Assembly: GCA_011364975.1 (NCBI GenBank)
Contig: RDOE01000002.1
Span: forward strand, 1 to 64,000
Length of the DNA stretch: 64,000 nucleotides
Direction of reading: 5' to 3'
Source of the DNA: Promethearchaeota archaeon
GTDB lineage: Archaea > Asgardarchaeota > Lokiarchaeia > Sigyniarchaeales > SOKP01
Position numbers and translations under genes: made by a program. Below are positions 1 through 64,000 of this stretch, piece by piece. The notes under the pieces were generated by a model. The model was not told the origin of the DNA. It saw only the letters and a list, made by a program, of their open reading frames with translations, and ran no database searches. Position 1 is the first letter of the stretch; the number at the start of each line of letters is the position of its first letter.

Positions 1-784
1 ACCCATCGGTAGCTGGGATGTTTCGAGTGTTAACTCTATGTACTATATGTTCTCTGGAGCTTCTTCATTTAACCAGCCTATTGGTAGTTGGGACGTCTCG
101 AGCGTATCAGATATGAACGGAATGTTTTCTCATGCTTCTTCATTTAACCAGCCTATTGGTAGTTGGGATGTTTCGAGCGTATCAAACATGTGGCTTATGT
201 TTGAGGAAATTACATTATCAACGCCTAATTATGATAATTTATTATTAGGCTGGTCACAATTAACCTTACAAACTGGCGTATTCTTTCACGCAGGTTTTTC
301 TAAATACAGCAGTGCCGCTGCGAATGCTCGACAAGAAATCATTACAAATTTTGCATGGACGATTACAGATGGTGGACTCGCACCAGAACTACCAGGATCA
401 TTCATACTTTCATCAGATGCCAGCACTCCTGATACTGATGGTTCCTTTATTCTCACGTGGACTAGTTCTGTTAGAGCAGATGACTACTCTGTGTATCGTT
501 ATTCTTGTTATATAACAGAAATTAATGGGAGTTTAAACCTTTTAGAAGAAAAGATCACCGATTTAAACTTGGATTTAAATGGTTATTTGGATGGAACATA
601 TTACTTTATTGTAGTTGCTCACAATAATTATGGAGATACTCTTTCAAACTGCATTCAGGTTATAGTAAAAAGGGAAGGACTTCCTGAACGTAATCCTCCC
701 GAAATTCCGGGTTATAATTTAGTGCTGATTGTTGCTGTATTAAGTATTACTATTTTGGTGATTAAAAAAAAATATGATATATAA
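1..784 (+). CDS. Surface protein, 5'-truncated: DUF285/BspA-like 25-aa repeats, Ig/FN3-like domain, Loki-type C-terminal anchor
   Basis: Frame is open from the window edge ([13 protein letters not shown]...). Repeats [14 protein letters not shown]-terminus is IPGYN + hydrophobic helix + KKKY. Confidence 0.85.
2..200 (+). repeat. 75-bp coding tandem repeats (DUF285-type)
   Basis: The unit ag(c/t)tggga(t/c)gt(t/c)tcgag recurs at about 11, 86 and 161 (75-bp period). Confidence 0.9.
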
Positions 785-1056
785 TAGTAAATCTAAATCC
801 TATTTTTTATTATCTCTTCAATTTTTCTTTCTTGATTTGAAATTCATTAATTTATTAAACCTCTTCCTTTTATCAAATATCAAGAAAAATGAAATACTTA
901 TTATAATTTTGCTCCTATTTGAAAAAGGGAAGATAGGGGAATAGAACTTTTTTTCTTTAATTAAGTAAACGTGTTCAAAAATATTAAAAGACTACCTAAT
1001 CTTTTATGAACATGTTCGAAGTCAAAATTATATGATCCGTTCTATTCTTTTTTATT

Positions 1057-1842
1057 ATGACTGAAGCAAAACAGCAAAAAATAGTTAAAAGAAAGATTAT
1101 CAAAATTGATGAGGAGCTCTGTACTGGATGCGGAAATTGCGTAGTTTCGTGTGCTGAGGGTGCTTTACAAATAATCGATGGAAAAGCGAAAGTGGTAAAT
1201 GAAATATTCTGTGATGGTCTTGGAGCCTGCATTGGAGGATGTCCTGAAGGAGCTCTTGAAATTATTGAACGTGAAGCGTTAGAATTTGACGAAGAAGCCG
1301 TAGAAAAACACCTAGAGACCATGAAACATAATGAAGCAGCAGAAATTGAGGAAATCAAACAAATAGTGAATGAGCATACGCATCAATGTGGTTGTCCTTC
1401 AGCTCAAACAATGGTATTTAGCCAATCCGAAAGTTTGACTGAAAATCCAGGAGATGTTCCTTCTGCTTTACGCCAATGGCCAGTTCAAATGCACTTAATT
1501 AATCCTCTCGCGCCATATTTTCAAGGAGCTGACGTTCTACTAACAGCAGATTGTGTTGCCTATGCTTTAGGCGGATATCATAAAGATTTTCTAAAAAACA
1601 AATCTGTTGCGATAGCATGTCCTAAACTAGACCAGGGAAAAGAAATCTATATCGAAAAAATTAGATCTTGGTTTGATAATGCGAAAATTAATACATTGAC
1701 CGTTATGATGATGGAAGTCCCATGTTGTGGTGGTTTATTAGCGTTAGCTAAAGAAGCCGCAAAAAAGGCGAGTCGAAAGGTTCCTATAAAATATGTTGTT
1801 GTTGGTATAAAAGGAGATATAATAAAAGAAGAATGGCTTTAA
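1057..1842 (+). CDS. 4Fe-4S dicluster iron-sulfur protein
   Basis: CTGCGNCVVSC and CDGLGACIGGCP motifs; C-terminal LRQWPVQ, ADC, ACPKLD and MEVPCC motifs. Confidence 0.85.
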   Translation: MTEAKQQKIVKRKIIKIDEELCTGCGNCVVSCAEGALQIIDGKAKVVNEIFCDGLGACIGGCPEGALEIIEREALEFDEEAVEKHLETMKHNEAAEIEEIKQIVNEHTHQCGCPSAQTMVFSQSESLTENPGDVPSALRQWPVQMHLINPLAPYFQGADVLLTADCVAYALGGYHKDFLKNKSVAIACPKLDQGKEIYIEKIRSWFDNAKINTLTVMMMEVPCCGGLLALAKEAAKKASRKVPIKYVVVGIKGDIIKEEWL

Positions 1843-1860
1843 AAGTTTAAAGTTTCATAT

Positions 1861-2520
1861 TTAATTTTCTTTTTCAAAAACTACTTTTTTCTTAATAATT
1901 TTTCTTAGCATAACGGATAACGCAGATTTAGATTTGCCCAGCCGATTCGCTAAATCTTCCAAAGAGATGTCTCTTGGAATTTCAAAGAACCCTAGCTCTA
2001 TGGCTTTATCCAAAACTTCCGATTCTTCTAATGTTAATTTAGCTTTTTCATCTTCTAATGGATATGGAGAATTTCCAATTCTTAATAATTCGAAATTAAT
2101 ATGTTTTTTTTCAAAAAGGGATAATAATTTATCGATTCGATCCCTACTTGATATTATACGCCAATAAGCATAACCCTCTCTAACATTAACTGGGAAATCG
2201 ACTAACGCTCCACAATTAATCACGGCATATAATAAATAAGGATCTTTGGTTTTTACATTAAACTTAATGCGATTTTCCTCTTGTTCTAAAAGGCTAAATT
2301 CCAAAACTGACCTATGATTTTTAATCTCTTCAATAATAGGATTTAGATTATAATGTATTATTTCAACGATTGCATTTCCTATTGACTTTTCAAGATCATA
2401 AGGAAGAAAGTATTCGATTTCCATTCGAACATCATGGAATTTTTTAAAAATCTCAGAAATCCATATATCATCTGGAAATTTAATTTTTATTCTAGCTAGG
2501 CTTAATCTTTGAGAATCCAT
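1861..2520 (-). CDS. HTH-10 (bacterio-opsin activator-type) transcriptional regulator
   Basis: C-terminal LT..E.EVL..A.ELGFFEIPRDISLEDLANRLGKSKSALS..LRK. Confidence 0.85.
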   Translation of the reverse strand: MDSQRLSLARIKIKFPDDIWISEIFKKFHDVRMEIEYFLPYDLEKSIGNAIVEIIHYNLNPIIEEIKNHRSVLEFSLLEQEENRIKFNVKTKDPYLLYAVINCGALVDFPVNVREGYAYWRIISSRDRIDKLLSLFEKKHINFELLRIGNSPYPLEDEKAKLTLEESEVLDKAIELGFFEIPRDISLEDLANRLGKSKSALSVMLRKIIKKKVVFEKEN

Positions 2521-2601
2521 CGTAAATACTAGTTAAGAAGAATATAAAACATTTTATGCTAATTTAATAATTAATATATAATCAATGTAATTTGTATTAT
2601 T

Positions 2602-3207
2602 ATGGTAGAAAATAGGAATCTTATCCTAGGTATTTGTGGAAGTCCTCGTAAGCAAGCAACAGAGTTTGCAGTTCAATATGCACTAAAATACGCCGCTGAG
2701 AAATATCATTTTGATACGGATTTTTGGACAGTAAGAGCTAAGGAGATAAAGTTCTGTATTCATTGTGATTATTGTATTCGGGAAAAAAAAGGATGTGTTC
2801 ATAAAGACGATATGCAGGAATTGTATCCTAAACTAGAATCCGCTAAATTCTTACTTCTCGGTACGCCTGTTTTCCAAGGAACTCTATCCGGTCAATTAAA
2901 AACGATTATGGACAGATGTAGAGCAATTATTGCTAAAGATTCTGAAGTATTTAAGAATAAGTTTGGTATGGCTCTCGCAGTTGGCGGAGATAGAAGTGGA
3001 GGCCAAGAAATCGCTATTCGAAGTATATTAGACTTTTTCCAACAAAACCATATTATATCTTTATCTGGAGGCGCTTTCGGAGCGAATATTGGAGCGTCTC
3101 TTTGGACTCATGATAAGGGGAAGGAAGGGGTAGAACAGGATGAAGAAGGGTTACGTTCTATAAGAAAGGTGATTAAAAGATTAGCTGAATTCAGATCTAT
3201 GCCATAA
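2602..3207 (+). CDS. Iron-sulfur flavoprotein (Isf)-like flavodoxin-family protein
   Basis: GSPRK, CIHCDYC...C, DDM, GTPVF, GGDRSGGQE. Confidence 0.88.
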   Translation: MVENRNLILGICGSPRKQATEFAVQYALKYAAEKYHFDTDFWTVRAKEIKFCIHCDYCIREKKGCVHKDDMQELYPKLESAKFLLLGTPVFQGTLSGQLKTIMDRCRAIIAKDSEVFKNKFGMALAVGGDRSGGQEIAIRSILDFFQQNHIISLSGGAFGANIGASLWTHDKGKEGVEQDEEGLRSIRKVIKRLAEFRSMP

Positions 3208-3298
3208 TTTTTTTATTTTGTATGATAAAATAACAAGACTAAATAAAGAATAGTAACTTTGATTTTTATGGAGAAAAAAGATAAATAAAAAATAATAA

Positions 3299-3592
3299 TT
3301 ATTTAACTTCAAATAATTTTTTAGCTTCTTTTTCTCTTAAACCAATTTGAGAAAATAGTTCCTTAAACCAGTATTTTCCTTTATAGATTACTACGGGTGT
3401 GTTGACAATGCATCCATCCTCATCGCAAAAAGTTGTAAGAAAGTTCCCGTCATGCAAGAGCTGATGAACAAATTCTTCATCATTAATATCTCGTTCTATG
3501 TAATTCACTTCATTTTTATCTAGCCATTCTTTAAGTGCATGACACCTAGGACAGTCTTCTTTTGTGATAATAATTGGTACTTTCGATTCCAT
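3299..3592 (-). CDS. Glutaredoxin/NrdH-like protein
   Basis: CPRC active site, YIERDI, cis-Pro motif NTPVV. Confidence 0.8.
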   Translation of the reverse strand: MESKVPIIITKEDCPRCHALKEWLDKNEVNYIERDINDEEFVHQLLHDGNFLTTFCDEDGCIVNTPVVIYKGKYWFKELFSQIGLREKEAKKLFEVK

Positions 3593-3773
3593 ATTCTTAA
3601 ATTATCTAATCTGAATAAAAAAGATTTACCTTCTAAGTTATAAATATCGTTCAGACAAATTTATTTTTAAAAAATAAAGATATCTTCCACGAATTACTAA
3701 ATATATCTTTGATAAGTGAAATCCTCATAAAAAAGAACTTTATATTTAAATTAATTCAAATCAAAAATTACAT

Positions 3774-4226
3774 ATGTTAAGTTTAAAAAAAAAGAATATC
3801 ATTAAACAAGTAAAAAGTGCGCGATTTATTGGTAAACAACTTTCTCGAATCAAAATGGGCCAATCCTATTATTCTATTGCGGTATCAACTGTTAGTGCAA
3901 TTTCGCTTATCTCATTGGCATTTAGGATTGAATTTTGGATGCTTATTGTCGCATTTCCAATTCTTCTCTTAATGACGTTCACAATCGGCTACTTTTTGGA
4001 CATTTATAATATTAACACAATGGATACTCTTAAAGCAAATGAAATAACACATAGATATCTTACTACTAGTGATCTTAAAAGTCAAGAATTTCAACTTCTA
4101 CAAACCGAGATAATTCTTGAGGCAATAAAGGCTATACAAGAGCAGAGAAAATTAGAACCAGATAAATTACTAAAAAAGTATCAGGACTATTTTGATCGGT
4201 GGAAATCTCCTCAGAAAGTGCTTTAG
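3774..4226 (+). CDS. Hypothetical membrane protein (2 TM)
   Basis: 150-aa ORF with two hydrophobic segments; no recognised motif. Confidence 0.6.
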   Translation: MLSLKKKNIIKQVKSARFIGKQLSRIKMGQSYYSIAVSTVSAISLISLAFRIEFWMLIVAFPILLLMTFTIGYFLDIYNINTMDTLKANEITHRYLTTSDLKSQEFQLLQTEIILEAIKAIQEQRKLEPDKLLKKYQDYFDRWKSPQKVL

Positions 4227-4387
4227 AAGCTTTGTTTTTCCTGAAAGTAACTATGCTGGATAAAAATGATTACAGATGTATTTTTGATTCATATGATAAT
4301 AATTCTTCTTCAAAGATTTCATCGCTACAATAAAACAATTAAAAAGCATGAATTGGATTAAGGGATTTATTATGGGTGCTTTAAGGG

Positions 4388-5431
4388 TTATAAAAGATTT
4401 TTTGTTAACCACTGAATTGCATAAATGATTTGATCATCATCGCTTAACACATTAAAGCAAAATAATTTAATTGGCAAACCACATTGTTCTAATTCATCCT
4501 TATTATACTTTTCATAAATAAAATCAGGTGAGAGTTCTTCTTTATCATCAAATTTATTTCCAATTACTAATATAGGCATTATTTGATCATTTTCTGTACA
4601 TCTATTCAATACTAATTGAAACATATCAAAAGCCTCTTGTTTCGAATCCATTTTAGAAGCGTCGTACATTAGAATGAAGCCTTGAGAATTATCTATACAT
4701 TCTTGATAAAAATTTTTGTTATCAGATTGGGTTTCCTCTTCAATACATTCATAAGTCAAAATTTCAATATTATCAATTATAAAATCATAGATTTTACTAA
4801 CCAGATCTCGCTTCATTTCATTGTTTTTATAATGGAGAAATTGAATTGCTTCAAGATTTTTTAGAAGGGTATTTCTTCCCGAATTTGGTGGTCCAAAGAT
4901 ATAAATTTTTTTTAGATTTTGTTTAGTAATCAAGGGTGCTGTGATATTAAGTTTGGGTGTAATTTGCTCATAATATTTATTATAAAGACTTAGAAATGCC
5001 TTTTTGAATTTTTCAGGAGCATTACTTAAAAGATCTCTTTTACTACTAGTTCTTTTATTACTGTGAAGTATAATAGTTATGTTTTTTAAGTTTTTTAACT
5101 CAGCAGCGAATTCCTCAAGATCCGGCGTTTTAGATAATAAAAAGTTATAAATATCTGTTATTTCGTCCTTAAAATACGCAGCTCTAATCATATAAGTTAT
5201 CATAAGGATTTCTTTACCTCCTCGCGCGTATTCAGAATTAATATAGAAAATATGATTAATCGTTTGATATTTTCTATATGTGAATATAAAGTTCCCCTCA
5301 GTTTCGCTAAATTCCAGAATTCTCGCCAAATCAGGATGTTCGGCCTTATTTAATGGGTCACTGCAATAAAACAGATTTGGTCCTATGACAGTATCGAAAT
5401 ACGTAACGCATAGAATAGATTCATTTGTCAT
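4388..5431 (-). CDS. Longin/uDENN-like domain fused to a degenerate Ras-like GTPase domain
   Basis: N-terminal CVTYFDTVIGP (uDENN/longin-type FD..xGP). C-terminal IYIFGPPNSGRNT (degenerate G1), GFILMYD, ILVIGNKFD (G4). Confidence 0.7.
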   Translation of the reverse strand: MTNESILCVTYFDTVIGPNLFYCSDPLNKAEHPDLARILEFSETEGNFIFTYRKYQTINHIFYINSEYARGGKEILMITYMIRAAYFKDEITDIYNFLLSKTPDLEEFAAELKNLKNITIILHSNKRTSSKRDLLSNAPEKFKKAFLSLYNKYYEQITPKLNITAPLITKQNLKKIYIFGPPNSGRNTLLKNLEAIQFLHYKNNEMKRDLVSKIYDFIIDNIEILTYECIEEETQSDNKNFYQECIDNSQGFILMYDASKMDSKQEAFDMFQLVLNRCTENDQIMPILVIGNKFDDKEELSPDFIYEKYNKDELEQCGLPIKLFCFNVLSDDDQIIYAIQWLTKNLL

Positions 5432-5597
5432 AGTGATAAAGATTGGAAATTGTTTTTATCTAAAGTATATTAAAGAAATTATCTATTTTATATAAAACGC
5501 TTTTATTTAACAAAATTAAATTTCTCATTTGCTCTGGTTTTTTTAATAATTTATAAAAATCAAATTTTAATGTTTAGCTTTTATTTCTTCATTATAA

Positions 5598-6038
5598 ATG
5601 AATGTTCAAGATGAAGAATTTAATCAAGCAGTGAAGAATTTATTTCGTGGCGAGACCATGGAGCGTGCTTCCGCAGCAAGAAAATTAGGTCATTTTAAGC
5701 AAGGAAGAGCAACAAATTTATTGATAAAAGCAATTAAATCCGAAAAGGATCCAGTAGTTATTAATCGAATTATTGAAGCCATGGGAGAAATTAAGGACGC
5801 AAAAGCAACTCTTTCGATTATTGATTATTTGAAGAATGAAGTTGAAAAGCCGGAGGAAGAACAGGACCAAAACCGATTATTTTTAATCATTGAAAGTCTA
5901 ATGAAAATCGGAGATAAAAGAGCATTAAAACATTTAGGAATTCTTTTAGATACATGTAATAATGAGATAAAGACACTCACTGAAGAAGCACTTGAATGTA
6001 TTGACCCGAATTGGAAAAATAATATTAAAAGTAAATAA
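5598..6038 (+). CDS. HEAT-repeat protein
   Basis: ERASAARKLG, IIEAMGEI.D..A and IIESLMKIGD.RA repeats. Confidence 0.8.
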   Translation: MNVQDEEFNQAVKNLFRGETMERASAARKLGHFKQGRATNLLIKAIKSEKDPVVINRIIEAMGEIKDAKATLSIIDYLKNEVEKPEEEQDQNRLFLIIESLMKIGDKRALKHLGILLDTCNNEIKTLTEEALECIDPNWKNNIKSK

Positions 6039-6079
6039 GATAAAATAAATTATAATATATCAACATAGAGGAGAATAAA

Positions 6080-6397
6080 ATGTTTCCAGAATTTATGATG
6101 GAATTGTTTAATGAAGTTGAAGGGAAAAATAGTAAGCAAGATGTATCCATATTCACTCTTTCAACATGCATGTGGTGCAAGAAATGTAAAACCTATCTTA
6201 AGGATAGAGATATTAAATATAAATATATTGATATAGACAGCATTACACCAGAACAGAAATCAAAAATATTAGCATATCTTAAAGAGAACTATAAACCAGA
6301 TAGAATTGCATATCCTTTTTTAGTATGTGATGATAAGTTTGTTGTGGGTTATGATCCTAATAAATATGAAGAATTAATGAAAAGTGGAGGTAATTAA
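6080..6397 (+). CDS. Glutaredoxin family protein
   Basis: FTLSTCMWCKK active site, AYP, VVGYD; adjacent to FTR. Confidence 0.88.
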   Translation: MFPEFMMELFNEVEGKNSKQDVSIFTLSTCMWCKKCKTYLKDRDIKYKYIDIDSITPEQKSKILAYLKENYKPDRIAYPFLVCDDKFVVGYDPNKYEELMKSGGN

Positions 6398-6398
6398 A

Positions 6399-6764
6399 GT
6401 GGACATGACAACAAAAGAAGGAATGAAGCAGTATGTAGAACAAGTAAGTAATAAAAATGATTGGATTTTAAACATGGACTCCAATACGTTTAATGATTTA
6501 ATTGATGGTTTAGTGGAAAACAAAAATAAATATGGATATCAATCATGCCCTTGCCGATTGGCTTCAGGTAAGAGAGATTTAGACAGAGATCTAATCTGTC
6601 CATGTGAGTATGCTAAATATGATGTAAAAGAATTTGGTGCTTGTTATTGTAACCTTTACTTACGTGTAAATTTTTATGAGACTGTTAAGAAGGACTATGT
6701 CATTGTACCTGAACGTCGTCCTGCTGAAAAAGAAAAAGCGGTACTAGAATTTTTTAATCAATAA
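6399..6764 (+). CDS. Ferredoxin:thioredoxin reductase catalytic subunit
   Basis: CPCR...ICPC...GACYCNLY motifs. GTG start at 6399 follows GGAGGT. Confidence 0.9.
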   Translation: MDMTTKEGMKQYVEQVSNKNDWILNMDSNTFNDLIDGLVENKNKYGYQSCPCRLASGKRDLDRDLICPCEYAKYDVKEFGACYCNLYLRVNFYETVKKDYVIVPERRPAEKEKAVLEFFNQ

Positions 6765-6874
6765 ACTTTTTTATGTTATTTTTTTCGTAATTTAATTTAT
6801 TAGAGCATCCATAAGCATAATCTCAATTTTTTATAACTAAAAATCTTAAATATATCGGATTCTCTATAACATTT

Positions 6875-7033
6875 ATGACGGATAAAGAAATAACGGACGA
6901 TGAGTTAGAAGAGGAATTAGATAAAGCATTCAAGGCTAATGAAGCAAAAAAAGATCAATGCGGCACGGCCTTACCCATAAATAGAGAAGTAGGAGTTCAA
7001 CGAACTGACGTTAAAGTAAAAAAGAAAGATTAA
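6875..7033 (+). CDS. Small acidic hypothetical protein (52 aa; absent from the ORF track)
   Basis: ATG..TAA ORF MTDKEITDDELEEELDKAFKANEAKKDQCGTALPINREVGVQRTDVKVKKKD. TATA-like ttaaatata upstream, T-tract downstream. Confidence 0.65.
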   Translation: MTDKEITDDELEEELDKAFKANEAKKDQCGTALPINREVGVQRTDVKVKKKD

Positions 7034-7061
7034 ATTTTTTTTTAATTTTTTTTATAATGGA

Positions 7062-8114
7062 TTAATCTAGTAAAGTTAATTTAGTAATAGCTCCAATTTC
7101 ATTAAATTCTGAAGGTTCCATTCTTAATTCTTTTCCAGTTATTTTATTTGCCACAGATGCTGCAAAGATTGCCCAAGGGCAAACAGTATTGGTTAATTCC
7201 TCCTTAGTCATCACACTTCTTACTTGAGCAGTTGAACAATTGATAGATTCAATAGTAAATGCTTTTTCTGATTCCCATTTAATTATAACTTTCTCCGCCA
7301 TGCCAACTTTTTCAGCCATGCTCATAAATTCCTTCAAAGCATCAGGCAAACTCAACTTTTCTAATTTTTTCATATTTAATCCAGACATGGTCATCATTCT
7401 TTCAATAAACTCATAAGTTCTTGGGATTACATATTTAAACAAGGTAGGGGTTCCCAGTAGTTCTTTCGCAGACTTTTCATAACCAAAAGTTACACCATGT
7501 AATAAAAAGGCAATTTGATTAAAAGCAAACCGAGTCTTTTCTTTTATAGAGCTCTTTCTCTTATATAACACCAATAAAAAGAGCCCTGTAGCTCCGATAA
7601 ATGGTATAATTGCAGCCCAAATGAATGATATAGGCACAATAATGACATCAATTCCTATTGAGTTCCAGTATGGTAATACAACAAAATAGAAATTATAGAG
7701 ACTTGTCCAATGTGATAAACTCCAACCTAAAAATCCTACTGGACCGATATATTTCCCATAAATATAGATCTTATCTTTCTTAAACCTTGCCACGAGAAAC
7801 TTAAAGGTGACCAATATTGTTGCAATAAAACCACCAATCCAAGTATGAGTCCAGACGCCAGAAGGTATGAATAATAGAGGATCTGACGTGATTATGTGAG
7901 TATAAAGGCCATACATGCACTGACCAAATAAGATATAGAAAATGGAAATTTCTATCCAACCAAATCGCTTATGATAACGAACTAATACGAAATCTCCTTT
8001 CATTAGATTTAAATCTCTAATGTTATAAATACCTATGAATTCATTAGCTAATACAAAACAATACCCAATTAAAGTTTGGAGAATCATTAATTCAGTCCAT
8101 AATTCCATGAACAT
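7062..8114 (-). CDS. Membrane protein (cytochrome-b/DUF6529-like, His-containing) fused to a V4R/methanogen-output-like domain
   Basis: About 5 TM helices with RYHKRFG, THTWIG..FK and HWTSL. C-terminal FTIESINC...VCPWA...KITGK. Confidence 0.6.
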   Translation of the reverse strand: MFMELWTELMILQTLIGYCFVLANEFIGIYNIRDLNLMKGDFVLVRYHKRFGWIEISIFYILFGQCMYGLYTHIITSDPLLFIPSGVWTHTWIGGFIATILVTFKFLVARFKKDKIYIYGKYIGPVGFLGWSLSHWTSLYNFYFVVLPYWNSIGIDVIIVPISFIWAAIIPFIGATGLFLLVLYKRKSSIKEKTRFAFNQIAFLLHGVTFGYEKSAKELLGTPTLFKYVIPRTYEFIERMMTMSGLNMKKLEKLSLPDALKEFMSMAEKVGMAEKVIIKWESEKAFTIESINCSTAQVRSVMTKEELTNTVCPWAIFAASVANKITGKELRMEPSEFNEIGAITKLTLLD

Positions 8115-8204
8115 TGCTAAGTTTCACATCTAATATTTTAAATATGATCTTTATTTTTAACTTAGAAAAAACCCAACTTTTAATTTAAAATTTATAATTA
8201 TAAT

Positions 8205-9311
8205 TTATTTTAACTGTTTATATATCGCTAAACAAATATTCTGGAGGAAATCAAAATCTTTAAAATCTTTAACATTTCCTATAAGTGTCAAGGCAAAATT
8301 GTTAAAATTAATACATATTGTTAGTATTCTTTCACCTCCAATTGCAGCATAAAATAAAACTCTATTATATATTTCAGTATTCACTTTCTTAGACGAGGTT
8401 AAAAAGCTAATTGTTTCAGGAATATACTCACTGCAATCATAATTCTTATCAAAAATCTTAGAATAAAGAACTTTTCCTACTAAATCAACTAGGTAGAGTT
8501 GTCGTATATTTAAATCCCAATGAATATTCTTAAATTTCTCAATTAATTTGTTAGGCTTTTTAAGATATTTTCCCTCTTCTTTAAAAAACTCCAATGATAA
8601 GAATTCTTTTTCAATATTATTTGATAAATTAAACTGCTTTACGATTACTATATTTTTTCTTGGTTCAACGACTATAGTTTCACTTTGAACACTATTTAAA
8701 AGAAACCAATTTAAAGGTTCATTAAGGTAATTCTGATACAACAATCTAGCTGAATTGAGAACAAGTGGAATTAAAAAACTTAACTTTTCTTTTTCTGTAT
8801 ATTGTTTAGCGTGAATGTAAAATACAGTTCCACTTTTAGGTTCAATATAAATGATAGCTTTTAAAGTGGACTCTTGTTCAATTTCCACTATATTTGATGC
8901 CAACACATCTAAGCCTAGAGCATAATTAATTTGATTTACATTTTCTTTAAATTTTTTATACGCTGTTATTTCTCCATCAAATTCCTTATTCAGGAGGGGT
9001 TCAAATTCAGCTATAAATTGATCCATTATTTGATGAATGAAAGAATGTAATAGCTCTGTTAACTCAGTATTCTTGGTAGTTACTACAAAGGTAAGTTTTT
9101 GATAGAGATCATCACGCTTTTCAAATATAATATAAGTTTCTCGGAGCTTTAATGATTTAATATCTTCTCCTCTTTCATATGTAGCAAAACTGTTTATTGC
9201 TGTTAAAAAACCACTTAATAAATCATCTTTACCATTTTCCTGTGCCCCTTCAGGATGCCAATTAAACAATAAAGAACCAGATTCATTAATTATCAACAAA
9301 TCATCAAGCAT
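8205..9311 (-). CDS. Longin + roadblock + roadblock multidomain protein
   Basis: N-terminal LLIINESGSLLF...LLSGFLTAINSFA (longin). Two further alpha/beta units: KAIIYIEPKSGTVFY and RQLYLVDLVGKVLYS. Confidence 0.7.
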   Translation of the reverse strand: MLDDLLIINESGSLLFNWHPEGAQENGKDDLLSGFLTAINSFATYERGEDIKSLKLRETYIIFEKRDDLYQKLTFVVTTKNTELTELLHSFIHQIMDQFIAEFEPLLNKEFDGEITAYKKFKENVNQINYALGLDVLASNIVEIEQESTLKAIIYIEPKSGTVFYIHAKQYTEKEKLSFLIPLVLNSARLLYQNYLNEPLNWFLLNSVQSETIVVEPRKNIVIVKQFNLSNNIEKEFLSLEFFKEEGKYLKKPNKLIEKFKNIHWDLNIRQLYLVDLVGKVLYSKIFDKNYDCSEYIPETISFLTSSKKVNTEIYNRVLFYAAIGGERILTICINFNNFALTLIGNVKDFKDFDFLQNICLAIYKQLK

Positions 9312-9487
9312 TTTGATAAGTCATCTTGGGTTTAATTTTGAAATTAGAGAGGTTCATATTTAAAATGATAAGATTTAACATTTAAAATATTATATTCTGA
9401 AATAAAAATTATATCATATTAAAGGATCTAATAATCACTAAAAAAATTCTTATAAACGATGCCTATTTCGTTTTGTAGGTAAGATGT

Positions 9488-10471
9488 ATGAAGGAAAGAT
9501 TTAAAGGAAGAAAAAATTACCCGACTGAAGAGATCGACCCCAAAAATTTCTATAAAGATGATAAAGTTAGAGAATTAATACAGAAAAAGGAAGACTTTAA
9601 ATTCAATCAAGAAGATTATTTAAAACTTTATAATTGTGTCCATTGTGGAGAATGTGAAACTGAATTAGAGAGGATTGAACTAAAGCAAAAATTTTTAGAA
9701 GATGGAAACCAAGTGGAAGGCCTTACTGAAATGATAAATTGCTTTGAGAAATATAGAACACCATATCCATCAAATAAAATGCGTATAAGAAAACCAGAAG
9801 AAATTCCTAAAGAATCCGATACCCTTTTTTTTATGGGGTGTCTTTCTACTATACGAATTCCCAGATATACGGAACATGCGCTAGAATATTTATTAAAACA
9901 AAAAGTTGACTTTACTATTTTAGATACAGAAATCTGTTGCGGTTGGCCTTGGTTTGCGAGTGGGTCAAAAAGAGAATTCGAGATTTGTAAAAAAGAAAAT
10001 ATTGAAATTTTTCAAAAATATAATAAGGTAATATGCTTATGTCCTGCATGTTATTTTCTTTTCAACGAATATTATAAACCAGAAATGAAGAATCCCCCAA
10101 ATTTTGTATATATTTCTGATTACTTAAGACCCTCAGAAAAGAAAAAAAAGGGGAAAATTGGAATACAGCATCTTTGTCAATTGAAAAATAGAGGCAGGGA
10201 AGGAGTAGATACATTTGTTAACAGTATATTGGAAAAGAGCGGATATGATGTTAAGAATGTACCTCACTGGTGTTGTGGTGGTGGCTTGGGTTATATGCAT
10301 AGAACCGATATAATTGAAGCGATTGCTCAAAAGAGAATGGAAGATTTTGATGATTCGAATGCTGATTTCGTTACAACCTACTGTCCTTCATGTTGGTGGA
10401 TTTTACAAAGATTCAGTAAGATAAATAAGATTAATCCAAAAGCTAAAGATTTATTCGAGCTACTTTTATAG
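9488..10471 (+). CDS. CCG-domain Fe-S protein (HdrD/GlpC-like), paralog 1
   Basis: CVHCGEC, FMGC, EICCG, CPAC, CCGGG, CPSC. Confidence 0.85.
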   Translation: MKERFKGRKNYPTEEIDPKNFYKDDKVRELIQKKEDFKFNQEDYLKLYNCVHCGECETELERIELKQKFLEDGNQVEGLTEMINCFEKYRTPYPSNKMRIRKPEEIPKESDTLFFMGCLSTIRIPRYTEHALEYLLKQKVDFTILDTEICCGWPWFASGSKREFEICKKENIEIFQKYNKVICLCPACYFLFNEYYKPEMKNPPNFVYISDYLRPSEKKKKGKIGIQHLCQLKNRGREGVDTFVNSILEKSGYDVKNVPHWCCGGGLGYMHRTDIIEAIAQKRMEDFDDSNADFVTTYCPSCWWILQRFSKINKINPKAKDLFELLL

Positions 10472-10480
10472 GTAAAACTC

Positions 10481-11479
10481 ATGAAAGAAGAATACGTATG
10501 TCCTTGTCGCGATATTGATCCCAAGAATTTCCTGGAAAATGAGGAAGTCATAAAACTTTTAGAAACTAAAGAGGAATTTAAATTTACTCAAAAAGATTAC
10601 CTCAAATTGTATAATTGTATTCATTGTAATGATTGTGGGATTTCAGAAGAAAGGTTTATGCTAAAGCAAAAATTTCTTGATGATGGGAATAAAATAGAAG
10701 GCTTAAAGGAAATGATTCAAGTTCTCGAGACATATGGAACCCCATTTAAAATTAATAAAAGCAGGATTAAACCTATTCCAGGTGTTTCAAAACATAGCAG
10801 TACTTTATTATACCTTGGTTGTTTTACAACCGTTAAAACACCTCAATACGGAGTGAATGCGATAAAATATCTTTTAAGTCAAAAGATTAAATTTTGTATC
10901 TTAGAGGAAGAAATATGTTGTGGATATCCTATTTTATGTACTGGATCAATAAATATTTATGAGAAGTTAGTGGATAAAAATCTAAAATTATTTAAGGGAA
11001 GAGGATTTAGCGAGATAATCACAGTATGCCCAAGCTGTTTTATGGTTTTTAAAAAACATTATAGTAAAGAGAATATTAGGATAAGATATTTCACAGAATA
11101 TCTTAAACCTTCAGAAAAGAAAAAATCTGGGAATTTAATCATTCAGCATGCATGTCCTTTAAGAAATGGTGAAATGCCTGGAATTGTAGAATATCTTGAA
11201 AAATTATATAAGGAAAGTGGATATAATGTTATAGATAAAATTCCTACACGTTGTTGTGGATTTGGTGTTGGACATCAATTGCGAATTGATATCTCGGAGG
11301 CAATCGCAGTAAAAAGAATGTTAGACTTTAAAGATGAGGGAGGTTTTTTGGAAGATTTGAAAGAAGGAGAAAATTATATTACAAGTTATTGTCCAGATGC
11401 TTATTGGGTTTTAAAAGCATATGGAAGGAAAAAAAAAGTTAAATTTAAAGTTAAGGATATGTGTGATTTGTTGTTATAA
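10481..11479 (+). CDS. CCG-domain Fe-S protein (HdrD/GlpC-like), paralog 2
   Basis: CIHCNDC, YLGC, EICCG, CPSC, CCGFG; collinear with the upstream paralog. Confidence 0.85.
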   Translation: MKEEYVCPCRDIDPKNFLENEEVIKLLETKEEFKFTQKDYLKLYNCIHCNDCGISEERFMLKQKFLDDGNKIEGLKEMIQVLETYGTPFKINKSRIKPIPGVSKHSSTLLYLGCFTTVKTPQYGVNAIKYLLSQKIKFCILEEEICCGYPILCTGSINIYEKLVDKNLKLFKGRGFSEIITVCPSCFMVFKKHYSKENIRIRYFTEYLKPSEKKKSGNLIIQHACPLRNGEMPGIVEYLEKLYKESGYNVIDKIPTRCCGFGVGHQLRIDISEAIAVKRMLDFKDEGGFLEDLKEGENYITSYCPDAYWVLKAYGRKKKVKFKVKDMCDLLL

Positions 11480-11498
11480 AGATTAATCCTCCGTTCTA

Positions 11499-12068
11499 TT
11501 ATTCAGGAGTCCACATTAGTTTACAATCTTCCCTCTCAGTATCATCCTCGTACATTTGAAACCACTCAAAAATTTCAAGCGCAAAATCGATGAATGCACT
11601 ACCTTTAGCAGTAATAATATTATTATCTTTAACTATTCGTTTTTCTATATAATTATTTCTAGGAAACGGATCAGTCTCTCGTTTTTCTTTATATTCTTCA
11701 GGTGTCATCGTAGTAGTATACTTTTTTGAGCCTAATATCCCTGATTTTGCGAAAAACTCTGGGCCTGCGCAAATTGCTGCTAATAATTTATTCTCATTAT
11801 TAAGTCTAATAATTAATTGTTTTAATTCAGGTTTAAATGGTCTTTCATGGCCTCCAGGAATAATCAATCCTTCTATATTATCAATCTTGATTGCTTCCTT
11901 AACGGTCATATCAGGATGAACTTTCATTCCCGCTCTACTTGAAACAGGAGTCTTCTCATAAGAAATATATGTAAGTTGAAAATTTTCATCTTCATTTATA
12001 TAATAACATGCGAGCGTTATTTCAAAATCAACATAAGTATCATAGAGAAAACAGAGAACTTTTTTCAT
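11499..12068 (-). CDS. DJ-1/PfpI family protein
   Basis: DFE, LIIPGG, AAICAGP, IITAKG. ATG at 12068 preferred over TTG at 12092. Confidence 0.88.
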   Translation of the reverse strand: MKKVLCFLYDTYVDFEITLACYYINEDENFQLTYISYEKTPVSSRAGMKVHPDMTVKEAIKIDNIEGLIIPGGHERPFKPELKQLIIRLNNENKLLAAICAGPEFFAKSGILGSKKYTTTMTPEEYKEKRETDPFPRNNYIEKRIVKDNNIITAKGSAFIDFALEIFEWFQMYEDDTEREDCKLMWTPE

Positions 12069-12263
12069 AACAGTTTGAATTAATGTCACCAAAAAAGTAT
12101 TATTGAATTATACTTAAATATAAGTGAAGTCCAAAAAAGTGGTTTTTTGTTTTCCAAAATATAACGTAACCTTTAATTATATATTTCTATAAAGCATTAC
12201 CCTCCTTTATGTTACTGATTTGATAAATTAATTACAATTATAAACTAAGAAGGTGATAAAATA

Positions 12264-12602
12264 ATGATTTTGGTTCAATGGTCGTGTGAAGTTCCTCAGG
12301 TAAAGCTGGAAAGCTTCCTTATTTATGTTAAAGATAGACTATTACCATTTTATGAATCTTTTGGTTGTTTACGTTATGAACTCTTTTTCCCCATGATAAC
12401 AGATAAAAAATATTTCCCTTATCACATTTCAGAAGATAATAATCGATACACAGAGCAGTTACTATTTAAAGATTTAAAAGATTTTGATAAGTTCTACGAA
12501 AGAATAGAAAACGAACGGGCTGCTCAAGAGATTGTTGGCATGTATACAAAAGAATTCGGGATTAAAAATTGTAATTTTAAGATATTAATGCAAGTGGGTT
12601 AA
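12264..12602 (+). CDS. Hypothetical protein (possible NIPSNAP/dimeric alpha-beta barrel fold)
   Basis: GGTGA RBS upstream; beta-alpha-beta pattern (LLPFYESFG, YTEQLLF). Confidence 0.6.
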   Translation: MILVQWSCEVPQVKLESFLIYVKDRLLPFYESFGCLRYELFFPMITDKKYFPYHISEDNNRYTEQLLFKDLKDFDKFYERIENERAAQEIVGMYTKEFGIKNCNFKILMQVG

Positions 12603-12927
12603 TCAGATTTATAAATTTGATTTTTTCCTACTTTTTCTTGAATTTATAAAGGAATTATTTGGAAGCTTTATTGATTTTAATTATAAGAAAAAGAAGTTAA
12701 ATTTATTTCTTAATTACATCTTTAATTAAGCCAGAAAAAATACCATGAATCAATGCCTTTAATATGATTCTTATCCCTTTTTGAGTATTTAAAACAAGAA
12801 TTTGAATCCCTTAAGATTATTTTTTATTGTATTTATGAGTGAACCAAAAACAATTGAGTTTTTTTATAAATTAAACGAATAAATATTTTAAGATTGAACA
12901 TAAATATTCATAATAGAAGGTGATTAG

Positions 12928-13620
12928 ATGTTATTTTCAGAAAATGAGTTAGCAAATGTTAAAAGAGAAATGAGTAAACTGAAGAATGAAGTGACCTTAA
13001 AACTGTTCACTGATTTTAAAACTCAAGCAGGAGGATCGAAATTACGCAATTGTATGGCTTGCGAAGCCTCTTATGAATTATTGAAAACCTTAACTAATTA
13101 TTCTGAAGGAAAATTGAAGATTGAGGAATTTTCTATTATAGAGAATGAAGAAGAAGCAAAAAAATATGGAGTTTCTAGGATTCCCGCAATATTATTCGTA
13201 GATGAAGAAGGCAAGGAAGTTTTACGCTATTCCACTAATCCAACTGGTGCGGAGTTCGTACCTTTTTTAAATAGTATTCAATATTTCTCAGGTGTGCGGC
13301 CATATTATGCTGATCAAATAATAACTCACTTAAAAAAAATACCTAATTCGAAATCTAAGATATTTATCACCCCTACATGCCCTTATTGCCCTGCTACTGT
13401 CCCTGTATTAACATTGTTCGCGATTGTATCAAAAGGAAAGCTAACTGTAGATGTAATTGACGTTGATTTGAATCCAGATATTGCAATGAAATATCAAGTT
13501 CAAAGTGTGCCCCACACAGTTATTAATGAAAAAGAACACATTTTTGGAATGTTTACTCCTCAAGATTTATTAGATAAACTAACAAAGGGGCAAAGAGATT
13601 TTGGAGGAATGTATGCATAA
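12928..13620 (+). CDS. Protein disulfide oxidoreductase (two thioredoxin folds, AhpF-NTD/PDO-like), copy 1
   Basis: CMAC and CPYC motifs, RIP, SVPHTVIN. Confidence 0.88.
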   Translation: MLFSENELANVKREMSKLKNEVTLKLFTDFKTQAGGSKLRNCMACEASYELLKTLTNYSEGKLKIEEFSIIENEEEAKKYGVSRIPAILFVDEEGKEVLRYSTNPTGAEFVPFLNSIQYFSGVRPYYADQIITHLKKIPNSKSKIFITPTCPYCPATVPVLTLFAIVSKGKLTVDVIDVDLNPDIAMKYQVQSVPHTVINEKEHIFGMFTPQDLLDKLTKGQRDFGGMYA

Positions 13621-13648
13621 CCATATTATATGAGAGGTGATTTAAAAA

Positions 13649-14332
13649 ATGTCTCAAGATGATAGATACCGAGAAATAATAAAACGAGAAATGGCAAAAC
13701 TAACAAAACCAGTTCGGTTAAAAGTTTTTACATCTCAAAGAACAGAAGCAAATGGAAGTAAAATAAAAGCTTGTATGGATTGTGGACAGTTCATGGCATT
13801 GCTTAAAGTTTATGAAGAGAATTCTAATGGAATGTTATTCATCGAAGAATTATCTATCGATAATAACCCCGAATTTGCAAAAACATATGATATTCAACGA
13901 GTTCCAACGATTTTATTCATTGATAATCAAGGTAGGGAATTAATTCGCTATTTAGCAGCACCTCACGGCGGAGAGATTCAACCATTCATTCAAACATTGT
14001 TTACTTTTGCTGGGGCTCCAAATTATTATGAAGCCGCGATTAAGCAGAATCTTAATAGAATCAATAGTGCAACAATTAAAGTAATGATTACCAACTCGTG
14101 TCCTTATTGTCCTCAAGTTGTGACCATTGCCAATCAATTCGCGCTTGCTTCAGGAGGGAAAATAAGAACCATCATTATAGATATTATGGCAAACCCAGAT
14201 ATAGGACAATATTATGATGCTGCAGGTGTTCCTTACACGATTATTAACGATAGAAAACCATTAGTGGGTATGGTAGGTCCGAATGAAATTATGAGGGAAC
14301 TTATAGGGGGAAATATACGGGTTCAGTATTAG
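13649..14332 (+). CDS. Protein disulfide oxidoreductase, copy 2
   Basis: CMDC and CPYC motifs, RVPT, GVPYTIIN. Confidence 0.88.
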   Translation: MSQDDRYREIIKREMAKLTKPVRLKVFTSQRTEANGSKIKACMDCGQFMALLKVYEENSNGMLFIEELSIDNNPEFAKTYDIQRVPTILFIDNQGRELIRYLAAPHGGEIQPFIQTLFTFAGAPNYYEAAIKQNLNRINSATIKVMITNSCPYCPQVVTIANQFALASGGKIRTIIIDIMANPDIGQYYDAAGVPYTIINDRKPLVGMVGPNEIMRELIGGNIRVQY

Positions 14333-14535
14333 CTATTTCAAGAAATTTTCTTTCTACAAAAAATTGTGTTTGGCAAATAATAAACCATAATTTTTATATT
14401 TATAAGCTTTGATTCTGCTTTTTTAAATCTATAATTACTAAATTCGAATATACATTTTTTATGGAAAGAAAAATTAAACATCATAGTAATATTTCAAAAA
14501 TTATTACGTAAATTTAGATGTGAGATTATATCTTC

Positions 14536-15177
14536 ATGCCAGCTTCGTATGTTTTTAAGAGAATGATTAAGGATGAGATGAAAAAACTTTCAAAACCGAT
14601 TAAATTACGAGTGTTTATGGATAACAATGGGGAATCGCAAAAATATGCATATACAATGTCAATATTAAAGGCATATGAAGAGAATTCTAATGGGTTGTTA
14701 ACTATTGAAGAATACACCCTCAAGAATAATGCCGAATTAGCTCAAAAATACAAGGTTGATAGAAGCCCTACTATTCTTTTTATTGATGATGAGGAAAATG
14801 AGCTGATTCGATATTTATCAGCACCCCAAGGAAGTGAAATCCAACCGTTTATTCAAGCGTTATTAATATTCGGGGGAGCTCCAAATTACTATGAGTCCAC
14901 AATTAAAGAGAATTTGGACAATTTATCACCCTCAACGATCAAAATAATGGTGACTAACTCTTGCGCTTATTGTCCTCAGATGGTAAGTATAGTTTCCCAG
15001 TTCGCTCTTGCCTCAGAAGGGAAAATAAAGGTTATAATAATAGATATAATGGAAAACCCTGATCTAGGAGAAGCTTATGACACTTCAAGCGTTCCCTTAA
15101 CTATAATAAATAATGAAAAAATAATAACAGGCATGGTAGGAGCGAATGAAATATTTGATTACTTGTTTTGTAAATAA
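14536..15177 (+). CDS. Protein disulfide oxidoreductase, copy 3 (lacks the N-terminal CxxC)
   Basis: Only CAYC is retained; strongly similar to copy 2 (YEENSNG.L.IEE, IRYL.AP.G.EIQPFIQ). Confidence 0.85.
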   Translation: MPASYVFKRMIKDEMKKLSKPIKLRVFMDNNGESQKYAYTMSILKAYEENSNGLLTIEEYTLKNNAELAQKYKVDRSPTILFIDDEENELIRYLSAPQGSEIQPFIQALLIFGGAPNYYESTIKENLDNLSPSTIKIMVTNSCAYCPQMVSIVSQFALASEGKIKVIIIDIMENPDLGEAYDTSSVPLTIINNEKIITGMVGANEIFDYLFCK

Positions 15178-15359
15178 AAACAATTTATTTTTTTATTATT
15201 CAAAGTTTAAGTCTTAGTCTAAGGATGCTTATCTTATTGGTAAGATTATCAATTTATATCTTCTCAGTTTATTTTATATCCATAAATTCTTAATTTTTAT
15301 AAATTTACTAACTTTTTATTACATTATTAAGAATATTACAAATTTAAAGAAGTTGTTAA

Positions 15360-15905
15360 ATGAAAATTGTAATCCTTCATGGGAGTCCAAGAAAAAATAG
15401 AAATTCAGATACTTTAGCAAAGTATTTTATTAAGGGAATAAATGAAAATAAAAATAACCAAATTAAGCATTTCTATTTAAATGATCTAAACATCAGTCCC
15501 TGTCAAGGATGTTTAAGTTGTGCGACATCCTTAAATCATAGCTGTGTCATTAATGATGATATGCAAGAAATTTACAGATCATATACAGATGCAGATATAA
15601 TTGTATTTGTAACACCTATGTACTGGGGCTACATGACTGCTCAATTAAAAACAGTAATGGATCGAATGGAAGCACTTGCATGGGAGCATTTTTATCATAA
15701 GCATTTTGTTATCATTATTACTTATCGTCACCATTATGAATCAACTGTAGCGTTCTTTAAACGAATAGCACCATTTTTTGATATCAAATTAGACTTTATA
15801 ATATGTCAAACTTATGATCCAGTATCGCAGAAAGACATTCCTATTGAAAATATTAAAGAAAAATTAGAAGATGCATACAAGCTTGGAAAGAAATTATTTT
15901 TTTAA
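15360..15905 (+). CDS. Isf-like flavodoxin-family protein
   Basis: GSPRK, CQGCLSC...C, DDMQ, TPMYWG. Confidence 0.88.
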   Translation: MKIVILHGSPRKNRNSDTLAKYFIKGINENKNNQIKHFYLNDLNISPCQGCLSCATSLNHSCVINDDMQEIYRSYTDADIIVFVTPMYWGYMTAQLKTVMDRMEALAWEHFYHKHFVIIITYRHHYESTVAFFKRIAPFFDIKLDFIICQTYDPVSQKDIPIENIKEKLEDAYKLGKKLFF

Positions 15906-16087
15906 ACTTTATGTCTTTGTGAATTTAAATTTTTAGAAATTATATTTTTAAGGATTTCTTTAATGTTTTGTTATTTATGAAATAATAAAGAAAGGTTTTT
16001 TATTCCTTATTATTTACTAATAGTTTGAATTAGTTTTAGGAATTAATTATTCAATAAAGAATTAAAGATAAAAAGAAGTTTAGAATC

Positions 16088-17032
16088 ATGTTTAATGTTG
16101 ATATGGAAGGGCTGGATTTAGAGAAGAAATATGATCTAATCATTCTAGGTGGAGGTCCAACCGCTATTGGATGTGCAATCTACGCAGCACGATTTGCAAT
16201 GGAGGTACTAGTAATAGGAAAAACATTTGGTGGCTTAATAGCAACCACACATCTGGTAGAAAATTACCCTGCCATAACAAGTACAAGCGGACAAGGATTA
16301 ATGGACATGTTTAAGGAACATATGGACTCACTCAGTATCCCTTATATCTCAGATGAAATACAGAGTATCGAAAAAGGAGAGGTTGATTTTACTTTACATT
16401 CCTTTTTTCAGAAATTTAACGCACATAGTATTTGTATCGCTACTGGTTCAGAACGTAAAAAATTAGGAATTCCCGGTGAGGACCAGTTTCTTGGGCGAGG
16501 TGTTTCTTATTGTGCTACTTGCGATGGCCCTTTTTATAAAGATAGGATCGTATGTGTGATTGGAGGCAGTGATTCAGCGGCTAAGGAAGCTTTGTTTTTG
16601 GCTCAAAACACCAAGAAAGTTTACATCATTTATCGAGGAGAAGATATTAGAGCTGAACCTATTAATAAACAACGAGTGCTTCAAAACGACAAAATTGAGA
16701 TAATTTATAATACTAATGTAGTTGAGATTAAAGGAGAAAATAATGTAAAATCCGTTGTTTTCGAAAATGGTACTCAACTAACGATCGATGGAGTATTTAT
16801 CGAGATTGGATCTATTCCAAACTCAAAACTAGCCAAAAGGATTGGAGTTAAGGTTAATAATAAGGAAGAGATTCTAATTAATCGAAAATCTGAAACCAAC
16901 ATACCGGGTATTTTTGCTGCAGGAGATGTTGCAGATGCTCCCTTTAAACAAGCTATTACGGGTGTTGCTGAAGGCGTTATAGCAGCATACTCTGCATTTG
17001 ATTATATAAAGGGCATGAATATTGATTATTAA
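16088..17032 (+). CDS. trxB: Thioredoxin reductase
   Basis: GGGPTA, GRGVSYCATCDG, GGSDSA, FAAGD. Confidence 0.93.
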   Translation: MFNVDMEGLDLEKKYDLIILGGGPTAIGCAIYAARFAMEVLVIGKTFGGLIATTHLVENYPAITSTSGQGLMDMFKEHMDSLSIPYISDEIQSIEKGEVDFTLHSFFQKFNAHSICIATGSERKKLGIPGEDQFLGRGVSYCATCDGPFYKDRIVCVIGGSDSAAKEALFLAQNTKKVYIIYRGEDIRAEPINKQRVLQNDKIEIIYNTNVVEIKGENNVKSVVFENGTQLTIDGVFIEIGSIPNSKLAKRIGVKVNNKEEILINRKSETNIPGIFAAGDVADAPFKQAITGVAEGVIAAYSAFDYIKGMNIDY

Positions 17033-17064
17033 ATAATAAACAATTAAAAGAAAATAGTAATTAA

Positions 17065-17373
17065 TTATTCTATTTTTACATCTATAGCATCTTCCATGGG
17101 ATCTTTGAAAGGTACGTCTATTTTCAAGATACCATTTTTATAACTGGCTTTTGTCTCTTCAGCTTTTACAGGACAACAAATTGCATATGACCCTACATAA
17201 ACTGTATTATCAGTTTCTCCGCTAATAAAGAAAGAATCTTCATGGATTTTTAACTTAATTTTATCTTTCTCAACACCAGGTAAGGTCACTTCAATATGAT
17301 AAGTATCATGCTCATCATCTGCCCATGCGCATGTCTCTGGAGATCTTATAAATTTTTCTTTTGCTTCAGTCAT
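17065..17373 (-). CDS. Hsp20/alpha-crystallin small heat-shock protein
   Basis: LPGVEKDKIKL and KASYKNGILKI; GGTGA RBS before the ATG at 17373. Confidence 0.88.
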   Translation of the reverse strand: MTEAKEKFIRSPETCAWADDEHDTYHIEVTLPGVEKDKIKLKIHEDSFFISGETDNTVYVGSYAICCPVKAEETKASYKNGILKIDVPFKDPMEDAIDVKIE

Positions 17374-17562
17374 TAATATCACCTTCGTTTTTCTTTTTCA
17401 TTAAACTATTCAAAACAAAACAGATGAATAGAAGTATTAAAAATTAGCATAATAAATTAGAACAAAAAACAGGAAATTCCTTTCCTTTATGAATACTTAT
17501 GAGATTTTGTTTTTAATTTATAAATTATTGAAATAAAATCGATTTTTCTCTAAAAGTAAATA

Positions 17563-18231
17563 TTAAAAATCACAGAGTGGAATATTTCCTCTATAATAAA
17601 TTGTTTCTCCATCAAAACTTATTCTTATAGCAAAAATTTTAATATTTTTCTCCTTCGCTTCTGATAATGCTTTAAAAAATTTAGGATCTGTTTCATAATT
17701 CGGTTTTAAACAGCTTGCTTCACGAAATATTAGAAATAGAAGCATTCCATTGTACTTAATTATTTCTCTTACATGTCTAGTTCCTCTTTCAGTTGGAGCA
17801 TCTGGGAACAAAGCTAACCCATCTTCAACTAAAGTGACTCCTTTAACTTCAAGATATCTACCATCTAACATGAAATCAATTCTACTTTTTCCTAATGGAA
17901 CCTCCCTCCTAATATCTTGCACCTTAGAAAATTCTGTTAGATATTGAAAAACTAAAGAAGCAATTTTAGAATGGAGGGATGTATCGATAATTACCCATTC
18001 ATTTTTGGCTTTTACAGCTTTAACATAATAATCTAATTTTCCCTTAGATTCAGCAAATAAAATTTCACTTCCTTTAATCAATAATTCTGTCAATCGTCCC
18101 GGATCATGTATGTGAGCAAGTTTCACAACCTTGTTATATTCAATTTCACTTACAAAGCGATTCGGTCTAGATAAAAATTTTCCTTTTCTTAAGTTCTCTA
18201 ATTTAAAGAGTGTAATTTTTAGATCTGCCAT
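17563..18231 (-). CDS. sfsA: SfsA family nuclease
   Basis: RPNRF, HDPGRL.EL, SRIDF, EVKGVTL, FPDAPTERG.RH. Confidence 0.93.
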   Translation of the reverse strand: MADLKITLFKLENLRKGKFLSRPNRFVSEIEYNKVVKLAHIHDPGRLTELLIKGSEILFAESKGKLDYYVKAVKAKNEWVIIDTSLHSKIASLVFQYLTEFSKVQDIRREVPLGKSRIDFMLDGRYLEVKGVTLVEDGLALFPDAPTERGTRHVREIIKYNGMLLFLIFREASCLKPNYETDPKFFKALSEAKEKNIKIFAIRISFDGETIYYRGNIPLCDF

Positions 18232-18347
18232 TTTTAGCTTTCAATAATTAATCTATTTAATAAGCATTATTAGGATACGATTTAATAATATTTTGTTATA
18301 TATTATAAACTAAAGAGATAAAATTTACTCTAAATATAGTTATATTG

Positions 18348-18587
18348 ATGAGCAACGCCGAGGAACAAAAAAATATCGCGAATTATAAGTTCCATCATAT
18401 TGATCTTGATAAGTGCAAAATTTGTAAGGACTTTTCTTGTGAAAATGCATGTTTTAGGGGCATATATGAGGTTATTGATAAGGAAAGTATGCCAAAATGC
18501 ACTGTTATAGAAGATCGAGAAGATAGATGTGTAAAATGCCATATTTGCACGACTTTATGTAAATTACGTGCAATTTTAATCGATTAG
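18348..18587 (+). CDS. Ferredoxin (2x4Fe-4S-like)
   Basis: CKICKDFSCENAC and CVKCHICTTLC. Confidence 0.85.
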   Translation: MSNAEEQKNIANYKFHHIDLDKCKICKDFSCENACFRGIYEVIDKESMPKCTVIEDREDRCVKCHICTTLCKLRAILID

Positions 18588-18741
18588 TTTAAATATTTCT
18601 CCTTAAGTGACTTAATTGTTGACATATTTTATAAATCAGACTTTTTGATAAAAAGTAACGCTTTTCTATCTGAACTTATAAAATATAAATTATTTACATT
18701 ATTAATCATATATAGACTAATTACATAATTTGTGAACTTTT

Positions 18742-19281
18742 ATGATATCAGAAAAGTTAAAGCTAGATGATATTGATCGTCAGATAATTTCTTTAGTACA
18801 AGAGGACCCTAGTTTAACCCATACTCAGATTGCTGAAAAAATAAATCGCTCGCAACCTACTGTTGGAATGAGAATAAAAAAGTTGGAAAAAGAGGGAATT
18901 CTGCAATTTCAACCAGGCATTAATTTTAAAAAAGTTGAGTTGAATTTAGCTACTGTTGAAGTGAAATGCACTAATCCCGATGAAATTATGGAAATGGCCT
19001 CTTGTTGCCCTTTCATGCTTAATGCATTCCGATTAAGCGGAGAACATAATATATGTATTCTTCTTGCAAGTTCAAAATTGAATAAACTGGATGCTATAGT
19101 AAATTATCATTTCCGCAAAAATCCAGAAGTATCTTCTGTTTCTATGGAGATCGTCACTGATATTGCCAGGGATTTTATTTTACCTATCGATTTTGACAGC
19201 GAAAATCATGAACCTAATGAAGAAGAAGGATGCGGAGAGAAGTGTAAGTTTAAGATTGCTAAAAAGAAAGGAGAAATTTAG
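18742..19281 (+). CDS. Lrp/AsnC family regulator
   Basis: LDDIDRQII, IAEKINRSQPTVGMRIKKL, RAM domain SGEHNI. Confidence 0.9.
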   Translation: MISEKLKLDDIDRQIISLVQEDPSLTHTQIAEKINRSQPTVGMRIKKLEKEGILQFQPGINFKKVELNLATVEVKCTNPDEIMEMASCCPFMLNAFRLSGEHNICILLASSKLNKLDAIVNYHFRKNPEVSSVSMEIVTDIARDFILPIDFDSENHEPNEEEGCGEKCKFKIAKKKGEI

Positions 19282-19285
19282 ATTT

Positions 19286-19861
19286 TTACTCTGCTTCCTC
19301 TTCTTTTTCTTTCTCAAATTTATATTTTGGTAGATTTACATTGAGATTGCAATCTGCACCACAACTATTTGAGTGATAATCAAACTTTTCAATTTCAAAA
19401 TCGATTGGTACAACAAAATCATGCACAGATTCAATCAAAATATTAGTTTTAACATTAATTACGTTAGGATCTTTTCTAAAACATAAATCTACCAATTTTT
19501 CAATAGTTTGGAGATCTGAAGCAGCAATAAAACAAAGTAAATTAAATTCACCGGAAATCTTAAAAGCATGATTTATAAAGGGACAATGAATTATTTTCTC
19601 AACAATACTTTCCACATCCTTGGTTGATATAAAGACAATCGCAACCTTAATATCTACTTTTTTAATATTAAATCCTACTTGTTTCGTAAGAAGGCTCTTT
19701 CGTTCAAGTTTAATGATTCGTGCCCCTACTGCGGGTTGAGATTTCTCTATTTCGTGTGCTATGTCTGAATGCGTTATATTTGGATTTTTTTCAATCATTT
19801 CTATTATTTTGTAATCATCATCGTCAATACCTAAAATTTCCTTAAAAGTTTTTTTAATCAT
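19286..19861 (-). CDS. Lrp/AsnC family regulator (paralog, convergent)
   Basis: IDDDDYKII, IAHEIEKSQPAVGARIIKL, SGEFNL. Confidence 0.9.
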   Translation of the reverse strand: MIKKTFKEILGIDDDDYKIIEMIEKNPNITHSDIAHEIEKSQPAVGARIIKLERKSLLTKQVGFNIKKVDIKVAIVFISTKDVESIVEKIIHCPFINHAFKISGEFNLLCFIAASDLQTIEKLVDLCFRKDPNVINVKTNILIESVHDFVVPIDFEIEKFDYHSNSCGADCNLNVNLPKYKFEKEKEEEAE

Positions 19862-20081
19862 AGTCTTGTTCCTAGAGATGCAATATTAATTTAAATTTTG
19901 TTTTAATGGATTTAAAATTTACTTATAAAATTACTTTAAGAATTTGGTTAGATTGCATAAAGATATTTTATTTTATAAATCATTTTATAAAAAGCATTAA
20001 TAACTAAAAAGAATGATTTTGTTCTTACTTAATAGAATTAAGTTCCTAATTTTAAAGCATGAATATCTTGAAAATAAAAAA

Positions 20082-21044
20082 CTAAGTTAGACTCGTAAAT
20101 AGGTTAATGATAAATATAATTATGGTGTATCCAATAAATCCGATTAAGAAATATAATGGTTTTCCCTTTTCTTTCTCAGGAATAACTTCTCTTACCACAG
20201 TATACAGGATTACTCCCGAAATAAATGAATAGAGAATATAAAATAATTCGGTATACTCAAAATAGAATAATTCCAATAATAAACCTATTATTACCCCCAT
20301 TAATGTAGCAAAAGATAGGAGAAATTTTTTAACCTGGTTCTGTTCAATATCATATGTTTCATATATTTCTAAATCCGTAAATATAATATGAGCTTCAGAT
20401 CTTTTTGTAATGATTGCCCTAAACCAAGCAAAAATGAAGAAAAGGATGCCAGGAATGAGATTAATAGTTAAAAGTCCCACTACAATTATTCCAACTAGTA
20501 AATGATAGGTAAAATTGGTAAAAAATCGTAAATTTCCAAGATCTTCATTAATACGGTTTTGAATTTTGGTTTTATACTTATCAATTTCTTTCTTTATGTC
20601 CACTTCTTGTTCATTTAATGTAGTTATAGTTCGTGCAAGATCTTTTAATGCAGACGGCTCTAAATCTTCATTATTAATTTCTCTTGTAAGAGTTTGTTCC
20701 ATATTTTTTTCAACTTCTTCTAAGGTCTTTTCTTTTATCAATAATTTTCTCATCCTCTTCTGAGATCTTAATTCAACTTTTTGCAGAATAAGCTTTTCAG
20801 TAATGTGAACAAAGGCAAATCCAATAACTACATATAAAAATTCAAAGAGTTTTAGATTTAATGGATAATCTGGTTGATTTTCAGAGATTTCTGGGAGTAA
20901 TACCAAAAAAAAGTAAGCAATTGAGATACCTGCGATAAACGAAACATGTAATTGAGGGTGTTTATGTTCAAAAAAATCAACAATAAAAAATAAACTAGCA
21001 AAAATAAGAGATAAGCAAATTATTAAGAAGTAATTTGTACTCAT
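20082..21044 (-). CDS. ZIP-like membrane protein with a coiled-coil insertion
   Basis: SFIAGISIAYFFLVLLPEI and FISGVILYTVVREVIPE resemble ZIP TM2 and TM7. Confidence 0.6.
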   Translation of the reverse strand: MSTNYFLIICLSLIFASLFFIVDFFEHKHPQLHVSFIAGISIAYFFLVLLPEISENQPDYPLNLKLFEFLYVVIGFAFVHITEKLILQKVELRSQKRMRKLLIKEKTLEEVEKNMEQTLTREINNEDLEPSALKDLARTITTLNEQEVDIKKEIDKYKTKIQNRINEDLGNLRFFTNFTYHLLVGIIVVGLLTINLIPGILFFIFAWFRAIITKRSEAHIIFTDLEIYETYDIEQNQVKKFLLSFATLMGVIIGLLLELFYFEYTELFYILYSFISGVILYTVVREVIPEKEKGKPLYFLIGFIGYTIIIFIINLFTSLT

Positions 21045-21160
21045 TAGATAAAGGTATAGAGCTTTAACTTTTTAAATTTTTCAAAAAGCGTCTAAAAAAT
21101 TAATAATTCTTTATGTCTTTTTAAAATACAACGAAAAAATATATTTTAAGGTTAGAGTTT

Positions 21161-22057
21161 ATGGATTTTTTAATTTTACATTCATCAGAAGATAACGCTT
21201 CAATGAATATACGAGAAAGATTTTTAAATTCGATGCAATATCAGTTCCAAGAGACACATTTGACTATTAATAATCAACAGTTAATTGAATTAAAAGGGAA
21301 AAGGTTTGACCTAGATATGGAGAATCGTATTTATTTAGGATTAGTCGATGTTCCACTAATTTTTTTAGAAGATTTAAGTTTTAGCAATAATAAATTTCTA
21401 CCCGACTTGCTAATCTTTGCTAGTAGACATCGATCAGAAACTGCTCGTCCTGCATTCTTAGTGCATTCTACTGGTAATTGGACCGCAGATACGGAGTTTG
21501 GAGGAAAACCTTTTCAATTATCTAAAACAAGTGCTTTATTGCTTAAGGCGGGTTTTATTGCATTAGCACAACAATTCAAAGTTTCAAATTTAAATAAATT
21601 TGTAATTGATCTTGAGGTAACTCACCATGGTCCAACAGCTTTAAAAATCCCGTTAATATTTATGGAATTAGGGAGTAGTGATAGTGAGTGGGTAATTAAG
21701 GAAGCGGGAGAGTTAGTCTCAAAAGCTATAGTTAATGCAATTGAGAAATATATTGAATTAAGAGAAAGAAAAACCCAATTAGTCGGTTTAGGATTTGGAG
21801 GGACTCATTATGCGCCCAACTTTAGTCGAATACTATCGAATAACGATATCGCATTGTCTTTTATTTGTCCAAAATATTTTATATTGAATCTAAATTACGA
21901 TATGATAAAAAACATGATTAATAACACTTTAGAACCTGTTGATTATTTCATTATTGATTGGAAAGGAACTAGTTCGGATGATAAGAAACATCTAATTCCA
22001 CTACTAGAAGAATTTGATAAACCAATAGTAAAAACTAAGGATTTTAAATCAGATTAA
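21161..22057 (+). CDS. dtdA: D-aminoacyl-tRNA deacylase (archaeal DTD2)
   Basis: FASRHRS, VHSTGN, EVTHHGPT, ELGS..EW, GFGGTHYAPNF, IDWK. Confidence 0.93.
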   Translation: MDFLILHSSEDNASMNIRERFLNSMQYQFQETHLTINNQQLIELKGKRFDLDMENRIYLGLVDVPLIFLEDLSFSNNKFLPDLLIFASRHRSETARPAFLVHSTGNWTADTEFGGKPFQLSKTSALLLKAGFIALAQQFKVSNLNKFVIDLEVTHHGPTALKIPLIFMELGSSDSEWVIKEAGELVSKAIVNAIEKYIELRERKTQLVGLGFGGTHYAPNFSRILSNNDIALSFICPKYFILNLNYDMIKNMINNTLEPVDYFIIDWKGTSSDDKKHLIPLLEEFDKPIVKTKDFKSD

Positions 22058-22080
22058 GGATTAAAATTTCTAATTAAATA

Positions 22081-22947
22081 TTATGACGCTTCTTTTATTT
22101 TTTGATAATAATTAACTAAGTTCTTAAAAACATAATGAGATGCAACATAGCCTTGTGTTGCTGCTTTTAATAATATATCATTCAAATAATCACTTTCTTT
22201 AATATCTTTATCAACAGTAACATTCAATTCTCTTATATTATAATAACTTCTCCAAAAAAGAGTTGGCCATTCAACCAATGGACGAATAGTTTGATTATAC
22301 ACTAACATAGCATCTGCAGAAAGAGCTAATTCGAGATTAAGATCATAATAAAAATATCTACCTCGTCTAGTTTTGTTTAGGAATCCATCATTAACAATAT
22401 CATCTAATATATTTTTAAGTTCAGCAAGTTCTATTTCAATTTTTACTTTCTTCATATTTTCAAGTATATCAATATCTTTCTGACCCTTTAATTTAATCAT
22501 CGTATAATTTCTTGCTAGGATATTAAATTTTAATGGCACTGTTTCATGATCGAGTTGATTATATTGAATTAAATTTCCAAGAATTTCTTTGGCTACTAGA
22601 TACTTTAAGATTAATTGATCATGATCATTAAAGTCTCTTTTAAACTCTGTAGAATCCTTAAAGTAGTGGTTATATAGCGTATTAAGAAGGCTTCTAATTG
22701 AATTGAAACCATCTTCGAAAGAAAGTCTAACAGTATCAAGAATGTTAATTCTATAGTCAATTTCATTTAAAAATTTATCTTTAAGCACAGGAATTTGACG
22801 AACTAAATGTGGAGTTTGGTTTAGAGAAGTTAAATTCTCATCCCATTCTTTCTTGAAGCGGTAAGATTGCGTTTTTGCAATGCCTGAAAGTTTATATACT
22901 ACTTCATATAATTTTTGTAAAAATATCTCACCACTGACATTGGTCAT
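22081..22947 (-). CDS. Hypothetical protein (helical, with a possible winged-helix segment)
   Basis: 288-aa ORF; LKNILDDIVNDGFLNKTRRGRYFYY resembles a wHTH wing. Confidence 0.65.
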   Translation of the reverse strand: MTNVSGEIFLQKLYEVVYKLSGIAKTQSYRFKKEWDENLTSLNQTPHLVRQIPVLKDKFLNEIDYRINILDTVRLSFEDGFNSIRSLLNTLYNHYFKDSTEFKRDFNDHDQLILKYLVAKEILGNLIQYNQLDHETVPLKFNILARNYTMIKLKGQKDIDILENMKKVKIEIELAELKNILDDIVNDGFLNKTRRGRYFYYDLNLELALSADAMLVYNQTIRPLVEWPTLFWRSYYNIRELNVTVDKDIKESDYLNDILLKAATQGYVASHYVFKNLVNYYQKIKEAS

Positions 22948-23141
22948 ATGATAATATCCTACCTTAAAGTATCAAATAATACTCAATTAATAATTATTAA
23001 ACTCTAAAGGCTTTTAAACTTTCATTTAGACTATTTAAAATTATCAAAATTCAAGGAAGTATTGTAGATTAGATCAATTATTAATATAAAAAAATCCTTT
23101 TCTGTAAATAATGCTCATAATATTTTATTGAACAACTCAAG

Positions 23142-23525
23142 ATGCGAATTGAACATATTGCGATTGCTTCTAAATCAGAAGAGGAAAGTGAAGAATTCTT
23201 TTCTAAATTATTAGGTCTTAAGAAGATTAGAGAATTTGTAATATCAGCAGATTTAACGGAACAGTTTTTTAATGTGCATAAAGATCAGAAGATTATTAGA
23301 TATAGTAATAATGAAATGGAAGTAGAAGTCTTCATAACAGATGATGAAAGTAGAAAAAAAGATATTTATACCCATACATGCATAATTGTGAAGGATAAAA
23401 TGAAGTTGATAGAAAAAGCGGATTTAATGGGGTATAATGTAATCAAAGTAGCTCGAAAAGGTAATGATGATTTTTACTTATTTCTTAAAGATAAATTTGG
23501 AAATTTATATGAGATAAAATCATAG
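23142..23525 (+). CDS. VOC/glyoxalase family protein
   Basis: IEHIAI, FFSKLLGL, FLKDKFGNLYEI. Confidence 0.85.
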   Translation: MRIEHIAIASKSEEESEEFFSKLLGLKKIREFVISADLTEQFFNVHKDQKIIRYSNNEMEVEVFITDDESRKKDIYTHTCIIVKDKMKLIEKADLMGYNVIKVARKGNDDFYLFLKDKFGNLYEIKS

Positions 23526-23605
23526 TAAAACTTATTAGATTAGTTTAGTATTTTTAGCATTGATATTAATTTTTCATGCTCACTATTGTATGGAGTGGAT
23601 GTCAA

Positions 23606-24409
23606 TTGCCTAAACAATTTAAACTTAAGCTTGTATTAGGTGGAGCTAAAGGATCAGGTAAGACTTCATTCATTAGTGGAAATTATAAAGAAGATACACC
23701 AATCGGTGTTTCATTCGAATCAATTGAATGTTATGCAAATCAGGGAGATTTGTATAAATTTGTAATATGGGATCTGAAAGATAAACCAAGATTTGAATTT
23801 CTATTTCCTCTTTTTTGTCGTGGTGCATGTGCTGGGCTTCTATGTTTTGATATTAATGATCAACAATCATTTTATGATTTAAAAAGATGGATAAAGTTAT
23901 TGAGAGATGTAGTTGTTGACATTCCGATAATAATAATAGGTACTAAATTAGATTTAGGTAAAGAAAAAGTTAGTGATGAAGAAATTGATGAATTATTAGT
24001 AAGTGAAAATCTTGAAGATGTTTTTTTTGTCTCTCGTTTCAACCTCCCCGAAAAAAGAGAAGAAATTTTTAAACGAATTGTACAAATCATCGATAAGGAT
24101 TATTATATACGTGAATTTTATATTCCAAATTATATAGATGATCAAGAATTTAAAAATTTAGAACATTTATTCGATCACTGTCCTATATGTAAAAAGAAGA
24201 ACCATGGAAGTGGAGAATTGAGAAATATATTCTTTAATAGAAATAATCCTTTTACAATGAGATTTAGAGAGAGTTTATTAAGACTAATAGATAACATTGA
24301 TATTCTGAACATTGCCTATCCTAATAAAATATCATTAGGAATTCCTTGTTGTGATTGCTATAAAAAGATCTTTAATGAAAATCCAAGATCTTTAATCAAT
24401 AATCCCTGA
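23606..24409 (+). CDS. Rab-like small GTPase with a C-terminal Cys4 (Zn-binding) extension
   Basis: GGAKGSGKTS (G1), IGVSF, IWDLKD (altered G3), FCRGA, GTKLD (G4), then CPIC...CCDC. TTG start at 23606 is likely (ATG 23576 possible). Confidence 0.82.
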   Translation: MPKQFKLKLVLGGAKGSGKTSFISGNYKEDTPIGVSFESIECYANQGDLYKFVIWDLKDKPRFEFLFPLFCRGACAGLLCFDINDQQSFYDLKRWIKLLRDVVVDIPIIIIGTKLDLGKEKVSDEEIDELLVSENLEDVFFVSRFNLPEKREEIFKRIVQIIDKDYYIREFYIPNYIDDQEFKNLEHLFDHCPICKKKNHGSGELRNIFFNRNNPFTMRFRESLLRLIDNIDILNIAYPNKISLGIPCCDCYKKIFNENPRSLINNP

Positions 24410-24808
24410 AGCCTTTATAATATGGTAATGATCAAATGCTAATGTTAAGGAAGAAAGCTTTTTTAATGGAATAATTTCAATACTTTTAGCATCATCTTTT
24501 GCTTTTGGATTTTCATCCATACTCGAAGGTTTGCATAAAAATGCAATGGAGATATTATGCCCCCGTGGATCACGTTTAGGATCAGAAAATACACCGATTA
24601 GATTAATTATTTTAATATGAATGTTTGTCTCTTCATATGTTTCTCTAATACACGCTTCTTCAACAGTTTCTCCAATATCGACAAATCCTCCAGGTAATGC
24701 TAATACTCCTTTAAACGGATCATTTTTTCTATGAATTAAAACAATTGAATTATTCTCATATATGATTACAGCATCAACTGTGACTAATGGAGTTTTAGGC
24801 ATTGGCAT
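24392..24808 (-). CDS. NUDIX hydrolase
   Basis: LPGGFVDIGETVEEACIRETYEET Nudix box; RDPRGH. Confidence 0.92.
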   Translation of the reverse strand: MPMPKTPLVTVDAVIIYENNSIVLIHRKNDPFKGVLALPGGFVDIGETVEEACIRETYEETNIHIKIINLIGVFSDPKRDPRGHNISIAFLCKPSSMDENPKAKDDAKSIEIIPLKKLSSLTLAFDHYHIIKASGIID

Positions 24809-24834
24809 GATAGTTTTACTGGTTTGGTATTAGT

Positions 24835-25656
24835 TTATTCATCCCATACTTCTGAAGTTAATAAATGTTCTATTCGTGTTCTTCGAGGTCTTACAAATTT
24901 TGTTAAGCCTTCTCTACGTTCTAGTAGTAAATTTTTTTCAAGATTAGTAGAGTTTACCATATATACTTCCAAATCTCCCTTTTCAAGAAATATATGATTG
25001 AAACATGGAGAATCATTTGCTCTTACTTTATTCGAAGTAGAGGTGCCACAGTATAAGAATATTGTATCAGTTCTATTATTATCAAAAATATAAGCATGCG
25101 GTACATGACGATGACCCATTAATACTAAGTCCACTTCAAATAATTGGGTTAATTCAAGTATTTCACCTGCATCTCTTACAGTTGTAAACTTCTGACCGGA
25201 TAAAGGAGGAGGAATTAAATGGTGATGCAATGCAAGTATTCTATTTTCTAGGTTTTTATTAAAACATCTTCCTGTGAAATCTAGTTGTTCATCACCAATC
25301 ATACCTTCACTCATATCATCCCTTGCAGAGCAGATTCCTACTAATATGGTATCTTTATCATCTAATAACATTCTCGAACGGCGTGGCCCTATAATTTTTT
25401 CATAATAAACCAAACCTGAGTTTTTTGCGTCGTGATTTCCAGGAACAGCTACAAATCTAGTAATCTCTCTTATTTTCTGAATGTAGGGAAGAATTGCCTT
25501 AAATTCTTTTATTCTTCCTTTATGAACAAGATCTCCAGTACAAATGACAACATCTGGTTTTGCATCCTCTATATATTTAATGATATTATCAAAATATTCT
25601 CCTACAAATTCACTTCCATAATGTAAATCACTTATATGAATAATTTCAACCATCAT
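24835..25656 (-). CDS. Metallophosphoesterase (calcineurin-like)
   Basis: SDLH, TGDL, PGNHD, HHH, GHRH. Confidence 0.92.
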   Translation of the reverse strand: MMVEIIHISDLHYGSEFVGEYFDNIIKYIEDAKPDVVICTGDLVHKGRIKEFKAILPYIQKIREITRFVAVPGNHDAKNSGLVYYEKIIGPRRSRMLLDDKDTILVGICSARDDMSEGMIGDEQLDFTGRCFNKNLENRILALHHHLIPPPLSGQKFTTVRDAGEILELTQLFEVDLVLMGHRHVPHAYIFDNNRTDTIFLYCGTSTSNKVRANDSPCFNHIFLEKGDLEVYMVNSTNLEKNLLLERREGLTKFVRPRRTRIEHLLTSEVWDE

Positions 25657-25922
25657 ATACCATCTCTAAAATAAAATTCACTTAAATTTAATCTTAATTT
25701 AATTTACAAACTTTTTTTTTGTTATTCTTATTGTTAAATCTTGTTCTTCTATGAACGATTATCTAAATAAATAATAATAAGTTCTATATTTAAAATATTT
25801 TTAATTTTCGAAAGAACCAAGTATAAATTATTAAAGTGGTCCCAATAGAAGAAAAATTAAATAGTTTTTATAAAATAATATAGAATGTTCTACTAAATAA
25901 AAATTTCTTAAAAAGAGTTCAA

Positions 25923-26090
25923 TTAATTCTCAATATATATCTCTTTATTCAAAAAAATGTTGGTTTTTCGGATTTGCGAGATTTTTAGGAGATTCCTCCT
26001 ATCTTGACAATCTACACATATATCTTCGAGTTTCAACCATTTAAATTGCTTACATTCTGGGCAGTAAAATTCTTTAAATATTAATTTCAT
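25923..26090 (-). CDS. Small zinc-finger-like protein (55 aa; absent from the ORF track)
   Basis: MKLIFKEFYCPECKQFKWLKLEDICVDCQDRRNLLKISQIRKTNIFLNKEIYIEN* with two CxxC pairs. Confidence 0.65.
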   Translation of the reverse strand: MKLIFKEFYCPECKQFKWLKLEDICVDCQDRRNLLKISQIRKTNIFLNKEIYIEN

Positions 26091-26380
26091 TTAATTTTTT
26101 CACCTAAATTTGTAATAAATTAATTATTTTGTTAATATCTTGATTAATGTGATTTAAAAAATAGTCAATTGAAGCTTCAGGCCGTGTAGAATATATTTCT
26201 TCTTAAAGAACTAAATACTCTAGTTTCTGCTTTATTAAGGTATTTAATATTACTTCAAACAATATATAGACGTTATCATTAGTTTAATCTTATGTTAAAT
26301 TAGGAGATAAGTAAATAAAAAAACTTACTTTATACTATATATTATCTATATTGAAATATATATAGTATATACTAAGAACT

Positions 26381-29335
26381 CTAGATCTTTAATTCATCTT
26401 GGATTGATTTTATAACTCGATTTAAGGAAATTTTTTTGTTTTCAATAAAACCTTGGCCGTAATCCTTACGACCTCCGCCCTTGCCATCAAATTTTTCTGA
26501 AACATTCTTAATTAAATCACCAATATCCAGAGTAAGGTTTTCAGCAACTTTTTTACCTAACATACCCATTATAAGTATTCCGCTCTTGGTTTTATCAATA
26601 AATATGGTGATTAATTCATTAGAATTTTTATGTAATTTTTTGCCTAAATTTTGAAGCTCTTTCTGGGATATATCCTCAAAATGCTGAATTATCAATTTAA
26701 ATCCCTTATAATCTTTTGAATTTTCAATTAGTTCATTAAGGAAATCATCACTAAGAAGATCCTTCATATATTTTAATTTTTCTTTTGCCTGACTCCATTC
26801 ATAATGAAAGTTTTGTATTCGATTATAAATATCATCTTCTTTAACCCCTAAAATTGTGGTTAATTCTTTTATAATTTCTCCCCTAAATGTCTCTTTCGAA
26901 TTTAAAATTAAATCCTGCTTAGATATAGTGCCAGTTTCTAAAGCTTTATTGAGATTTTTCCACTTTTCAATAAGTTCTTTTACTCTACCAACTACTTGAT
27001 CTTTTGGAACTTGTAATAATGCTATTAATCGTCCTAAAAGTTCAGTTTGTTGGTCTACAATTTCATCAGTAGCTTTACCTGCAGTGAACGTTAATCTAAC
27101 TACTCCATCAGAAATTTTCTGTGATTTAATTATTTTTATTGTTCCCGCTTCTGACGTATTATTTAAATGAGTTCCACCACATGCCTCTACATCTAATCCA
27201 GGGATTTCAACGATCCGAAGATACTTACCGGGTACAGCACCGCCTTGATAGATTGACATACCATATCTCTGTTCAGCTTCAGCACGTGGTATAAAATCTA
27301 AGTGTAAGTCAATCTTTTTATTTACTATCTCATTTGCTCGGTTTTCTATTTCTTTCAATTTATCATATGGGATCTGCTCATAATGAGTAATATCCAGATT
27401 AGAATTATCCAAGGTTTTTTTTGCTCCTGCTTGGTTTATATGAGACCCTAATATTTCTCTTGCTGCTGCATTGACAATATGAGTAGCTGTATGATGTTGA
27501 GAAAGTTGGGTTCTCCATTCCTTGTCCACTTGAATTTCTACTGTATCTCCTTCATTAAATTTAGGTTTCTCATCCAAAACATGGATGACATGATTACCTT
27601 GTTTAAATACATCACTGAACTTTTGATTGTTGATAGTTCCGATGTCATGTAATTGTCCTCCAGAGGTAGGATAAGCCACAGACTGATCCAGAACTACAAA
27701 ATTATTGATAATCTTTAAAACTCGAGCTTTATTATTCGTTTCGTTATAATTGTAATAATAAAGCGATTTTGTCTCTGGGATGTTTTTTAAATCTAAATTG
27801 ATTAGTTTTTCAGTTGCATATATCCGTTCTCCTTGTTCATGTCGCTCCACAACTAAACTATAAAAATTGTCCGGTATTCTTACTTTTTTTCCATACTTCG
27901 TTGCAACTTCTTTAACCATCTCAGGATTGATCCCTTTTGAATCATATAATTCGATTAATTTATCTTCATTAATCATCCCTTCAGAAAGTAATTTTTCGAG
28001 AAGTGTACTTGCCTTTTTCTTTGTCTTATAATACTTACTTTTTTCAACATCTAAAATACTCCGAACTTCATCTAAATGCTCTGAAACTTCAGGAAAAAGG
28101 TCTTGTAACTCTTCCGCATGCCATTCACACACGTTAGCTATATCTATATTCCACTTAAATTCGTCAATGAAACCAATTGCCCGTCTAAAAATCACCCTTA
28201 AATTATATCCGCCCCCAACGTTGGAAGGTAATTTACCATCATTTATCGCAAACAAAAGACTCCTAGCATGCTCTGCAATTGAATATAATGCAGTCATAGG
28301 CAACATTTTCGCTTTTAAGATATCTACTTCCATGTTTAACTTTTTTCCTACCTTTGCCCAAGCTTCATCAAGGTTATCCACCTCATCTATATTCAAATAA
28401 GCAGAATATTTTGAAAATTCACTATACAAATTATAATCTAACTTTATGTTTGTAATGGATTTTAATTTGGATAAAACGCCTGGAAACGTCGCTTCATAGA
28501 TGTTGGGGGTACCTTGAGAGAACCATGCAACCCGTTCTTGACCTAACCCCATATCTAATACTTTTAATCCCAACTCTTTTGGGCCTTGAGGTGTTTGCTC
28601 GAACATAGTATATACTTGATTGAAAAGTTCAACGCCTCTGCTAAAGAACTCAAGACTGCACCCAAAAGATCCTCCCCCAGCCCAGGAATCTTCATGGATA
28701 GTTATTTCTTCTTTGGGTAATCCTACTCCTTTATGAATGAAATCATGAATATCTAGAAAAAACTGGTCTTGATCCCATTCTTCTGGAGTGCCGAAAAAAT
28801 GCTGTCCGATCATTACGAATCCGGTATTATGTGAAAATGTCACACCTACGTTTTCGATATCATTAAAACGCAAACAAAATTGAGGAATTATTAATTTTTT
28901 TGCAGGGGGCTCGATTTCACCGGTAATTACATAGGGTTGAAAGGCAGATATGGATGCAATTGTAAATTCTGAGGTAGGATTCCATCGAGCTACACAAGGA
29001 TAGCGTTTTATAGGCATATATCCCCTTGGTTCAAGAATTTCAACAATTTTTTTCCAAACTTCTACATAACTTAATTTAATAGGAGAAGGATTGTTAATAA
29101 CTACTTGAAATCCACCCGAACACACTGGATCTCCACAAACATCTCTTTCCTTTAAAGTAGTCCAGAAAAAAACTCCACATATTTTACACTGTTTCCTCAT
29201 ATAACCTAGTTTTTTTAGTTCTTGCGTAGGAAAGTATTCATCAGGATTTTTTGAAGCAATAGATTTAAAAACTTTTTTTAGTTCTTTATCAGTTCGAGCT
29301 CCTTTGAGCTTATCCTTGTCTTTATTAGTTAGCAT
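26381..29335 (-). CDS. alaS: Alanine--tRNA ligase (archaeal type)
   Basis: N-terminal CKIC..FWT; IASISAFQP; QFCLRFND; DMGLGQER; editing motifs HHTATH and CGGTH; C-Ala GKGGG. Confidence 0.96.
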   Translation of the reverse strand: MLTNKDKDKLKGARTDKELKKVFKSIASKNPDEYFPTQELKKLGYMRKQCKICGVFFWTTLKERDVCGDPVCSGGFQVVINNPSPIKLSYVEVWKKIVEILEPRGYMPIKRYPCVARWNPTSEFTIASISAFQPYVITGEIEPPAKKLIIPQFCLRFNDIENVGVTFSHNTGFVMIGQHFFGTPEEWDQDQFFLDIHDFIHKGVGLPKEEITIHEDSWAGGGSFGCSLEFFSRGVELFNQVYTMFEQTPQGPKELGLKVLDMGLGQERVAWFSQGTPNIYEATFPGVLSKLKSITNIKLDYNLYSEFSKYSAYLNIDEVDNLDEAWAKVGKKLNMEVDILKAKMLPMTALYSIAEHARSLLFAINDGKLPSNVGGGYNLRVIFRRAIGFIDEFKWNIDIANVCEWHAEELQDLFPEVSEHLDEVRSILDVEKSKYYKTKKKASTLLEKLLSEGMINEDKLIELYDSKGINPEMVKEVATKYGKKVRIPDNFYSLVVERHEQGERIYATEKLINLDLKNIPETKSLYYYNYNETNNKARVLKIINNFVVLDQSVAYPTSGGQLHDIGTINNQKFSDVFKQGNHVIHVLDEKPKFNEGDTVEIQVDKEWRTQLSQHHTATHIVNAAAREILGSHINQAGAKKTLDNSNLDITHYEQIPYDKLKEIENRANEIVNKKIDLHLDFIPRAEAEQRYGMSIYQGGAVPGKYLRIVEIPGLDVEACGGTHLNNTSEAGTIKIIKSQKISDGVVRLTFTAGKATDEIVDQQTELLGRLIALLQVPKDQVVGRVKELIEKWKNLNKALETGTISKQDLILNSKETFRGEIIKELTTILGVKEDDIYNRIQNFHYEWSQAKEKLKYMKDLLSDDFLNELIENSKDYKGFKLIIQHFEDISQKELQNLGKKLHKNSNELITIFIDKTKSGILIMGMLGKKVAENLTLDIGDLIKNVSEKFDGKGGGRKDYGQGFIENKKISLNRVIKSIQDELKI

Positions 29336-29574
29336 TTTATTTCAAGAGGATGTATTATATCTAACCATTTACTATTGAATGATAAAATCAATATTCTCCT
29401 ATAATTTTTTCTTTAAATTTTAAAAATTTCACTTAAGCATGAAATGTATGGGTTTTATTTCATATGAAATATCTGACTAAAACGTAAAAGAATTTAAAAG
29501 AATTTATCATATCTTGCTTTACCCATTAATATTTTAAAATTTAAAACAAAATAAATAGATAGGTGAAATTCCAA

Positions 29575-29871
29575 ATGGTTTACGTAATGAGTATTGTTAA
29601 ATATCCTCCTCATATCGCTAAAGAATTAATTAAGTTTTATGTTTCAGGTAAAGCTCCAAAATACCCTGATTTCGTAAAGAGAACTCATCAATGGGTCGTT
29701 TCGGATTACCATTATAAGACTTACAACATATATGAAATACCGAAGGATAAATTATATGAGGGAATTAAGGGTATAGCTAAGCGTCTTTCTGCTTTCACTG
29801 AATTTGAAGGATACGTTTATAAAGTTATCCCATTAATGGAAGGTCCAGAAGCTATGGAAATGATAAAATAA
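29575..29871 (+). CDS. Hypothetical protein
   Basis: GGTGA RBS then ATG at 29575; T-tract after the stop. Confidence 0.65.
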   Translation: MVYVMSIVKYPPHIAKELIKFYVSGKAPKYPDFVKRTHQWVVSDYHYKTYNIYEIPKDKLYEGIKGIAKRLSAFTEFEGYVYKVIPLMEGPEAMEMIK

Positions 29872-29887
29872 TTTTTTTCTTTTTTTT

Positions 29888-30325
29888 TTATAATTCTAAT
29901 ATTTGAAAGCGTGAAAATCCTCTTTGAGCCATACTATAATCAAGAAATTCAATCTTTTCAGGTATTATTTTTAAAATAAGTTGTCTTTTTCCAAAGACTA
30001 TTTTTTGTGCATGTTCAAATTCGGAATCTCCTTCTTTTAAAAAAATTAATCTATTTTTTCCCGTTGCAGTAATTTGCATTCCCTGAATCTTACCTGTATC
30101 CATTGGTGTGTAAATTCCTATACTTACAATTGGATTTTCTTCGATATTTTTTACTTTCCTTCCGGGAGTGGGTCCTACATAAATATTAAAATTATTATCC
30201 CCTTCTTCCATGTAAAAATCCATTGGTGTAGCTCTTGGAATATTATTTGAGGAAGTACATAGCACCAATACTTTTCGTTGGTTTAAAAATTGGCGAATTT
30301 CTTTTTTTAATTGCTCTTCTGGCAT
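29888..30325 (-). CDS. Pyridoxamine 5'-phosphate oxidase-like FMN/F420-binding split-barrel protein
   Basis: LVLCTS..NIPRATPMDF, RKVKNIEENP.VS, GMQITA. Confidence 0.82.
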   Translation of the reverse strand: MPEEQLKKEIRQFLNQRKVLVLCTSSNNIPRATPMDFYMEEGDNNFNIYVGPTPGRKVKNIEENPIVSIGIYTPMDTGKIQGMQITATGKNRLIFLKEGDSEFEHAQKIVFGKRQLILKIIPEKIEFLDYSMAQRGFSRFQILEL

Positions 30326-30441
30326 CTTTTTAGCTATATTAATTCACCCATATTAATTATATGATTAAAAATAAGGTAACCTAGTTAAAAAATTAATCCT
30401 ATTAAAAAATGATGGTGAAGAATGTTAATTGATTGAAAATT

Positions 30442-31596
30442 TTAAAATGAAGTTAAATTTGATTGAGGAAATTGAGATTCTTCCCCTGCAGCTTGAACAT
30501 AGGGGGAGATTGGTCCTCGTCCTAGAGCCATAATTCGAATTTTTGATCCTAACATCGGATTTAGAGCAGTCCCAAATTTTAGGGTTGCATCTTCAGGGAT
30601 TTCATTTGAAATCGCAGATACAATCTTATCGATCTTTGATAAAGAAAGTTGATGATCTCCTGTAACAGAAATAATGCATCGATCTACGTTATCGGTATTT
30701 AATTCTAAAAGGGGATTATGGAGAGCCAGTCTAGCCTTTCTGATTAAATCCTTCTCTTCTCCCAAGGATTCCGTAATCCCTATCAATCCTGAGGGATATT
30801 CTCCCTTTTTTTCAAGAACTTTTCTAACATCAGCATAATCGATATTGATTAAACCACAGTTATTGATAAGATTGATAATTTCATTGATACTTCTAATGAG
30901 AACTTCATCCATTATTTTAAAACCAGTTAAAATTGGCATCTTTTGATTAAATCGAAGTAAATTATCATTGGGTATTGGTATTAAAGTATCGGTATAGTTT
31001 AAAAGATCTTTTAAGCCTCTCTGGGCTCTTAAAATTCGCTCTTTACCCTCAGAAGTGAACGGGATTGAGCAGAAGCTTACTACTGTTGCATCGTTTTTCT
31101 TAGCTTCTCTTGCTACTATTGGAGCGGCCCCTGTTCCCGTACCTCCACCTAAACCAAATGTTAAAAATACAACATCAGCATTCAGAACTTGAGCTAATCT
31201 TTCCACATCCTCTTCTGCTGCATTTTTACCCACATCAGGATCATTTCCAGACCCTAATCCGCTGCAAGTTTCCTTTCCAATTAATACTTTCTGTTTTGCG
31301 TTTGAGTAATATAAATCATGAGCATCTGTATTAATATTGAGAGTTTCAATGAATTTAGAACCTAAATCTTGCATTCTTGAGATGGTATTATTACCCGCCC
31401 CTCCAATACCTACCACTAGGGACTTAATCTTTAAGACTTTAAGTAAGTCAGCTAAGTATTTATCACTATCCAAATTTGTAGATCCTTTATCATTTAAATT
31501 TTGACGGGCAATTTCTTGAAATCTTGACCTCACAGACATTCTTGATTTGGCTATTTCGGTTAAATTAAGCTCATCCTCAGTCATAATTTTATCCAT
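30442..31596 (-). CDS. ftsZ: Cell division protein FtsZ
   Basis: VVGIGGAGNN, NTDA, GLGSG, GLGGGTGTGAAP, PFTSEG, T7 loop INIDYADV. Start likely ATG 31596 or 31584. Confidence 0.93.
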   Translation of the reverse strand: MDKIMTEDELNLTEIAKSRMSVRSRFQEIARQNLNDKGSTNLDSDKYLADLLKVLKIKSLVVGIGGAGNNTISRMQDLGSKFIETLNINTDAHDLYYSNAKQKVLIGKETCSGLGSGNDPDVGKNAAEEDVERLAQVLNADVVFLTFGLGGGTGTGAAPIVAREAKKNDATVVSFCSIPFTSEGKERILRAQRGLKDLLNYTDTLIPIPNDNLLRFNQKMPILTGFKIMDEVLIRSINEIINLINNCGLINIDYADVRKVLEKKGEYPSGLIGITESLGEEKDLIRKARLALHNPLLELNTDNVDRCIISVTGDHQLSLSKIDKIVSAISNEIPEDATLKFGTALNPMLGSKIRIMALGRGPISPYVQAAGEESQFPQSNLTSF

Positions 31597-31936
31597 AAAG
31601 TAGAAGTAATTCTTATATAATACGAGTATTATATCCAAATAATATAGGATAGTAATATGCATGTAATATCGCTCTTAAAATTAAATGCAACTAGTGCTAT
31701 GGAGATAACATATTTTTTCAAATATTATAAGGAAAATATCTCATTAGTATTATAATAACATATATGTCAATTTGAGAGCTATTAGCAATAGTAGATAAAT
31801 CCCATTTAGGTTATTAGATACTTCGAACCCCATGATATTTAGCTCTAATTATTCGTGGGAAAAAAATGATTGGTTCTAAAGTGAATAAATTTATAAGATT
31901 ATATTTTCACTTGTATTATGTTAGGGGTTTAAAGAA

Positions 31937-32176
31937 ATGGAAATTGATTTGAATAGGAACTCTACAGGTAAAACGTTGGAAGAATCTGAACAGGCTGATT
32001 TAATAAAAGTTAGAGCCTTAATTTCTTGCCCTAATGGAGATTATAGTAAGAAATTTCGTAATCAGTTTCCGAGGAATCAACTAGAATTGTTTATAGTAGC
32101 AGCAAAAGTGTTTGATTTCATGACTTGCCCTAAGTGTGGAGAGATTCTAAAGTTAGATTTAGAATTTAATATATAA
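31937..32176 (+). CDS. Small zinc-ribbon-like hypothetical protein
   Basis: CPNG...CPKCGE; GGGG RBS-like sequence upstream. Confidence 0.65.
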   Translation: MEIDLNRNSTGKTLEESEQADLIKVRALISCPNGDYSKKFRNQFPRNQLELFIVAAKVFDFMTCPKCGEILKLDLEFNI

Positions 32177-32198
32177 ATTATATTTCCTTTATTTTTCG

Positions 32199-32214
32199 AG
32201 TAGTAGCTACTACT
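32199..32214. terminator. 16-bp perfect palindrome between convergent genes (possible bidirectional terminator or protein-binding site)
   Basis: agtagtagctactact is its own reverse complement and lies in the 40-bp gap between two stop codons. Confidence 0.35.
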
Positions 32215-32216
32215 TA

Positions 32217-33533
32217 TCATTCTAATATATCAAGCTTAATTTCTCCATATGTACCTCCGCCACCAGGGGTATAATCAATATTGTTTGATCGAAAAGCATC
32301 GATTACAGAGGCTATTTTTTCATCAAACTGCGAAATTTTTTGAATTGGAATATCAATTAAAATTTCATATTCAGTTCCTAATTGTTCAGTAATTTTTTGA
32401 TAGATGCTTAATACGGTTTTGCTAGTTGCACTTTTGATATGCTTTACAGATCTAATGATGTTGACTAATTGTATTGCATTTATATAAGTTGGTCTGTGAT
32501 TTGGATGATTTGGTTCTTTGTATGAAGATATAACGTTGATTCTTTCGCTTACTCCGAGTTTAATTTTAACATTTTTTTTATTTTGTTCCTTGCAAGAGGG
32601 ACAAATTGCTTTTTCTTTTGAAACCATATTAATATATACATTCTTAGCTTTTTTTGGGTCAGCAGAGAAATAGATTATGAAATTGTCTGATATTGAATAT
32701 TGATTAAAAATATTTGAAGTTCTAGTGTTAGTCTTCTTAAATATTACGCGTCTTCTGCATTTATTACAGAACATATTATAATATTTCCCTAATTTTGGAT
32801 GAAGTCCAACATTTAAAGTAATTTTTCGATTACTTTTTCTATTAATAGCAAGATTTATTTCCTCAAAAGAGGGATTATCGATTTCAAATCTATTAAATTC
32901 TCTACCCAAAGAAAGAGGACTTTCTGAATGTGCATCACTATTACTAAGGAAAGTAACATGTTTTAAACAATCAAGACGATCTGCTAAATCAGTATTAGCA
33001 GATAAACCTAATTCAATGAATTTTACATGTTTTATTGCATCTTGATAACACTGCTCCAAAGAGTCGAATTTATTTTGGCGAAATATTGCTTTAAAAGGAG
33101 TAAAAGCATGAGCTGGCCCAATTAATGCCCCCGATTCTGAAACTAATTCTACTAATTCTGCAGGGGATAAATTAACCCTGGGACGACCACCCCATTCATC
33201 AAGTAGATTTTTGGAATATGGAAGCATCTTGTTCTGAAGTTCTTTTACTGTTTTAAAATCTGGAAATAGAATTATTTCATGTATACTTTCCTTATCTTCA
33301 ATTTCAGTTTGTAAAATAAAGGAAATATCCTTATAAGTAAAAGCTCCTTCTTTATCTTTTTTAAGGTTAGTTTCTAAATATTTTAACCAATCTGGCTGTA
33401 GCACATCACCAGTTCCCAAAATTTGAAGCCCTTTCTTTTTACACGTTTCAACCATCGTGTCTAAATTTAACGATTTAGATACTGCTATGGAGTGAGGAGA
33501 ATGAATATGTAAATCAGCATTGAAGATATCCAT
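32217..33533 (-). CDS. Endonuclease Q family (PHP domain, TIGR00375-like)
   Basis: ADLHIHS, GTGD, GGRP, PAHAFTP, ELGLSA, SNSDAHS, GREFN, LGKY, C..C, GV.ERI, PGGGG.YG. Confidence 0.9.
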   Translation of the reverse strand: MDIFNADLHIHSPHSIAVSKSLNLDTMVETCKKKGLQILGTGDVLQPDWLKYLETNLKKDKEGAFTYKDISFILQTEIEDKESIHEIILFPDFKTVKELQNKMLPYSKNLLDEWGGRPRVNLSPAELVELVSESGALIGPAHAFTPFKAIFRQNKFDSLEQCYQDAIKHVKFIELGLSANTDLADRLDCLKHVTFLSNSDAHSESPLSLGREFNRFEIDNPSFEEINLAINRKSNRKITLNVGLHPKLGKYYNMFCNKCRRRVIFKKTNTRTSNIFNQYSISDNFIIYFSADPKKAKNVYINMVSKEKAICPSCKEQNKKNVKIKLGVSERINVISSYKEPNHPNHRPTYINAIQLVNIIRSVKHIKSATSKTVLSIYQKITEQLGTEYEILIDIPIQKISQFDEKIASVIDAFRSNNIDYTPGGGGTYGEIKLDILE

Positions 33534-33636
33534 TTGATATAAGAAAGGGTTAATACAATAAAAAGTTTAATTCAATAGTTATTAATAATATAATAGGGTC
33601 TAATTTTACCCAGCTTCATCTTAAAAATAATAAAGT

Positions 33637-34659
33637 TTACAGAGATTCGCCCAATTTTTTATTACATGAAACTAATAACACTTTAATCTCATCATCATTG
33701 GGATCCAATGATAATACTTGTTTATAATAAACAATTGCTTGAGTATAATCCTTCTTTATAGTTAAATAGATATTCCCAAGCTTTTTTAAATTAGATATAT
33801 TTTCAGGTTCAAGTCGAAGAGCTTCTTTATAATAAAATATTGCGTTGTCAAAATCTTCTATATTACAATAACTGAAAGCAATATTTTCAAATAATATTGT
33901 ATCTTGTGAACTTAAAGTGAGTGCTTTTTCATAACACTCAATTGATTTTTGATAATTATTTAGTAAGGTATAAGAAAGACCTAAATTATTCCATGCCTCA
34001 ATGAAGTAAGGATTGATATCAGTTGCTTTGGAATAAGATTTTACTGCTAAATCATAATCATTTTTCTCATAAGCAACATCACCCAAATCAAACCATATAT
34101 CCTCATTGTCCGGATCTAATTCTAAGGCTTTATTATAGAATTTTATAGCATTTTCAAAATCTTCAATATCAAAATAGATATTTGCTAAATTATTATAGAG
34201 AATAGGCTCATCAGGGTTAATTCTAATAGATTTTTCATAACATTCAATTGCTTTATCAAAATCTTCCATATCACGGTAAAGTAATGCAATATTGTTCCAC
34301 ACATCGGTATAACTTGGTTCATATTCCAAAGCGATCTTATAATATTTTAAAGCATTATCCAGATCTCCAAGATCTTCATAAGCGAACCCAAGATTATAGT
34401 AAGTTACTGCATCTTCGGGATCAAGCTCTAAAGCTTTTTCATAGCACAGAATAGCGTTCTTATAATCCCTTATCATCCCGTATGATAATCCTAGGTTGTT
34501 CCATACCTCTGAAAAGTAAGGGTTAATTTCTATAGCTCTTTTATAAGATTCGATTGCCTCCTCATAACTATTCGTATCATAATAGGCATCTCCTAAATTG
34601 ATCCAAGCATCGGCGTCATTAGGATCAAGTTCCACTGATTTTTTATATCTTTCAATCAT
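33637..34659 (-). CDS. Tetratricopeptide repeat protein (about 9 TPRs)
   Basis: 34-aa repeats of W.NLG..Y.....Y..AI..Y.KALEL.P. Confidence 0.93.
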   Translation of the reverse strand: MIERYKKSVELDPNDADAWINLGDAYYDTNSYEEAIESYKRAIEINPYFSEVWNNLGLSYGMIRDYKNAILCYEKALELDPEDAVTYYNLGFAYEDLGDLDNALKYYKIALEYEPSYTDVWNNIALLYRDMEDFDKAIECYEKSIRINPDEPILYNNLANIYFDIEDFENAIKFYNKALELDPDNEDIWFDLGDVAYEKNDYDLAVKSYSKATDINPYFIEAWNNLGLSYTLLNNYQKSIECYEKALTLSSQDTILFENIAFSYCNIEDFDNAIFYYKEALRLEPENISNLKKLGNIYLTIKKDYTQAIVYYKQVLSLDPNDDEIKVLLVSCNKKLGESL

Positions 34660-34736
34660 AATTTAAGGTTAGAACTATTGAAGATTAAAATGATATCTCT
34701 CTATTATTTTTTTATATTTTTGAAAATCATGAAAAC

Positions 34737-35777
34737 TTAAACCATTAGGAGCATTTTATCAATCTTTTGATCAGTTAAGAGTATTCTATAATATGGTTCA
34801 TTATTTTTATAAATAACCTCCTCTAATTTACCTAATACGAAAACTTTCTCCCCTTTAACTGCCTGTTCACAATATCTTCCTCGGTATGAAGTAATCTTAG
34901 TTATTTTATTCATATCGAGATGAGATATTTTTAGATGTTGTTCAATAATCTGGAAACATTTTATTGAATAGGAGCAGGGTGTAAAAATTGATTCAGAAGA
35001 ATCGATTATTTCACCTTTTACTGCGATGGTACCTAGATTCTTGAATTGATAATCATAATATGTTCCTTCCCAATCTTCAGGACTTTTAATATAACGAATA
35101 AAGAAATCAATATTAAGATATTTTCCTTGATGTTGTTTTCTTTGTTCACTTCTTAAGAAATCTTGAAATGAAACATCAGAGCCCCCAAATCTCCAATTGT
35201 AGTGAGATTTAAACTCATCAAGTTTATATTTTCTGCAGGAATTTGGTTTTTCATATATTTCTTTTAATTTATTTTGAAATTCTAAAGAATTTTGAGTACC
35301 ATAAATGATGATATCTATATCCGAATCTAAGTTACTTAATCCGATCATAGAAGATCCGGATATCCCAATAGAATTCTCTGAAAGAGAAGAGTTTTGTATA
35401 AATAGATCGCATAAATCAAAAGACATTAACTCTAATTTTGAAAGGTTTTCTTTATGATGTAAAAATTTGAAATAGTTTTTTGGAGTATAAATTTTTTTAA
35501 TATCTTCACATTTAACTCCTTGAAGTGGAATGTCAAGTTCTTTAGAATAGAATAAATATTGGGGAAATTTCTCTTTTAGTATCAAAAATCTATCATCAAA
35601 AGCATAGACTTTTTTGAATTTAATACCATTTTTTACACGATCTCCATTTTGATCTGGAAAAAATCGTAAAAAACAAATTTTTCGATCTTTTGGGTGATGA
35701 ATACCTTTTATATCAAAAAAAAGATTATCTTTTTTCGTTTCAAGGTAATCTCCTTCAATTCCTTTTGGAACTTCCAT
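34737..35777 (-). CDS. Archaeal nucleotidyltransferase-domain protein (COG1665-like)
   Basis: GISGS...G.....SDIDIIIYG Pol-beta-type motif; C-terminal OB-like SYRGRYCEQA..GE...V.GKLE. Confidence 0.8.
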   Translation of the reverse strand: MEVPKGIEGDYLETKKDNLFFDIKGIHHPKDRKICFLRFFPDQNGDRVKNGIKFKKVYAFDDRFLILKEKFPQYLFYSKELDIPLQGVKCEDIKKIYTPKNYFKFLHHKENLSKLELMSFDLCDLFIQNSSLSENSIGISGSSMIGLSNLDSDIDIIIYGTQNSLEFQNKLKEIYEKPNSCRKYKLDEFKSHYNWRFGGSDVSFQDFLRSEQRKQHQGKYLNIDFFIRYIKSPEDWEGTYYDYQFKNLGTIAVKGEIIDSSESIFTPCSYSIKCFQIIEQHLKISHLDMNKITKITSYRGRYCEQAVKGEKVFVLGKLEEVIYKNNEPYYRILLTDQKIDKMLLMV

Positions 35778-35798
35778 ATCTTTTTTTAAAGATTTTAA

Positions 35799-36902
35799 TT
35801 AATAATTTGAAGGAGTCTTTGTTTTAATTTTATATTTTGGGATTTCTCTTACTTTTCTTAATTCTCTTTCAAAATCCTTCTTTTCTTGTAAAAATCTCTC
35901 TTTGTCTCGATCTAATTTCTCTCTTTCTCGTTTAATTATATTTTTTTCACTTTCAATTCGAGATTTTTCATTTTCTAATCGCTTAAATTGATTATTTAAT
36001 TCTTTTAATTTATTTTCTGAATTACGAATTTTATGTTCTAATGAAAAGTAAGTATCTTCAGCTTTAGGAACCTTGTAATTTAATTCCTTTAATTTTGCTT
36101 CTTGTTCTTTTCTCTTTCTTTCGAGGTTCTTTAATTCATCTTCTAGCTTGTCTTTAAATTTCTCTAATTCCGTTTTTTTCTTTTCTACTTCTCGGTTTTT
36201 AAGGTTTAAGTCTTTCTTTTTATATTTTACTCCTCGCTTTTCTTCTTGTAATTTTCTTTTCTCATCTTCAATTCGATTTCTTTCATCAATAATTTCTCTT
36301 TTCAAATCATTAATCTCTTTGTCTAAATTGTCTCTTTCTCTAGTTAGACTTTTTATTTCATTTCTTAACCGCATTAAATCGTTTTCTAGCTTTTCAATAG
36401 TTCGTTCTAATGCTTCCTCTCGTCTCTCCATTCCAGGTATTTTAGTTTTAATTTCCTTTATACGGTTTTGTGCTCCTTCTTTTTCTCTTTCTAATAGTCT
36501 TTTTTCCTCGGTTAAGTTTTCTTTTAATCGCTCTAATTGTTCTTGATATGCTCTTAAGTCTGACTTTTTTTGATTTAACTCTCTTTCTTTTTGATCAATC
36601 TTATTTCTACTCTCATATATTACATTTTTCATCGCATCCATTTCTTGCTTTAACTTCTCGCGCTGATCGAGTAGATCTCTGACTTCAAGTTCTTTTTCTT
36701 TTCTTTTATGTTCTAAATTTTTAATGTTTACTTGATAGTCTTCAAATTTCTTTATAACTCTTTCCCATTCGGTTTTTTCTCTGTTTAATTTAATTCTTTC
36801 TTCCTTAATTTTTTTCAATAATTTCGAATCTGGAATGCTTTCTATACTTTCTTCCGGTGTTTTCTCTCGAATTTGAAACTTTGGAATATTATTATCAGTC
36901 AT
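35799..36902 (-). CDS. Long coiled-coil protein with similar N- and C-terminal motifs
   Basis: About 320 aa of E/K/R-rich heptads; IPKFQIREKTP at the N-terminus and IPKYKIKTKTP at the C-terminus. Confidence 0.8.
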   Translation of the reverse strand: MTDNNIPKFQIREKTPEESIESIPDSKLLKKIKEERIKLNREKTEWERVIKKFEDYQVNIKNLEHKRKEKELEVRDLLDQREKLKQEMDAMKNVIYESRNKIDQKERELNQKKSDLRAYQEQLERLKENLTEEKRLLEREKEGAQNRIKEIKTKIPGMERREEALERTIEKLENDLMRLRNEIKSLTRERDNLDKEINDLKREIIDERNRIEDEKRKLQEEKRGVKYKKKDLNLKNREVEKKKTELEKFKDKLEDELKNLERKRKEQEAKLKELNYKVPKAEDTYFSLEHKIRNSENKLKELNNQFKRLENEKSRIESEKNIIKREREKLDRDKERFLQEKKDFERELRKVREIPKYKIKTKTPSNY

Positions 36903-37077
36903 ACTAACTTAATAACTCAATTTTTCGTTTAATTAAACTATATTAATACAGGCTCTAAAGTGTTTGCACTTTCAATTTTAGATAAATTTCTACTTGTTAA
37001 TTATTTATATATCTTAATTTCCATAACTTACTAGAAGTATAATAAAAAGATCATTCAAAAATTATGGTGTTTCTATA

Positions 37078-37500
37078 ATGGAATTTGATGAGGAGTTTGA
37101 TGAAGAGTTTGATGAAGAGTTTGATGAGGAGTTTGATGAGGATTTAGATGAAGATCTAGATGAGCAATCATCAGAACCTCCTGGAAAAATTCCAGATGAT
37201 GATGTTAAAACCAAAACCCCTGAACCTAAAGTAATTCAGGAAGGGAAAAAGATTTCAGTCTACTTCATGTCAACTATAGGTCCAGGTGAAAAAAAGCAAA
37301 AACTGTTAATTAACACGGGAAATAAGGTTGGTGATGTAAAAGAAACCGCTGCAAATTTGTTTGGTTTAGATCCTGCTGACTTTCATTTATCCTCGAGTGG
37401 GGTTACGATGGATGAAAATTCAAGCTTAAACGATTATAATATAGCTGATGGAGATGATATTCTTTTGATTCCGGCAAGCACCGCGGGATTAAAATGTTAA
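37078..37500 (+). CDS. Ubiquitin-like (beta-grasp) protein A with acidic repeat N-tail, ending ASTAG-LKC
   Basis: KVGDVKE, GVTMDENSSLNDYNIADGDDILLIP resembles ubiquitin's LxDYNI; near-identical core to 39358..39690. Confidence 0.85.
   Translation: MEFDEEFDEEFDEEFDEEFDEDLDEDLDEQSSEPPGKIPDDDVKTKTPEPKVIQEGKKISVYFMSTIGPGEKKQKLLINTGNKVGDVKETAANLFGLDPADFHLSSSGVTMDENSSLNDYNIADGDDILLIPASTAGLKC
37081..37164 (+). repeat. Seven 12-bp tandem units encoding (EFDE)5(DLDE)2
   Basis: gaatttgatgag gagtttgatgaa gagtttgatgaa gagtttgatgag gagtttgatgag gatttagatgaa gatctagatgag. Confidence 0.92.
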
Positions 37501-37517
37501 TTAAATTTATAAAATAA

Positions 37518-38339
37518 TTAGCTTTTTCCATTAATTTTTTTTCTGGTAGGAATTAGAGCTAATTCATCATCATCTTCAATATTGTAGTCAATAATTTTTA
37601 AATCATCATCTAACAAGATTCCTCCAGAGGAAATTAGAAAACCATCTGGATTATAATCAAATAAAACACCTATTTTCTGTTTGATTATATTTATCAATTC
37701 CGATGTATCAATTATCATTATTTTCGTTTTCTCACCAGGTTCAATTAATGATCGAACATAAACACGTATTTTCTCATCAATTTCAACAATTCTTTTTGGT
37801 GGGGTATAATTTATAGGATCGTCTGTGACACTTCTGTTTTTTATCATAGTTTCAATTAGTTGAATTCTCTCATCAGGATCGAAGTATAATAATTCTCTAA
37901 TGAAAAAAATTTTATCCATTTTTGAAAGTCCCAATAGGTTTATTTTCTCTAAATCTTCTTTTTTAAATACAGAAAAGATATAGTCATTAATTTTTGGAAT
38001 ATCTTCAAATGATTCATTTGAATCAGCATAACTATCAATTAAAGGATTTGCCTCAAAGTAGTCTTCAATAAATTGATTAGCTAGATTTTTTAATGATTTC
38101 TTTTGAGGTTGATATTTTTGTTGAGGTAGCGCTTTTTTCTTTCCTAAAAACTTATATGAGCTCTCTTTTGACTGAATAATGGTATAAGCAGTACTAGTAG
38201 ATAATACAGCTACACTACTAATAGTTAAAAAGAGATATAAAGGAATACTCTCTACCCTCGAAAGGAACAATATTATATAAATACAAGTTACAACAATGTA
38301 GAGAGTTATTAAACCAAATGCTCTATTTTTATTTCTCAT
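37518..38339 (-). CDS. Membrane-anchored protein (2 N-terminal TM) with a C-terminal Ubl domain
   Basis: Two TM helices. C-terminal RSLIEPGEK...IKQKIGVLF...ISSGG...DYNIEDDDELALIP matches the neighbouring Ubls but lacks ASTAG. Confidence 0.8.
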   Translation of the reverse strand: MRNKNRAFGLITLYIVVTCIYIILFLSRVESIPLYLFLTISSVAVLSTSTAYTIIQSKESSYKFLGKKKALPQQKYQPQKKSLKNLANQFIEDYFEANPLIDSYADSNESFEDIPKINDYIFSVFKKEDLEKINLLGLSKMDKIFFIRELLYFDPDERIQLIETMIKNRSVTDDPINYTPPKRIVEIDEKIRVYVRSLIEPGEKTKIMIIDTSELINIIKQKIGVLFDYNPDGFLISSGGILLDDDLKIIDYNIEDDDELALIPTRKKINGKS

Positions 38340-38420
38340 AATTTTTATACTATTATTCTAAATTTCTAATGTATTATTCAAAATTTAAATTCCATTGGTA
38401 TAAATCTGAAATTTTATAAC

Positions 38421-39092
38421 CTACTCACCCACAATAGAGTTCATTATTTTTGTATATTTCTCAGTATCTAATCTAAATAATATTCTTTTATTATCTTTTT
38501 CAACCTTTATAATCCTTAATTTATGAAGAATTTTAAGATACTTTTTAATTGTATTGTAATTCTTCTTTAAATTCTTCGCTAATTGGGTAGCTTTTAAGCT
38601 ATTTTCTTCTTTTAACATAAATTCGATTATTTCTTGGATAATTACTTGTTTTAAATAATAAGATAACTCGTCGTATTCGGGATTTGACTCATAGTGAAAG
38701 ATTATTCTTTGATTATCAATTTTTTTTGATCTAGTAAATCCAAATTTTTCTAAGCAAGATAAATGCCATAATACTTGATTGCTACCAATATTTATCGCTT
38801 TCATAATTTCATTGATATTGGCAGGTTGTTTCTTGATATAATTATAAATTTCATTTCTGATTGGATGTTCGATAATATTATTTTTCATTAATTTAGTTCC
38901 TGGTATTAGGATTCTTTTTTTAATTAGTTTTTTTATAATTTTTTCAATACTATTTTTATTCAAATTTGGGTTAAATTTCACCCTATTATTTATATAAACA
39001 ACAATATCCTCAATTGAAAAAAATGGCTTCTTTTTTAAATACTCCTTTATTAGATCACAAACAATAGCTTGAAGGGTATCAGAAGAGCTCAT
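38421..39092 (-). CDS. Multi-winged-helix transcriptional regulator (ArsR-like)
   Basis: R.EIYNYI...ANINEI....NIGSNQVLWHL..LE and ATQLAKNLKKNYNTIKKYLKIL. Confidence 0.8.
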   Translation of the reverse strand: MSSSDTLQAIVCDLIKEYLKKKPFFSIEDIVVYINNRVKFNPNLNKNSIEKIIKKLIKKRILIPGTKLMKNNIIEHPIRNEIYNYIKKQPANINEIMKAINIGSNQVLWHLSCLEKFGFTRSKKIDNQRIIFHYESNPEYDELSYYLKQVIIQEIIEFMLKEENSLKATQLAKNLKKNYNTIKKYLKILHKLRIIKVEKDNKRILFRLDTEKYTKIMNSIVGE

Positions 39093-39357
39093 AAACTTTA
39101 ATTTTTTTTTGTTAAAATACCTTGATTTTTAAACTAAATCTTCTTTCTAAACAGTATTTCCAATAATTATATATTAATAAGCCTACACTCAATTTATAAA
39201 TATATTTTCCTAAGAATGCTTTTGAAACTTTAGTACTTATTTGAGAAATTTTTAATATTTCAAATTCATTCCAAATGGTTTTTTAATATCAGATTTGCGT
39301 GTTATTATTAAAAAATAAAATAAAATTAATATTTAAAAATATAAGAATGTGATTTGA

Positions 39358-39690
39358 ATGAGTTTTGACAACGATTTTGATGAAGAATTAGAGCCTGTTA
39401 AATCTAAAACTCCATCAAGTAAAACACCCACAACAGGTAAAAAGTTGACTTTATACTTTATGTCAACTATTGGTCCTGGTGAAAAGAAAGAGAAATTAAC
39501 AGTGAATGACGCTAACCGTGTAAGTGATATCAAACAAACATTAGGAAATTTATTTGGACTCGATCCTGATGAATTTCACCTTTCATCTGGTGGAGTAACT
39601 ATGGATGAAAGTAATCAACTAAAAGATTATAATGTTAATGATGGCGATGATATCCTTCTGATCCCAGCGAGTACTGCGGGATACTTTTAA
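39358..39690 (+). CDS. Ubiquitin-like (beta-grasp) protein B, ending ASTAG-YF; first gene of the E1-E2-JAMM-RING run
   Basis: RVSDIKQ, LKDYNVNDGDDILLIPASTAGYF; directly upstream of E1. Confidence 0.88.
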   Translation: MSFDNDFDEELEPVKSKTPSSKTPTTGKKLTLYFMSTIGPGEKKEKLTVNDANRVSDIKQTLGNLFGLDPDEFHLSSGGVTMDESNQLKDYNVNDGDDILLIPASTAGYF

Positions 39691-39716
39691 ATAATTCTTT
39701 TCATAAAATCTAATAT

Positions 39717-39750
39717 AAGGGCATTAAGCCCTTTAATTTTTTTATTTTTT
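39717..39750 (+). terminator. Hairpin plus T-tract between Ubl-B and E1
   Basis: Stem aagggc, loop attaa, stem gccctt, followed by T-runs. Confidence 0.5.
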
Positions 39751-39774
39751 TGATTAACATTTAAGGTGATAATA

Positions 39775-40998
39775 TTGGATAAGGATTCAGATTTTTTTGC
39801 AAAAGGAATGTCAGCGGAAGAGAGAGATCTGTATGATCGCCAATTTCGTTTAGAAGGATGGTCTCAGAAATTGGTAAAAAACTCGAGAGTCTTAATAGCA
39901 GGTGTTGGTGGATTAGGTTGTGAAATTGCAAAAAATCTAGCGATGTTAGGAGTAGGTCATTTAGATCTTGTTGATTTAGACATTATTGAGCATTCTAATT
40001 TAAATCGTCAAATTTTATTTACAGGCGCTAAGTTAGGGGCACCAAAAGCAATTGTCGCGGCTCAAAAATTAACCGAGATTAATCCAAATATTGTTGTGAA
40101 AGGATATCATTCTTCTTTAGAACGGTTAGACCCTGCTTTATACTATGCTGCTGATGTTATTATTGGAGGCCTTGATTCAATGAATGCCCGCTTGAATTTA
40201 AATGCTCAGTGTATACGCTTTAGAAAGCCGTTTGTAGATGGTGGAGTATCTGGTTATCATGGGCATATGTATTCGATCTTTCCTTATCAAAATGCTTGTT
40301 ATGAATGTAATCCACTTCCAGTATCGGAAAGTGATGAAATGGCGGCCTGTACTGTAGTAGGGGTTCCTCGAAAACGTATTCATTGTCTTTTTAAAGGAGA
40401 TATGGCCTTTAAAGAAAAATTTGATAGAGATCCAAATCCAAAAAATATAACAGATATTGAATTTATTCAAAAAGTTGCAAATGAATTAGTAAATAAACAT
40501 AATTTCTTACCAGAATATACAATAGATGATATTGTTAAAATCATTAATCGCCACGATCCTGGGATCATCACGATTAATGCGGTAATATCTGCTTTAGAAT
40601 CTCATGAGGCTGTTAAAATATTGCATTGGAAAAAAGGTCATAAGGGTTTAGGACACCCTATTGCGAGTTATGTAATATTTAATGCAATGACAATGAAACT
40701 TTATCACATAGAAAAGAAGAGAAATCCAGAATGTTCTCAATGTGGTAAAAATACAAGGCGTGTGGTCATAAAGATGAGAGCTCAATCACCATGTTTGAAT
40801 ATAATTCGAACATTAAAAAAGAATGGGTTTGAATTAGAGCCTGAATTTGAACCAGTTCTAACCCTGCAAGATTATAATGATATCTTGGTTTTAGATTTAG
40901 AGCAGAGTTTGATTGAGAATGGTTTGAGGAATTACGAATTTTTAACTGTTGCAGGGTTTAAGGGTGGAGAAATTTATGTTACCTTAAAATTAATTTAA
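39775..40998 (+). CDS. Ubiquitin-activating E1-like enzyme (ThiF/UBA family)
   Basis: YDRQ, GVGGLG, DLDIIEHSNLNRQ, CYEC and CSQC Zn pair, catalytic ACTVVGVPRKRIHC (cf. eukaryotic PxCTxxxxP...HC). TTG start after GGTGA. Confidence 0.92.
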   Translation: MDKDSDFFAKGMSAEERDLYDRQFRLEGWSQKLVKNSRVLIAGVGGLGCEIAKNLAMLGVGHLDLVDLDIIEHSNLNRQILFTGAKLGAPKAIVAAQKLTEINPNIVVKGYHSSLERLDPALYYAADVIIGGLDSMNARLNLNAQCIRFRKPFVDGGVSGYHGHMYSIFPYQNACYECNPLPVSESDEMAACTVVGVPRKRIHCLFKGDMAFKEKFDRDPNPKNITDIEFIQKVANELVNKHNFLPEYTIDDIVKIINRHDPGIITINAVISALESHEAVKILHWKKGHKGLGHPIASYVIFNAMTMKLYHIEKKRNPECSQCGKNTRRVVIKMRAQSPCLNIIRTLKKNGFELEPEFEPVLTLQDYNDILVLDLEQSLIENGLRNYEFLTVAGFKGGEIYVTLKLI

Positions 40999-41090
40999 AG
41001 TTTAATTTAAAAATGATTGGTATCTAAAATTTATCAATAAAAGAAAAGTATGATAAAAAAATTATAATTATAATAAAAAAGGTTAAGAAA

Positions 41091-41618
41091 ATGAGTATAA
41101 GAAGTAGTCGGATTTCTCAAGATTTTGCAGGATTAAAAAAGTTACTCAAGGATGGTACTATTATTCAATTAAAACCTTTTAATCCAAAAAAGAAAAGCAT
41201 TGATCATTTAGCAATTACGCTCAAAGGACCTAAAAATACAGCATATGCAGGAGGCTTGTTTAAATTGGAGATGAGTTTCCCTGCTCAATATCCTAAGCAA
41301 CCACCATTTGTAAGAATGCACACTCCGATATGGCATCCAAATTTTTGGCCAAAACCAAATGAATATAAGGGACAGAGAAATATTTGTTTAGCATTAGTGG
41401 ATCCTTCTTTAGCAGGTAAAAAAGGAGGATGGAGTCCTTCAAAAACTGCTGTCACCATTGTTCAAGCCATAATTGCTATGTTAAATACCAGTGGTAAATA
41501 TGTAAATCCTACTGATGTGTTTAATAAGAAAGCTGCAATGGAAATGATGAAAGATCCAAAGTTTTTCGATAAAAAGGTTAAAAATTTAGTAAAGAAGTAT
41601 GCAAAGGATAAATGGTGA
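41091..41618 (+). CDS. Ubiquitin-conjugating E2-like enzyme
   Basis: GPKNTAYAGGLF, FPAQYPKQPP, WHPN...ICL, WSPS. Confidence 0.93.
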   Translation: MSIRSSRISQDFAGLKKLLKDGTIIQLKPFNPKKKSIDHLAITLKGPKNTAYAGGLFKLEMSFPAQYPKQPPFVRMHTPIWHPNFWPKPNEYKGQRNICLALVDPSLAGKKGGWSPSKTAVTIVQAIIAMLNTSGKYVNPTDVFNKKAAMEMMKDPKFFDKKVKNLVKKYAKDKW

Positions 41619-41624
41619 ATCTAA

Positions 41625-42446
41625 ATGAATGAAGATGATAAGATTAGTATCTCGATTAAGGAAGCAGTTAAGCAAAAAATTAAAGAGAAAATTAAAAAAG
41701 AATTACTTGAAGAGATATATAATGAACTAAAGTTAGAAGAAGAATTAGAGGAAGAAATAACATTTGAGTTAATAGATACCAAACCGTTAGAACACTCAGA
41801 AAGTATTAAGGAAAAACTCGAACCCATTCCTATGGTGCCAGTAAAAACTACCGCTAATAGTGATAAAATTAAAGCACAAATTGTGATAACTGTTAAAGCT
41901 GTTCTAAAGATCGCAAGTCATTCTTTAAAGTACGCTCACTCTAAAATTCCACGAGAAGATTGGGTTGAAGTGATCGGCTTGTTGGCAGGAAAATACGATA
42001 ACGCAAAGGGAGTGTTATATGTTGAAGATGCTTATCCTATGGGTCATGGCACAGCTGTCTACGCAGAGATTAATGTTGAAAGGAATCGAAAGTCTGGTCA
42101 TGAACGAGCGTATGAAGAAATTATCAAAAAGGGGTTATTCATTTGTGGATGGTATCATTCTCATCCTTCCTATGGTTGTTTTATGTCTAGAGAAGATTTA
42201 GGAACTCAAGCACGGTATCAAAAGTTATGGGATAAAGCTATAGCTTTAGTTATAGATCCATATCAAATTAATGGATTATCATTAGGATTTGAAATATATC
42301 GTGCAAATTTTAAAACTAAAAAATGGTTTTCGGTACCTTTTGACATCAAGGGGTACTTAGACGTAAAAATGTTACCTGAGATATTAGACTTTATGAATCC
42401 AATAATTGAGGGAAGAGCAGCCTATTTAGAATATGATGAAGAATAA
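41625..42446 (+). CDS. JAB1/MPN+ (JAMM) metalloprotease, CSN5/Rpn11-like
   Basis: EVIGLL, GWYHSHPSYGCFMSRED, TQ..YQ, ALVIDP; acidic helical N-terminal extension. Confidence 0.92.
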   Translation: MNEDDKISISIKEAVKQKIKEKIKKELLEEIYNELKLEEELEEEITFELIDTKPLEHSESIKEKLEPIPMVPVKTTANSDKIKAQIVITVKAVLKIASHSLKYAHSKIPREDWVEVIGLLAGKYDNAKGVLYVEDAYPMGHGTAVYAEINVERNRKSGHERAYEEIIKKGLFICGWYHSHPSYGCFMSREDLGTQARYQKLWDKAIALVIDPYQINGLSLGFEIYRANFKTKKWFSVPFDIKGYLDVKMLPEILDFMNPIIEGRAAYLEYDEE

Positions 42447-42475
42447 TTTTTGAGTTGAAAGGGGTTAATTAAATC

Positions 42476-43672
42476 ATGGTAAAAAAGAAGGGAATAGCAA
42501 TAATATTTATTCTATTTCTCCTAATAGGACTTATCCATGGTTTAATTTCAATTTCACTAAATATTTCTTTAACCTGGATATTAATTGGATTGTGGATAAT
42601 AGTTTCCTTAAAAATTATAGAAAATATAAGAAGACATCGCGAGTTTAATTCTCCTCATAATACTGCCTTTTTTGTTGTAATCCCTTTATTCATGGGGATT
42701 TTTTATTCCATTTGGGGGTATTTTACGGGTATTTTTGGAGAAAATCTTATCGAAGGTTCGAATCTTTATTTTAGTGGTTGGAGTCTTATTTTTGGATTTC
42801 CTTATGTAACATATGGTTCCTACTCATTATATCGTTGCTTTAAGAAATATAATGTTATTTATTTTGGGGCAAAATCTATAAAAGCTAAGACTTTTGGATT
42901 TATTTTAGCTTTTGTGGTACTTAGCTTTATTATAACTTATTGGATAATATTTTATTCAATATTTGATTATTTTGAGACAATATTAATACCACTTCATTTG
43001 TCGTTAAATCTTAATCTTTTAATATTATTTATTAGTTCTATTTTAATATTAACTATATTTGGATTTTTTGCTTCACAGAGAACCCTACCTGCATTAACTA
43101 ATGATTATATAGAACAACGAACGAGAAAAATAAATTCTTTAGCGAATGCTTCACCGTCATCTTTGCCCAGAACTCAGAGACGACAAGTAACAAATAGACA
43201 CTCAATCCAAACGCCCTCCAGTAAAACTGAAACTATTGCTTCAAGAACTCGAACTAATTCATCAAGAACTACTCCAACCTCTCAAAGAAAGACTCAAAGG
43301 ACCAAGATAACTTATAAAACGAATTCAACAAGAAAAACCTCTGGAACATCACAAAATCGAGGAAAAAAAATGCGAAATTTAGATATATACAAACCTATAG
43401 CAGCATTACTTTCACCAGAAGATTTTAAATGTATTTTCTGCTTTAAATTACCAAAACTCCCCGAAGATAGAAGTAGAGGTATCATTTTATGCCCAAATTG
43501 TAAATATCCTGCACATGCAGATGAGTTCAAAGATTGGGTAAGAACTTCGAATCTCTGTTCAAGATGCAGTACACCAATTTCCTCTAGCTTCAGAAACAAT
43601 CCTAAAATTATTAGCGTAAAAAATTATATGGTAATTTATAAATACTTTTTAAACAAGAAAAATAAAAAATAG
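42476..43672 (+). CDS. Polytopic membrane protein with a C-terminal RING-like domain (candidate E3 ligase)
   Basis: About 6 TM helices, an S/T/R-rich linker, then CIFC-x16-CPNC-x4-H-x2-E..W..CSRC; last gene of the Ubl run. Confidence 0.75.
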   Translation: MVKKKGIAIIFILFLLIGLIHGLISISLNISLTWILIGLWIIVSLKIIENIRRHREFNSPHNTAFFVVIPLFMGIFYSIWGYFTGIFGENLIEGSNLYFSGWSLIFGFPYVTYGSYSLYRCFKKYNVIYFGAKSIKAKTFGFILAFVVLSFIITYWIIFYSIFDYFETILIPLHLSLNLNLLILFISSILILTIFGFFASQRTLPALTNDYIEQRTRKINSLANASPSSLPRTQRRQVTNRHSIQTPSSKTETIASRTRTNSSRTTPTSQRKTQRTKITYKTNSTRKTSGTSQNRGKKMRNLDIYKPIAALLSPEDFKCIFCFKLPKLPEDRSRGIILCPNCKYPAHADEFKDWVRTSNLCSRCSTPISSSFRNNPKIISVKNYMVIYKYFLNKKNKK

Positions 43673-43691
43673 ATGTATGTCCTACTAAAAT

Positions 43692-44651
43692 TTAGTGGGG
43701 CAATTTTACGCTTTTGGTTAATTCTCCTATTGTAGTTTCTAATTCAGAGTATACGTTATGGGGGTGAATCGACTCATAACTTTCAATTTTAAAAATTATT
43801 TTAAAATTGTCTTCTAAATTGGGAAAATTGCGTAAAATGAAATTTTTTGCCATTTCTCTTATAACATCCTCAGCAAATAGAGGCTTTAAATGAGCAGTTC
43901 TCACTAATTTTGCCTCTTCAGGTCGCTTTAAGACTGATTGCATTTTCCCACTCATTGATTCTTCGATTACATCAATTATATCTAAAACATCAATTTTATG
44001 GTGGTTTAAATCTTTGATTTGCACAATAATTGTTCCCAATGATCTCTGATTATGAGAACTAAAAGGTAAAATATTTAGCAATTTTTTGACGATCTCAGGT
44101 GACAAGTCGATATCTTTTCTATTTTTAATGATTTCCTCAGCATATTCCTGGCTCATTTCCTTTGCACAAGGGCATACAGTCATTCCTAAAGCGCTCGCTC
44201 CGATATAATAATTGAAATCAACACTCTGATCTTCTTTCTTTATTGCTTTAACAGATGAACTTATATCATATGCCTTTTGAATAGTTCGTTGTTGGTCATC
44301 CTTAGCTAACACAATTATCTTTCCTTCAAGATTTACATGCACTTTTTCTGTATAAGGATGTTTTTCAAGCAATTTCCTAGCTATTCTATCTCCAACCGCC
44401 TCAACTGAAGGTGTTGATTTAAAAATTACCTCATTAATTATCTCTTCAATTGTTTCTGAAGTTCTCGACATATGAATTCCTCTTTGTTGAGCAGGAAGGG
44501 AAATTAAAGCAGAAATTTTAGGATAAAAAGAATATTTTTTATTCTGTTGAACGATATCAACCTTTTTTTCAACACCTACAATACCCACTTTATCAATTGA
44601 TATATCAATAATGGACCCTGAATCTTGTAAATCTTTTTTAAATTGATGAAT
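43692..44651 (-). CDS. mptA: GTP cyclohydrolase MptA (FolE2 family)
   Basis: DLQD...IDKVGI, QRGIHMSR, MTVCPC, SHNQR, LKRP.E, FAED, ESIHPH. Frame is open to an ATT at 44651; the track start at 44588 cuts off the conserved N-terminus. Confidence 0.88.
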   Translation of the reverse strand: MHQFKKDLQDSGSIIDISIDKVGIVGVEKKVDIVQQNKKYSFYPKISALISLPAQQRGIHMSRTSETIEEIINEVIFKSTPSVEAVGDRIARKLLEKHPYTEKVHVNLEGKIIVLAKDDQQRTIQKAYDISSSVKAIKKEDQSVDFNYYIGASALGMTVCPCAKEMSQEYAEEIIKNRKDIDLSPEIVKKLLNILPFSSHNQRSLGTIIVQIKDLNHHKIDVLDIIDVIEESMSGKMQSVLKRPEEAKLVRTAHLKPLFAEDVIREMAKNFILRNFPNLEDNFKIIFKIESYESIHPHNVYSELETTIGELTKSVKLPH

Positions 44652-44757
44652 TCATAACCACCGATTTTTTCTCTATTTATAAAGATATCTCAATTTTTAT
44701 AATATATATTCGATTATATTATTTTTTGAAATAATAGAAAAAGAATTGTAGTAACTC

Positions 44758-45930
44758 ATGTCTAATTTAATAATTAAGAGTGATTTTGGGTTTATAGGTG
44801 AGGATTTAGAGCTAAAAGCAGAGATATCCATCACCATCAACGAAAAAGGAAGGATTAAAGATATAGATTGTAAAGATATAGGGGATTCAAACAACATAAA
44901 GTATAATGAAAATTCCTCGTTAATCATTCCTGGATTAATTAACTCTCACATTCATATTGGTGATAGCTTTGCGAGAGAATTAGGATATAATAAACATTTA
45001 ATTGATGTTGTTGCGCCACCAAATGGATTAAAACATAAACTTTTGAATATAGTTGACAGAAATCTTATGATAAAAGGTATAAAAACAGCTATAGCTGAAA
45101 TGTTATCATATGGAATTACATTTTTCATTGATTATCGGGAAAATGGTTTGGATGGTATTAAGATACTTCAAGAAGCTCTTAAAGACACTTCCATTAGAAG
45201 GATGATACTAGGAAGACCGAATTATGATAAAGAGTTAGAAACGATATATAAGGAAGCCGATGGAGTAGGGTTTGCAAGTTATAATCATGTGTCAAATAAA
45301 ATCAGAGAGAAACTTAAACTAATAAAAAAGACAATTCCTGGAAAAATTATATCTTGTCATGATGGTGAATTAGAAAGAAATGAGGAATTATTCGATAAAT
45401 TAGTTAACGATAGGTTAATTAATGTTATAATCCATGGTACTCATTATAATGAGCAAGATTTAGAGGCAATAAAACAAAGAGCCATTTCATTGGTATTATG
45501 CCCTAGAAGTAATGGATATTTTGGATTGGGATTTCCTCCGATTTCCCAAATTATTAGGCTGCGTATTCCAATAAGCATAGGAACTGATAATGTGATGGTA
45601 AACAACCTTGATTTATTCGAAGAATTACGTTATTTATATCGGATATACAGGGTATTAGATAAGGATAAAAAAAATCCACTCTTACCATCCAGAGAACTAC
45701 TAAAAATGATTACTATTAATGCCGCGAGAAATTTCAAAATAGAGGAAGATCATGGTTCCATATCCAAAGGTAAGTTTGCAGATTTTTTTAAGGTAAATCT
45801 AGCTGCAACTAACTTTTACAGCATTTATACAAATACAGCGCATTTCTGTGACTTATTAGTTCAAAGATTAAAGTCAAATAACATTAGCAAAGTATATATT
45901 GGAGGTAAGACGGTTTATGAAAGAGATTGA
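44758..45930 (+). CDS. Amidohydrolase family protein
   Basis: PGLINSHIHIGDS, HDGE, IHGT, CPRSN, GTDN. Confidence 0.88.
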   Translation: MSNLIIKSDFGFIGEDLELKAEISITINEKGRIKDIDCKDIGDSNNIKYNENSSLIIPGLINSHIHIGDSFARELGYNKHLIDVVAPPNGLKHKLLNIVDRNLMIKGIKTAIAEMLSYGITFFIDYRENGLDGIKILQEALKDTSIRRMILGRPNYDKELETIYKEADGVGFASYNHVSNKIREKLKLIKKTIPGKIISCHDGELERNEELFDKLVNDRLINVIIHGTHYNEQDLEAIKQRAISLVLCPRSNGYFGLGFPPISQIIRLRIPISIGTDNVMVNNLDLFEELRYLYRIYRVLDKDKKNPLLPSRELLKMITINAARNFKIEEDHGSISKGKFADFFKVNLAATNFYSIYTNTAHFCDLLVQRLKSNNISKVYIGGKTVYERD

Positions 45931-46588
45931 ACGACCATATATAATTTTAAGTTGTGCAATGACTATAGATGGAAAAATAGCATCTAAAATAGGTGATACC
46001 GAGTTATCTGATGAGATAGATTGGAGAGAGGTACATAAGCTTAGAAGCAAAGTAGACGCAATCCTTGTGGGAAAAGGGACAATTATAAAAGACAATCCGA
46101 AACTTCATATTAAATTTGTAGATCATCAAGGATATTACAGACTGGTTGTTGATAGTAACCTTTCAATACCTATTGATGCACAAGTTATTAAGTATAAACC
46201 AGATCTCTATCCTACAATAATAATTACTACTGAAAATATAAAGTTGAATAAAGTTGCTCAATATGAAAAAGCGGGAGTTAAAATTATAAAATCAGGCAAA
46301 CAAGAAAGGGTAGATATTATTAAATTAATGCCTTTACTTTATCAAAAAGGAATTCATAAAATATTATTAGAAGGAGGCGGTAATCTAAATTGGAGTTTTA
46401 TTAAGGCGAAATTAGTAGATGAATTGCGAATAACTATAGCTCCTTGGATTATTGGTGGTGAAAATGCTGTAAGTATAGTTGAAGGAGATGGCTTTTTAAA
46501 GATGATTGAATGTCCTAGGTTTAGATTAATAGAAACAAAACAATGGAATAATTATATTACCTTATTTTATGAAAAGGATTATGAATGA
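45917..46588 (+). CDS. 2,5-diamino-6-ribosylamino-4(3H)-pyrimidinone 5'-phosphate reductase (RibD C-terminal/ArfC-like)
   Basis: AMTIDGKIA, VHKLR, DAILVG.GTI..DNP.L, LLEGGG.LN, VDEL. Confidence 0.88.
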   Translation: MKEIERPYIILSCAMTIDGKIASKIGDTELSDEIDWREVHKLRSKVDAILVGKGTIIKDNPKLHIKFVDHQGYYRLVVDSNLSIPIDAQVIKYKPDLYPTIIITTENIKLNKVAQYEKAGVKIIKSGKQERVDIIKLMPLLYQKGIHKILLEGGGNLNWSFIKAKLVDELRITIAPWIIGGENAVSIVEGDGFLKMIECPRFRLIETKQWNNYITLFYEKDYE

Positions 46589-47693
46589 AGAGAAGAATCA
46601 GATCGAGAAATTAAAGACTTTAAGTTTAAAGAAACTAAAAACTTTAGTAAAAGAGATTAAATCACAATTACCAGAAAAGGATCAGAATATTATTACCTAT
46701 TCTAAAAATTTTACTTTAGTTCTTTCAACGTATTGTTCAAATAGATGTAGTTATTGTTATTTTAATCATAGAATTCAGAAAGAACAAGAAGATGATAATG
46801 TAACTCTATTAGAAAAAGAAAAAGTAGTATCTACTTTATTGATCGCAAAACAATATGATTGTAAAGAAGCTCTTTTAATGTCAGGAGAGTGTTCTGATCA
46901 TTTTAAAGAAGTAAGAGAGGAATTATTAAAAAGTAATTATCAAAGTTTTATTGAATATGTAAGTAGTTTATGTGAAAGGTTATTACAACAAAATTTCTTA
47001 CCCCATACAAATATAGGTACTCTTAATTATCAAGATTTAAAGGAGTTGAAAAAATACAATGCAAGTATGGGATTGATGTTAGAAAGTACAAATAATAAAT
47101 TATGTAAACCAGGAGGAGTACATCAATATTCACCTGATAAAGCACCTGAAAGAAGGATAAAACATATTGAAGATGCAGGTGAACTGAAAATACCATTTAC
47201 TACTGGATTATTACTTGGAATTGGAGAAACAATTGAAGATAGAATTAATGATTTATTTCTCATTAAGCAACTCAATGAAAGATATGGCCATATCCAAGAA
47301 ATTATTATTCAGAATTTTATTCCACATCAAGGGATTTCATATGAACCAAAGCATTTAATCACAATAAAAGAAACTTTAAGAACCGCTGCTTTAGCAAAAA
47401 TCATATGTGGAAATGATATTTCTATTCAAGTACCTCCAAATTTAATCAGAGAATATGAAAGCTTTGCTATTGATCTTGGGATAGATGATTTTGGTGGTAT
47501 ATCTCCATTTACTAAGGATTATATAAATCCCAAACATCCATGGCCTCAAATTACATACTTAAAGGAAATATGTGAATCCAAAGGGGTAATTTTTAAAGAA
47601 AGATATCCTATTTATGACAAATTTATAGAAAAATCTGAATTTTGTCCAGAAAATATTAAAAATACAATAAATAATATTAAGCAAAATGAATAG
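46581..47693 (+). CDS. cofG: FO synthase subunit CofG
   Basis: ITYSKN, CSNRCSYC, LPHTN.G, SMGLMLE, PFTTGLLLGIGE, HIQEIIIQNF, QVPPNL, DFGGISP. Confidence 0.92.
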   Translation: MNEEKNQIEKLKTLSLKKLKTLVKEIKSQLPEKDQNIITYSKNFTLVLSTYCSNRCSYCYFNHRIQKEQEDDNVTLLEKEKVVSTLLIAKQYDCKEALLMSGECSDHFKEVREELLKSNYQSFIEYVSSLCERLLQQNFLPHTNIGTLNYQDLKELKKYNASMGLMLESTNNKLCKPGGVHQYSPDKAPERRIKHIEDAGELKIPFTTGLLLGIGETIEDRINDLFLIKQLNERYGHIQEIIIQNFIPHQGISYEPKHLITIKETLRTAALAKIICGNDISIQVPPNLIREYESFAIDLGIDDFGGISPFTKDYINPKHPWPQITYLKEICESKGVIFKERYPIYDKFIEKSEFCPENIKNTINNIKQNE

Positions 47694-48810
47694 CAGAGAA
47701 ATTATAATTGATCCTAAAATTAGGTCTATTTTAAAGAAAGCGGAAGATTCAGAGGAAATTTCTCCTCAAGAGGGTTTAGTTTTGTTAAAAGTTACGGGGA
47801 AGGAGTTTTTCGCTTTACAACAGACCGCAGATCGTTTATGTTTTGAAAAAAAAGAAAATGTTGTTACTTTTGTGATCAACCGGAATATAAATTTTACTAA
47901 TATATGTTATCAAGGTTGTAAATTTTGTTCATTTAGCGTTCATAATAAGCATGAAGATGGGTACCTTTTAACAATTGAACAAGTAAGAAACAAAACAGAA
48001 CAAGCTAAAGATGTTGGTTGTACTGAGGTATGTATTCAAGGAGGAATTAATCCAAATTTAGATATTGATTATTACTTAAATATTCTTAAAACGGTTAAAC
48101 AAGTTGATTCTAAGATCCATACGCACGCTTTTTCACCTCAGGAAGTATATTCCATGTCAAATTTATATCAAACTTCAATAGAAGAGACATTAAAAGAATT
48201 AAAAAGTGCAGGGTTGGATTCTATGCCGGGAACTGCTGCTGAGATATTAGTAGATAAAATTAGACACATAATCTGTCCAAATAAAATTACAAGCTCACAA
48301 TGGATTGAAATCATTAAACAAGCTCATATCTTAGGGATTCCCACAACTTCTACAATTATGTATGGTCATATTGAAGAACTAAAAGATCGTATTAGTCATC
48401 TTGAAATTATAAGAGAGCTACAAAGAGAAACAGGTGGGTTTACAGAATTTGTGCCACTTCCATTTGTAAGAGAAAACCCCGCATTATCAAAATTACCTGA
48501 ATTTCCTTTAAGGCCCAGTTATGGAATGGCGGACCTAAAATTATTTTGTGTAGCACGCTTATTTTTTAATAATTATATTGATAATATTCAGTGTTCATGG
48601 GTTAAATTAGGTCCAAAATTTGCCCAAGTTTCTCTTAATTATGGAGTAAATGATTTTTCTGGAACTCTAATGGAAGAGAATATTTCTAAAAGCGCAGGAG
48701 CAGAATTTGGAGAATATTTAAAACCTCAAGAAATAATAAATATCATTAAAGATGCCGCAAAAAAACCAGCGCAGAGGGATACTCTTTATAAAATTTTAAA
48801 ATATTTTTAA
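47686..48810 (+). CDS. cofH: FO synthase subunit CofH
   Basis: VTFVINRNINFTNIC..GCKFCSF, SMPGTAAEIL, TIMYGH, FTEFVPLPF, NIQCSWVKLG. Confidence 0.92.
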   Translation: MNSREIIIDPKIRSILKKAEDSEEISPQEGLVLLKVTGKEFFALQQTADRLCFEKKENVVTFVINRNINFTNICYQGCKFCSFSVHNKHEDGYLLTIEQVRNKTEQAKDVGCTEVCIQGGINPNLDIDYYLNILKTVKQVDSKIHTHAFSPQEVYSMSNLYQTSIEETLKELKSAGLDSMPGTAAEILVDKIRHIICPNKITSSQWIEIIKQAHILGIPTTSTIMYGHIEELKDRISHLEIIRELQRETGGFTEFVPLPFVRENPALSKLPEFPLRPSYGMADLKLFCVARLFFNNYIDNIQCSWVKLGPKFAQVSLNYGVNDFSGTLMEENISKSAGAEFGEYLKPQEIINIIKDAAKKPAQRDTLYKILKYF

Positions 48811-48845
48811 AACTTAAAAGATAAATAAACAATTAATTTTTTAAT

Positions 48846-50699
48846 TTAATCTTGTAGGAAATTTAAAATATATCGTTGAGCAATAAGATCTGAGCTGATT
48901 TTTCCAAGAACTTTTCCTTCTAATACTATAGGCATGGCAGAAATTTGGTATTGTTCAAACTCTCTAACAATATCTAGTATAGAAAGATTTGGAGATGCTG
49001 AAATAACATCTTTTGTCATAATTTCATTTACACTTGCATCACAAACACCTTCAGCAGATGCTTTAGTGATATCCCAGTCCGTTACTACGCCTACAAGTTT
49101 TTCATTTGATATTACTGCTATAATTCCGCTATTATTATCAATCATGGACTTAGCGGCTTCCTGGATTGTAGAATCGACTTCAATTATGGGAATAGAGATC
49201 ATAATATCTTTAGCAGTCAATTCATTCTCTTTAACTTTTAATCGTTGCAAACTTATCTGCTCAGCAGCCTGAGAAGGTAAGGTATCAGGCGATTTTGTTA
49301 AAATATCAACTAATTCAATCATATTATGATGAATTACATTTTTTCGATATTCTTCTCCTGCTCTTAAACGTTTTTGAGAAAGTTGAACAAATTCATCGGA
49401 ATGATCTTTAAGCCATTTATTTACCGCATCTTTTTTACCTAACAATTTTTCAGGAATTTGAATATGTTCTGGAGTTTTTACAATATGTTCTTGAGCAGCA
49501 AAAATTACTCCGCCTGAATTTACTAAATAATCATTTGCTATCATAACACCCTTCTCACGATATACTATTTGTTCCATGCGTGTTCTTGCTGCTTTTCTAT
49601 TTGGATCTGGGGAGTAAGTATTTGCGCCCTCAATGATTATATTCCATTTTCCCATGTGATCAACAATCATTGATGCATTATCGGAAGGTCTAACTCCAAG
49701 ATAATTAAATATTGGGGCTGCAGGGATAAAGCAAAAAGCATCTTCACGTAATAGATCATTCGAATTAGTTGAAAATTTAACGGGATGTTTATATCCCTGT
49801 GATAGCATTTTTTGTTTAAAATAGATGTTTGTAACAAGGCCTTTTTCATGCCATAAATCAAATAGATCTTCTATTGGGAGCCCAAATTCATTATATAGAT
49901 ATCCCTCTAAATCACTTATCCCTATCACTTTCACTTCTGGAATCGAACTTCTTAATATTCTTGCTACGTGAGCACCAACAGCTCCAAATCCTTGAATTAG
50001 TATTGTAAGATCTTTACTTTCAGGTATTTCTATATTTTCAAATTGAGATAAAACTCTCATTCTTGGAAGAATTTCTAAAAGTGTCTGAAGTGCGGTCACA
50101 ACACCTCCCGCAGCAGCACCTAACTCGTCTATTCTATTTCCACCCATATCTGCAGTCTTAGAAACAGCACTATCAAGCCCATTTTCAATCGCAATTAATT
50201 TCATATCCGCATCATTAGTACCTACATCAGGACCGGGGACATAAATCTCTTTATATCTTCTAATTAATCGTGCAAATCCTCGTACAATTTCTTCATGAAT
50301 TTCTAGGGGTAAATCCCTTTCAGCTACAATTCCAGATTTGCCTCCCCCATAAGGAAGGTTCGCCGCAGCATTTTTTAAAGTCATACCGCGAGCTAAATTA
50401 TGGATATCAGATGGAGTAATGTTAGGTAACATTCTTATTCCTCCCATAGAGGGCTTTCCCATTGAAAGATTATCTACGACTACAAAACCTCCGATCTCCA
50501 ATTTTGAGGTCTCATCCCATATGCATGCGACTAACTGTGGCCCCAGAGAGTCTCTAATAATTCCTAATCTTGATAATAATTGCTCATCAATATTACTAAA
50601 CTCTAAGTAGCATTTTCCGTCCTCTTTTTTAAGACGATTTTTTAATGTAATTTCTGGAAGTCGTTCTTTAAGAAATCTATCCATTGCTTTTGGTATCAT
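48846..50699 (-). CDS. Glu/Leu/Phe/Val dehydrogenase with a C-terminal CBS pair
   Basis: GGIR, MTLKNA, GGGKSG, PGPDVGT, QGFGAVG, EGAN, NSGGV; then two CBS repeats (LVGVVTDWDI, VLGKISSDLI). Confidence 0.88.
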   Translation of the reverse strand: MIPKAMDRFLKERLPEITLKNRLKKEDGKCYLEFSNIDEQLLSRLGIIRDSLGPQLVACIWDETSKLEIGGFVVVDNLSMGKPSMGGIRMLPNITPSDIHNLARGMTLKNAAANLPYGGGKSGIVAERDLPLEIHEEIVRGFARLIRRYKEIYVPGPDVGTNDADMKLIAIENGLDSAVSKTADMGGNRIDELGAAAGGVVTALQTLLEILPRMRVLSQFENIEIPESKDLTILIQGFGAVGAHVARILRSSIPEVKVIGISDLEGYLYNEFGLPIEDLFDLWHEKGLVTNIYFKQKMLSQGYKHPVKFSTNSNDLLREDAFCFIPAAPIFNYLGVRPSDNASMIVDHMGKWNIIIEGANTYSPDPNRKAARTRMEQIVYREKGVMIANDYLVNSGGVIFAAQEHIVKTPEHIQIPEKLLGKKDAVNKWLKDHSDEFVQLSQKRLRAGEEYRKNVIHHNMIELVDILTKSPDTLPSQAAEQISLQRLKVKENELTAKDIMISIPIIEVDSTIQEAAKSMIDNNSGIIAVISNEKLVGVVTDWDITKASAEGVCDASVNEIMTKDVISASPNLSILDIVREFEQYQISAMPIVLEGKVLGKISSDLIAQRYILNFLQD

Positions 50700-50838
50700 A
50701 ATTATTCAATAAAATCTGAATTTCATTTTTTAAATCTAATTATATTTTCATATATGAATCTCTTAAATTTAAAATTGTTCTCTATTAAAAAATGTCAAGT
50801 TAAATTAGAAATGTTAAATGTTAAATAATAGAGAGTAG

Positions 50839-52686
50839 ATGATGAAGGGATCAAAAAAATTATTACTAATAGGTATTGATCAAGCTATTCCTTGTTTGCT
50901 TAATAAGTTCCTTGATACTAATATCTTACCTAATATAGCTAAACTCCGGGAAAATGGAGTAATGACTGAAGCGTTTTCTTGTCCTCCGTGTGATACACCA
51001 ACTAATTGGACTACAATCGCAACAGGAGCTACAACTGCTATTCATGGAGCAACCAGTTTTTATATGCATAATTCCGGAGATTCTTTTGAAGAAGGATTAA
51101 AATTTCGATCTAGAACGCAATTATCTCGATATTGTAAAGCGGAATATATATGGAACGTTGTGGATAAGAGTTCATTAATTCCATTTGTATTTAATTACCC
51201 TTCAGGATGGCCAAATAATTTTAAAAAAGGAGTTATGAGTTTATTCACTTGGGAGATACCTGAATCATATCCTATATTGATGTCTACATCAAAAACATAT
51301 AAATTTGATATAGAAGATAACAAAAAGTCAATCCAACTAAATATCAGTATTAAAAATAAGAATTTTAAATGCAATTACAATAAAGAGGTATTCTTGATCA
51401 ATTTAAAGGGGAATAAATTTGATGCTTTGAAACTATTAATAAGTGAGAAGTTAGGATGGCAAACTATTAGGGAAAAAGAATGGAGCAATTGGATAGAAGC
51501 AATCATAAATACAAACATTGGTCAATTACCTTGCTTATTTAAAATAAAGTTACAAGAGATAGATTATGAGGAAAAATATGTTAAAATTAAACGCTCTACT
51601 GTATATAATATTAAAGGTTGGGCATATCCTGAGACTTTTGGTGATAAATTAATCAAAAATGTTTTTGAATATGATTTACCCGAAAAACATGATGTTGAGT
51701 TTATGATGTATGAGGGGATAAAAAAGTACTTAATATCTGCAAGGGAAGAAAGTTTAACTTTGGCTAAAACTATAAATTTTGCTAAAACGGACTTTAACTG
51801 GGATGTATGCTTTTTTCATTATCATCCTTTAGACACTATTAATCATAATTCTCTCGCATTTTTATTTAATAAATCACCATTTTATGAGGAGGATAAAGCC
51901 AAGAAAACACTCAAGAATGTTGAAACTGCTTATAAAATCGTTGATGAGCTTATTGGTAATTTATTCAAAACTTGTGTTGATCAAAATACTATTGTTTGTT
52001 TTGTTTCAGACCATGGGGCAATCCCTATATGGAAAATAGTAAATCTTCCTCATTTTTTTATAAAATCTGGGTTACTTAAATATAAATGGAGTTCTAAAGA
52101 AAATTGCTATATTATAGATTGGAAAAAAACAAAAGTATTCCCTTATATAGAGCCACCCTTTATTTGGATTAATTTAGAAGGACGAGATCCAAAGGGAATA
52201 GTAAAACATTCTGAATATGACGATTTAAAAGATGAAGTTATCAAGATACTTTATGATATAAGAGATCCTTACACTAACGAAAAATTGATTGATTTGGCAA
52301 TAAAGAAGGAAGATGCTGATTATCTTGGTCTAAATGGTGAAAGAATTGGTGATATAATATATTTTTTAAAACCCCCCTATAGTTTATTCGATGGGAATCT
52401 AGAGATGCTTAATGCCTCTCGCCTTTCAAAAAACCTTTTTAATAAACCAGAGGTTTATAATTCCCAATCATTTTTTGGAGCACATGCTTATTTCCTTCCG
52501 AAAACTAAATTTGGAGAATATTCAATCAGCGTCCCATTGATTTTATCTGGACCAGGAATTAAAAAAGGGGAGATGTTGAAAAAACCAGTAAATCTTGTCA
52601 ATTTGGCACCCACATTTTCTCATTTACTGCAAATTCCGAAACCTAAAGATTCTCAAGCTAGGGTCCTTTATGAAATAATGGAATAA
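50839..52686 (+). CDS. Alkaline phosphatase superfamily / nucleotide pyrophosphatase-phosphodiesterase
   Basis: LIGIDQ, DTPTNWTTIATG, LDTINH, VSDHG, GAH, LAPT. Confidence 0.88.
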   Translation: MMKGSKKLLLIGIDQAIPCLLNKFLDTNILPNIAKLRENGVMTEAFSCPPCDTPTNWTTIATGATTAIHGATSFYMHNSGDSFEEGLKFRSRTQLSRYCKAEYIWNVVDKSSLIPFVFNYPSGWPNNFKKGVMSLFTWEIPESYPILMSTSKTYKFDIEDNKKSIQLNISIKNKNFKCNYNKEVFLINLKGNKFDALKLLISEKLGWQTIREKEWSNWIEAIINTNIGQLPCLFKIKLQEIDYEEKYVKIKRSTVYNIKGWAYPETFGDKLIKNVFEYDLPEKHDVEFMMYEGIKKYLISAREESLTLAKTINFAKTDFNWDVCFFHYHPLDTINHNSLAFLFNKSPFYEEDKAKKTLKNVETAYKIVDELIGNLFKTCVDQNTIVCFVSDHGAIPIWKIVNLPHFFIKSGLLKYKWSSKENCYIIDWKKTKVFPYIEPPFIWINLEGRDPKGIVKHSEYDDLKDEVIKILYDIRDPYTNEKLIDLAIKKEDADYLGLNGERIGDIIYFLKPPYSLFDGNLEMLNASRLSKNLFNKPEVYNSQSFFGAHAYFLPKTKFGEYSISVPLILSGPGIKKGEMLKKPVNLVNLAPTFSHLLQIPKPKDSQARVLYEIME

Positions 52687-52787
52687 TAATAACGAGAAAC
52701 TTGGTTTTTTGAATTCTAAATATTATTATAATTTAAGTAAAGTGTATAATTTAATAATATTAAATCAATTTTGGAGATCTTATAAAA

Positions 52788-53078
52788 ATGGTTACTTTAA
52801 TAGCAACTCTCAAAATAAAAGAAGGCAAAATGCCTGAAGCCATTCAAGTACTTAAAGAGATGGCAGCAAACATAAAATCATCTGAACCTGGGACTTTGGA
52901 ATATATCCCTCATACGGTAAAAGGAGAAGGATTAGAAAATACAATAATTTTCTATGAAAAATATGAAACTGAAGAAGCAATGAAATTCCATAGTAAAAAT
53001 TTAGTTAAAACAGCAATTAGGTTGGCTCCACTTTTAGATCCAGGAAGGGATATAAAAGTCTGTAAAGAGATTATTTAA
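52788..53078 (+). CDS. Antibiotic biosynthesis monooxygenase (ABM/QuMo-like) protein
   Basis: EPGTLEY, FYEKY...EA...H. Confidence 0.82.
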   Translation: MVTLIATLKIKEGKMPEAIQVLKEMAANIKSSEPGTLEYIPHTVKGEGLENTIIFYEKYETEEAMKFHSKNLVKTAIRLAPLLDPGRDIKVCKEII

Positions 53079-53096
53079 GTTTAGTTAATCTAAATT

Positions 53097-54692
53097 TTAT
53101 TTATTTTTTTTAAATAATAACTCATCTTGAATATATGGTCTTCCGGTATATAAACAAAGCTCTGCTTTACTTAATTCTCTCCCTAAGTAATTTAAATGAT
53201 AAATATCATCGGTTATGCGTAATTCCATAACCTTTTTACTTAAAGTTTCTGCATTCTTTCCTATTATAAGATTGAGTAGCTCATCGTTATTAGAATAAAA
53301 TAATATATAAATTTGTTTTGAATAGTGATCCACAAAAAACCTAAAATAACCTTTTTTATCAGAAATGTAATCTGGGTTTTCAGGATCGACGAAAATGGCT
53401 TTTGTCTCATCAATTTGAGGGAAATCCTGACTAACTTTTCCCTTTGCTTTAAATATTGAAATGCCATGATTAATAGGAGGTGTTTTTTTACATTTTGCTA
53501 AATAATTAAGTTTAATAGATTCTTTTAATTCACGAACTCCGCCCATAAGTTTTATACTATGTTCTACGGTAAATAAAACGCCCATCTCTAATTCTATTGC
53601 TATACAAGCTAATAATCCATTAATACCGATGGAATCAATGTCCATTAATTCAACAACGTTTGAAATTCCAAAAAATAATGGTAATTCAATGCTTTTATCT
53701 CTTATTTGAGAGACTTTCTTTTTATATAAAAAATAAGCTTCCAAAGAATTTGTAAACCCAGGACTTATTGGAGTCTCAAGCAGAGGATCAGCTATCAGTT
53801 TTTGAAATCCCAGATTTTGCAATTCCTCTGTAAAGTAAAGTAAATTTTCAACTCTTAATGCAGGTTCTTTTGGAAAATACGCTGCTTTAATATTCGTGGG
53901 AAGAATTACAATCGGTATATCTTTTGGAATATTTAGTAGCTGTTTGTAATTTCCTTTATCAAAACTTAGAATCATATCAATCCCTTCATCTATTGCGGAC
54001 CTTATTTCTTCTTTTTCCATTGAATCTATACTTATTAAAGTATTAAATTTAGATTGAATGAGATTAATAACTTCACGAACCCTTTCAGGATTAGGTTTAT
54101 TAGCTATACATCCTATATCAATAATATCTGCTCCTGAGTCTAAATAATGCTTCACTTTTCTAAGTATTGACTCATTAGGCTTCTCTGGACAATTTACTAT
54201 CTCAGCGATTATGGGAGGGGGTAAATCGCGACCAATTATTAAATCGGATTTTTGTCTATTAATATAAAAAGTATGAGTCCCAATATTTTCTTTAGCTAAT
54301 TTAATTTTTTCAGATAGGATATCATTATATTCTCGAATTCCAGATAATTGGATTAACTTATTAGCTGCAATATTGGTAGATAATTGAATTGAGTCTAAAT
54401 TATTTAATATAAAAGGCAAATCAGACGCAAATTCTGGGCCTTTTTTAATTTCAATTGAAAATTCTTTTTCTAGATTAAAAGTATCCCATTGAACAAATCC
54501 AGGCAATAATATAATATCATAATTAGATTTGGAGATTTTTTTCAAAATCTCTTTAGTTAAATCTTCCGATAGAAAGGCTGAAATTGTTATAGGTGCTTTG
54601 TATACTTCGATTTCATTCTTATGTATATCTTTTATAAGGTTATTAATTATGGGATAACTATTAAGACCGGTTATAATTAATATTCTTTTAAT
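53097..54692 (-). CDS. Dihydropteroate synthase-like protein (methanopterin biosynthesis; N-terminal DUF6513-like, C-terminal DUF4346-like)
   Basis: RILIITG, ILLPG, KGP..A.DLP, IIAEI, GADIIDIG, SIDS, ADPLL, GISNV.EL.D.DS.GIN, D.KGYF, H..YLGREL.KAE. Frame is open to an ATT at 54692. Confidence 0.85.
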   Translation of the reverse strand: MKRILIITGLNSYPIINNLIKDIHKNEIEVYKAPITISAFLSEDLTKEILKKISKSNYDIILLPGFVQWDTFNLEKEFSIEIKKGPEFASDLPFILNNLDSIQLSTNIAANKLIQLSGIREYNDILSEKIKLAKENIGTHTFYINRQKSDLIIGRDLPPPIIAEIVNCPEKPNESILRKVKHYLDSGADIIDIGCIANKPNPERVREVINLIQSKFNTLISIDSMEKEEIRSAIDEGIDMILSFDKGNYKQLLNIPKDIPIVILPTNIKAAYFPKEPALRVENLLYFTEELQNLGFQKLIADPLLETPISPGFTNSLEAYFLYKKKVSQIRDKSIELPLFFGISNVVELMDIDSIGINGLLACIAIELEMGVLFTVEHSIKLMGGVRELKESIKLNYLAKCKKTPPINHGISIFKAKGKVSQDFPQIDETKAIFVDPENPDYISDKKGYFRFFVDHYSKQIYILFYSNNDELLNLIIGKNAETLSKKVMELRITDDIYHLNYLGRELSKAELCLYTGRPYIQDELLFKKNK

Positions 54693-55779
54693 CTAAATCA
54701 CTTAATAATCTCTCTTTATTGAATGGAATATAAATATCGTCTAATATTGAGCCCTTAGCTTCTCTAACTCGTAGATTATTTACAATGGATTCAAATTTGC
54801 CTCCCAGCAAACCGTTAGCTATAAAGGCTGCTCCTTGGGCAGCATGTTTTGATAAATGGCTATATGATTTCATTAGTCTTACTGGAGCAATTTCACTTAA
54901 ATTATTAATCATTTTCTGATCTAAATATTTTAGTTCTGCTCCTCTCCCTGCTATTAAAATTTCACATATCTTTTTTCGGTTAGTAAATGAAGCAGAGATA
55001 CCATAAACTGCTTTTTTGACATCTGATAAATACGCATCAAGAGCCATCTTAGTTTGGTCATCCTTTTGTGCTAGTAATATTATCTCATCTAAGCTCAAAT
55101 CTTGATAACCTGCAATAAAAGACACTCCGCCTTTATAAATATTCTTCTTTTTTATGTCTTTAATTAAATAAGCTAACTCTCCATCAAGACTACCGCATGC
55201 TCGAAATCCCATTATATTTGATCCTCCAATACCGTCGATGATTTGACCATTTTCAATTGCAAGTACAGCAGTAAATCCGTAACCTATTTCTACCATGATA
55301 AAATTTACGTCTTCAGGGCGGTTATTTTTTCGTTCCATCTGATCCCTTATACCTGTAACAGCAGTACATAATTTATCTGCCGTCCCCATGTCAATTTTGT
55401 TAATTTTTCGATAATTTGGAACAGTTGGTAAATGTTTAACACCTGGAACAATAACTCCTGGAATATTTTCAGCTTTAATAAGCCTAAGAACATTACCAAG
55501 ACCAATTAATTTATCCTTTTCTTTTTTCTCGAATTTGAGTACTGTAAAAAATATATCTTTCTCTGTTAAATCTTTTACACTCTTTAATGGTAACCCAAAA
55601 CCGCTTGGCGCTACCATTAAATCAATATTTTCCATTGATTTGATAACTGCAATAGCTTTTTTTGGATCTTCAATTAACTCTTTTGATGGTAATGAGGTGT
55701 CTAATATTATTTCATCCTCATCTAAGCCACAAAAATCCCACGAAAGTGACCCCGGATCAATTCCAAGTACCCTATACAC
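54688..55779 (-). CDS. DUF1464 family ASKHA-fold protein
   Basis: GIDPGS.S.D, APSGFGLP, LPTVP.YRK.NKIDMGTADK, G.LDGE.AY, AAQGAA.IA.G..GG. Confidence 0.8.
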   Translation of the reverse strand: MYRVLGIDPGSLSWDFCGLDEDEIILDTSLPSKELIEDPKKAIAVIKSMENIDLMVAPSGFGLPLKSVKDLTEKDIFFTVLKFEKKEKDKLIGLGNVLRLIKAENIPGVIVPGVKHLPTVPNYRKINKIDMGTADKLCTAVTGIRDQMERKNNRPEDVNFIMVEIGYGFTAVLAIENGQIIDGIGGSNIMGFRACGSLDGELAYLIKDIKKKNIYKGGVSFIAGYQDLSLDEIILLAQKDDQTKMALDAYLSDVKKAVYGISASFTNRKKICEILIAGRGAELKYLDQKMINNLSEIAPVRLMKSYSHLSKHAAQGAAFIANGLLGGKFESIVNNLRVREAKGSILDDIYIPFNKERLLSDLD

Positions 55780-55960
55780 TAATAATCAGATCTTATATAA
55801 TGCTCAATTTATAAAAGTTCAATAATTCATTTTATATTTATTAATTTTTAATAGTTCTTCTTAAAATCTAAAGAATAAATTTTAACTAGAAAAAATTAAT
55901 ACTCATATAATTTGATTAATAATTTTTTCCATTGGAGTAAGAATTCTTTTATATATCATT

Positions 55961-56701
55961 ATGAATATGGATTATAAATCTATAGGACTAGAAGAGAATT
56001 CATTGTATGAAGTCTTAGCGACAACTTTTTCAATTGAAAGTGAAAATCAATTTGTTCCTAATACGGCATCTATGGGAATTAGAATATTGAATAATGGTTT
56101 AATTAGTATGAGCCCTTATCCTTCAACAAAAACTTTTCAAAATTTGAATCAAATACCCCTTGTAACGCTTAATTTTGTAGATAATATCTTTTTATACGCT
56201 TTAACTTCATTAAAAGGTTCAAATATGCTTAATAATATTAAAGGAGAAAAGGAAAATTTTTATGATTATTATCAATTAAAATCATTGACTCATTTTAAGG
56301 ATCAACTTAAAGCTAAAAAACTCCAAGAAAGTTTCTCAATTCCTTTTATAAAAGATTCTTGGGCAATAATTATTAGTGAAGTAAAAATGAGAAATAATAG
56401 ACATAAAGAAGATGAGTTTGGAATGCTGAAATTAACGGAATTTTTACTAAGCCCAATTTTAATTAAAAAATTTAGAGAATCATACAAACTTTTTAATAGA
56501 GCAGAAAATATTACTTTAGAAACTATAATTTTAGCAACAAGATTAAAGGTTGCCTTTGAAGTAAAAGATAAAAGCTCTTTAGATCAAATCAACTATAAAA
56601 TCGCAGAAAATGTAAAAACAATAAACAGATTTAGTAAAAATGAAAGGGTGTTGAGATCCTTAGAATATATTCAGCAATATATTGAGAAATTTAAAGATTA
56701 A
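55961..56701 (+). CDS. DUF447 family protein
   Basis: YEVLATT, PNTASMGI, T.T..NL, FNRA....LE.II.ATR. Confidence 0.8.
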   Translation: MNMDYKSIGLEENSLYEVLATTFSIESENQFVPNTASMGIRILNNGLISMSPYPSTKTFQNLNQIPLVTLNFVDNIFLYALTSLKGSNMLNNIKGEKENFYDYYQLKSLTHFKDQLKAKKLQESFSIPFIKDSWAIIISEVKMRNNRHKEDEFGMLKLTEFLLSPILIKKFRESYKLFNRAENITLETIILATRLKVAFEVKDKSSLDQINYKIAENVKTINRFSKNERVLRSLEYIQQYIEKFKD

Positions 56702-57093
56702 TCCTTTACTTTAATGGTTTCAATATACATTAAGGGATACTTTAGGGTATCAATCCACTTAATAAAGGCAGTTACTTCAACAGATTCAAATTCAATAATT
56801 ACTTTAGCATTTATGATTTTTCCAGTTACTTCATCATAGTCAAACTCGGTAGATTTATCACCAGAGATTTTAGTTTTATCAATATCGATTTTCACAAATT
56901 TGACATATGGTTGGCATGATATTGCAGCTTCTATTCCTTTTTCAATAGATTCAATAACTGCTGAATCTGAACGTATTGGTATACCACATAAAATGTGATA
57001 AAGTGCTCCTAATTTTATTCCAACTTCAAAGCAAGCTCTTTCTCTAATACTCAGGTTAGGATCAAAGAAAGACCGTTCATCAGTAAGAGGCAT
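56698..57093 (-). CDS. mptD: Dihydroneopterin aldolase MptD
   Basis: RERACFEVGIKLGALYH, AISCQPYV, LKYPLMY. Confidence 0.88.
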   Translation of the reverse strand: MPLTDERSFFDPNLSIRERACFEVGIKLGALYHILCGIPIRSDSAVIESIEKGIEAAISCQPYVKFVKIDIDKTKISGDKSTEFDYDEVTGKIINAKVIIEFESVEVTAFIKWIDTLKYPLMYIETIKVKD

Positions 57094-58106
57094 TAAATAT
57101 CATCCAAATACTCAATTTTTGCTCCATCATTATTTGGTTTACAGATGTAAATATGACCACCTATAGGTTTCAGACGCATTTGCACTTCTTTTAATAAGGC
57201 ATTTGCTTCTTCATCTGATTCGACAATTCCAACTATACTTGGACCAAATGAAGACATAGCATATGCTTTTAATCCAAATTCCTCAAAAAATTTAAGAATC
57301 CCCTTAACAATGTCGTGTTGTAGAGAAATCTCGATTTTCTTGAATCCAATTTTTTGAATACTTTTTAACCCTTCTCCGAAACATTTTAAATCGTTTTTAA
57401 TAATTCCTGGAATAACTTTCATTAAAATTTGATGAGAAACTTCTGTGACTTCTGATTTAGGTATTGGGGCATTAGATTGAAAAATACTCACTTCTTCATC
57501 CCCATAAGCACCTTTTTTTACATTTGGTATAACTAAAACAAATCTCCAATTTTCAGGGATGGGATATCTTAAAATTGTAATTGCAGGATCTACTTCGGTT
57601 GATGCTGAAGATGGCAAAAAGGTTTCTTTTTCTTTTCCTATTCCAAAATCATGCCCTGCATCTAATATGAAACCCCCGTTTTCAAAACCTCTCCAGCCTA
57701 TTCCAGAAGTTCCTCCTCTTCCAACGAGTTTGGTTAATTCATTCGTATTTAAATTATTTATATTCTTTAGTTTGGTTATAGCTCGAGCAATAGCTAAGGA
57801 TAATTGGGTTTTTGAGCCTAACCCTACGTGGCTGGGGTAATATCTTATAAGATTAAAATGAAAATTTTTATTACTTATATTAAACGCTTTAAATACCCTT
57901 GATGCAATTTCGTTTATTACCTCGATTGATTCTCGATAATATTTATTTGCTTTAATTTTGAATTCTTCAGCATTGTTTGAAGCTTCGAAAACAACATTTG
58001 GACGGTCTAACATAAGACCTATCCCTCCATCTACCCTTCCCGTGAAACCATTCTCATCAATTAAGGAAAGATGAATACGACAGGGCGTAATTATTCTAAT
58101 TTTCAT
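57093..58106 (-). CDS. mptG: Beta-ribofuranosylaminobenzene 5'-phosphate (RFA-P) synthase, GHMP family
   Basis: TPCRIHLSLID, GGIG, HVGLGSKTQL, GRGGTSGIG, GGFILDAGH, MSSFGP. Confidence 0.9.
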   Translation of the reverse strand: MKIRIITPCRIHLSLIDENGFTGRVDGGIGLMLDRPNVVFEASNNAEEFKIKANKYYRESIEVINEIASRVFKAFNISNKNFHFNLIRYYPSHVGLGSKTQLSLAIARAITKLKNINNLNTNELTKLVGRGGTSGIGWRGFENGGFILDAGHDFGIGKEKETFLPSSASTEVDPAITILRYPIPENWRFVLVIPNVKKGAYGDEEVSIFQSNAPIPKSEVTEVSHQILMKVIPGIIKNDLKCFGEGLKSIQKIGFKKIEISLQHDIVKGILKFFEEFGLKAYAMSSFGPSIVGIVESDEEANALLKEVQMRLKPIGGHIYICKPNNDGAKIEYLDDI

Positions 58107-58447
58107 TTTATCTTAAATAAGAAAAGTTTCAAACTAAATGTAAGAATCTTTAAAATAATTTAAATTTAATATAAATTCATGGTTTTTTTAATATTATGGA
58201 ATATAATAGATTTTATTAATGATTAAACTTTGATGAAAATTCGACCAAAACAAACAGTTATAAAAGAAACATTCTATATTATAACTTAAAGACTTCTAAA
58301 TGACTATCTATTAACAAAACTGTCAGGTAGTATATGCCATCTTGATAGTACTTGATGGATTAATGTGTTATTTGTTTAAATAATATGATTAAAAGGGTAA
58401 TGCAAAGTTTAAGTAATTTAGATATAATTTTTGGGGGTTAATTAAAG

Positions 58448-58840
58448 ATTATCACTATTTTCGTAGTTGAGGATGACCATTCGTTAAGGATGCTTTACGA
58501 GAAAGCCCTAGAACTAAATGGATATACTGTTATAGGCGCCGCAAAGGATGGAGACGAAGCAGTAAAAATGTTTGTAGGTTTCACTTCTAAACCAAAGGTT
58601 ATTATAATGGATCATAGAATGCCTATAAAAAATGGAATTGAAGCAACGAAAGAAATTTTAGCAATATCTGATAATCCAAAACCCAAAATTATATTTGCGA
58701 GCGCTGATCTTTCAATTAAAGAAGAGGCTTTAGCGATTGGTGTTTCATGTTTTAAGGATAAACCATTTACACTAGAAAGATTATTTAGTAATATTGAAAA
58801 GGTAATAGCCAAGGATCAAATACTAAAAATTCAAAGTTGA
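58448..58840 (+). CDS. Single-domain response regulator (receiver)
   Basis: IFVVEDD lies in frame upstream of the track ATG; MDHRMP..NG, FASA, KPF. Confidence 0.88.
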   Translation: MITIFVVEDDHSLRMLYEKALELNGYTVIGAAKDGDEAVKMFVGFTSKPKVIIMDHRMPIKNGIEATKEILAISDNPKPKIIFASADLSIKEEALAIGVSCFKDKPFTLERLFSNIEKVIAKDQILKIQS

Positions 58841-58990
58841 AAAAAACTATGCTTATTTTTTTTTAGTTTTATAGCAATAATTTAACAATAGGATCCTAAA
58901 TTCTATATATTTTCTATTCTTTATTTTTATGATATTTAGAAAGAATAAATTTGATTAAAAAGGATAAATCAACGTAAAAGGCGTATTTTT

Positions 58991-60385
58991 TTGAGTGATT
59001 TGGAAGGATTAACTAGAAGATTATTAAAACGAGGAAAAAATGATGAAGAAATTATTAGTAGAATTATCCAAGAGTACCTCGATTTTAAAGATATTAACGA
59101 AGATGAAGCTAAAAAATATTCTAAAGCTATTTTAGATGAATGCAAAAGGAGTGATCTTAGTTATATTTCTAATCGATTTATTAAAGAGCTTTTAGAAGTT
59201 GAAATTGCTGATGTTACTATTGGAAGGCAGGGTGTGGGGTGTAGAGGAGCAGGCGACTTTTTTGTGCATAAATTAATTGCAGAATTATCTGAAACCACAC
59301 AAAAGCCATTCTTAGCCCCAAATTCCCTCGATGATGCAGGAGCAGTAAAACTATCTGAAATAAAAGGTTTTGAAAAATACGAAGATATTATTGTTGTTTC
59401 AAAGATGGAGGGCATTCATAGTCGTTTAAGCGACTTTCCATTTATTTGTGGATTCCATGTTACAAGAGCATGCTTACGAGATTTATATGTCAAAGGTGCG
59501 AAACCAATCTCCATTATGGTTGATGTTCATTTAGGAGATGATGCTGATGTGGGTAAATTATTTGATTTTATGGCGGGAATATCTAGTATATCAGAATTAA
59601 CAAATGTACCAATCACCGCAGGTTCTACACTAAGAATAGGAGGTGATATGGTAATCGGAGATCGCTTAGTAGGAGGTTTAAGTGCCGTTGGCGTTCTTAC
59701 TGATAATATATTAGCTCGACGAAACATTCAAATAGGGGATAAAATTCTGATGACCGAAGGGGCAGGGGGTGGGACAATTGCTACTACAGCTATTTATTCT
59801 GGAAATCATGAAGTCGTAAAAGAAACCTTGAACATAAAATTCCTTGAAGCATGCGAATTAATTCTTGAAAGTGATTATCGTAAGCATATTCGAGCAATGT
59901 GTGATGTTACAAACGGTGGATTACGTGGAGATTTATATGAGATCAATTACGAGGCAAATTGTGGTGTATTAATCTATGAAGATAAAGTAAGGAAGTTGGT
60001 TAATCCCAATGTTCTAAACTTATTAGAAAAAGTGGGTGTAGATTATTTAGGTGTTTCTTTAGATGCATTATTAATTTATTGTTCTGAAAGTGCTGTAAGT
60101 AAGATTATATCAGATTTAAGTAAAATTGATATTAAATGTTTCGAAATTGGTTATGTAGATAACTCAAAAGAAGTGAAAATGATACATATTGATGGAAAAG
60201 AGAAGACCATACTCCCTCGTTTTAGAGAATCTGCTTATACTAAAATAAAGCAAGTAATAGGAGAAGATACGCCTGAAAAAAAAGATATTATGGAAAAGAA
60301 GATTGAAATTGCAGCTGAAAAATCTTTAGAAAAACGCAAAAATATAATTAATTATATTAAAACTAATTCAAAAATAAAAAATTAA
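58991..60385 (+). CDS. AIR synthase-related (PurM/HypE-fold) protein
   Basis: GVGCRGAGDFFVH, DDAGAV, GIHSRLS, GSTLRIGGD, DVTNGGLRGD. Confidence 0.85.
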   Translation: MSDLEGLTRRLLKRGKNDEEIISRIIQEYLDFKDINEDEAKKYSKAILDECKRSDLSYISNRFIKELLEVEIADVTIGRQGVGCRGAGDFFVHKLIAELSETTQKPFLAPNSLDDAGAVKLSEIKGFEKYEDIIVVSKMEGIHSRLSDFPFICGFHVTRACLRDLYVKGAKPISIMVDVHLGDDADVGKLFDFMAGISSISELTNVPITAGSTLRIGGDMVIGDRLVGGLSAVGVLTDNILARRNIQIGDKILMTEGAGGGTIATTAIYSGNHEVVKETLNIKFLEACELILESDYRKHIRAMCDVTNGGLRGDLYEINYEANCGVLIYEDKVRKLVNPNVLNLLEKVGVDYLGVSLDALLIYCSESAVSKIISDLSKIDIKCFEIGYVDNSKEVKMIHIDGKEKTILPRFRESAYTKIKQVIGEDTPEKKDIMEKKIEIAAEKSLEKRKNIINYIKTNSKIKN

Positions 60386-60406
60386 AAAAAAATTTATTTG
60401 ATAAAT

Positions 60407-61435
60407 TTAGACTTTATATTTCTGTAATTTGAAGATTTTATAGAAATCCTCGATTGTTGTAAGACATACTATGACAATTAAAGCAACAAAACCTAACTGA
60501 TATTCATCATAGAATTCTACAGGAATTCCAACATGAACCCAAGGCTCTGAGAAGTAAGGAAATATAGCTGGATTAAACATTAAATATAGAAACAGTGGTA
60601 TCCATAAGAATTTTATAATTATTATAAAAACATGGAGTACCTGGTGGGTTTCTGGTTTTCTATTACCGATAATTCCACGGGAAACATCTAAAATGCCTTC
60701 AATGATCAATAGCAAACCCGCAAATCTGAGAACCACTAAGAAATCAGGGATAAACATAAATGTCGGGAATGGCTGAAATAGTAATAAAACTCCAAATATT
60801 AAACCAATGCTAGCAGCAATAACTTCACCAATTGGTTTAATGAAGGGTTTTAGAGGTTTAGCTAGTACTTCTGACACAGGTGTACCTGCTTCAGCAGCTT
60901 TTTCTAATTCCAGTTTTCTTAACTTCTGTTCTTTTTTGGATTTAAAATCTTCTGGGAAATATCCTTCCATGGATAAAACTACAAATATGATTGATATTAT
61001 AACAAATGATGCAAGTAAACCCATTTGGATTCCCGTTACAAATCCATCAATTAATTGTTCTAAAGAAACAACCTCAGTTAAGATGCTAGCAATCATCCCT
61101 ACTAAATTTAGAATGATAATTACTGCAAATACAATTCCTAATACTCGAGTATAAAGAGGCCACATTTCTTTGGTAATGTAGACTTTTGGTTCACCACGGC
61201 GTTTGTACTCTTTAGCTATACTTTTAGGTGTTCCCATCTGAACAATTGCTTTTCTAACTGATTGTTCGGTAGGTTGTCCAGTTTCAGATATTTCTGTTGC
61301 TTTCTGCCATATATGCTCTTCTAGTTCAGTCAAAACGTCTTTATGTTCCTTTTTATCTTTTAGCCAATCAGGAAGAGCTTTCTTCACTTTCTTCATAAAG
61401 TCTTTAACTAAATCTTCTTTACTTTGTTGGTTCAT
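60407..61435 (-). CDS. PadR-associated membrane protein with an N-terminal HAAS-like domain
   Basis: ELEEHI...MGTPKSIAKEY followed by about 6 TM helices; overlaps the padR-like gene. Confidence 0.75.
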   Translation of the reverse strand: MNQQSKEDLVKDFMKKVKKALPDWLKDKKEHKDVLTELEEHIWQKATEISETGQPTEQSVRKAIVQMGTPKSIAKEYKRRGEPKVYITKEMWPLYTRVLGIVFAVIIILNLVGMIASILTEVVSLEQLIDGFVTGIQMGLLASFVIISIIFVVLSMEGYFPEDFKSKKEQKLRKLELEKAAEAGTPVSEVLAKPLKPFIKPIGEVIAASIGLIFGVLLLFQPFPTFMFIPDFLVVLRFAGLLLIIEGILDVSRGIIGNRKPETHQVLHVFIIIIKFLWIPLFLYLMFNPAIFPYFSEPWVHVGIPVEFYDEYQLGFVALIVIVCLTTIEDFYKIFKLQKYKV

Positions 61436-61958
61436 TCTTATAACCTCGTGATATTAATTCATTTTCAATATTATGCCCACAAACATCGCAAAATCGAAGC
61501 TCAACATTAGAGAGATCTATTCTGTTAGCACACATCGGACAGAAGAGATAGCGATCTTGCTTTAAATTTACATTAACGTCAAATAGTGGTGCGATAGCTT
61601 CTGTTAATTTAGAAAAAAATCCCTCTAAATAGTTGAATACTTTTGTTCCATAATTTGTCATCGAATAAAACTTTTTTCTTCTTCCCGTCTTCTCTCGTTC
61701 GGACTTTATAATCCCGTCCTCTTCAAGCTTCCTCAATATAGGATATAAAGTTCCTTCCTCAATTACAAGAATTTTGTTCGTAAATTCTAATAAATCTTTT
61801 GAAATTTGATATCCATGTACACCTTCATAACTATAACGTTTTATAATCGCCAAAATACACAACGTAGAAATCCCTCTATTGAGCTCTGACTCTAGTTTAG
61901 AGGCATATTCTTGAAATTCTGGATCTAATCCTTTAAGACTTTTTATCATTTCATTCAA
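61419..61958 (-). CDS. PadR family regulator with a C-terminal zinc ribbon
   Basis: HGYQI, EGTLYPILRKLE, RRKKFYSMT..G; CPMC...CDVCG. Confidence 0.88.
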   Translation of the reverse strand: MNEMIKSLKGLDPEFQEYASKLESELNRGISTLCILAIIKRYSYEGVHGYQISKDLLEFTNKILVIEEGTLYPILRKLEEDGIIKSEREKTGRRKKFYSMTNYGTKVFNYLEGFFSKLTEAIAPLFDVNVNLKQDRYLFCPMCANRIDLSNVELRFCDVCGHNIENELISRGYKNEPTK

Positions 61959-61973
61959 CTCCTTAATTTATTT

Positions 61974-62822
61974 TCATTTTTTATTTGGTTGGAATGAAAT
62001 CTCATCCCTTATTGAAATTATTTCTAAATTTAATTTATTCCTTTTCCATTCGAAAGTTCTCAAAACTATTATTGCAATCAAGAAGATCAATAACACATAA
62101 ATATTTTGTGATTGGTATATGTAATTATAGGTTATAATAGCAGAGCTATGGGCAAACATGGCACTTAATAGATTTTTGCTTGATAGGTTATAGATCGAAT
62201 CGAATAGAAAAGAATGACTTAACATAATCAGATAAGAATAGAAGTTTACTTCTAATCCATTTGCGATATTAATTGGTTGATGCCAAAGCCACCAAAATGA
62301 GCCCAGAATTAAGCTTCCAATGTGTTTACCGAATTTATTTTGTAAGTGCCCCAATGCGAACCCTCTCCAACAAGGTTCTTCTAAAATAGGACTTGATAAT
62401 AATCCCGCAAAAAAAGTTAAAGGAATTATAGCAATTAACCAAAAACCTAAGGTATTCAGAGGGGCAATAGCAAGAATTCTTAATTCTCCTTCATTAATTA
62501 CCCAATAATTTAATAAGCTTCCACTGATTGTTGTTAAAGGTAGAATTAATGCCGCAGGAATTAACCATATTATATTTTTTCCTTTTATTCGAATACTGTC
62601 AAATATTTGTTTTATTCCATAACCTCCTTTTGTTATTTTGTCAAGCAAGATTAAAACGATTAAAGGAGCGATACCTCCAATACTTTGTCCAATAATTATG
62701 GGAACATTGAACTCAATTATTCCTAATCGTCCTAAAGCCATAGGTATCCATATTGACCAACTTGAGATGAGTGCGATAACTAAGAATAACAGCACTTTAT
62801 ATCTACTGATGAAGTTTTTCAT
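61974..62822 (-). CDS. CPBP (Rce1/Abi) intramembrane glutamic protease
   Basis: EEPCWRGF, W.LWH.P, AMFAH. Confidence 0.88.
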   Translation of the reverse strand: MKNFISRYKVLLFLVIALISSWSIWIPMALGRLGIIEFNVPIIIGQSIGGIAPLIVLILLDKITKGGYGIKQIFDSIRIKGKNIIWLIPAALILPLTTISGSLLNYWVINEGELRILAIAPLNTLGFWLIAIIPLTFFAGLLSSPILEEPCWRGFALGHLQNKFGKHIGSLILGSFWWLWHQPINIANGLEVNFYSYLIMLSHSFLFDSIYNLSSKNLLSAMFAHSSAIITYNYIYQSQNIYVLLIFLIAIIVLRTFEWKRNKLNLEIISIRDEISFQPNKK

Positions 62823-62984
62823 ATTTCCAACCTTTTTTTTATAACTTTATAGTTTTTTATAGTATTTTTTCAATACTGTTCTACGCATAGTATGTGATCG
62901 ATACTATTTAAATCTTTGGATAACTTATATTTTCACAAAATAAGTTTTTTAAAATTAATGAGATTCAAAATTATAAGGAATATT

Positions 62985-63815
62985 ATGTCCCTTAATGAAA
63001 ATATTAAGAACAAACTTAACGCTCTAATAACTTTTTTAGAGGAGCATAAAGTTATTTTAGCTTTTTCTGGAGGAGTAGACAGTAGTTTATTAGCATATTT
63101 GGCGAAAAAATATTCTAAAGATATGATAGCAATAACCGTAGAGTCAATACTTAATCCAGGTGATGATGTTTCTGAAGCAAAAAAATTTGCTGAACTATTT
63201 AAAATTCCGCAAATCGTTATTAGAAAAGAAGCATTAAAAAATGAGAAATTTATTCAAAATCCAAAGAATAGATGTTATATTTGTAAAAAAGATATTTTTA
63301 CAAGTATCTTGAAAATTAGGGATGAAAAAGGTTTTGATATCATAATAGATGGCTCGAATGTAGATGATCTTGGGGATTATCGTCCCGGAATACAGGCATT
63401 AAATGAATTGAATATAATTTCACCCTATATTAAATATGATGTTAATAAACAAGAAATTAGAGAGATCAGTAATTATTTTAATTTACCAACCCACAATAAA
63501 CCTTCTGGTGCTTGTTTAGCTTCCCGAATTCCATATGAAGAGGAAATTACAGAGAAGAAACTGTTAATGATAAAACAGGCGGAACATTTTTTAAGAGAAA
63601 GGTTTAATTTAGAACAGGTTCGGGTAAGACTGCATAAGGGATATCTTGCCAGAATAGAATTAATACCTCAAGATATAATTAATATCACAAATAAGGAGAA
63701 TTTAAATATTATTAATCAAAAATTTAAGAGTTTAGGCTTTTGCTATATTACTATTGATTTACAAGGGTTTCGCTCGGGGTCATTAAATGAAGTAATAGAT
63801 GCTAAAAGTGACTAG
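62985..63815 (+). CDS. larE: ATP-dependent sacrificial sulfur transferase LarE
   Basis: AFSGGVDS, RCYICK, DGSNVDD..DYRPG, ACLASRIPY, VRVR, GFRSGS. Confidence 0.9.
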   Translation: MSLNENIKNKLNALITFLEEHKVILAFSGGVDSSLLAYLAKKYSKDMIAITVESILNPGDDVSEAKKFAELFKIPQIVIRKEALKNEKFIQNPKNRCYICKKDIFTSILKIRDEKGFDIIIDGSNVDDLGDYRPGIQALNELNIISPYIKYDVNKQEIREISNYFNLPTHNKPSGACLASRIPYEEEITEKKLLMIKQAEHFLRERFNLEQVRVRLHKGYLARIELIPQDIINITNKENLNIINQKFKSLGFCYITIDLQGFRSGSLNEVIDAKSD

Positions 63816-63890
63816 ATCTTCTAAATTATTATTAGAATATTTAAAACTTTTCTATAGTAGAACAATTAATCTAAAAAAGAGAGATGTGAA

Positions 63891-64000
63891 TTGGAAGATA
63901 TAATAAAATATGCAATTATCGCAGATATTCATGCAAATAAATATGCCTTAGAGAGTTTTCTTAATTTCATTGAAGAAGAAATTCCTGTGGATAAAATCTT
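63891..64000 (+). CDS. Metallophosphoesterase, 3'-truncated
   Basis: TTG start; KYAIIADIHAN..AL; runs off the window end. Confidence 0.75.
   Translation, partial: MEDIIKYAIIADIHANKYALESFLNFIEEEIPVDKI

Follow-up and report, generated by a model that had tools for sequence, protein, structure and literature searches.

The closest described counterparts of the genes considered here are found in archaeal ubiquitin operons. [quoted passage not shown] In that account the pro-ubiquitin carries Gly-Gly followed by nine residues, and is cleaved by Rpn11 before it can be activated by the E1 (PMC5654768). Ubiquitylation cascades have been rebuilt in vitro both from Caldiarchaeum (PMC5654768) and from a Helarchaeial contig, the pro-ubiquitin of the latter being reported to end in Gly-Gly plus SPKN (bioRxiv 10.1101/2023.07.25.550441). 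A ubiquitin-like operon of Asgard archaea is, in other words, already known.

The window analysed here, that is, the whole stretch of 64,000 nucleotides from contig RDOE01000002.1 of a Promethearchaeota archaeon (assembly GCA_011364975.1), contains a locus of this kind (Table 1). Genes for a ubiquitin-like (Ubl) protein, an E1, an E2, a JAMM protease and a zinc-finger protein lie together at 39358-43672, all on the forward strand, as in the archaeal ubiquitin operons, and the same gene order recurs in 61 (E1), 58 (E2), 52 (JAMM) and 50 (RING-like) of 80 related loci, although contig ends truncate many of these. We regard it as very probable that two products of this locus, UblA and UblB, are ubiquitin-family modifiers of a Lokiarchaeial (Promethearchaeota) ubiquitin-like operon, made as Ala-Gly precursors, trimmed by the JAMM protease and conjugated by the E1 and E2. 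These Ala-Gly tags are a lineage-restricted variant of the known Asgard operon, found in 72 of the 201 sampled genomes of the phylum, and are a paralogous family separate from the Gly-Gly Asgard ubiquitins, with enzymes of its own.

Table 1. Features of the tag locus (positions in the window; frequencies refer to the 80 related loci)
Feature	Position	Strand	Basis or remark
Coiled-coil protein, 367 aa	35799..36902	-	Motif of the Ubl arms at N-terminus and extreme C-terminus; in 52/80 loci
UblA, 140-aa ubiquitin-family modifier precursor	37078..37500	+	Acidic repeat arm, KTKTP motif, beta-grasp domain, DGDDILLIPASTAG-LKC end
KTKTP motif, UblA residues 44-48 (N-terminal arm, disordered)	37207..37221	+	Genome motif count
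Gly137 codon GGA, predicted mature C-terminus of UblA	37486..37488	+	DNA reading; Ala-Gly conservation
UblA tail LKC	37489..37497	+	Codons TTA AAA TGT; stop TAA at 37498-37500
Membrane-anchored protein, 273 aa, third paralogous Ubl domain at C-terminus	37518..38339	-	Between UblA and UblB; in 56/80 loci
Winged-helix (ArsR-type) protein	38421..39092	-	Pfam HTH_5 E 2.7e-11; in 59/80 loci
UblB, 110-aa ubiquitin-family modifier precursor	39358..39690	+	Directly upstream of E1 gene; DGDDILLIPASTAG-YF end
KSKTP motif, UblB residues 15-19 (N-terminal arm, disordered)	39400..39414	+	Genome motif count
Gly108 codon GGA, predicted mature C-terminus of UblB	39679..39681	+	In the model alignment, residue 108 falls on residue 76 of ubiquitin
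UblB tail YF	39682..39687	+	Codons TAC TTT; stop TAA at 39688-39690
E1, 410 aa, canonical Ub/SUMO/NEDD8-type	39766..40998	+	Pfam ThiF 193 bits; in 61/80 loci
E2, 175 aa, canonical UBC fold	41091..41618	+	Pfam UQ_con 89 bits; HPN and ICL in sequence; in 58/80 loci
JAMM/MPN+ metalloprotease, 273 aa, Rpn11-like	41625..42446	+	Pfam JAB 52.3 bits; in 52/80 loci
Multi-pass membrane protein, 398 aa, C-terminal Cys/His-rich RING-like domain	42476..43672	+	At least 4 hydrophobic segments; in 50/80 loci

A first-pass annotation of this DNA had described UblA and UblB as paralogs that diverge right after a glycine, and BLASTP bears this out: the two share 73 identities over 119 positions (61%, E 2e-49), and the alignment ends exactly at Gly137 of UblA and Gly108 of UblB. 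The strings common to both are YFMSTIGPGEKK, NLFGLDP, FHLSS, GVTMDE and DGDDILLIPASTAG. At E <= 0.001 the database contains 857 relatives of the family, which places the observation far beyond chance, and a copy at the position of UblA is also present in related loci.

The same annotation took the glycine to be the likely mature end and the residues beyond it to be a removable extension, a view that gains support from the conservation of the glycine among homologues and from the many relatives that stop at it. The pattern P-x-S-x-A-G is kept in all 120 of the best database relatives, which carry tails of 0 (n=33), 1 (n=2), 2 (n=59), 3 (n=25) or 4 (n=1) residues. Among 136 copies from the 80 related loci, collected with a search pattern that did not require the glycine, Ala-Gly is retained in 135, all 135 having Ala as the penultimate residue and 94 of them ending right at the Gly. 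In a wider sample, Ala-Gly is kept in 34 of 34 copies from 8 GTDB families, 31 of these coming from 6 families other than that of the source genome. A C-terminal Gly-Gly is not the family's ending in any of these three sets, in which Ala-Gly takes its place in 120/120, 135/136 and 34/34 relatives. Judged from this conservation, the terminal Gly is the functional, reactive end of UblA and UblB, and this end is Ala-Gly because the tail reads P-A-S-T-A-G in place of the L-R-L-R-G-G of ubiquitin. The glycine is in register with Gly76 of ubiquitin, and is exposed either directly or upon removal of the extension.

The extensions themselves look like the outcome of lost stop codons. In one comparison of related genes GGT TAG ACT TAT A.. 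stands against GGT AGA CTT ATA TAA, which encodes RLI before the stop, and in another a plain TAA stands against TAC TTT TAA, which encodes YF before the stop. We propose that the tails are functionless, arising by read-through into AT-rich 3' sequence, and that the presence of a trimming enzyme may be what allows them to persist. The family also includes head-to-tail poly-Ubl genes, namely P0121 with three units and P0122 with two, in which each unit ends in AG. In fusions, the carrier protein has the domain at its C-terminus, the AG falling at most 8 residues from the end in 39 of 41 Ala-Gly-type representatives.

Both sequence and structure place these domains with ubiquitin. The AF2 model of UblB (pLDDT 75.6) has a ubiquitin-type beta-grasp fold at residues 29-103, preceded by an N-terminal arm with pLDDT below 50. 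Its Foldseek matches are headed by Caldiarchaeum ubiquitin (6fno_D), followed by ubiquitin, ISG15, NEDD8 and SUMO. VIA-align lays model residues 28/29-108 over residues -1/0 to 76 of ubiquitin with an rmsd of 1.1-1.5 A, Gly108 being superposed on Gly76, and identity with ubiquitin-type structures in the Foldseek and VIA-align alignments is about 15-25%. At the profile level, UblB scores 29.1 bits against Pfam ubiquitin, above the cut-off of 25.4 bits, and UblA scores 24.0 bits, just below it; the same (PF00240-type) profile matches 30 of 30 family members at E <= 1, the best at 6.9e-9. PDB searches with a single sequence and with a profile recovered ubiquitin-family chains in all 60 matches listed, among them ubiquitin, ISG15, ubiquilin and Caldiarchaeum ubiquitin, and the alignments show that the L-x-DYN motif, called ubiquitin-like in the earlier reading, is a segment that the tags share with ubiquitin. 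A comparison of the family profile with that of 44 eukaryote-type ubiquitin repeats gave an hhalign probability of 95.4% (E 1.8e-8). A quick tree (82 columns) had little resolution and did not place the Ala-Gly family cleanly beside ubiquitin.

A dedicated E1 and a UBC-type E2 stand beside the tags. The best solved relatives of the E1 are SAE2 (1.2e-36), Uba1 (1.2e-35) and UBA3 (4e-33), with MoeB (2.3e-31), ThiF (4.6e-25) and UBA5 (5e-15) weaker; those of the E2 are ubiquitin E2s, namely Ubc15 (5e-16), UBE2R and UBE2T, and UFC1 is absent from the best 60 of its 265 PDB matches. The predicted tail-trimming and deconjugating enzyme is the JAMM protease, whose segment HSHPSYGCFMSREDL fits the motif of this class, H-x-H-x7-S-x2-D, and which among solved structures best matches the Caldiarchaeum Rpn11-like protein (6fjv/6fnn, 7.5e-16), followed by Rpn11 and CSN5. 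The multi-pass membrane protein contains a C-x2-C...C-P-x-C-x3-H...C-x2-C pattern whose conservation across 48 sequences is at least 90%; it is a weak candidate for an E3, because only seven Cys/His are clearly conserved and Pfam gives no significant RING match (zf-RING_16, E 0.23). The winged-helix protein is probably a regulator of the tag locus.

The membrane-anchored protein encoded between the two tags has a Ubl domain that the first-pass annotation had missed. This domain shares 37% identity with UblB along 86 aa (E 2e-20) and scores 26.8 bits against Pfam ubiquitin; a hydrophobic stretch occupies residues 5-34 of the protein. It ends in LIPTRKKINGKS and its relatives in LIPSRKEKK, LIPLRRKEK or LIPSRKNKKK, and a conserved terminal Gly was found neither in it nor in these relatives.

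A short lysine motif links the tag arms to the coiled-coil protein. K[ST]KTP occurs three times in the approximately 3434 ORFs of the genome, all three within the tag locus, and SKTP is the consensus in one alignment (A1). The extreme C-terminus of the coiled-coil protein, ...EIPKYKIKTKTPSNY, is encoded at 35811-35825, and 45 of the 51 complete homologues of this protein end in IK[STA]K[TS]P, which is tripled in some.

The genome contains further ubiquitin-like systems. A separate operon (L015 4325-7269) encodes a UBA5-like E1, which matches UBA5 at 1.3e-49, a JAMM protease, an 88-aa tag ending in IVG, the model of which has UFM1 in ranks 1-9, and a UFC1-like E2; the only UFC1-like E2 of the genome lies on contig C149. 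An 84-aa protein ending in ATQAGG-K (contig C191) scores 41 bits against Pfam ubiquitin, its gene having neither an E1 nor an E2 alongside. A second pair of E1 (524 aa) and E2 (172 aa) is found on contig C132, and the genome totals are six ThiF-type proteins, including shorter MoeB/ThiF-like ones, and two UBC E2s. That the adjacent E1 and E2 serve the Ala-Gly tags is something we infer from gene order.

The first-pass annotation had further proposed that UblA and UblB are an intermediate beta-grasp family linking ubiquitin-like or SAMP-like proteins to the single-Gly modifiers of the UFM1 type, with a bearing on the origin of UFM1. The tags do share with UFM1 a single terminal Gly with a short extension and the Pro-x4-Gly spacing of the UFM1 tail quoted there, but this spacing does not discriminate, the tail of ubiquitin being equally long (L71-RLRG-G76, in the numbering implied by the PDB and VIA-align alignments). 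The family profile also weakly matches the genome's own UFM1-like family, at an hhalign probability of 38.5% (E 3.3e-4, over 61 columns covering the first strands and the helix); eukaryote-type ubiquitin reaches 1.1% with that UFM1-like family, but the Ala-Gly family itself reaches 95.4% with eukaryote-type ubiquitin repeats. In the quick tree the UFM1-like group falls inside the diversity of the Ala-Gly family (SH-aLRT 81-88); the branch leading to it is, however, very long (3.5), as is typical of long-branch placement. Against the proposal, no UFM1 chain is among the 50 matches listed for UblB by Foldseek or the 50 listed by VIA-align, although unlisted chains are possible, whereas the same procedure ranks UFM1 first to ninth for the IVG-ending tag. 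Pfam Ufm1 (PF03671) matches 0 of 30 members at E <= 1, a profile that is insensitive here since the UFM1-like control is unmatched too. The adjacent E1 is not of the UBA5 type, standing at 5e-15 with UBA5 as against about 1e-36 to 1e-33 with SAE2, UBA1 and UBA3; the adjacent E2 is UQ_con and not UFC1; and a dedicated UFM1-like operon exists elsewhere in the genome. Since the structural comparison nests the tags with ordinary ubiquitin, an outcome that the first-pass annotation had itself named as refuting its proposal, a link to UFM1 appears highly improbable.

Two other readings concern function rather than descent. UblA and UblB could act as unconjugated, non-covalent adaptors or regulators in the manner of Hub1 or UBL-domain proteins, the Ala-Gly end being kept for binding. 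This would be in keeping with the clearly unconjugatable third Ubl domain of the locus and with the conserved arm motif, which suggests protein-protein docking, the conjugation of the Ala-Gly tags being itself a prediction; but a strictly invariant C-terminal Gly at which the reading frame so often ends is the signature of an activated carboxylate, E1, E2 and JAMM are constantly linked to the tags, the poly-Ubl genes need cleavage after Gly as polyubiquitin does, and the domain is C-terminal in fusions, so that we consider this reading quite unlikely. That the tags are instead sulfur carriers of the MoaD/ThiS/SAMP/Urm1 type, or dual-function proteins, with the E1 thiocarboxylating their Gly for the thiolation of a cofactor or of tRNA, is hardly credible. 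A GD.I.LIP segment had been likened to MoaD and SAMP, archaeal SAMPs are dual-function proteins, and one of 30 members weakly matches Pfam ThiS (E 0.013), yet the remaining 29 do not match it while all 30 match ubiquitin, canonical E1s rank ahead of MoeB and ThiF among the relatives of the adjacent E1, and shorter MoeB/ThiF-like proteins are available elsewhere in the genome for a sulfur role. The combination of a ThiS/MoaD profile, a Gly-Gly end and a MoeB-type E1 without an E2 is not what UblA and UblB present: they end in Ala-Gly, and their operon holds an E2 and a RING-like protein, for which sulfur transfer has no need.

Under the preferred reading as ubiquitin-family modifiers, UblA and UblB would be made as precursors with three (LKC) or two (YF) extra residues, most likely trimmed by the Rpn11-like JAMM protease as Caldiarchaeum Rpn11 does with its pro-ubiquitin. 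The exposed Gly would be adenylated by the adjacent canonical-type E1, and the tag handed as a thioester to the E1 cysteine and then to the UBC-type E2. It would then be joined to target lysines, probably at the membrane and aided by the membrane-embedded RING-like protein, and the JAMM protease would also undo conjugation. A more elaborate scenario, which we offer as a speculation that is rather unlikely, has three insulated pathways in one cell, in which the adjacent E1 and E2 serve the Ala-Gly tags, the second E1 and E2 the Gly-Gly ubiquitin, and the UBA5-like and UFC1-like enzymes the Val-Gly UFM1-like tag, the tail sequence serving as the separating code. In this scenario I-K-[ST]-K-T-P, present only on the two tag arms and both ends of the coiled-coil protein, would be an acceptor or docking consensus, the coiled-coil protein a dedicated substrate, and the tag arm a site of chain building as in SUMO-2/3, the reaction being brought to the membrane by the RING-like protein and the membrane-anchored Ubl.

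Because this widespread Loki-type family ends in Ala-Gly and has no Arg in the tail, its conjugates would be missed by standard di-Gly remnant proteomics; trypsin would leave the final 19 residues as the remnant (DYNVNDGDDILLIPASTAG in UblB). The tags also offer a natural means of gauging how far canonical-type E1s and Rpn11-type proteases insist on a penultimate Gly. Alongside the genome's Gly-Gly ubiquitin and its UFM1-type operon, they represent several parallel ubiquitin-like systems in one archaeon, which bear on the diversification of the eukaryotic tag family; on the origin of UFM1, it is the separate UFM1-type operon that has a bearing and not the Ala-Gly tags.

On the whole, the locus resembles the Caldiarchaeum operon in its precursor tag of ubiquitin fold, single-chain E1, UBC E2, JAMM protease and zinc-finger candidate E3, and both the top Foldseek match of UblB and the top solved relative of the JAMM protease are Caldiarchaeum proteins. 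It differs in having Ala-Gly plus 0-7 residues instead of the Gly-Gly plus nine described for that tag, two free paralogous tags with long acidic N-terminal arms bearing K[ST]KTP, a membrane-anchored third Ubl domain, and a RING-like domain that belongs to a multi-pass membrane protein, where Caldiarchaeum has a small soluble RING protein. The Helarchaeial pro-ubiquitin, as reported, and the C191 protein are likewise Asgard ubiquitin-family tags with a short extension, but end in Gly-Gly, unlike UblA and UblB. With ubiquitin, NEDD8 and ISG15 (PF00240) the tags share the beta-grasp fold, a tail in register, the L-x-DYN segment and a canonical-type E1 with a UBC E2, and, as in polyubiquitin, some genes of the family string their units head-to-tail. 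Unlike eukaryotic ubiquitin, they have a disordered arm of 28-60 residues and neither an equivalent of Arg72/Arg74 nor a di-Gly; the penultimate Gly, one of the features by which ubiquitin, NEDD8 and SUMO are defined, is replaced by Ala in the Ala-Gly tags. UFM1 similarly has a single terminal Gly, sometimes with a few residues beyond it, and the archaeal UFM1-like family shows a weak profile likeness over the first 61 columns, but the fold matches, E1 type and E2 type of the Ala-Gly tags lead away from the UFM1/UBA5/UFC1 pathway. SUMO-2/3 combines the ubiquitin fold with a flexible N-terminal arm, on which sits a short lysine motif that is also found in substrates. It has the fold but no further sequence relationship in common with UblA and UblB, and offers a working analogy in which the lysines of K[ST]KTP would be putative acceptor sites.

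The window is AT-rich (G+C about 26-35%), and its database relatives carry the names of Promethearchaeota, i.e. Loki-type Asgard archaea. Two paralogous ubiquitin-like tags, UblA and UblB, are encoded on its plus strand, in exact agreement with the first-pass annotation; they are identical at 73 of 119 positions (61%, E 2e-49) and, as that annotation had also observed, their similarity stops at the glycine preceding the short tails. It had missed a third, paralogous Ubl domain, which lies at the C-terminal end of a membrane protein and is kept between the two free tags in 56 of 80 related loci. The relatives of this membrane Ubl show no conserved terminal Gly, ending instead in LIPSRKEKK and similar sequences, and the protein resembles the Herp/Usa1-type membrane UBL proteins, partners of membrane RING ligases. 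Downstream of UblB lie genes for an E1, an E2, a JAMM protease and a multi-pass membrane protein. The C-terminal domain of the last of these keeps the pattern C-x2-C...C-P-x-C-x3-H...C-x2-C across 48 sequences, with only seven clear ligands and without a significant Pfam RING match. Among the 80 related loci, which were drawn from public genomes with a single-protein query and many of which are cut by contig ends, 61 contain the E1, 58 the E2, 52 the JAMM protein and 50 the RING-like protein.

Features of the tag locus and of the related loci elsewhere in the same genome
Feature	Location	Strand	Properties
UblA	37078-37500	+	140 aa, C-terminus DGDDILLIPASTAG-LKC
Membrane protein with C-terminal paralogous Ubl domain	37518-38339	-	Ubl 37% identical to UblB, E 2e-20
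UblB	39358-39690	+	110 aa, C-terminus DGDDILLIPASTAG-YF
E1	39766-40998	+	ThiF 193 bits
E2	41091-41618	+	UQ_con 89 bits
JAMM protease	41625-42446	+	JAB 52 bits
Multi-pass membrane protein, candidate E3	42476-43672	+	Cys/His-rich C-terminal domain
UFM1-type operon, complete	L015 4325-7269, i.e. G000 contig C149 about 54325-57269
Gly-Gly ubiquitin	L001 1486-1740, contig C191	-	84 aa, ...ATQAGG-K; Pfam ubiquitin 41 bits
Second, larger E1	L016 4582-6156, contig C132		524 aa
Second UBC E2	L016 8449-8967, contig C132		172 aa

The acidic arm (E-F-D-E)n of UblA is encoded by a 12-base tandem repeat in 6 copies (37080-37151), of which a minus-strand 50-aa ORF (37062-37214) is the shadow. The gap separating the stop of UblB from the start of the E1 gene holds a terminator-like hairpin and, after it, a T-run (39717-39733); this arrangement could yield more transcript of the tag than of the enzymes. 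A scan for bacterial-type promoters and terminators, which is ill-suited to archaea, found no enrichment over shuffled sequences (35 vs 38.9; 3 vs 3.1).

Several comparisons place the tags with ubiquitin. The Pfam ubiquitin profile PF00240 matches UblB with 29.1 bits and UblA with 24.0 bits, the latter slightly below the cut-off; over an alignment of 30 members of the Ala-Gly family it matches all 30, with Ufm1 matching none and ThiS one. In sequence searches of the PDB, with both the single protein and the profile, all of the 60 matches listed are ubiquitin-family chains. The AlphaFold2 model of UblB (pLDDT 75.6) has a disordered segment at residues 1-23 and a β-grasp at 29-103. With this model Foldseek retrieves Caldiarchaeum ubiquitin first (6fno_D, E 8.7e-8), then ubiquitin variants, ISG15, NEDD8 and SUMO; UFM1 chains occur neither among the 50 matches listed by Foldseek nor among the 50 by VIA-align. 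A comparison by hhalign of the Ala-Gly family with 44 eukaryote-type ubiquitin repeats gives a probability of 95.4% (E 1.8e-8). Of the adjoining enzymes, the E1 reaches 1.2e-36 to 4e-33 against SAE2, Uba1 and UBA3 but only 5e-15 against UBA5, the E2 matches ubiquitin E2s, and the best solved relative of the JAMM protein is the Rpn11-like enzyme of Caldiarchaeum (7.5e-16).

The first-pass annotation had read UblA and UblB as an intermediate β-grasp family bearing on the origin of UFM1-type modifiers. This link is not supported, since the predicted fold places the tags with ubiquitin and the adjoining E1 and E2 are not of the UBA5 and UFC1 types; the ranking of folds, the types of these enzymes and a separate UFM1-type operon in the genome (200 contigs, 99% complete) all speak against kinship with UFM1. 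That operon, on contig C149, encodes an 88-aa tag ending in DRGIVG, a 277-aa E1 that has UBA5 as its nearest solved relative (1.3e-49; MoeB follows at 1.7e-26), a 180-aa E2 matching only UFC1 (Pfam 26.3 bits; PDB 3e-4) and a 358-aa JAMM-like protein. The family of this tag keeps ...IIDRG-x-VG, occasionally with tails of 1-4 residues. The Pfam Ufm1 profile, with matches to 0/30 members of the Ala-Gly family and none in the genome at E 0.5, is uninformative here, because this UFM1-like control goes unmatched too. Ranks 1-9 of the Foldseek list for the model of the 88-aa tag (pLDDT 85), however, are taken by UFM1 structures, with TM reaching 0.82; the method therefore separates UFM1 from ubiquitin, and the tags of the window side with the latter. 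Set against the matches listed for UblB, this control speaks clearly against a UFM1-type reading of the tags. As UFM1 and UFC1 are described as seen only in eukaryotes in a 2023 study (PMC10183829), it is the C149 operon that represents the locus relevant to the origin of UFM1.

There is nevertheless a small probability that the Ala-Gly family and the archaeal UFM1-like family are specially related. Their profiles match weakly over the first strands and helix (T-x-YF...G-x-EKK), with an hhalign probability of 38.5%, when ubiquitin itself reaches only 1.1% against the UFM1-like profile. In addition, a rapidly built tree of low resolution (66 rows over 82 columns, with 36 of its 63 forks open; reference UFM1, URM1 and SAMP sequences left out) joins the UFM1-like group inside the Ala-Gly family. 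However, the attachment of this group sits on a branch of length 3.5, which we take as long-branch placement combined with a shared fold. The same tree renders the Ala-Gly family paraphyletic, with ubiquitin (branch 1.03), the GG protein (3.36) and the membrane Ubl (0.77) attaching within it beside the UFM1-like group (3.52), and we treat it as evidence in neither direction.

The Ala-Gly end is nearly invariant. P-x-[ST]-x-A-G is found at the end of all 120 of the best 120 among 857 database relatives (E <= 0.001), followed by 0 residues in 33, 1 in 2, 2 in 59, 3 in 25 and 4 in 1. In the 80 related loci, a pattern without the Gly requirement recovers 136 copies, of which 135 have x-S-x-A-G after the Pro; 94 of these 135 end immediately at the Gly. 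A further set of 34 copies covers 8 GTDB families within the phylum, 31 copies belonging to 6 families outside that of this genome; all 34 have A-G at the end, followed by 0-7 residues. Within the limits of comparative evidence, these counts support the earlier proposal that the Gly is the mature end of UblA and UblB. Tags occupy two conserved gene positions, upstream of the membrane Ubl and upstream of the E1, and tails are present or absent at both. This variation in their length and sequence, together with their frequent absence, rules out a conserved regulatory propeptide. DNA comparisons instead indicate that the tails are read-through past a lost stop codon, because stop and tail-coding versions occur as pairs: GGT TAG ACT TAT A... 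(stop) vs GGT AGA CTT ATA TAA (RLI-stop), and TAA vs TAC TTT TAA (YF-stop).

Of 201 genomes sampled from the phylum, 72 carry the Ala-Gly family; they belong to 7 of its 27 GTDB families, and the genomes searched from the other 20 yielded no member (e.g. 0/43 and 0/19). A search of 1.84 billion proteins gave 402 matches at E <= 0.001, and the 150 representatives listed comprise 41 of the Ala-Gly type, 53 of the LRGG polyubiquitin type and 56 others. Other arrangements of the Ala-Gly domain (P0121, P0122, P0138, P0152, P0156 and P0254) include head-to-tail proteins of three (P0121) and two units (P0122), every unit ending in ...AG, fusions in which the domain sits at the C-terminus of a HerA-like ATPase or of CDC48_N + VWA proteins, and a single case of a domain lying within a 1395-aa protein. 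A contig filed under a Candidatus Nanopelagicaceae bacterium MAG (L034) bears the whole archaeal operon, with a tag identity of 93%, and is probably mis-binned.

The motif K-[ST]-K-T-P occurs in the disordered N-terminal arms of both tags (37207-37221 and 39400-39414, +) and at the C-terminal tip of a coiled-coil protein (35799-36902, -; motif at 35811-35825, -). Across the roughly 3434 ORFs that the genome contains, it occurs 3 times, against 1.4 expected, and always in this locus, as do the 3 occurrences of the extended form IP-x3-[IV]-[KR]-x-[KT]-T, one of which is the N-terminus of the coiled-coil protein. Of 51 complete homologues of the latter, 45 keep the C-terminal motif, which is tripled in some. 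It may represent a putative acceptor-lysine or docking consensus. The Gly-Gly ubiquitin on contig C191, which has neither E1 nor E2 alongside, may constitute, with the E1 and E2 on contig C132, a second ubiquitin pathway of the same cell.

The ubiquitin-like gene cluster of Asgard archaea is already known, reportedly from the work of Spang in 2015 and Zaremba-Niedzwiedzka in 2017, and UblA and UblB are a variant of this system. Our literature searches found no paper on an Ala-Gly end in Asgard ubiquitin, and supplementary alignments may already show such termini. For Lokiarchaeota, a discrete Ub region is described in PMC9192718, whose main text does not contain the terms di-glycine, diglycine or GG motif.

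The fold, the register of the tails, the fixed Ala-Gly end, the enzyme types and the conserved gene order are shown here. We propose that the operon JAMM protein would trim the LKC tail of UblA and the YF tail of UblB, that the adjoining E1 would adenylate the Gly and form a thioester with it, and that the E2 would deliver the tag to lysines, the membrane RING-like protein probably assisting transfer; the JAMM protein would also deconjugate. A Helarchaeial pro-ubiquitin ends in GG-SPKN, according to bioRxiv 2023.07.25.550441. In Caldiarchaeum, whose pro-ubiquitin has GG followed by nine residues, PMC5654768 reports that an Rpn11 homologue cuts first and activation occurs only afterwards, a precedent for the trimming before activation proposed for UblA and UblB.

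Follow-up and report, generated by a model that had tools for sequence, protein, structure and literature searches.

A predicted membrane-anchored RING-type E3 ligase encoded at the end of a ubiquitin-like operon in Lokiarchaeia

Ubiquitin operons have been described in archaea, and one soluble RING E3 of archaeal origin has been reconstituted. The locus described here lies in a window of 64,000 nt, the whole stretch of DNA analysed, on contig RDOE01000002.1 of assembly GCA_011364975.1 (Promethearchaeota archaeon, SOKP01, Lokiarchaeia). The ORF at 42476..43672 on the plus strand starts with ATG and encodes a 398 aa polytopic membrane protein with a C-terminal RING-like domain, designated P0001. 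An initial annotation had described it as about six transmembrane helices, a Ser/Thr/Arg-rich linker and a terminal zinc motif, and the translation, the hydropathy profile and the AlphaFold2 model agree with this description on every point.

The operon and its neighbours

P0001 closes an operon encoding a ubiquitin-like (Ub-like) modifier, E1, E2 and a JAB protease; two genes on the opposite strand precede it.

37518..38339, minus strand: membrane-anchored protein with a C-terminal ubiquitin-like domain, without Gly end (PF00240 at 4.4e-6, aa 195-262)
38421..39092, minus strand: ArsR-type winged-helix regulator, between the two units (PF01022 at 2.7e-11)
39358..39690, plus strand: ubiquitin-like modifier, 110 aa (PF00240 at 8.6e-7)
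39766..40998, plus strand: E1-like activating enzyme, ThiF family (PF00899 at 6.1e-57)
41091..41618, plus strand: E2 conjugating enzyme with HPN motif and Cys99 (PF00179 at 2.7e-25)
41625..42446, plus strand: JAB/MPN (Rpn11-like) metalloprotease (PF01398 at 6e-14)
42476..43672, plus strand: whole gene of P0001 (ORF and translation)

The JAB gene lies 29 nt upstream of the RING gene. P0001 is encoded together with a Ub-like protein, E1, E2 and a JAB/Rpn11 protease, which is an arrangement of the srfp type. This arrangement is strongly conserved: among 80 loci the JAB gene is directly adjacent upstream in 79, and the E2, E1 and Ub-like genes are present in 76, 72 and 68, respectively, the missing upstream genes being accounted for by loci cut by contig ends. 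The gene order is also kept in all four loci from four other Asgard families, in which the RING protein is 26-30% identical. Neither the ORF list nor Pfam yielded another E3 candidate in the operon. The E2 residues W81-H82-P83-N84, C99 and W114/P116/S117 are invariant among 20 sequences, with the W-S-P-S loop kept, and comparison of the C-termini of 68 orthologues places the mature end of the modifier at ...STAG, followed here by YF.

The membrane-anchored Ub-like protein has a hydrophobic N-terminus and a divergently placed gene, of which a true minus-strand orthologue was found in 56 of the 80 loci; it is a possible accessory of the system. The ArsR-type regulator is syntenic in 59 of the same loci. 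No ESCRT, proteasome or Cdc48 genes were found nearby in the rest of the 64-kb window.

P0001 has 370 relatives at E<=0.01; those that carry a name are all called 'hypothetical'. A member of the protein family is encoded by 199 of 400 genomes of the phylum and by 117 of the 134 in its own taxonomic family. A query with aa 298-398 for shorter relatives returned 36 fragments, all from the same family and none with a functional name. NCBIfam holds no family for P0001, for the operon Ub-like protein or for the membrane Ub-like protein. Outside Supplementary Fig. 1 and tables of PMC5654768, which list Asgard clusters and might show the gene, our literature search found no membrane RING E3 in Asgard archaea. 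None of the 23 sequencing runs found (20 DNA runs; 7 studies) is an RNA run containing the locus.

The zinc domain

P0001 can be divided into the following parts.

42476..43090, plus strand: membrane domain, aa 1-205, six predicted transmembrane helices, N-in/C-in (hydropathy, AlphaFold2, positive-inside counts)
43091..43405, plus strand: disordered, basic, Ser/Thr/Arg-rich and Lys-poor tether, aa 206-310 (composition, pLDDT)
43421..43579, plus strand: RING-type zinc domain, aa 316-368 (motif, invariance, profile match, fold matches)
43616..43666, plus strand: C-terminal helix after the RING, aa 381-397 (AlphaFold2 helix 84-100 of the domain model)

The stretch aa 319-364 reads CIFC-x16-CPNC-x4-H-x2-E-x3-W-x6-CSRC, and the motif first proposed for it, C-x2-C-x16-C-x2-C-x4-H-x2-E-x3-W-x6-C-x2-C, is exact in the translation. 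The metal-ligand positions (ml1 to ml8) are C319, C322, C339, C342, H347, E350, C361 and C364, accompanied by W354. Their spacing is that of a RING, with Cys or His at seven of the eight positions and Glu at ml6. In 46 diverse full-length relatives, 17-66% identical to P0001, the residues P307, C319, C322, C339, C342, H347, E350, W354, C361 and C364 are each 100% conserved, and the hydrophobic pair I320/F321 between ml1 and ml2 is conserved at 71-84%. The Glu at the sixth position, with Trp four residues on, had already been pointed out in the annotation and proves to be a family trait: of 189 distinct members with a membrane domain, 188 have Glu at ml6, and the 8 soluble relatives have His there. 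One divergent orthologue, L080, has Ala, which suggests that the Glu may not be a ligand or that site 1 may be weakened. The residue after ml7 is Ser, and not the usual Pro, in 76% of members, and ml8 is followed by Ser/Asn instead of Arg/Lys; the Arg/Lys called critical by one srfp study presumably sits at this position, directly after ml8. In the C-terminal helix, Y384 is 97% conserved, and VIA-align superimposes this helix on the flanking helices of 3lrq, Ring1b, Rad18 and TRIM RINGs.

The zinc domain is read as a divergent RING, which the profile matches and the Trp position favour over a PHD finger, and it differs from a RING-CH finger. Pfam zf-RING_2 did not match the whole of P0001 or aa 298-398 at E<=1, the best RING-type model being zf-RING_16 (E 0.12); since the domain of the window itself has no Pfam RING match, the link to RING fingers runs via profiles and relatives. 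The best PDB match of the 51-sequence family profile A2 is the RING-H2 of RNF24 (2ep4_A; E 2.4e-4, 23.8 bits). This alignment covers 48 positions, with ml1, ml2, ml5, Trp, ml7 and ml8 in register; it places C342 on ml3, H347 on ml5, E350 on ml6 and W354 on the RING Trp. The two differ at ml3/ml4, which are C-x-H in RNF24 and C-x2-C in P0001, with Tyr where RNF24 has the His, and at ml6, where the Cys of RNF24 corresponds to Glu in P0001.

The second link is provided by soluble archaeal C4-H2-C2 RINGs (P0233, P0236-P0243 and the own-genome paralogue L084:1189-1719, which is not adjacent to Ub-system genes). These proteins are homologous to P0001 and share its spacing and Trp, but they have His at ml6, lack the membrane domain and carry other N-terminal parts (zinc ribbons). 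Comparison of A2 with 8 soluble relatives by hhalign gave a probability of 98.3% (E 2e-14), and a whole-library profile search detected the soluble relatives at E 1.5e-8 to 3.6e-4. Four of 9 soluble relatives scanned, the 8 of the hhalign comparison and one more, reach the Pfam zf-RING_2 cut-off of 27.3 bits with the full model (28.2-31.3 bits), and three divergent membrane members score E ~0.003 in the same scan.

Fold comparisons agree with this assignment. With the predicted domain model (pLDDT 82.5, without zinc), all 50 matches listed by Foldseek are RING/U-box E3s or RING-like zinc domains from IFT-A, GATOR2 and similar complexes; the best has E 0.014 at probability 1.0, none reaches E 1e-3, and the Prp19 U-box superimposes with an rmsd of 1.7 A over 63 columns. 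In a comparison with 48,161 chains, VIA-align likewise listed 50 RING/U-box or RING-like zinc domains out of 50 (Z 7.9 to 5.0), as did a second VIA comparison (best Z 8.1, rmsd 4.2, 76 aligned), Z values up to 8.1 being in the middling range of the tool's own scale. PHD entries are missing among the matches listed in the three fold searches, an observation that we do not use as proof. The RING type attributed to the C-terminal domain from the start is borne out by the RNF24 profile match, the soluble relatives and the fold matches.

Plant RING variants help to place the unusual ligand set. In Table 1 of PMC5240574 (in part), RING-C2 fingers share the spacing of P0001 (of 38, 26 have ml3-x2-ml4 and 28 have ml4-x4-ml5), and the RING-D type shows that accepted RING fingers can carry an acidic residue, Asp, at ml5 or ml6, which may be compared with the Glu at ml6 of P0001. 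The combination of Cys at ml4, His at ml5 and Glu at ml6 sets P0001 apart from all modified plant RING types in that table, and RING-C2 and RING-D proteins are eukaryotic and of unrelated architecture. RING-CH (RING-v) is defined in the same table (in part) as C4HC3 with ml3-x1-ml4 and ml4-x7-ml5. The label 'MARCH-like' given earlier is not supported, as the x2 and x4 spacings and the Glu at ml6 differ from RING-CH and the RING comes after the helices in the chain.

The membrane domain and the tether

Kyte-Doolittle windows exceed 1.6 at aa ~1-51, 62-84, 134-166 and 168-202, with a weaker signal at 95-115. AlphaFold2 predicts six long helices (4-25, 28-53, 63-80, 101-123, 137-165, 179-197), with pLDDT of 60-96 by 10-residue block and the majority of blocks at 80-96, as well as a short beta-hairpin at aa 127-136 on the predicted cytoplasmic side. 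In a 41-sequence alignment the mean number of Lys+Arg is 2.3 at the N-terminus, 2.7 in loop 2-3, 4.9 in loop 4-5 and 4.8 after helix 6, compared with 0-0.1 in the alternate loops. This distribution indicates an N-in/C-in topology with a cytoplasmic zinc domain, so that a layout with a cytoplasmic zinc domain on a six-helix membrane part is supported by the model and the positive-inside counts.

The sequence of the membrane domain is poorly conserved. Only two positions, F66 and P109, are conserved at 80% or more among the 46 diverse full-length relatives, and no polar intramembrane residue is conserved family-wide in this set. No Pfam, NCBIfam or PDB sequence match to the domain was found, and Foldseek returned 0 matches of the full-length model to the PDB at E<=1e-3. 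ZnT transporters appeared among its Foldseek matches with an rmsd of ~12-13 A, which is meaningless. In a wide VIA search the full model gave a merozoite surface protein as best match (Z 8.8), followed by designed repeats; these were rejected as generic helical packing. In two distant lineages a stand-alone membrane ORF lies 3' of the gene, and it resembles the membrane domain too weakly for a relationship to be claimed (hhalign probability 28%; BLASTP E 0.064).

The tether of 105 residues contains 19 Thr, 14 Arg, 14 Ser and 9 Lys, and pLDDT values below 50 over aa 225-328 predict disorder. In 187 motif-bearing relatives the tethers have a mean length of 98 aa, with 35% Ser+Thr, 17.7% Arg and 5.7% Lys. 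The ratio K/(K+R) in these relatives is 0.24 in the tether versus 0.59 in the remainder of the same proteins and 0.70 in the long ORFs of the window.

A predicted membrane ligase and the alternatives

The place of the gene at the end of a strictly conserved Ub-like/E1/E2/JAB operon makes a membrane RING E3 the best reading. We consider it rather probable that P0001, as predicted, is a membrane-anchored RING-type E3 ligase serving the operon that it closes. According to the computed features, six helices hold P0001 in the cytoplasmic membrane, the N- and C-terminus lying inside, and the basic, Lys-poor, disordered tether of ~100 aa bears a cytoplasmic RING homologous to RING-H2 fingers. The RING may form a cross-brace with two zinc ions, site 1 being built by C319, C322, H347 and E350 (through its carboxylate or mediated by water) and site 2 by C339, C342, C361 and C364. 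The operon E2, charged with the Ub-like protein, would dock on a surface made up of I320/F321 and W354, and the RING would promote transfer of the modifier straight to lysines of proteins that the helical domain holds at or in the membrane. The short YF extension of the modifier after ...STAG would be trimmed by the JAB protease, which would also remove tags. Tagging may lead to degradation, sorting or regulation, and the quality-control role put forward in the annotation is a putative one.

Two soluble archaeal ligases are close precedents. The srfp of the Caldiarchaeum operon is a tested E3 whose activity needs I30 and W58, and an Arg/Lys residue is called critical for it (PMC5654768, in part); in vitro, UEV-Vps23 is a substrate of the soluble RING E3 encoded in a Helarchaeial operon (bioRxiv 10.1101/2023.07.25.550441, in part). 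Like P0001, Caldiarchaeum subterraneum srfp and the Helarchaeial RING E3 are encoded with a Ub-like protein, E1, E2 and a JAB/Rpn11 protease. srfp also resembles P0001 in its conserved Trp and a hydrophobic residue near ml2, and it too has an extra Cys near ml3/ml4, which shifts its alignment by two residues (PMC5654768, in part). However, both ligases are small and soluble with Cys/His at all ligand positions, srfp being compared here by its description, whereas P0001 has 398 aa, six helices, a 100-aa tether and Glu at ml6.

P0001 could instead be a non-catalytic membrane scaffold or receptor, an unlikely reading according to which the tail would be a zinc-stabilised protein-binding module, comparable to the C-terminal zinc domains of IFT-A, GATOR2 and HOPS, that tethers the machinery or binds tagged proteins without stimulating transfer. 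The best PDB sequence match of our narrower first profile was indeed the C-terminal zinc domain of IFT144 (E 0.16), which has a similar CPxC-x4 core; WDR19/IFT144 recurs at E 0.07-1 with the wider profile, and IFT-A and GATOR2 chains are among the Foldseek matches (8bbg_A, E 0.022; 9lvj_N; 7uhy_B). The non-canonical ml6 and the missing Arg/Lys after ml8 would also suit such a module. Nevertheless, these IFT144, IFT-A and GATOR2 matches are weaker than that to the RING-H2 of RNF24, the operon has no other E3 candidate, and the E2-contacting positions of tested RINGs (PMC5654768, in part) are kept, Trp at 100% and the hydrophobic pair at 71-84%.

Less likely still, the helical domain could have a function of its own as a transporter, channel or sensor, in which case the tail would make P0001 chiefly a regulated target of the cascade or its regulator, and not a general ligase. 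The domain is confidently folded in the model and kept family-wide, the tether is long and Lys-poor, and two distant lineages have a stand-alone membrane ORF of weak similarity after the gene. Against this, no transporter family was matched in Pfam, NCBIfam or the structure search, F66 and P109 are the only positions at 80% conservation, and conserved polar intramembrane residues are lacking; such sparse conservation is more in keeping with an anchor or a substrate-binding platform than with a catalytic or transport site.

It is very improbable that P0001 is truly homologous to the Hrd1/gp78 retrotranslocation ligases and thereby an archaeal channel-ligase of the ERAD type. The domain order is the same, with polytopic helices followed by a cytoplasmic RING, and the idea of ubiquitylation at the membrane is common to both; HRD1 RING structures occur among the weak RING matches, and the structure search retrieved human HRD1 at rank 12 (9uav_B; Z 6.5, rmsd 4.1, 114 aligned) and, at rank 14, yeast Hrd1 (9z0e_C; Z 6.4, rmsd 5.5, 150 aligned). 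Yet Z values of 6.4-6.5 are shared with soluble helical repeats and designed proteins, dozens of them and all unrelated, and lie well under the noise ceiling of ~13 that the tool states for helical models; sequence similarity was absent in every search. The earlier caution that Hrd1 homology was not shown was therefore right. Hrd1 has eight membrane helices, compared with six here, and the ligands are C4-H-E-C2 and not C3H2C3, with different spacing; the membrane domain of P0001 has no detectable homology to that of Hrd1/gp78. Hrd1 and gp78 reside in the ER, where retrotranslocation is one of their features, and P0001 is predicted to lie in a prokaryotic cell membrane; the RING of Hrd1/gp78 works with a cytoplasmic E2, a partnership that is predicted for P0001.

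A PHD-type reader finger is the least probable reading: the spacing ml3-x2-ml4-x4-ml5(His) falls within the PHD ranges of PMC5240574 (in part; ml3-ml4 2-4, ml4-ml5 4-5) and the ligands depart from C4HC3 by the Glu at ml6, but relatives match zf-RING_2 at its curated cut-off and PF00628 only at E 0.054-0.75, outside or partly over the domain, the Trp has the RING-H2 and RING-v position, four residues past ml6 (PMC5240574, in part), and the genomic context is a conjugation operon.

The sole ligase candidate of the best-conserved Lokiarchaeial ubiquitin operon is a predicted integral membrane protein, which indicates the membrane as the place of action and offers a concrete way to the substrates that can be tested. 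For RING biochemistry, a Glu that is almost invariant at a zinc-ligand position poses a clean structural question. We tentatively suggest, as a possibility, that Lokiarchaeia and several other Asgard lineages run their core ubiquitin-like cascade at the cell membrane, in which a dedicated polytopic RING ligase with a new Cys2-His-Glu zinc site and a membrane-anchored Ub-like neighbour would mark membrane proteins either for extraction and degradation or for sorting of the ESCRT type. Such a cascade would be a prokaryotic counterpart, and possibly a forerunner, of eukaryotic membrane-protein ubiquitylation. The finding bears on whether ubiquitylation of membrane proteins, as in ERAD-like removal and ESCRT sorting, predates eukaryotes.

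Architecture and operon context

The membrane-RING gene closes a ubiquitin-like/E1/E2/JAB operon in a window of about 30% G+C. The five genes lie on one strand with gaps of 75, 92, 6 and 29 nt, and the next gene, convergent, encodes a folE2-type GTP cyclohydrolase.

Features of the locus and of the membrane-RING protein (398 aa)
37518-38339, -, membrane-anchored ubiquitin-like protein (273 aa; hydrophobic N-terminus, C-terminal PF00240 match at 4.4e-6, end without Gly)
39358-39690, +, ubiquitin-like gene (PF00240)
operon, +, E1 (ThiF, 6e-57)
operon, +, E2 (UQ_con, 2.7e-25)
operon, +, directly before the membrane-RING gene, JAB/MPN protease (6e-14)
42476-43672, +, membrane-RING gene (ATG start, 398 codons)
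aa 1-205, membrane domain (strong hydrophobic segments by hydropathy; AlphaFold2 helices)
aa 206-310, tether (T19, R14, S14 and K9 among 105 residues; disordered by prediction)
aa 319-364, zinc motif C-x2-C-x16-C-x2-C-x4-H-x2-E-x3-W-x6-C-x2-C

The ORF, hydrophobic N-terminal helices, S/T/R-rich linker and zinc motif of the initial annotation are confirmed, and its spelling of the motif matches aa 319-364 exactly. The AlphaFold2 model of the full protein, built on 41 relatives, has six long helices (4-25, 28-53, 63-80, 101-123, 137-165 and 179-197) and a hairpin at 127-136, with 10-residue blocks of the membrane domain mostly at pLDDT 80-96. Family-wide, Lys+Arg means are 2.3, 2.7, 4.9 and 4.8 at the N-terminus, in loops 2-3 and 4-5 and after helix 6, and 0-0.1 in loops 1-2, 3-4 and 5-6, which are acidic; this placement indicates an N-in/C-in topology.

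Among 187 motif-bearing relatives, a set including one soluble relative (P0242) that passes the length filter, the tether averages 98 aa, with 35% S+T, 17.7% R, 5.7% K and 3.6% D+E. A K/(K+R) of 0.24 marks it as Lys-poor: outside the tether these proteins have 0.59, and the long ORFs of the window 0.70. We can only infer an explanation, namely that a ligase would thereby escape self-tagging.

By tblastn, JAB lies directly upstream in 79 of 80 loci from species-level genomes, and E2, E1 and the ubiquitin-like gene are found in 76, 72 and 68, the misses being loci cut by contig ends. At four loci, one from each of four further Asgard families (26-30% identity), JAB precedes the membrane-RING gene in every case, E2 is present in the three reaching that far, and E1 and the ubiquitin-like gene in two. 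The operon E2 retains HPN, Cys99 and the W-S-P-S loop, and the operon contains no other ligase candidate. Elsewhere the genome encodes a second E2 (contig C132, L081:1477-1995, -; UQ_con 88.5 bits), which shares 36% identity with its operon counterpart and is surrounded by unrelated genes, none of them of the ubiquitin system. The window also carries a Ras-family small GTPase (23576-24406, +) and an FtsZ/tubulin-family gene (30445-31662, -), both ordinary in Asgard genomes.

The operon modifier ends in ...IPASTAG followed by YF. Its orthologues stop exactly at Ala-Gly in 47 of 68 cases and carry 1-4 extra residues in the remainder; ...STAG ends also occur in distant Asgard families. The orthologue ends thus indicate that the mature modifier terminates in Ala-Gly, not Gly-Gly, and that some genes encode a pro-form. 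In one distant lineage, tandem ubiquitin-like genes precede E1 (L089:9429-9890 and 10235-10582, both -), with ends ...STAG and ...STAGIYY.

The gene for the membrane-anchored ubiquitin-like protein runs divergently, next to that of an ArsR-type regulator (38421-39092), and its synteny is kept in 56 of 80 loci. Herp/Usa1-type proteins are partners of Hrd1, and the adjoining of this protein and a membrane RING recalls them by analogy. In two distant Asgard lineages, a small membrane ORF follows the membrane-RING gene (L089:4921-5466, -, 181 aa; L090:5021-5632, -, 203 aa). Both show weak co-linear similarity to the helical domain of the RING protein (hhalign probability 28%, E 6e-4) and, by sequence, may represent a RING-less paralogue.

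Identity of the zinc domain

The eight metal-ligand positions, ml1-ml8, are C319, C322, C339, C342, H347, E350, C361 and C364. Against Pfam, the whole protein gave at best E 0.04 (DUF4808) and 0.088 (zinc ribbon), and aa 298-398 alone gave no RING match at E<=1. Among solved structures, a narrow family profile matched nothing but IFT144, in its C-terminal zinc domain (E 0.16), while the best match of a wider profile of 51 sequences was the RING-H2 domain of RNF24 (2ep4_A, E 2.4e-4). In the latter alignment C342 falls on ml3, Tyr344 on the ml4 His, H347 on ml5, W354 on the RING Trp and C361/C364 on ml7/ml8; RNF24 has Cys at ml6, where our protein has E350. In this register C339 is an extra Cys, and C339 and C342 replace the usual C-x-H.

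Soluble archaeal relatives share the motif C-x2-C-x12-15-C-x2-C-x4-H-x2-H-x3-W-x6-C-x2-C, with His in place of the Glu. Four of nine scanned reach the Pfam zf-RING_2 cut-off of 27.3 bits over the whole model (28.2-31.3 bits), and three divergent membrane members score E ~0.003 against it. By hhalign, the membrane-family zinc domain matches eight soluble relatives with 98.3% probability (E 2e-14, 69 columns). The genome itself encodes a soluble C4-H2-C2 paralogue of the domain (contig C38, L084:1189-1719, +, 176 aa), surrounded by unrelated metabolic genes.

For the aa 298-398 model (mean pLDDT 82.5), Foldseek found no PDB match reaching E 1e-3; the 50 matches listed were all either RING/U-box domains of E3s or RING-like zinc domains from complexes such as IFT-A and GATOR2, the best among them at E 0.014 with probability 1.0, and included the U-box of Prp19 (63 columns, rmsd 1.7 A) and RNF4 (TM 0.67). 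VIA-align, independent of Foldseek, was run against 48,161 chains, and the 50 matches listed were all RING/U-box domains at Z 7.9-5.0, headed by 3lrq_A (Z 7.9, rmsd 4.2, 75 aligned), values below 8 being middling by the tool's own warning. A second structure search gave the same picture (best Z 8.1). The fold evidence carries weight because the list is uniform and agrees with the sequence evidence.

Spacing alone also fits a PHD finger (ml3-x2-4-ml4, ml4-x4-5-ml5). According to PMC5240574, the plant RING-C2 type has the same ligand spacing as our domain, RING-D is an accepted type defined by Asp at ml5/ml6, and a Trp four residues past ml6 is typical of RING-H2 and RING-v. Despite the absent Pfam match, profile matches, soluble relatives and fold converge, and we conclude that this is a RING, though a divergent one, whose ligand set is C4-H-E-C2.

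At residue 350, 188 of 189 distinct membrane-bearing proteins with the motif carry Glu and one carries Ala; the 8 soluble relatives have His. The initial annotation of Glu at the sixth ligand position with the Trp retained is supported. Of the loci compared, 77 of 78 have Glu; the other, L080 (6814-7110, +; HADAF at ml6; bin labelled Helarchaeota), has Ala and is the most divergent orthologue among 80 loci (39% identical). Since ml6 shares site 1 of a cross-brace with ml1, ml2 and ml5, the simplest reading of the sequence would be a zinc site of the Cys2-His-Glu type or one of Cys2-His and water, the Glu then lying in the second shell. The single Ala variant suggests that Glu is probably dispensable for the fold.

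Family, conservation and likeness to Hrd1

A word-indexed search returned 370 relatives at E<=0.01, named, where at all, 'hypothetical protein' and derived from Lokiarchaeia/Promethearchaeota-type metagenome bins. Profile search of 1.84 billion cluster representatives gave 123 matches at E<=1e-3, among them full-length members, the most distant at 17% identity, and a handful of short soluble proteins matching the zinc domain only. With a threshold of E<=1e-5, 199 of 400 genomes from the phylum encode the protein family: 117/134 in its own family of genomes, 27/31, 19/22 and 6/12 in three further families; about ten families gave no match. One contig filed under a Nanopelagicaceae bacterium bin (L044, DATKTW010000176.1) carries the archaeal operon, fully syntenic and 58% identical, and is probably a mis-binned Asgard contig.

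Across 46 diverse full-length members, P307, W354 and all eight ligand positions (C319, C322, C339, C342, H347, E350, C361 and C364) are each 100% conserved, whereas F66 (82%) and P109 (89%) are the sole membrane-domain positions to reach 80%. This pattern identifies the zinc domain as the conserved functional core, the helices being kept as a fold, not as a site.

The likeness to Hrd1/gp78 lies in domain order alone. Sequence and profile searches linked the membrane domain to no family, and in structure search HRD1 (Z 6.5, rank 12) and yeast Hrd1 (Z 6.4, rank 14) stood among unrelated helical repeats (top Z 8.8), all below the noise for helical models of ~13 Z per tool. The earlier caution that this likeness is analogous, with homology not shown, thus proved sound. 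The MARCH-like label did not survive: spacing (x1 and x7 in RING-CH, according to PMC5240574) and domain order exclude a MARCH-type RING-CH.

Possible function

Architecture, topology, RING homology and operon linkage are shown by computation, and we consider it reasonably probable that the protein is an E3 ligase. The RING would dock the charged E2 via I320/F321 and W354 and promote direct transfer onto lysines of proteins that the helical domain would keep at the membrane; reach would come from the tether, and JAB would both mature the modifier and undo tagging. Against this reading, a direct Pfam match is absent, ml6 is non-canonical, the usual Pro past ml7 is replaced by Ser in 76% of members, and Ser/Asn directly follows ml8, where many RINGs carry an activating Arg/Lys. 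Tagging could serve quality control, sorting or regulation, quality control being one guess among several.

A tested precedent, described in PMC5654768, is the small RING finger protein of Caldiarchaeum, in which I30Q abolished and W58A impaired ubiquitylation and an extra Cys was noted near ml3/ml4. A soluble Helarchaeial RING E3 modifies UEV-Vps23, according to a preprint (bioRxiv 10.1101/2023.07.25.550441). In the full-text literature, as far as accessible, we found no account of Asgard ubiquitin operons that encode a polytopic RING protein of the membrane. RING E3s and archaeal ubiquitin operons are kinds already known; the membrane embedding and the Glu at a ligand position set this protein apart.
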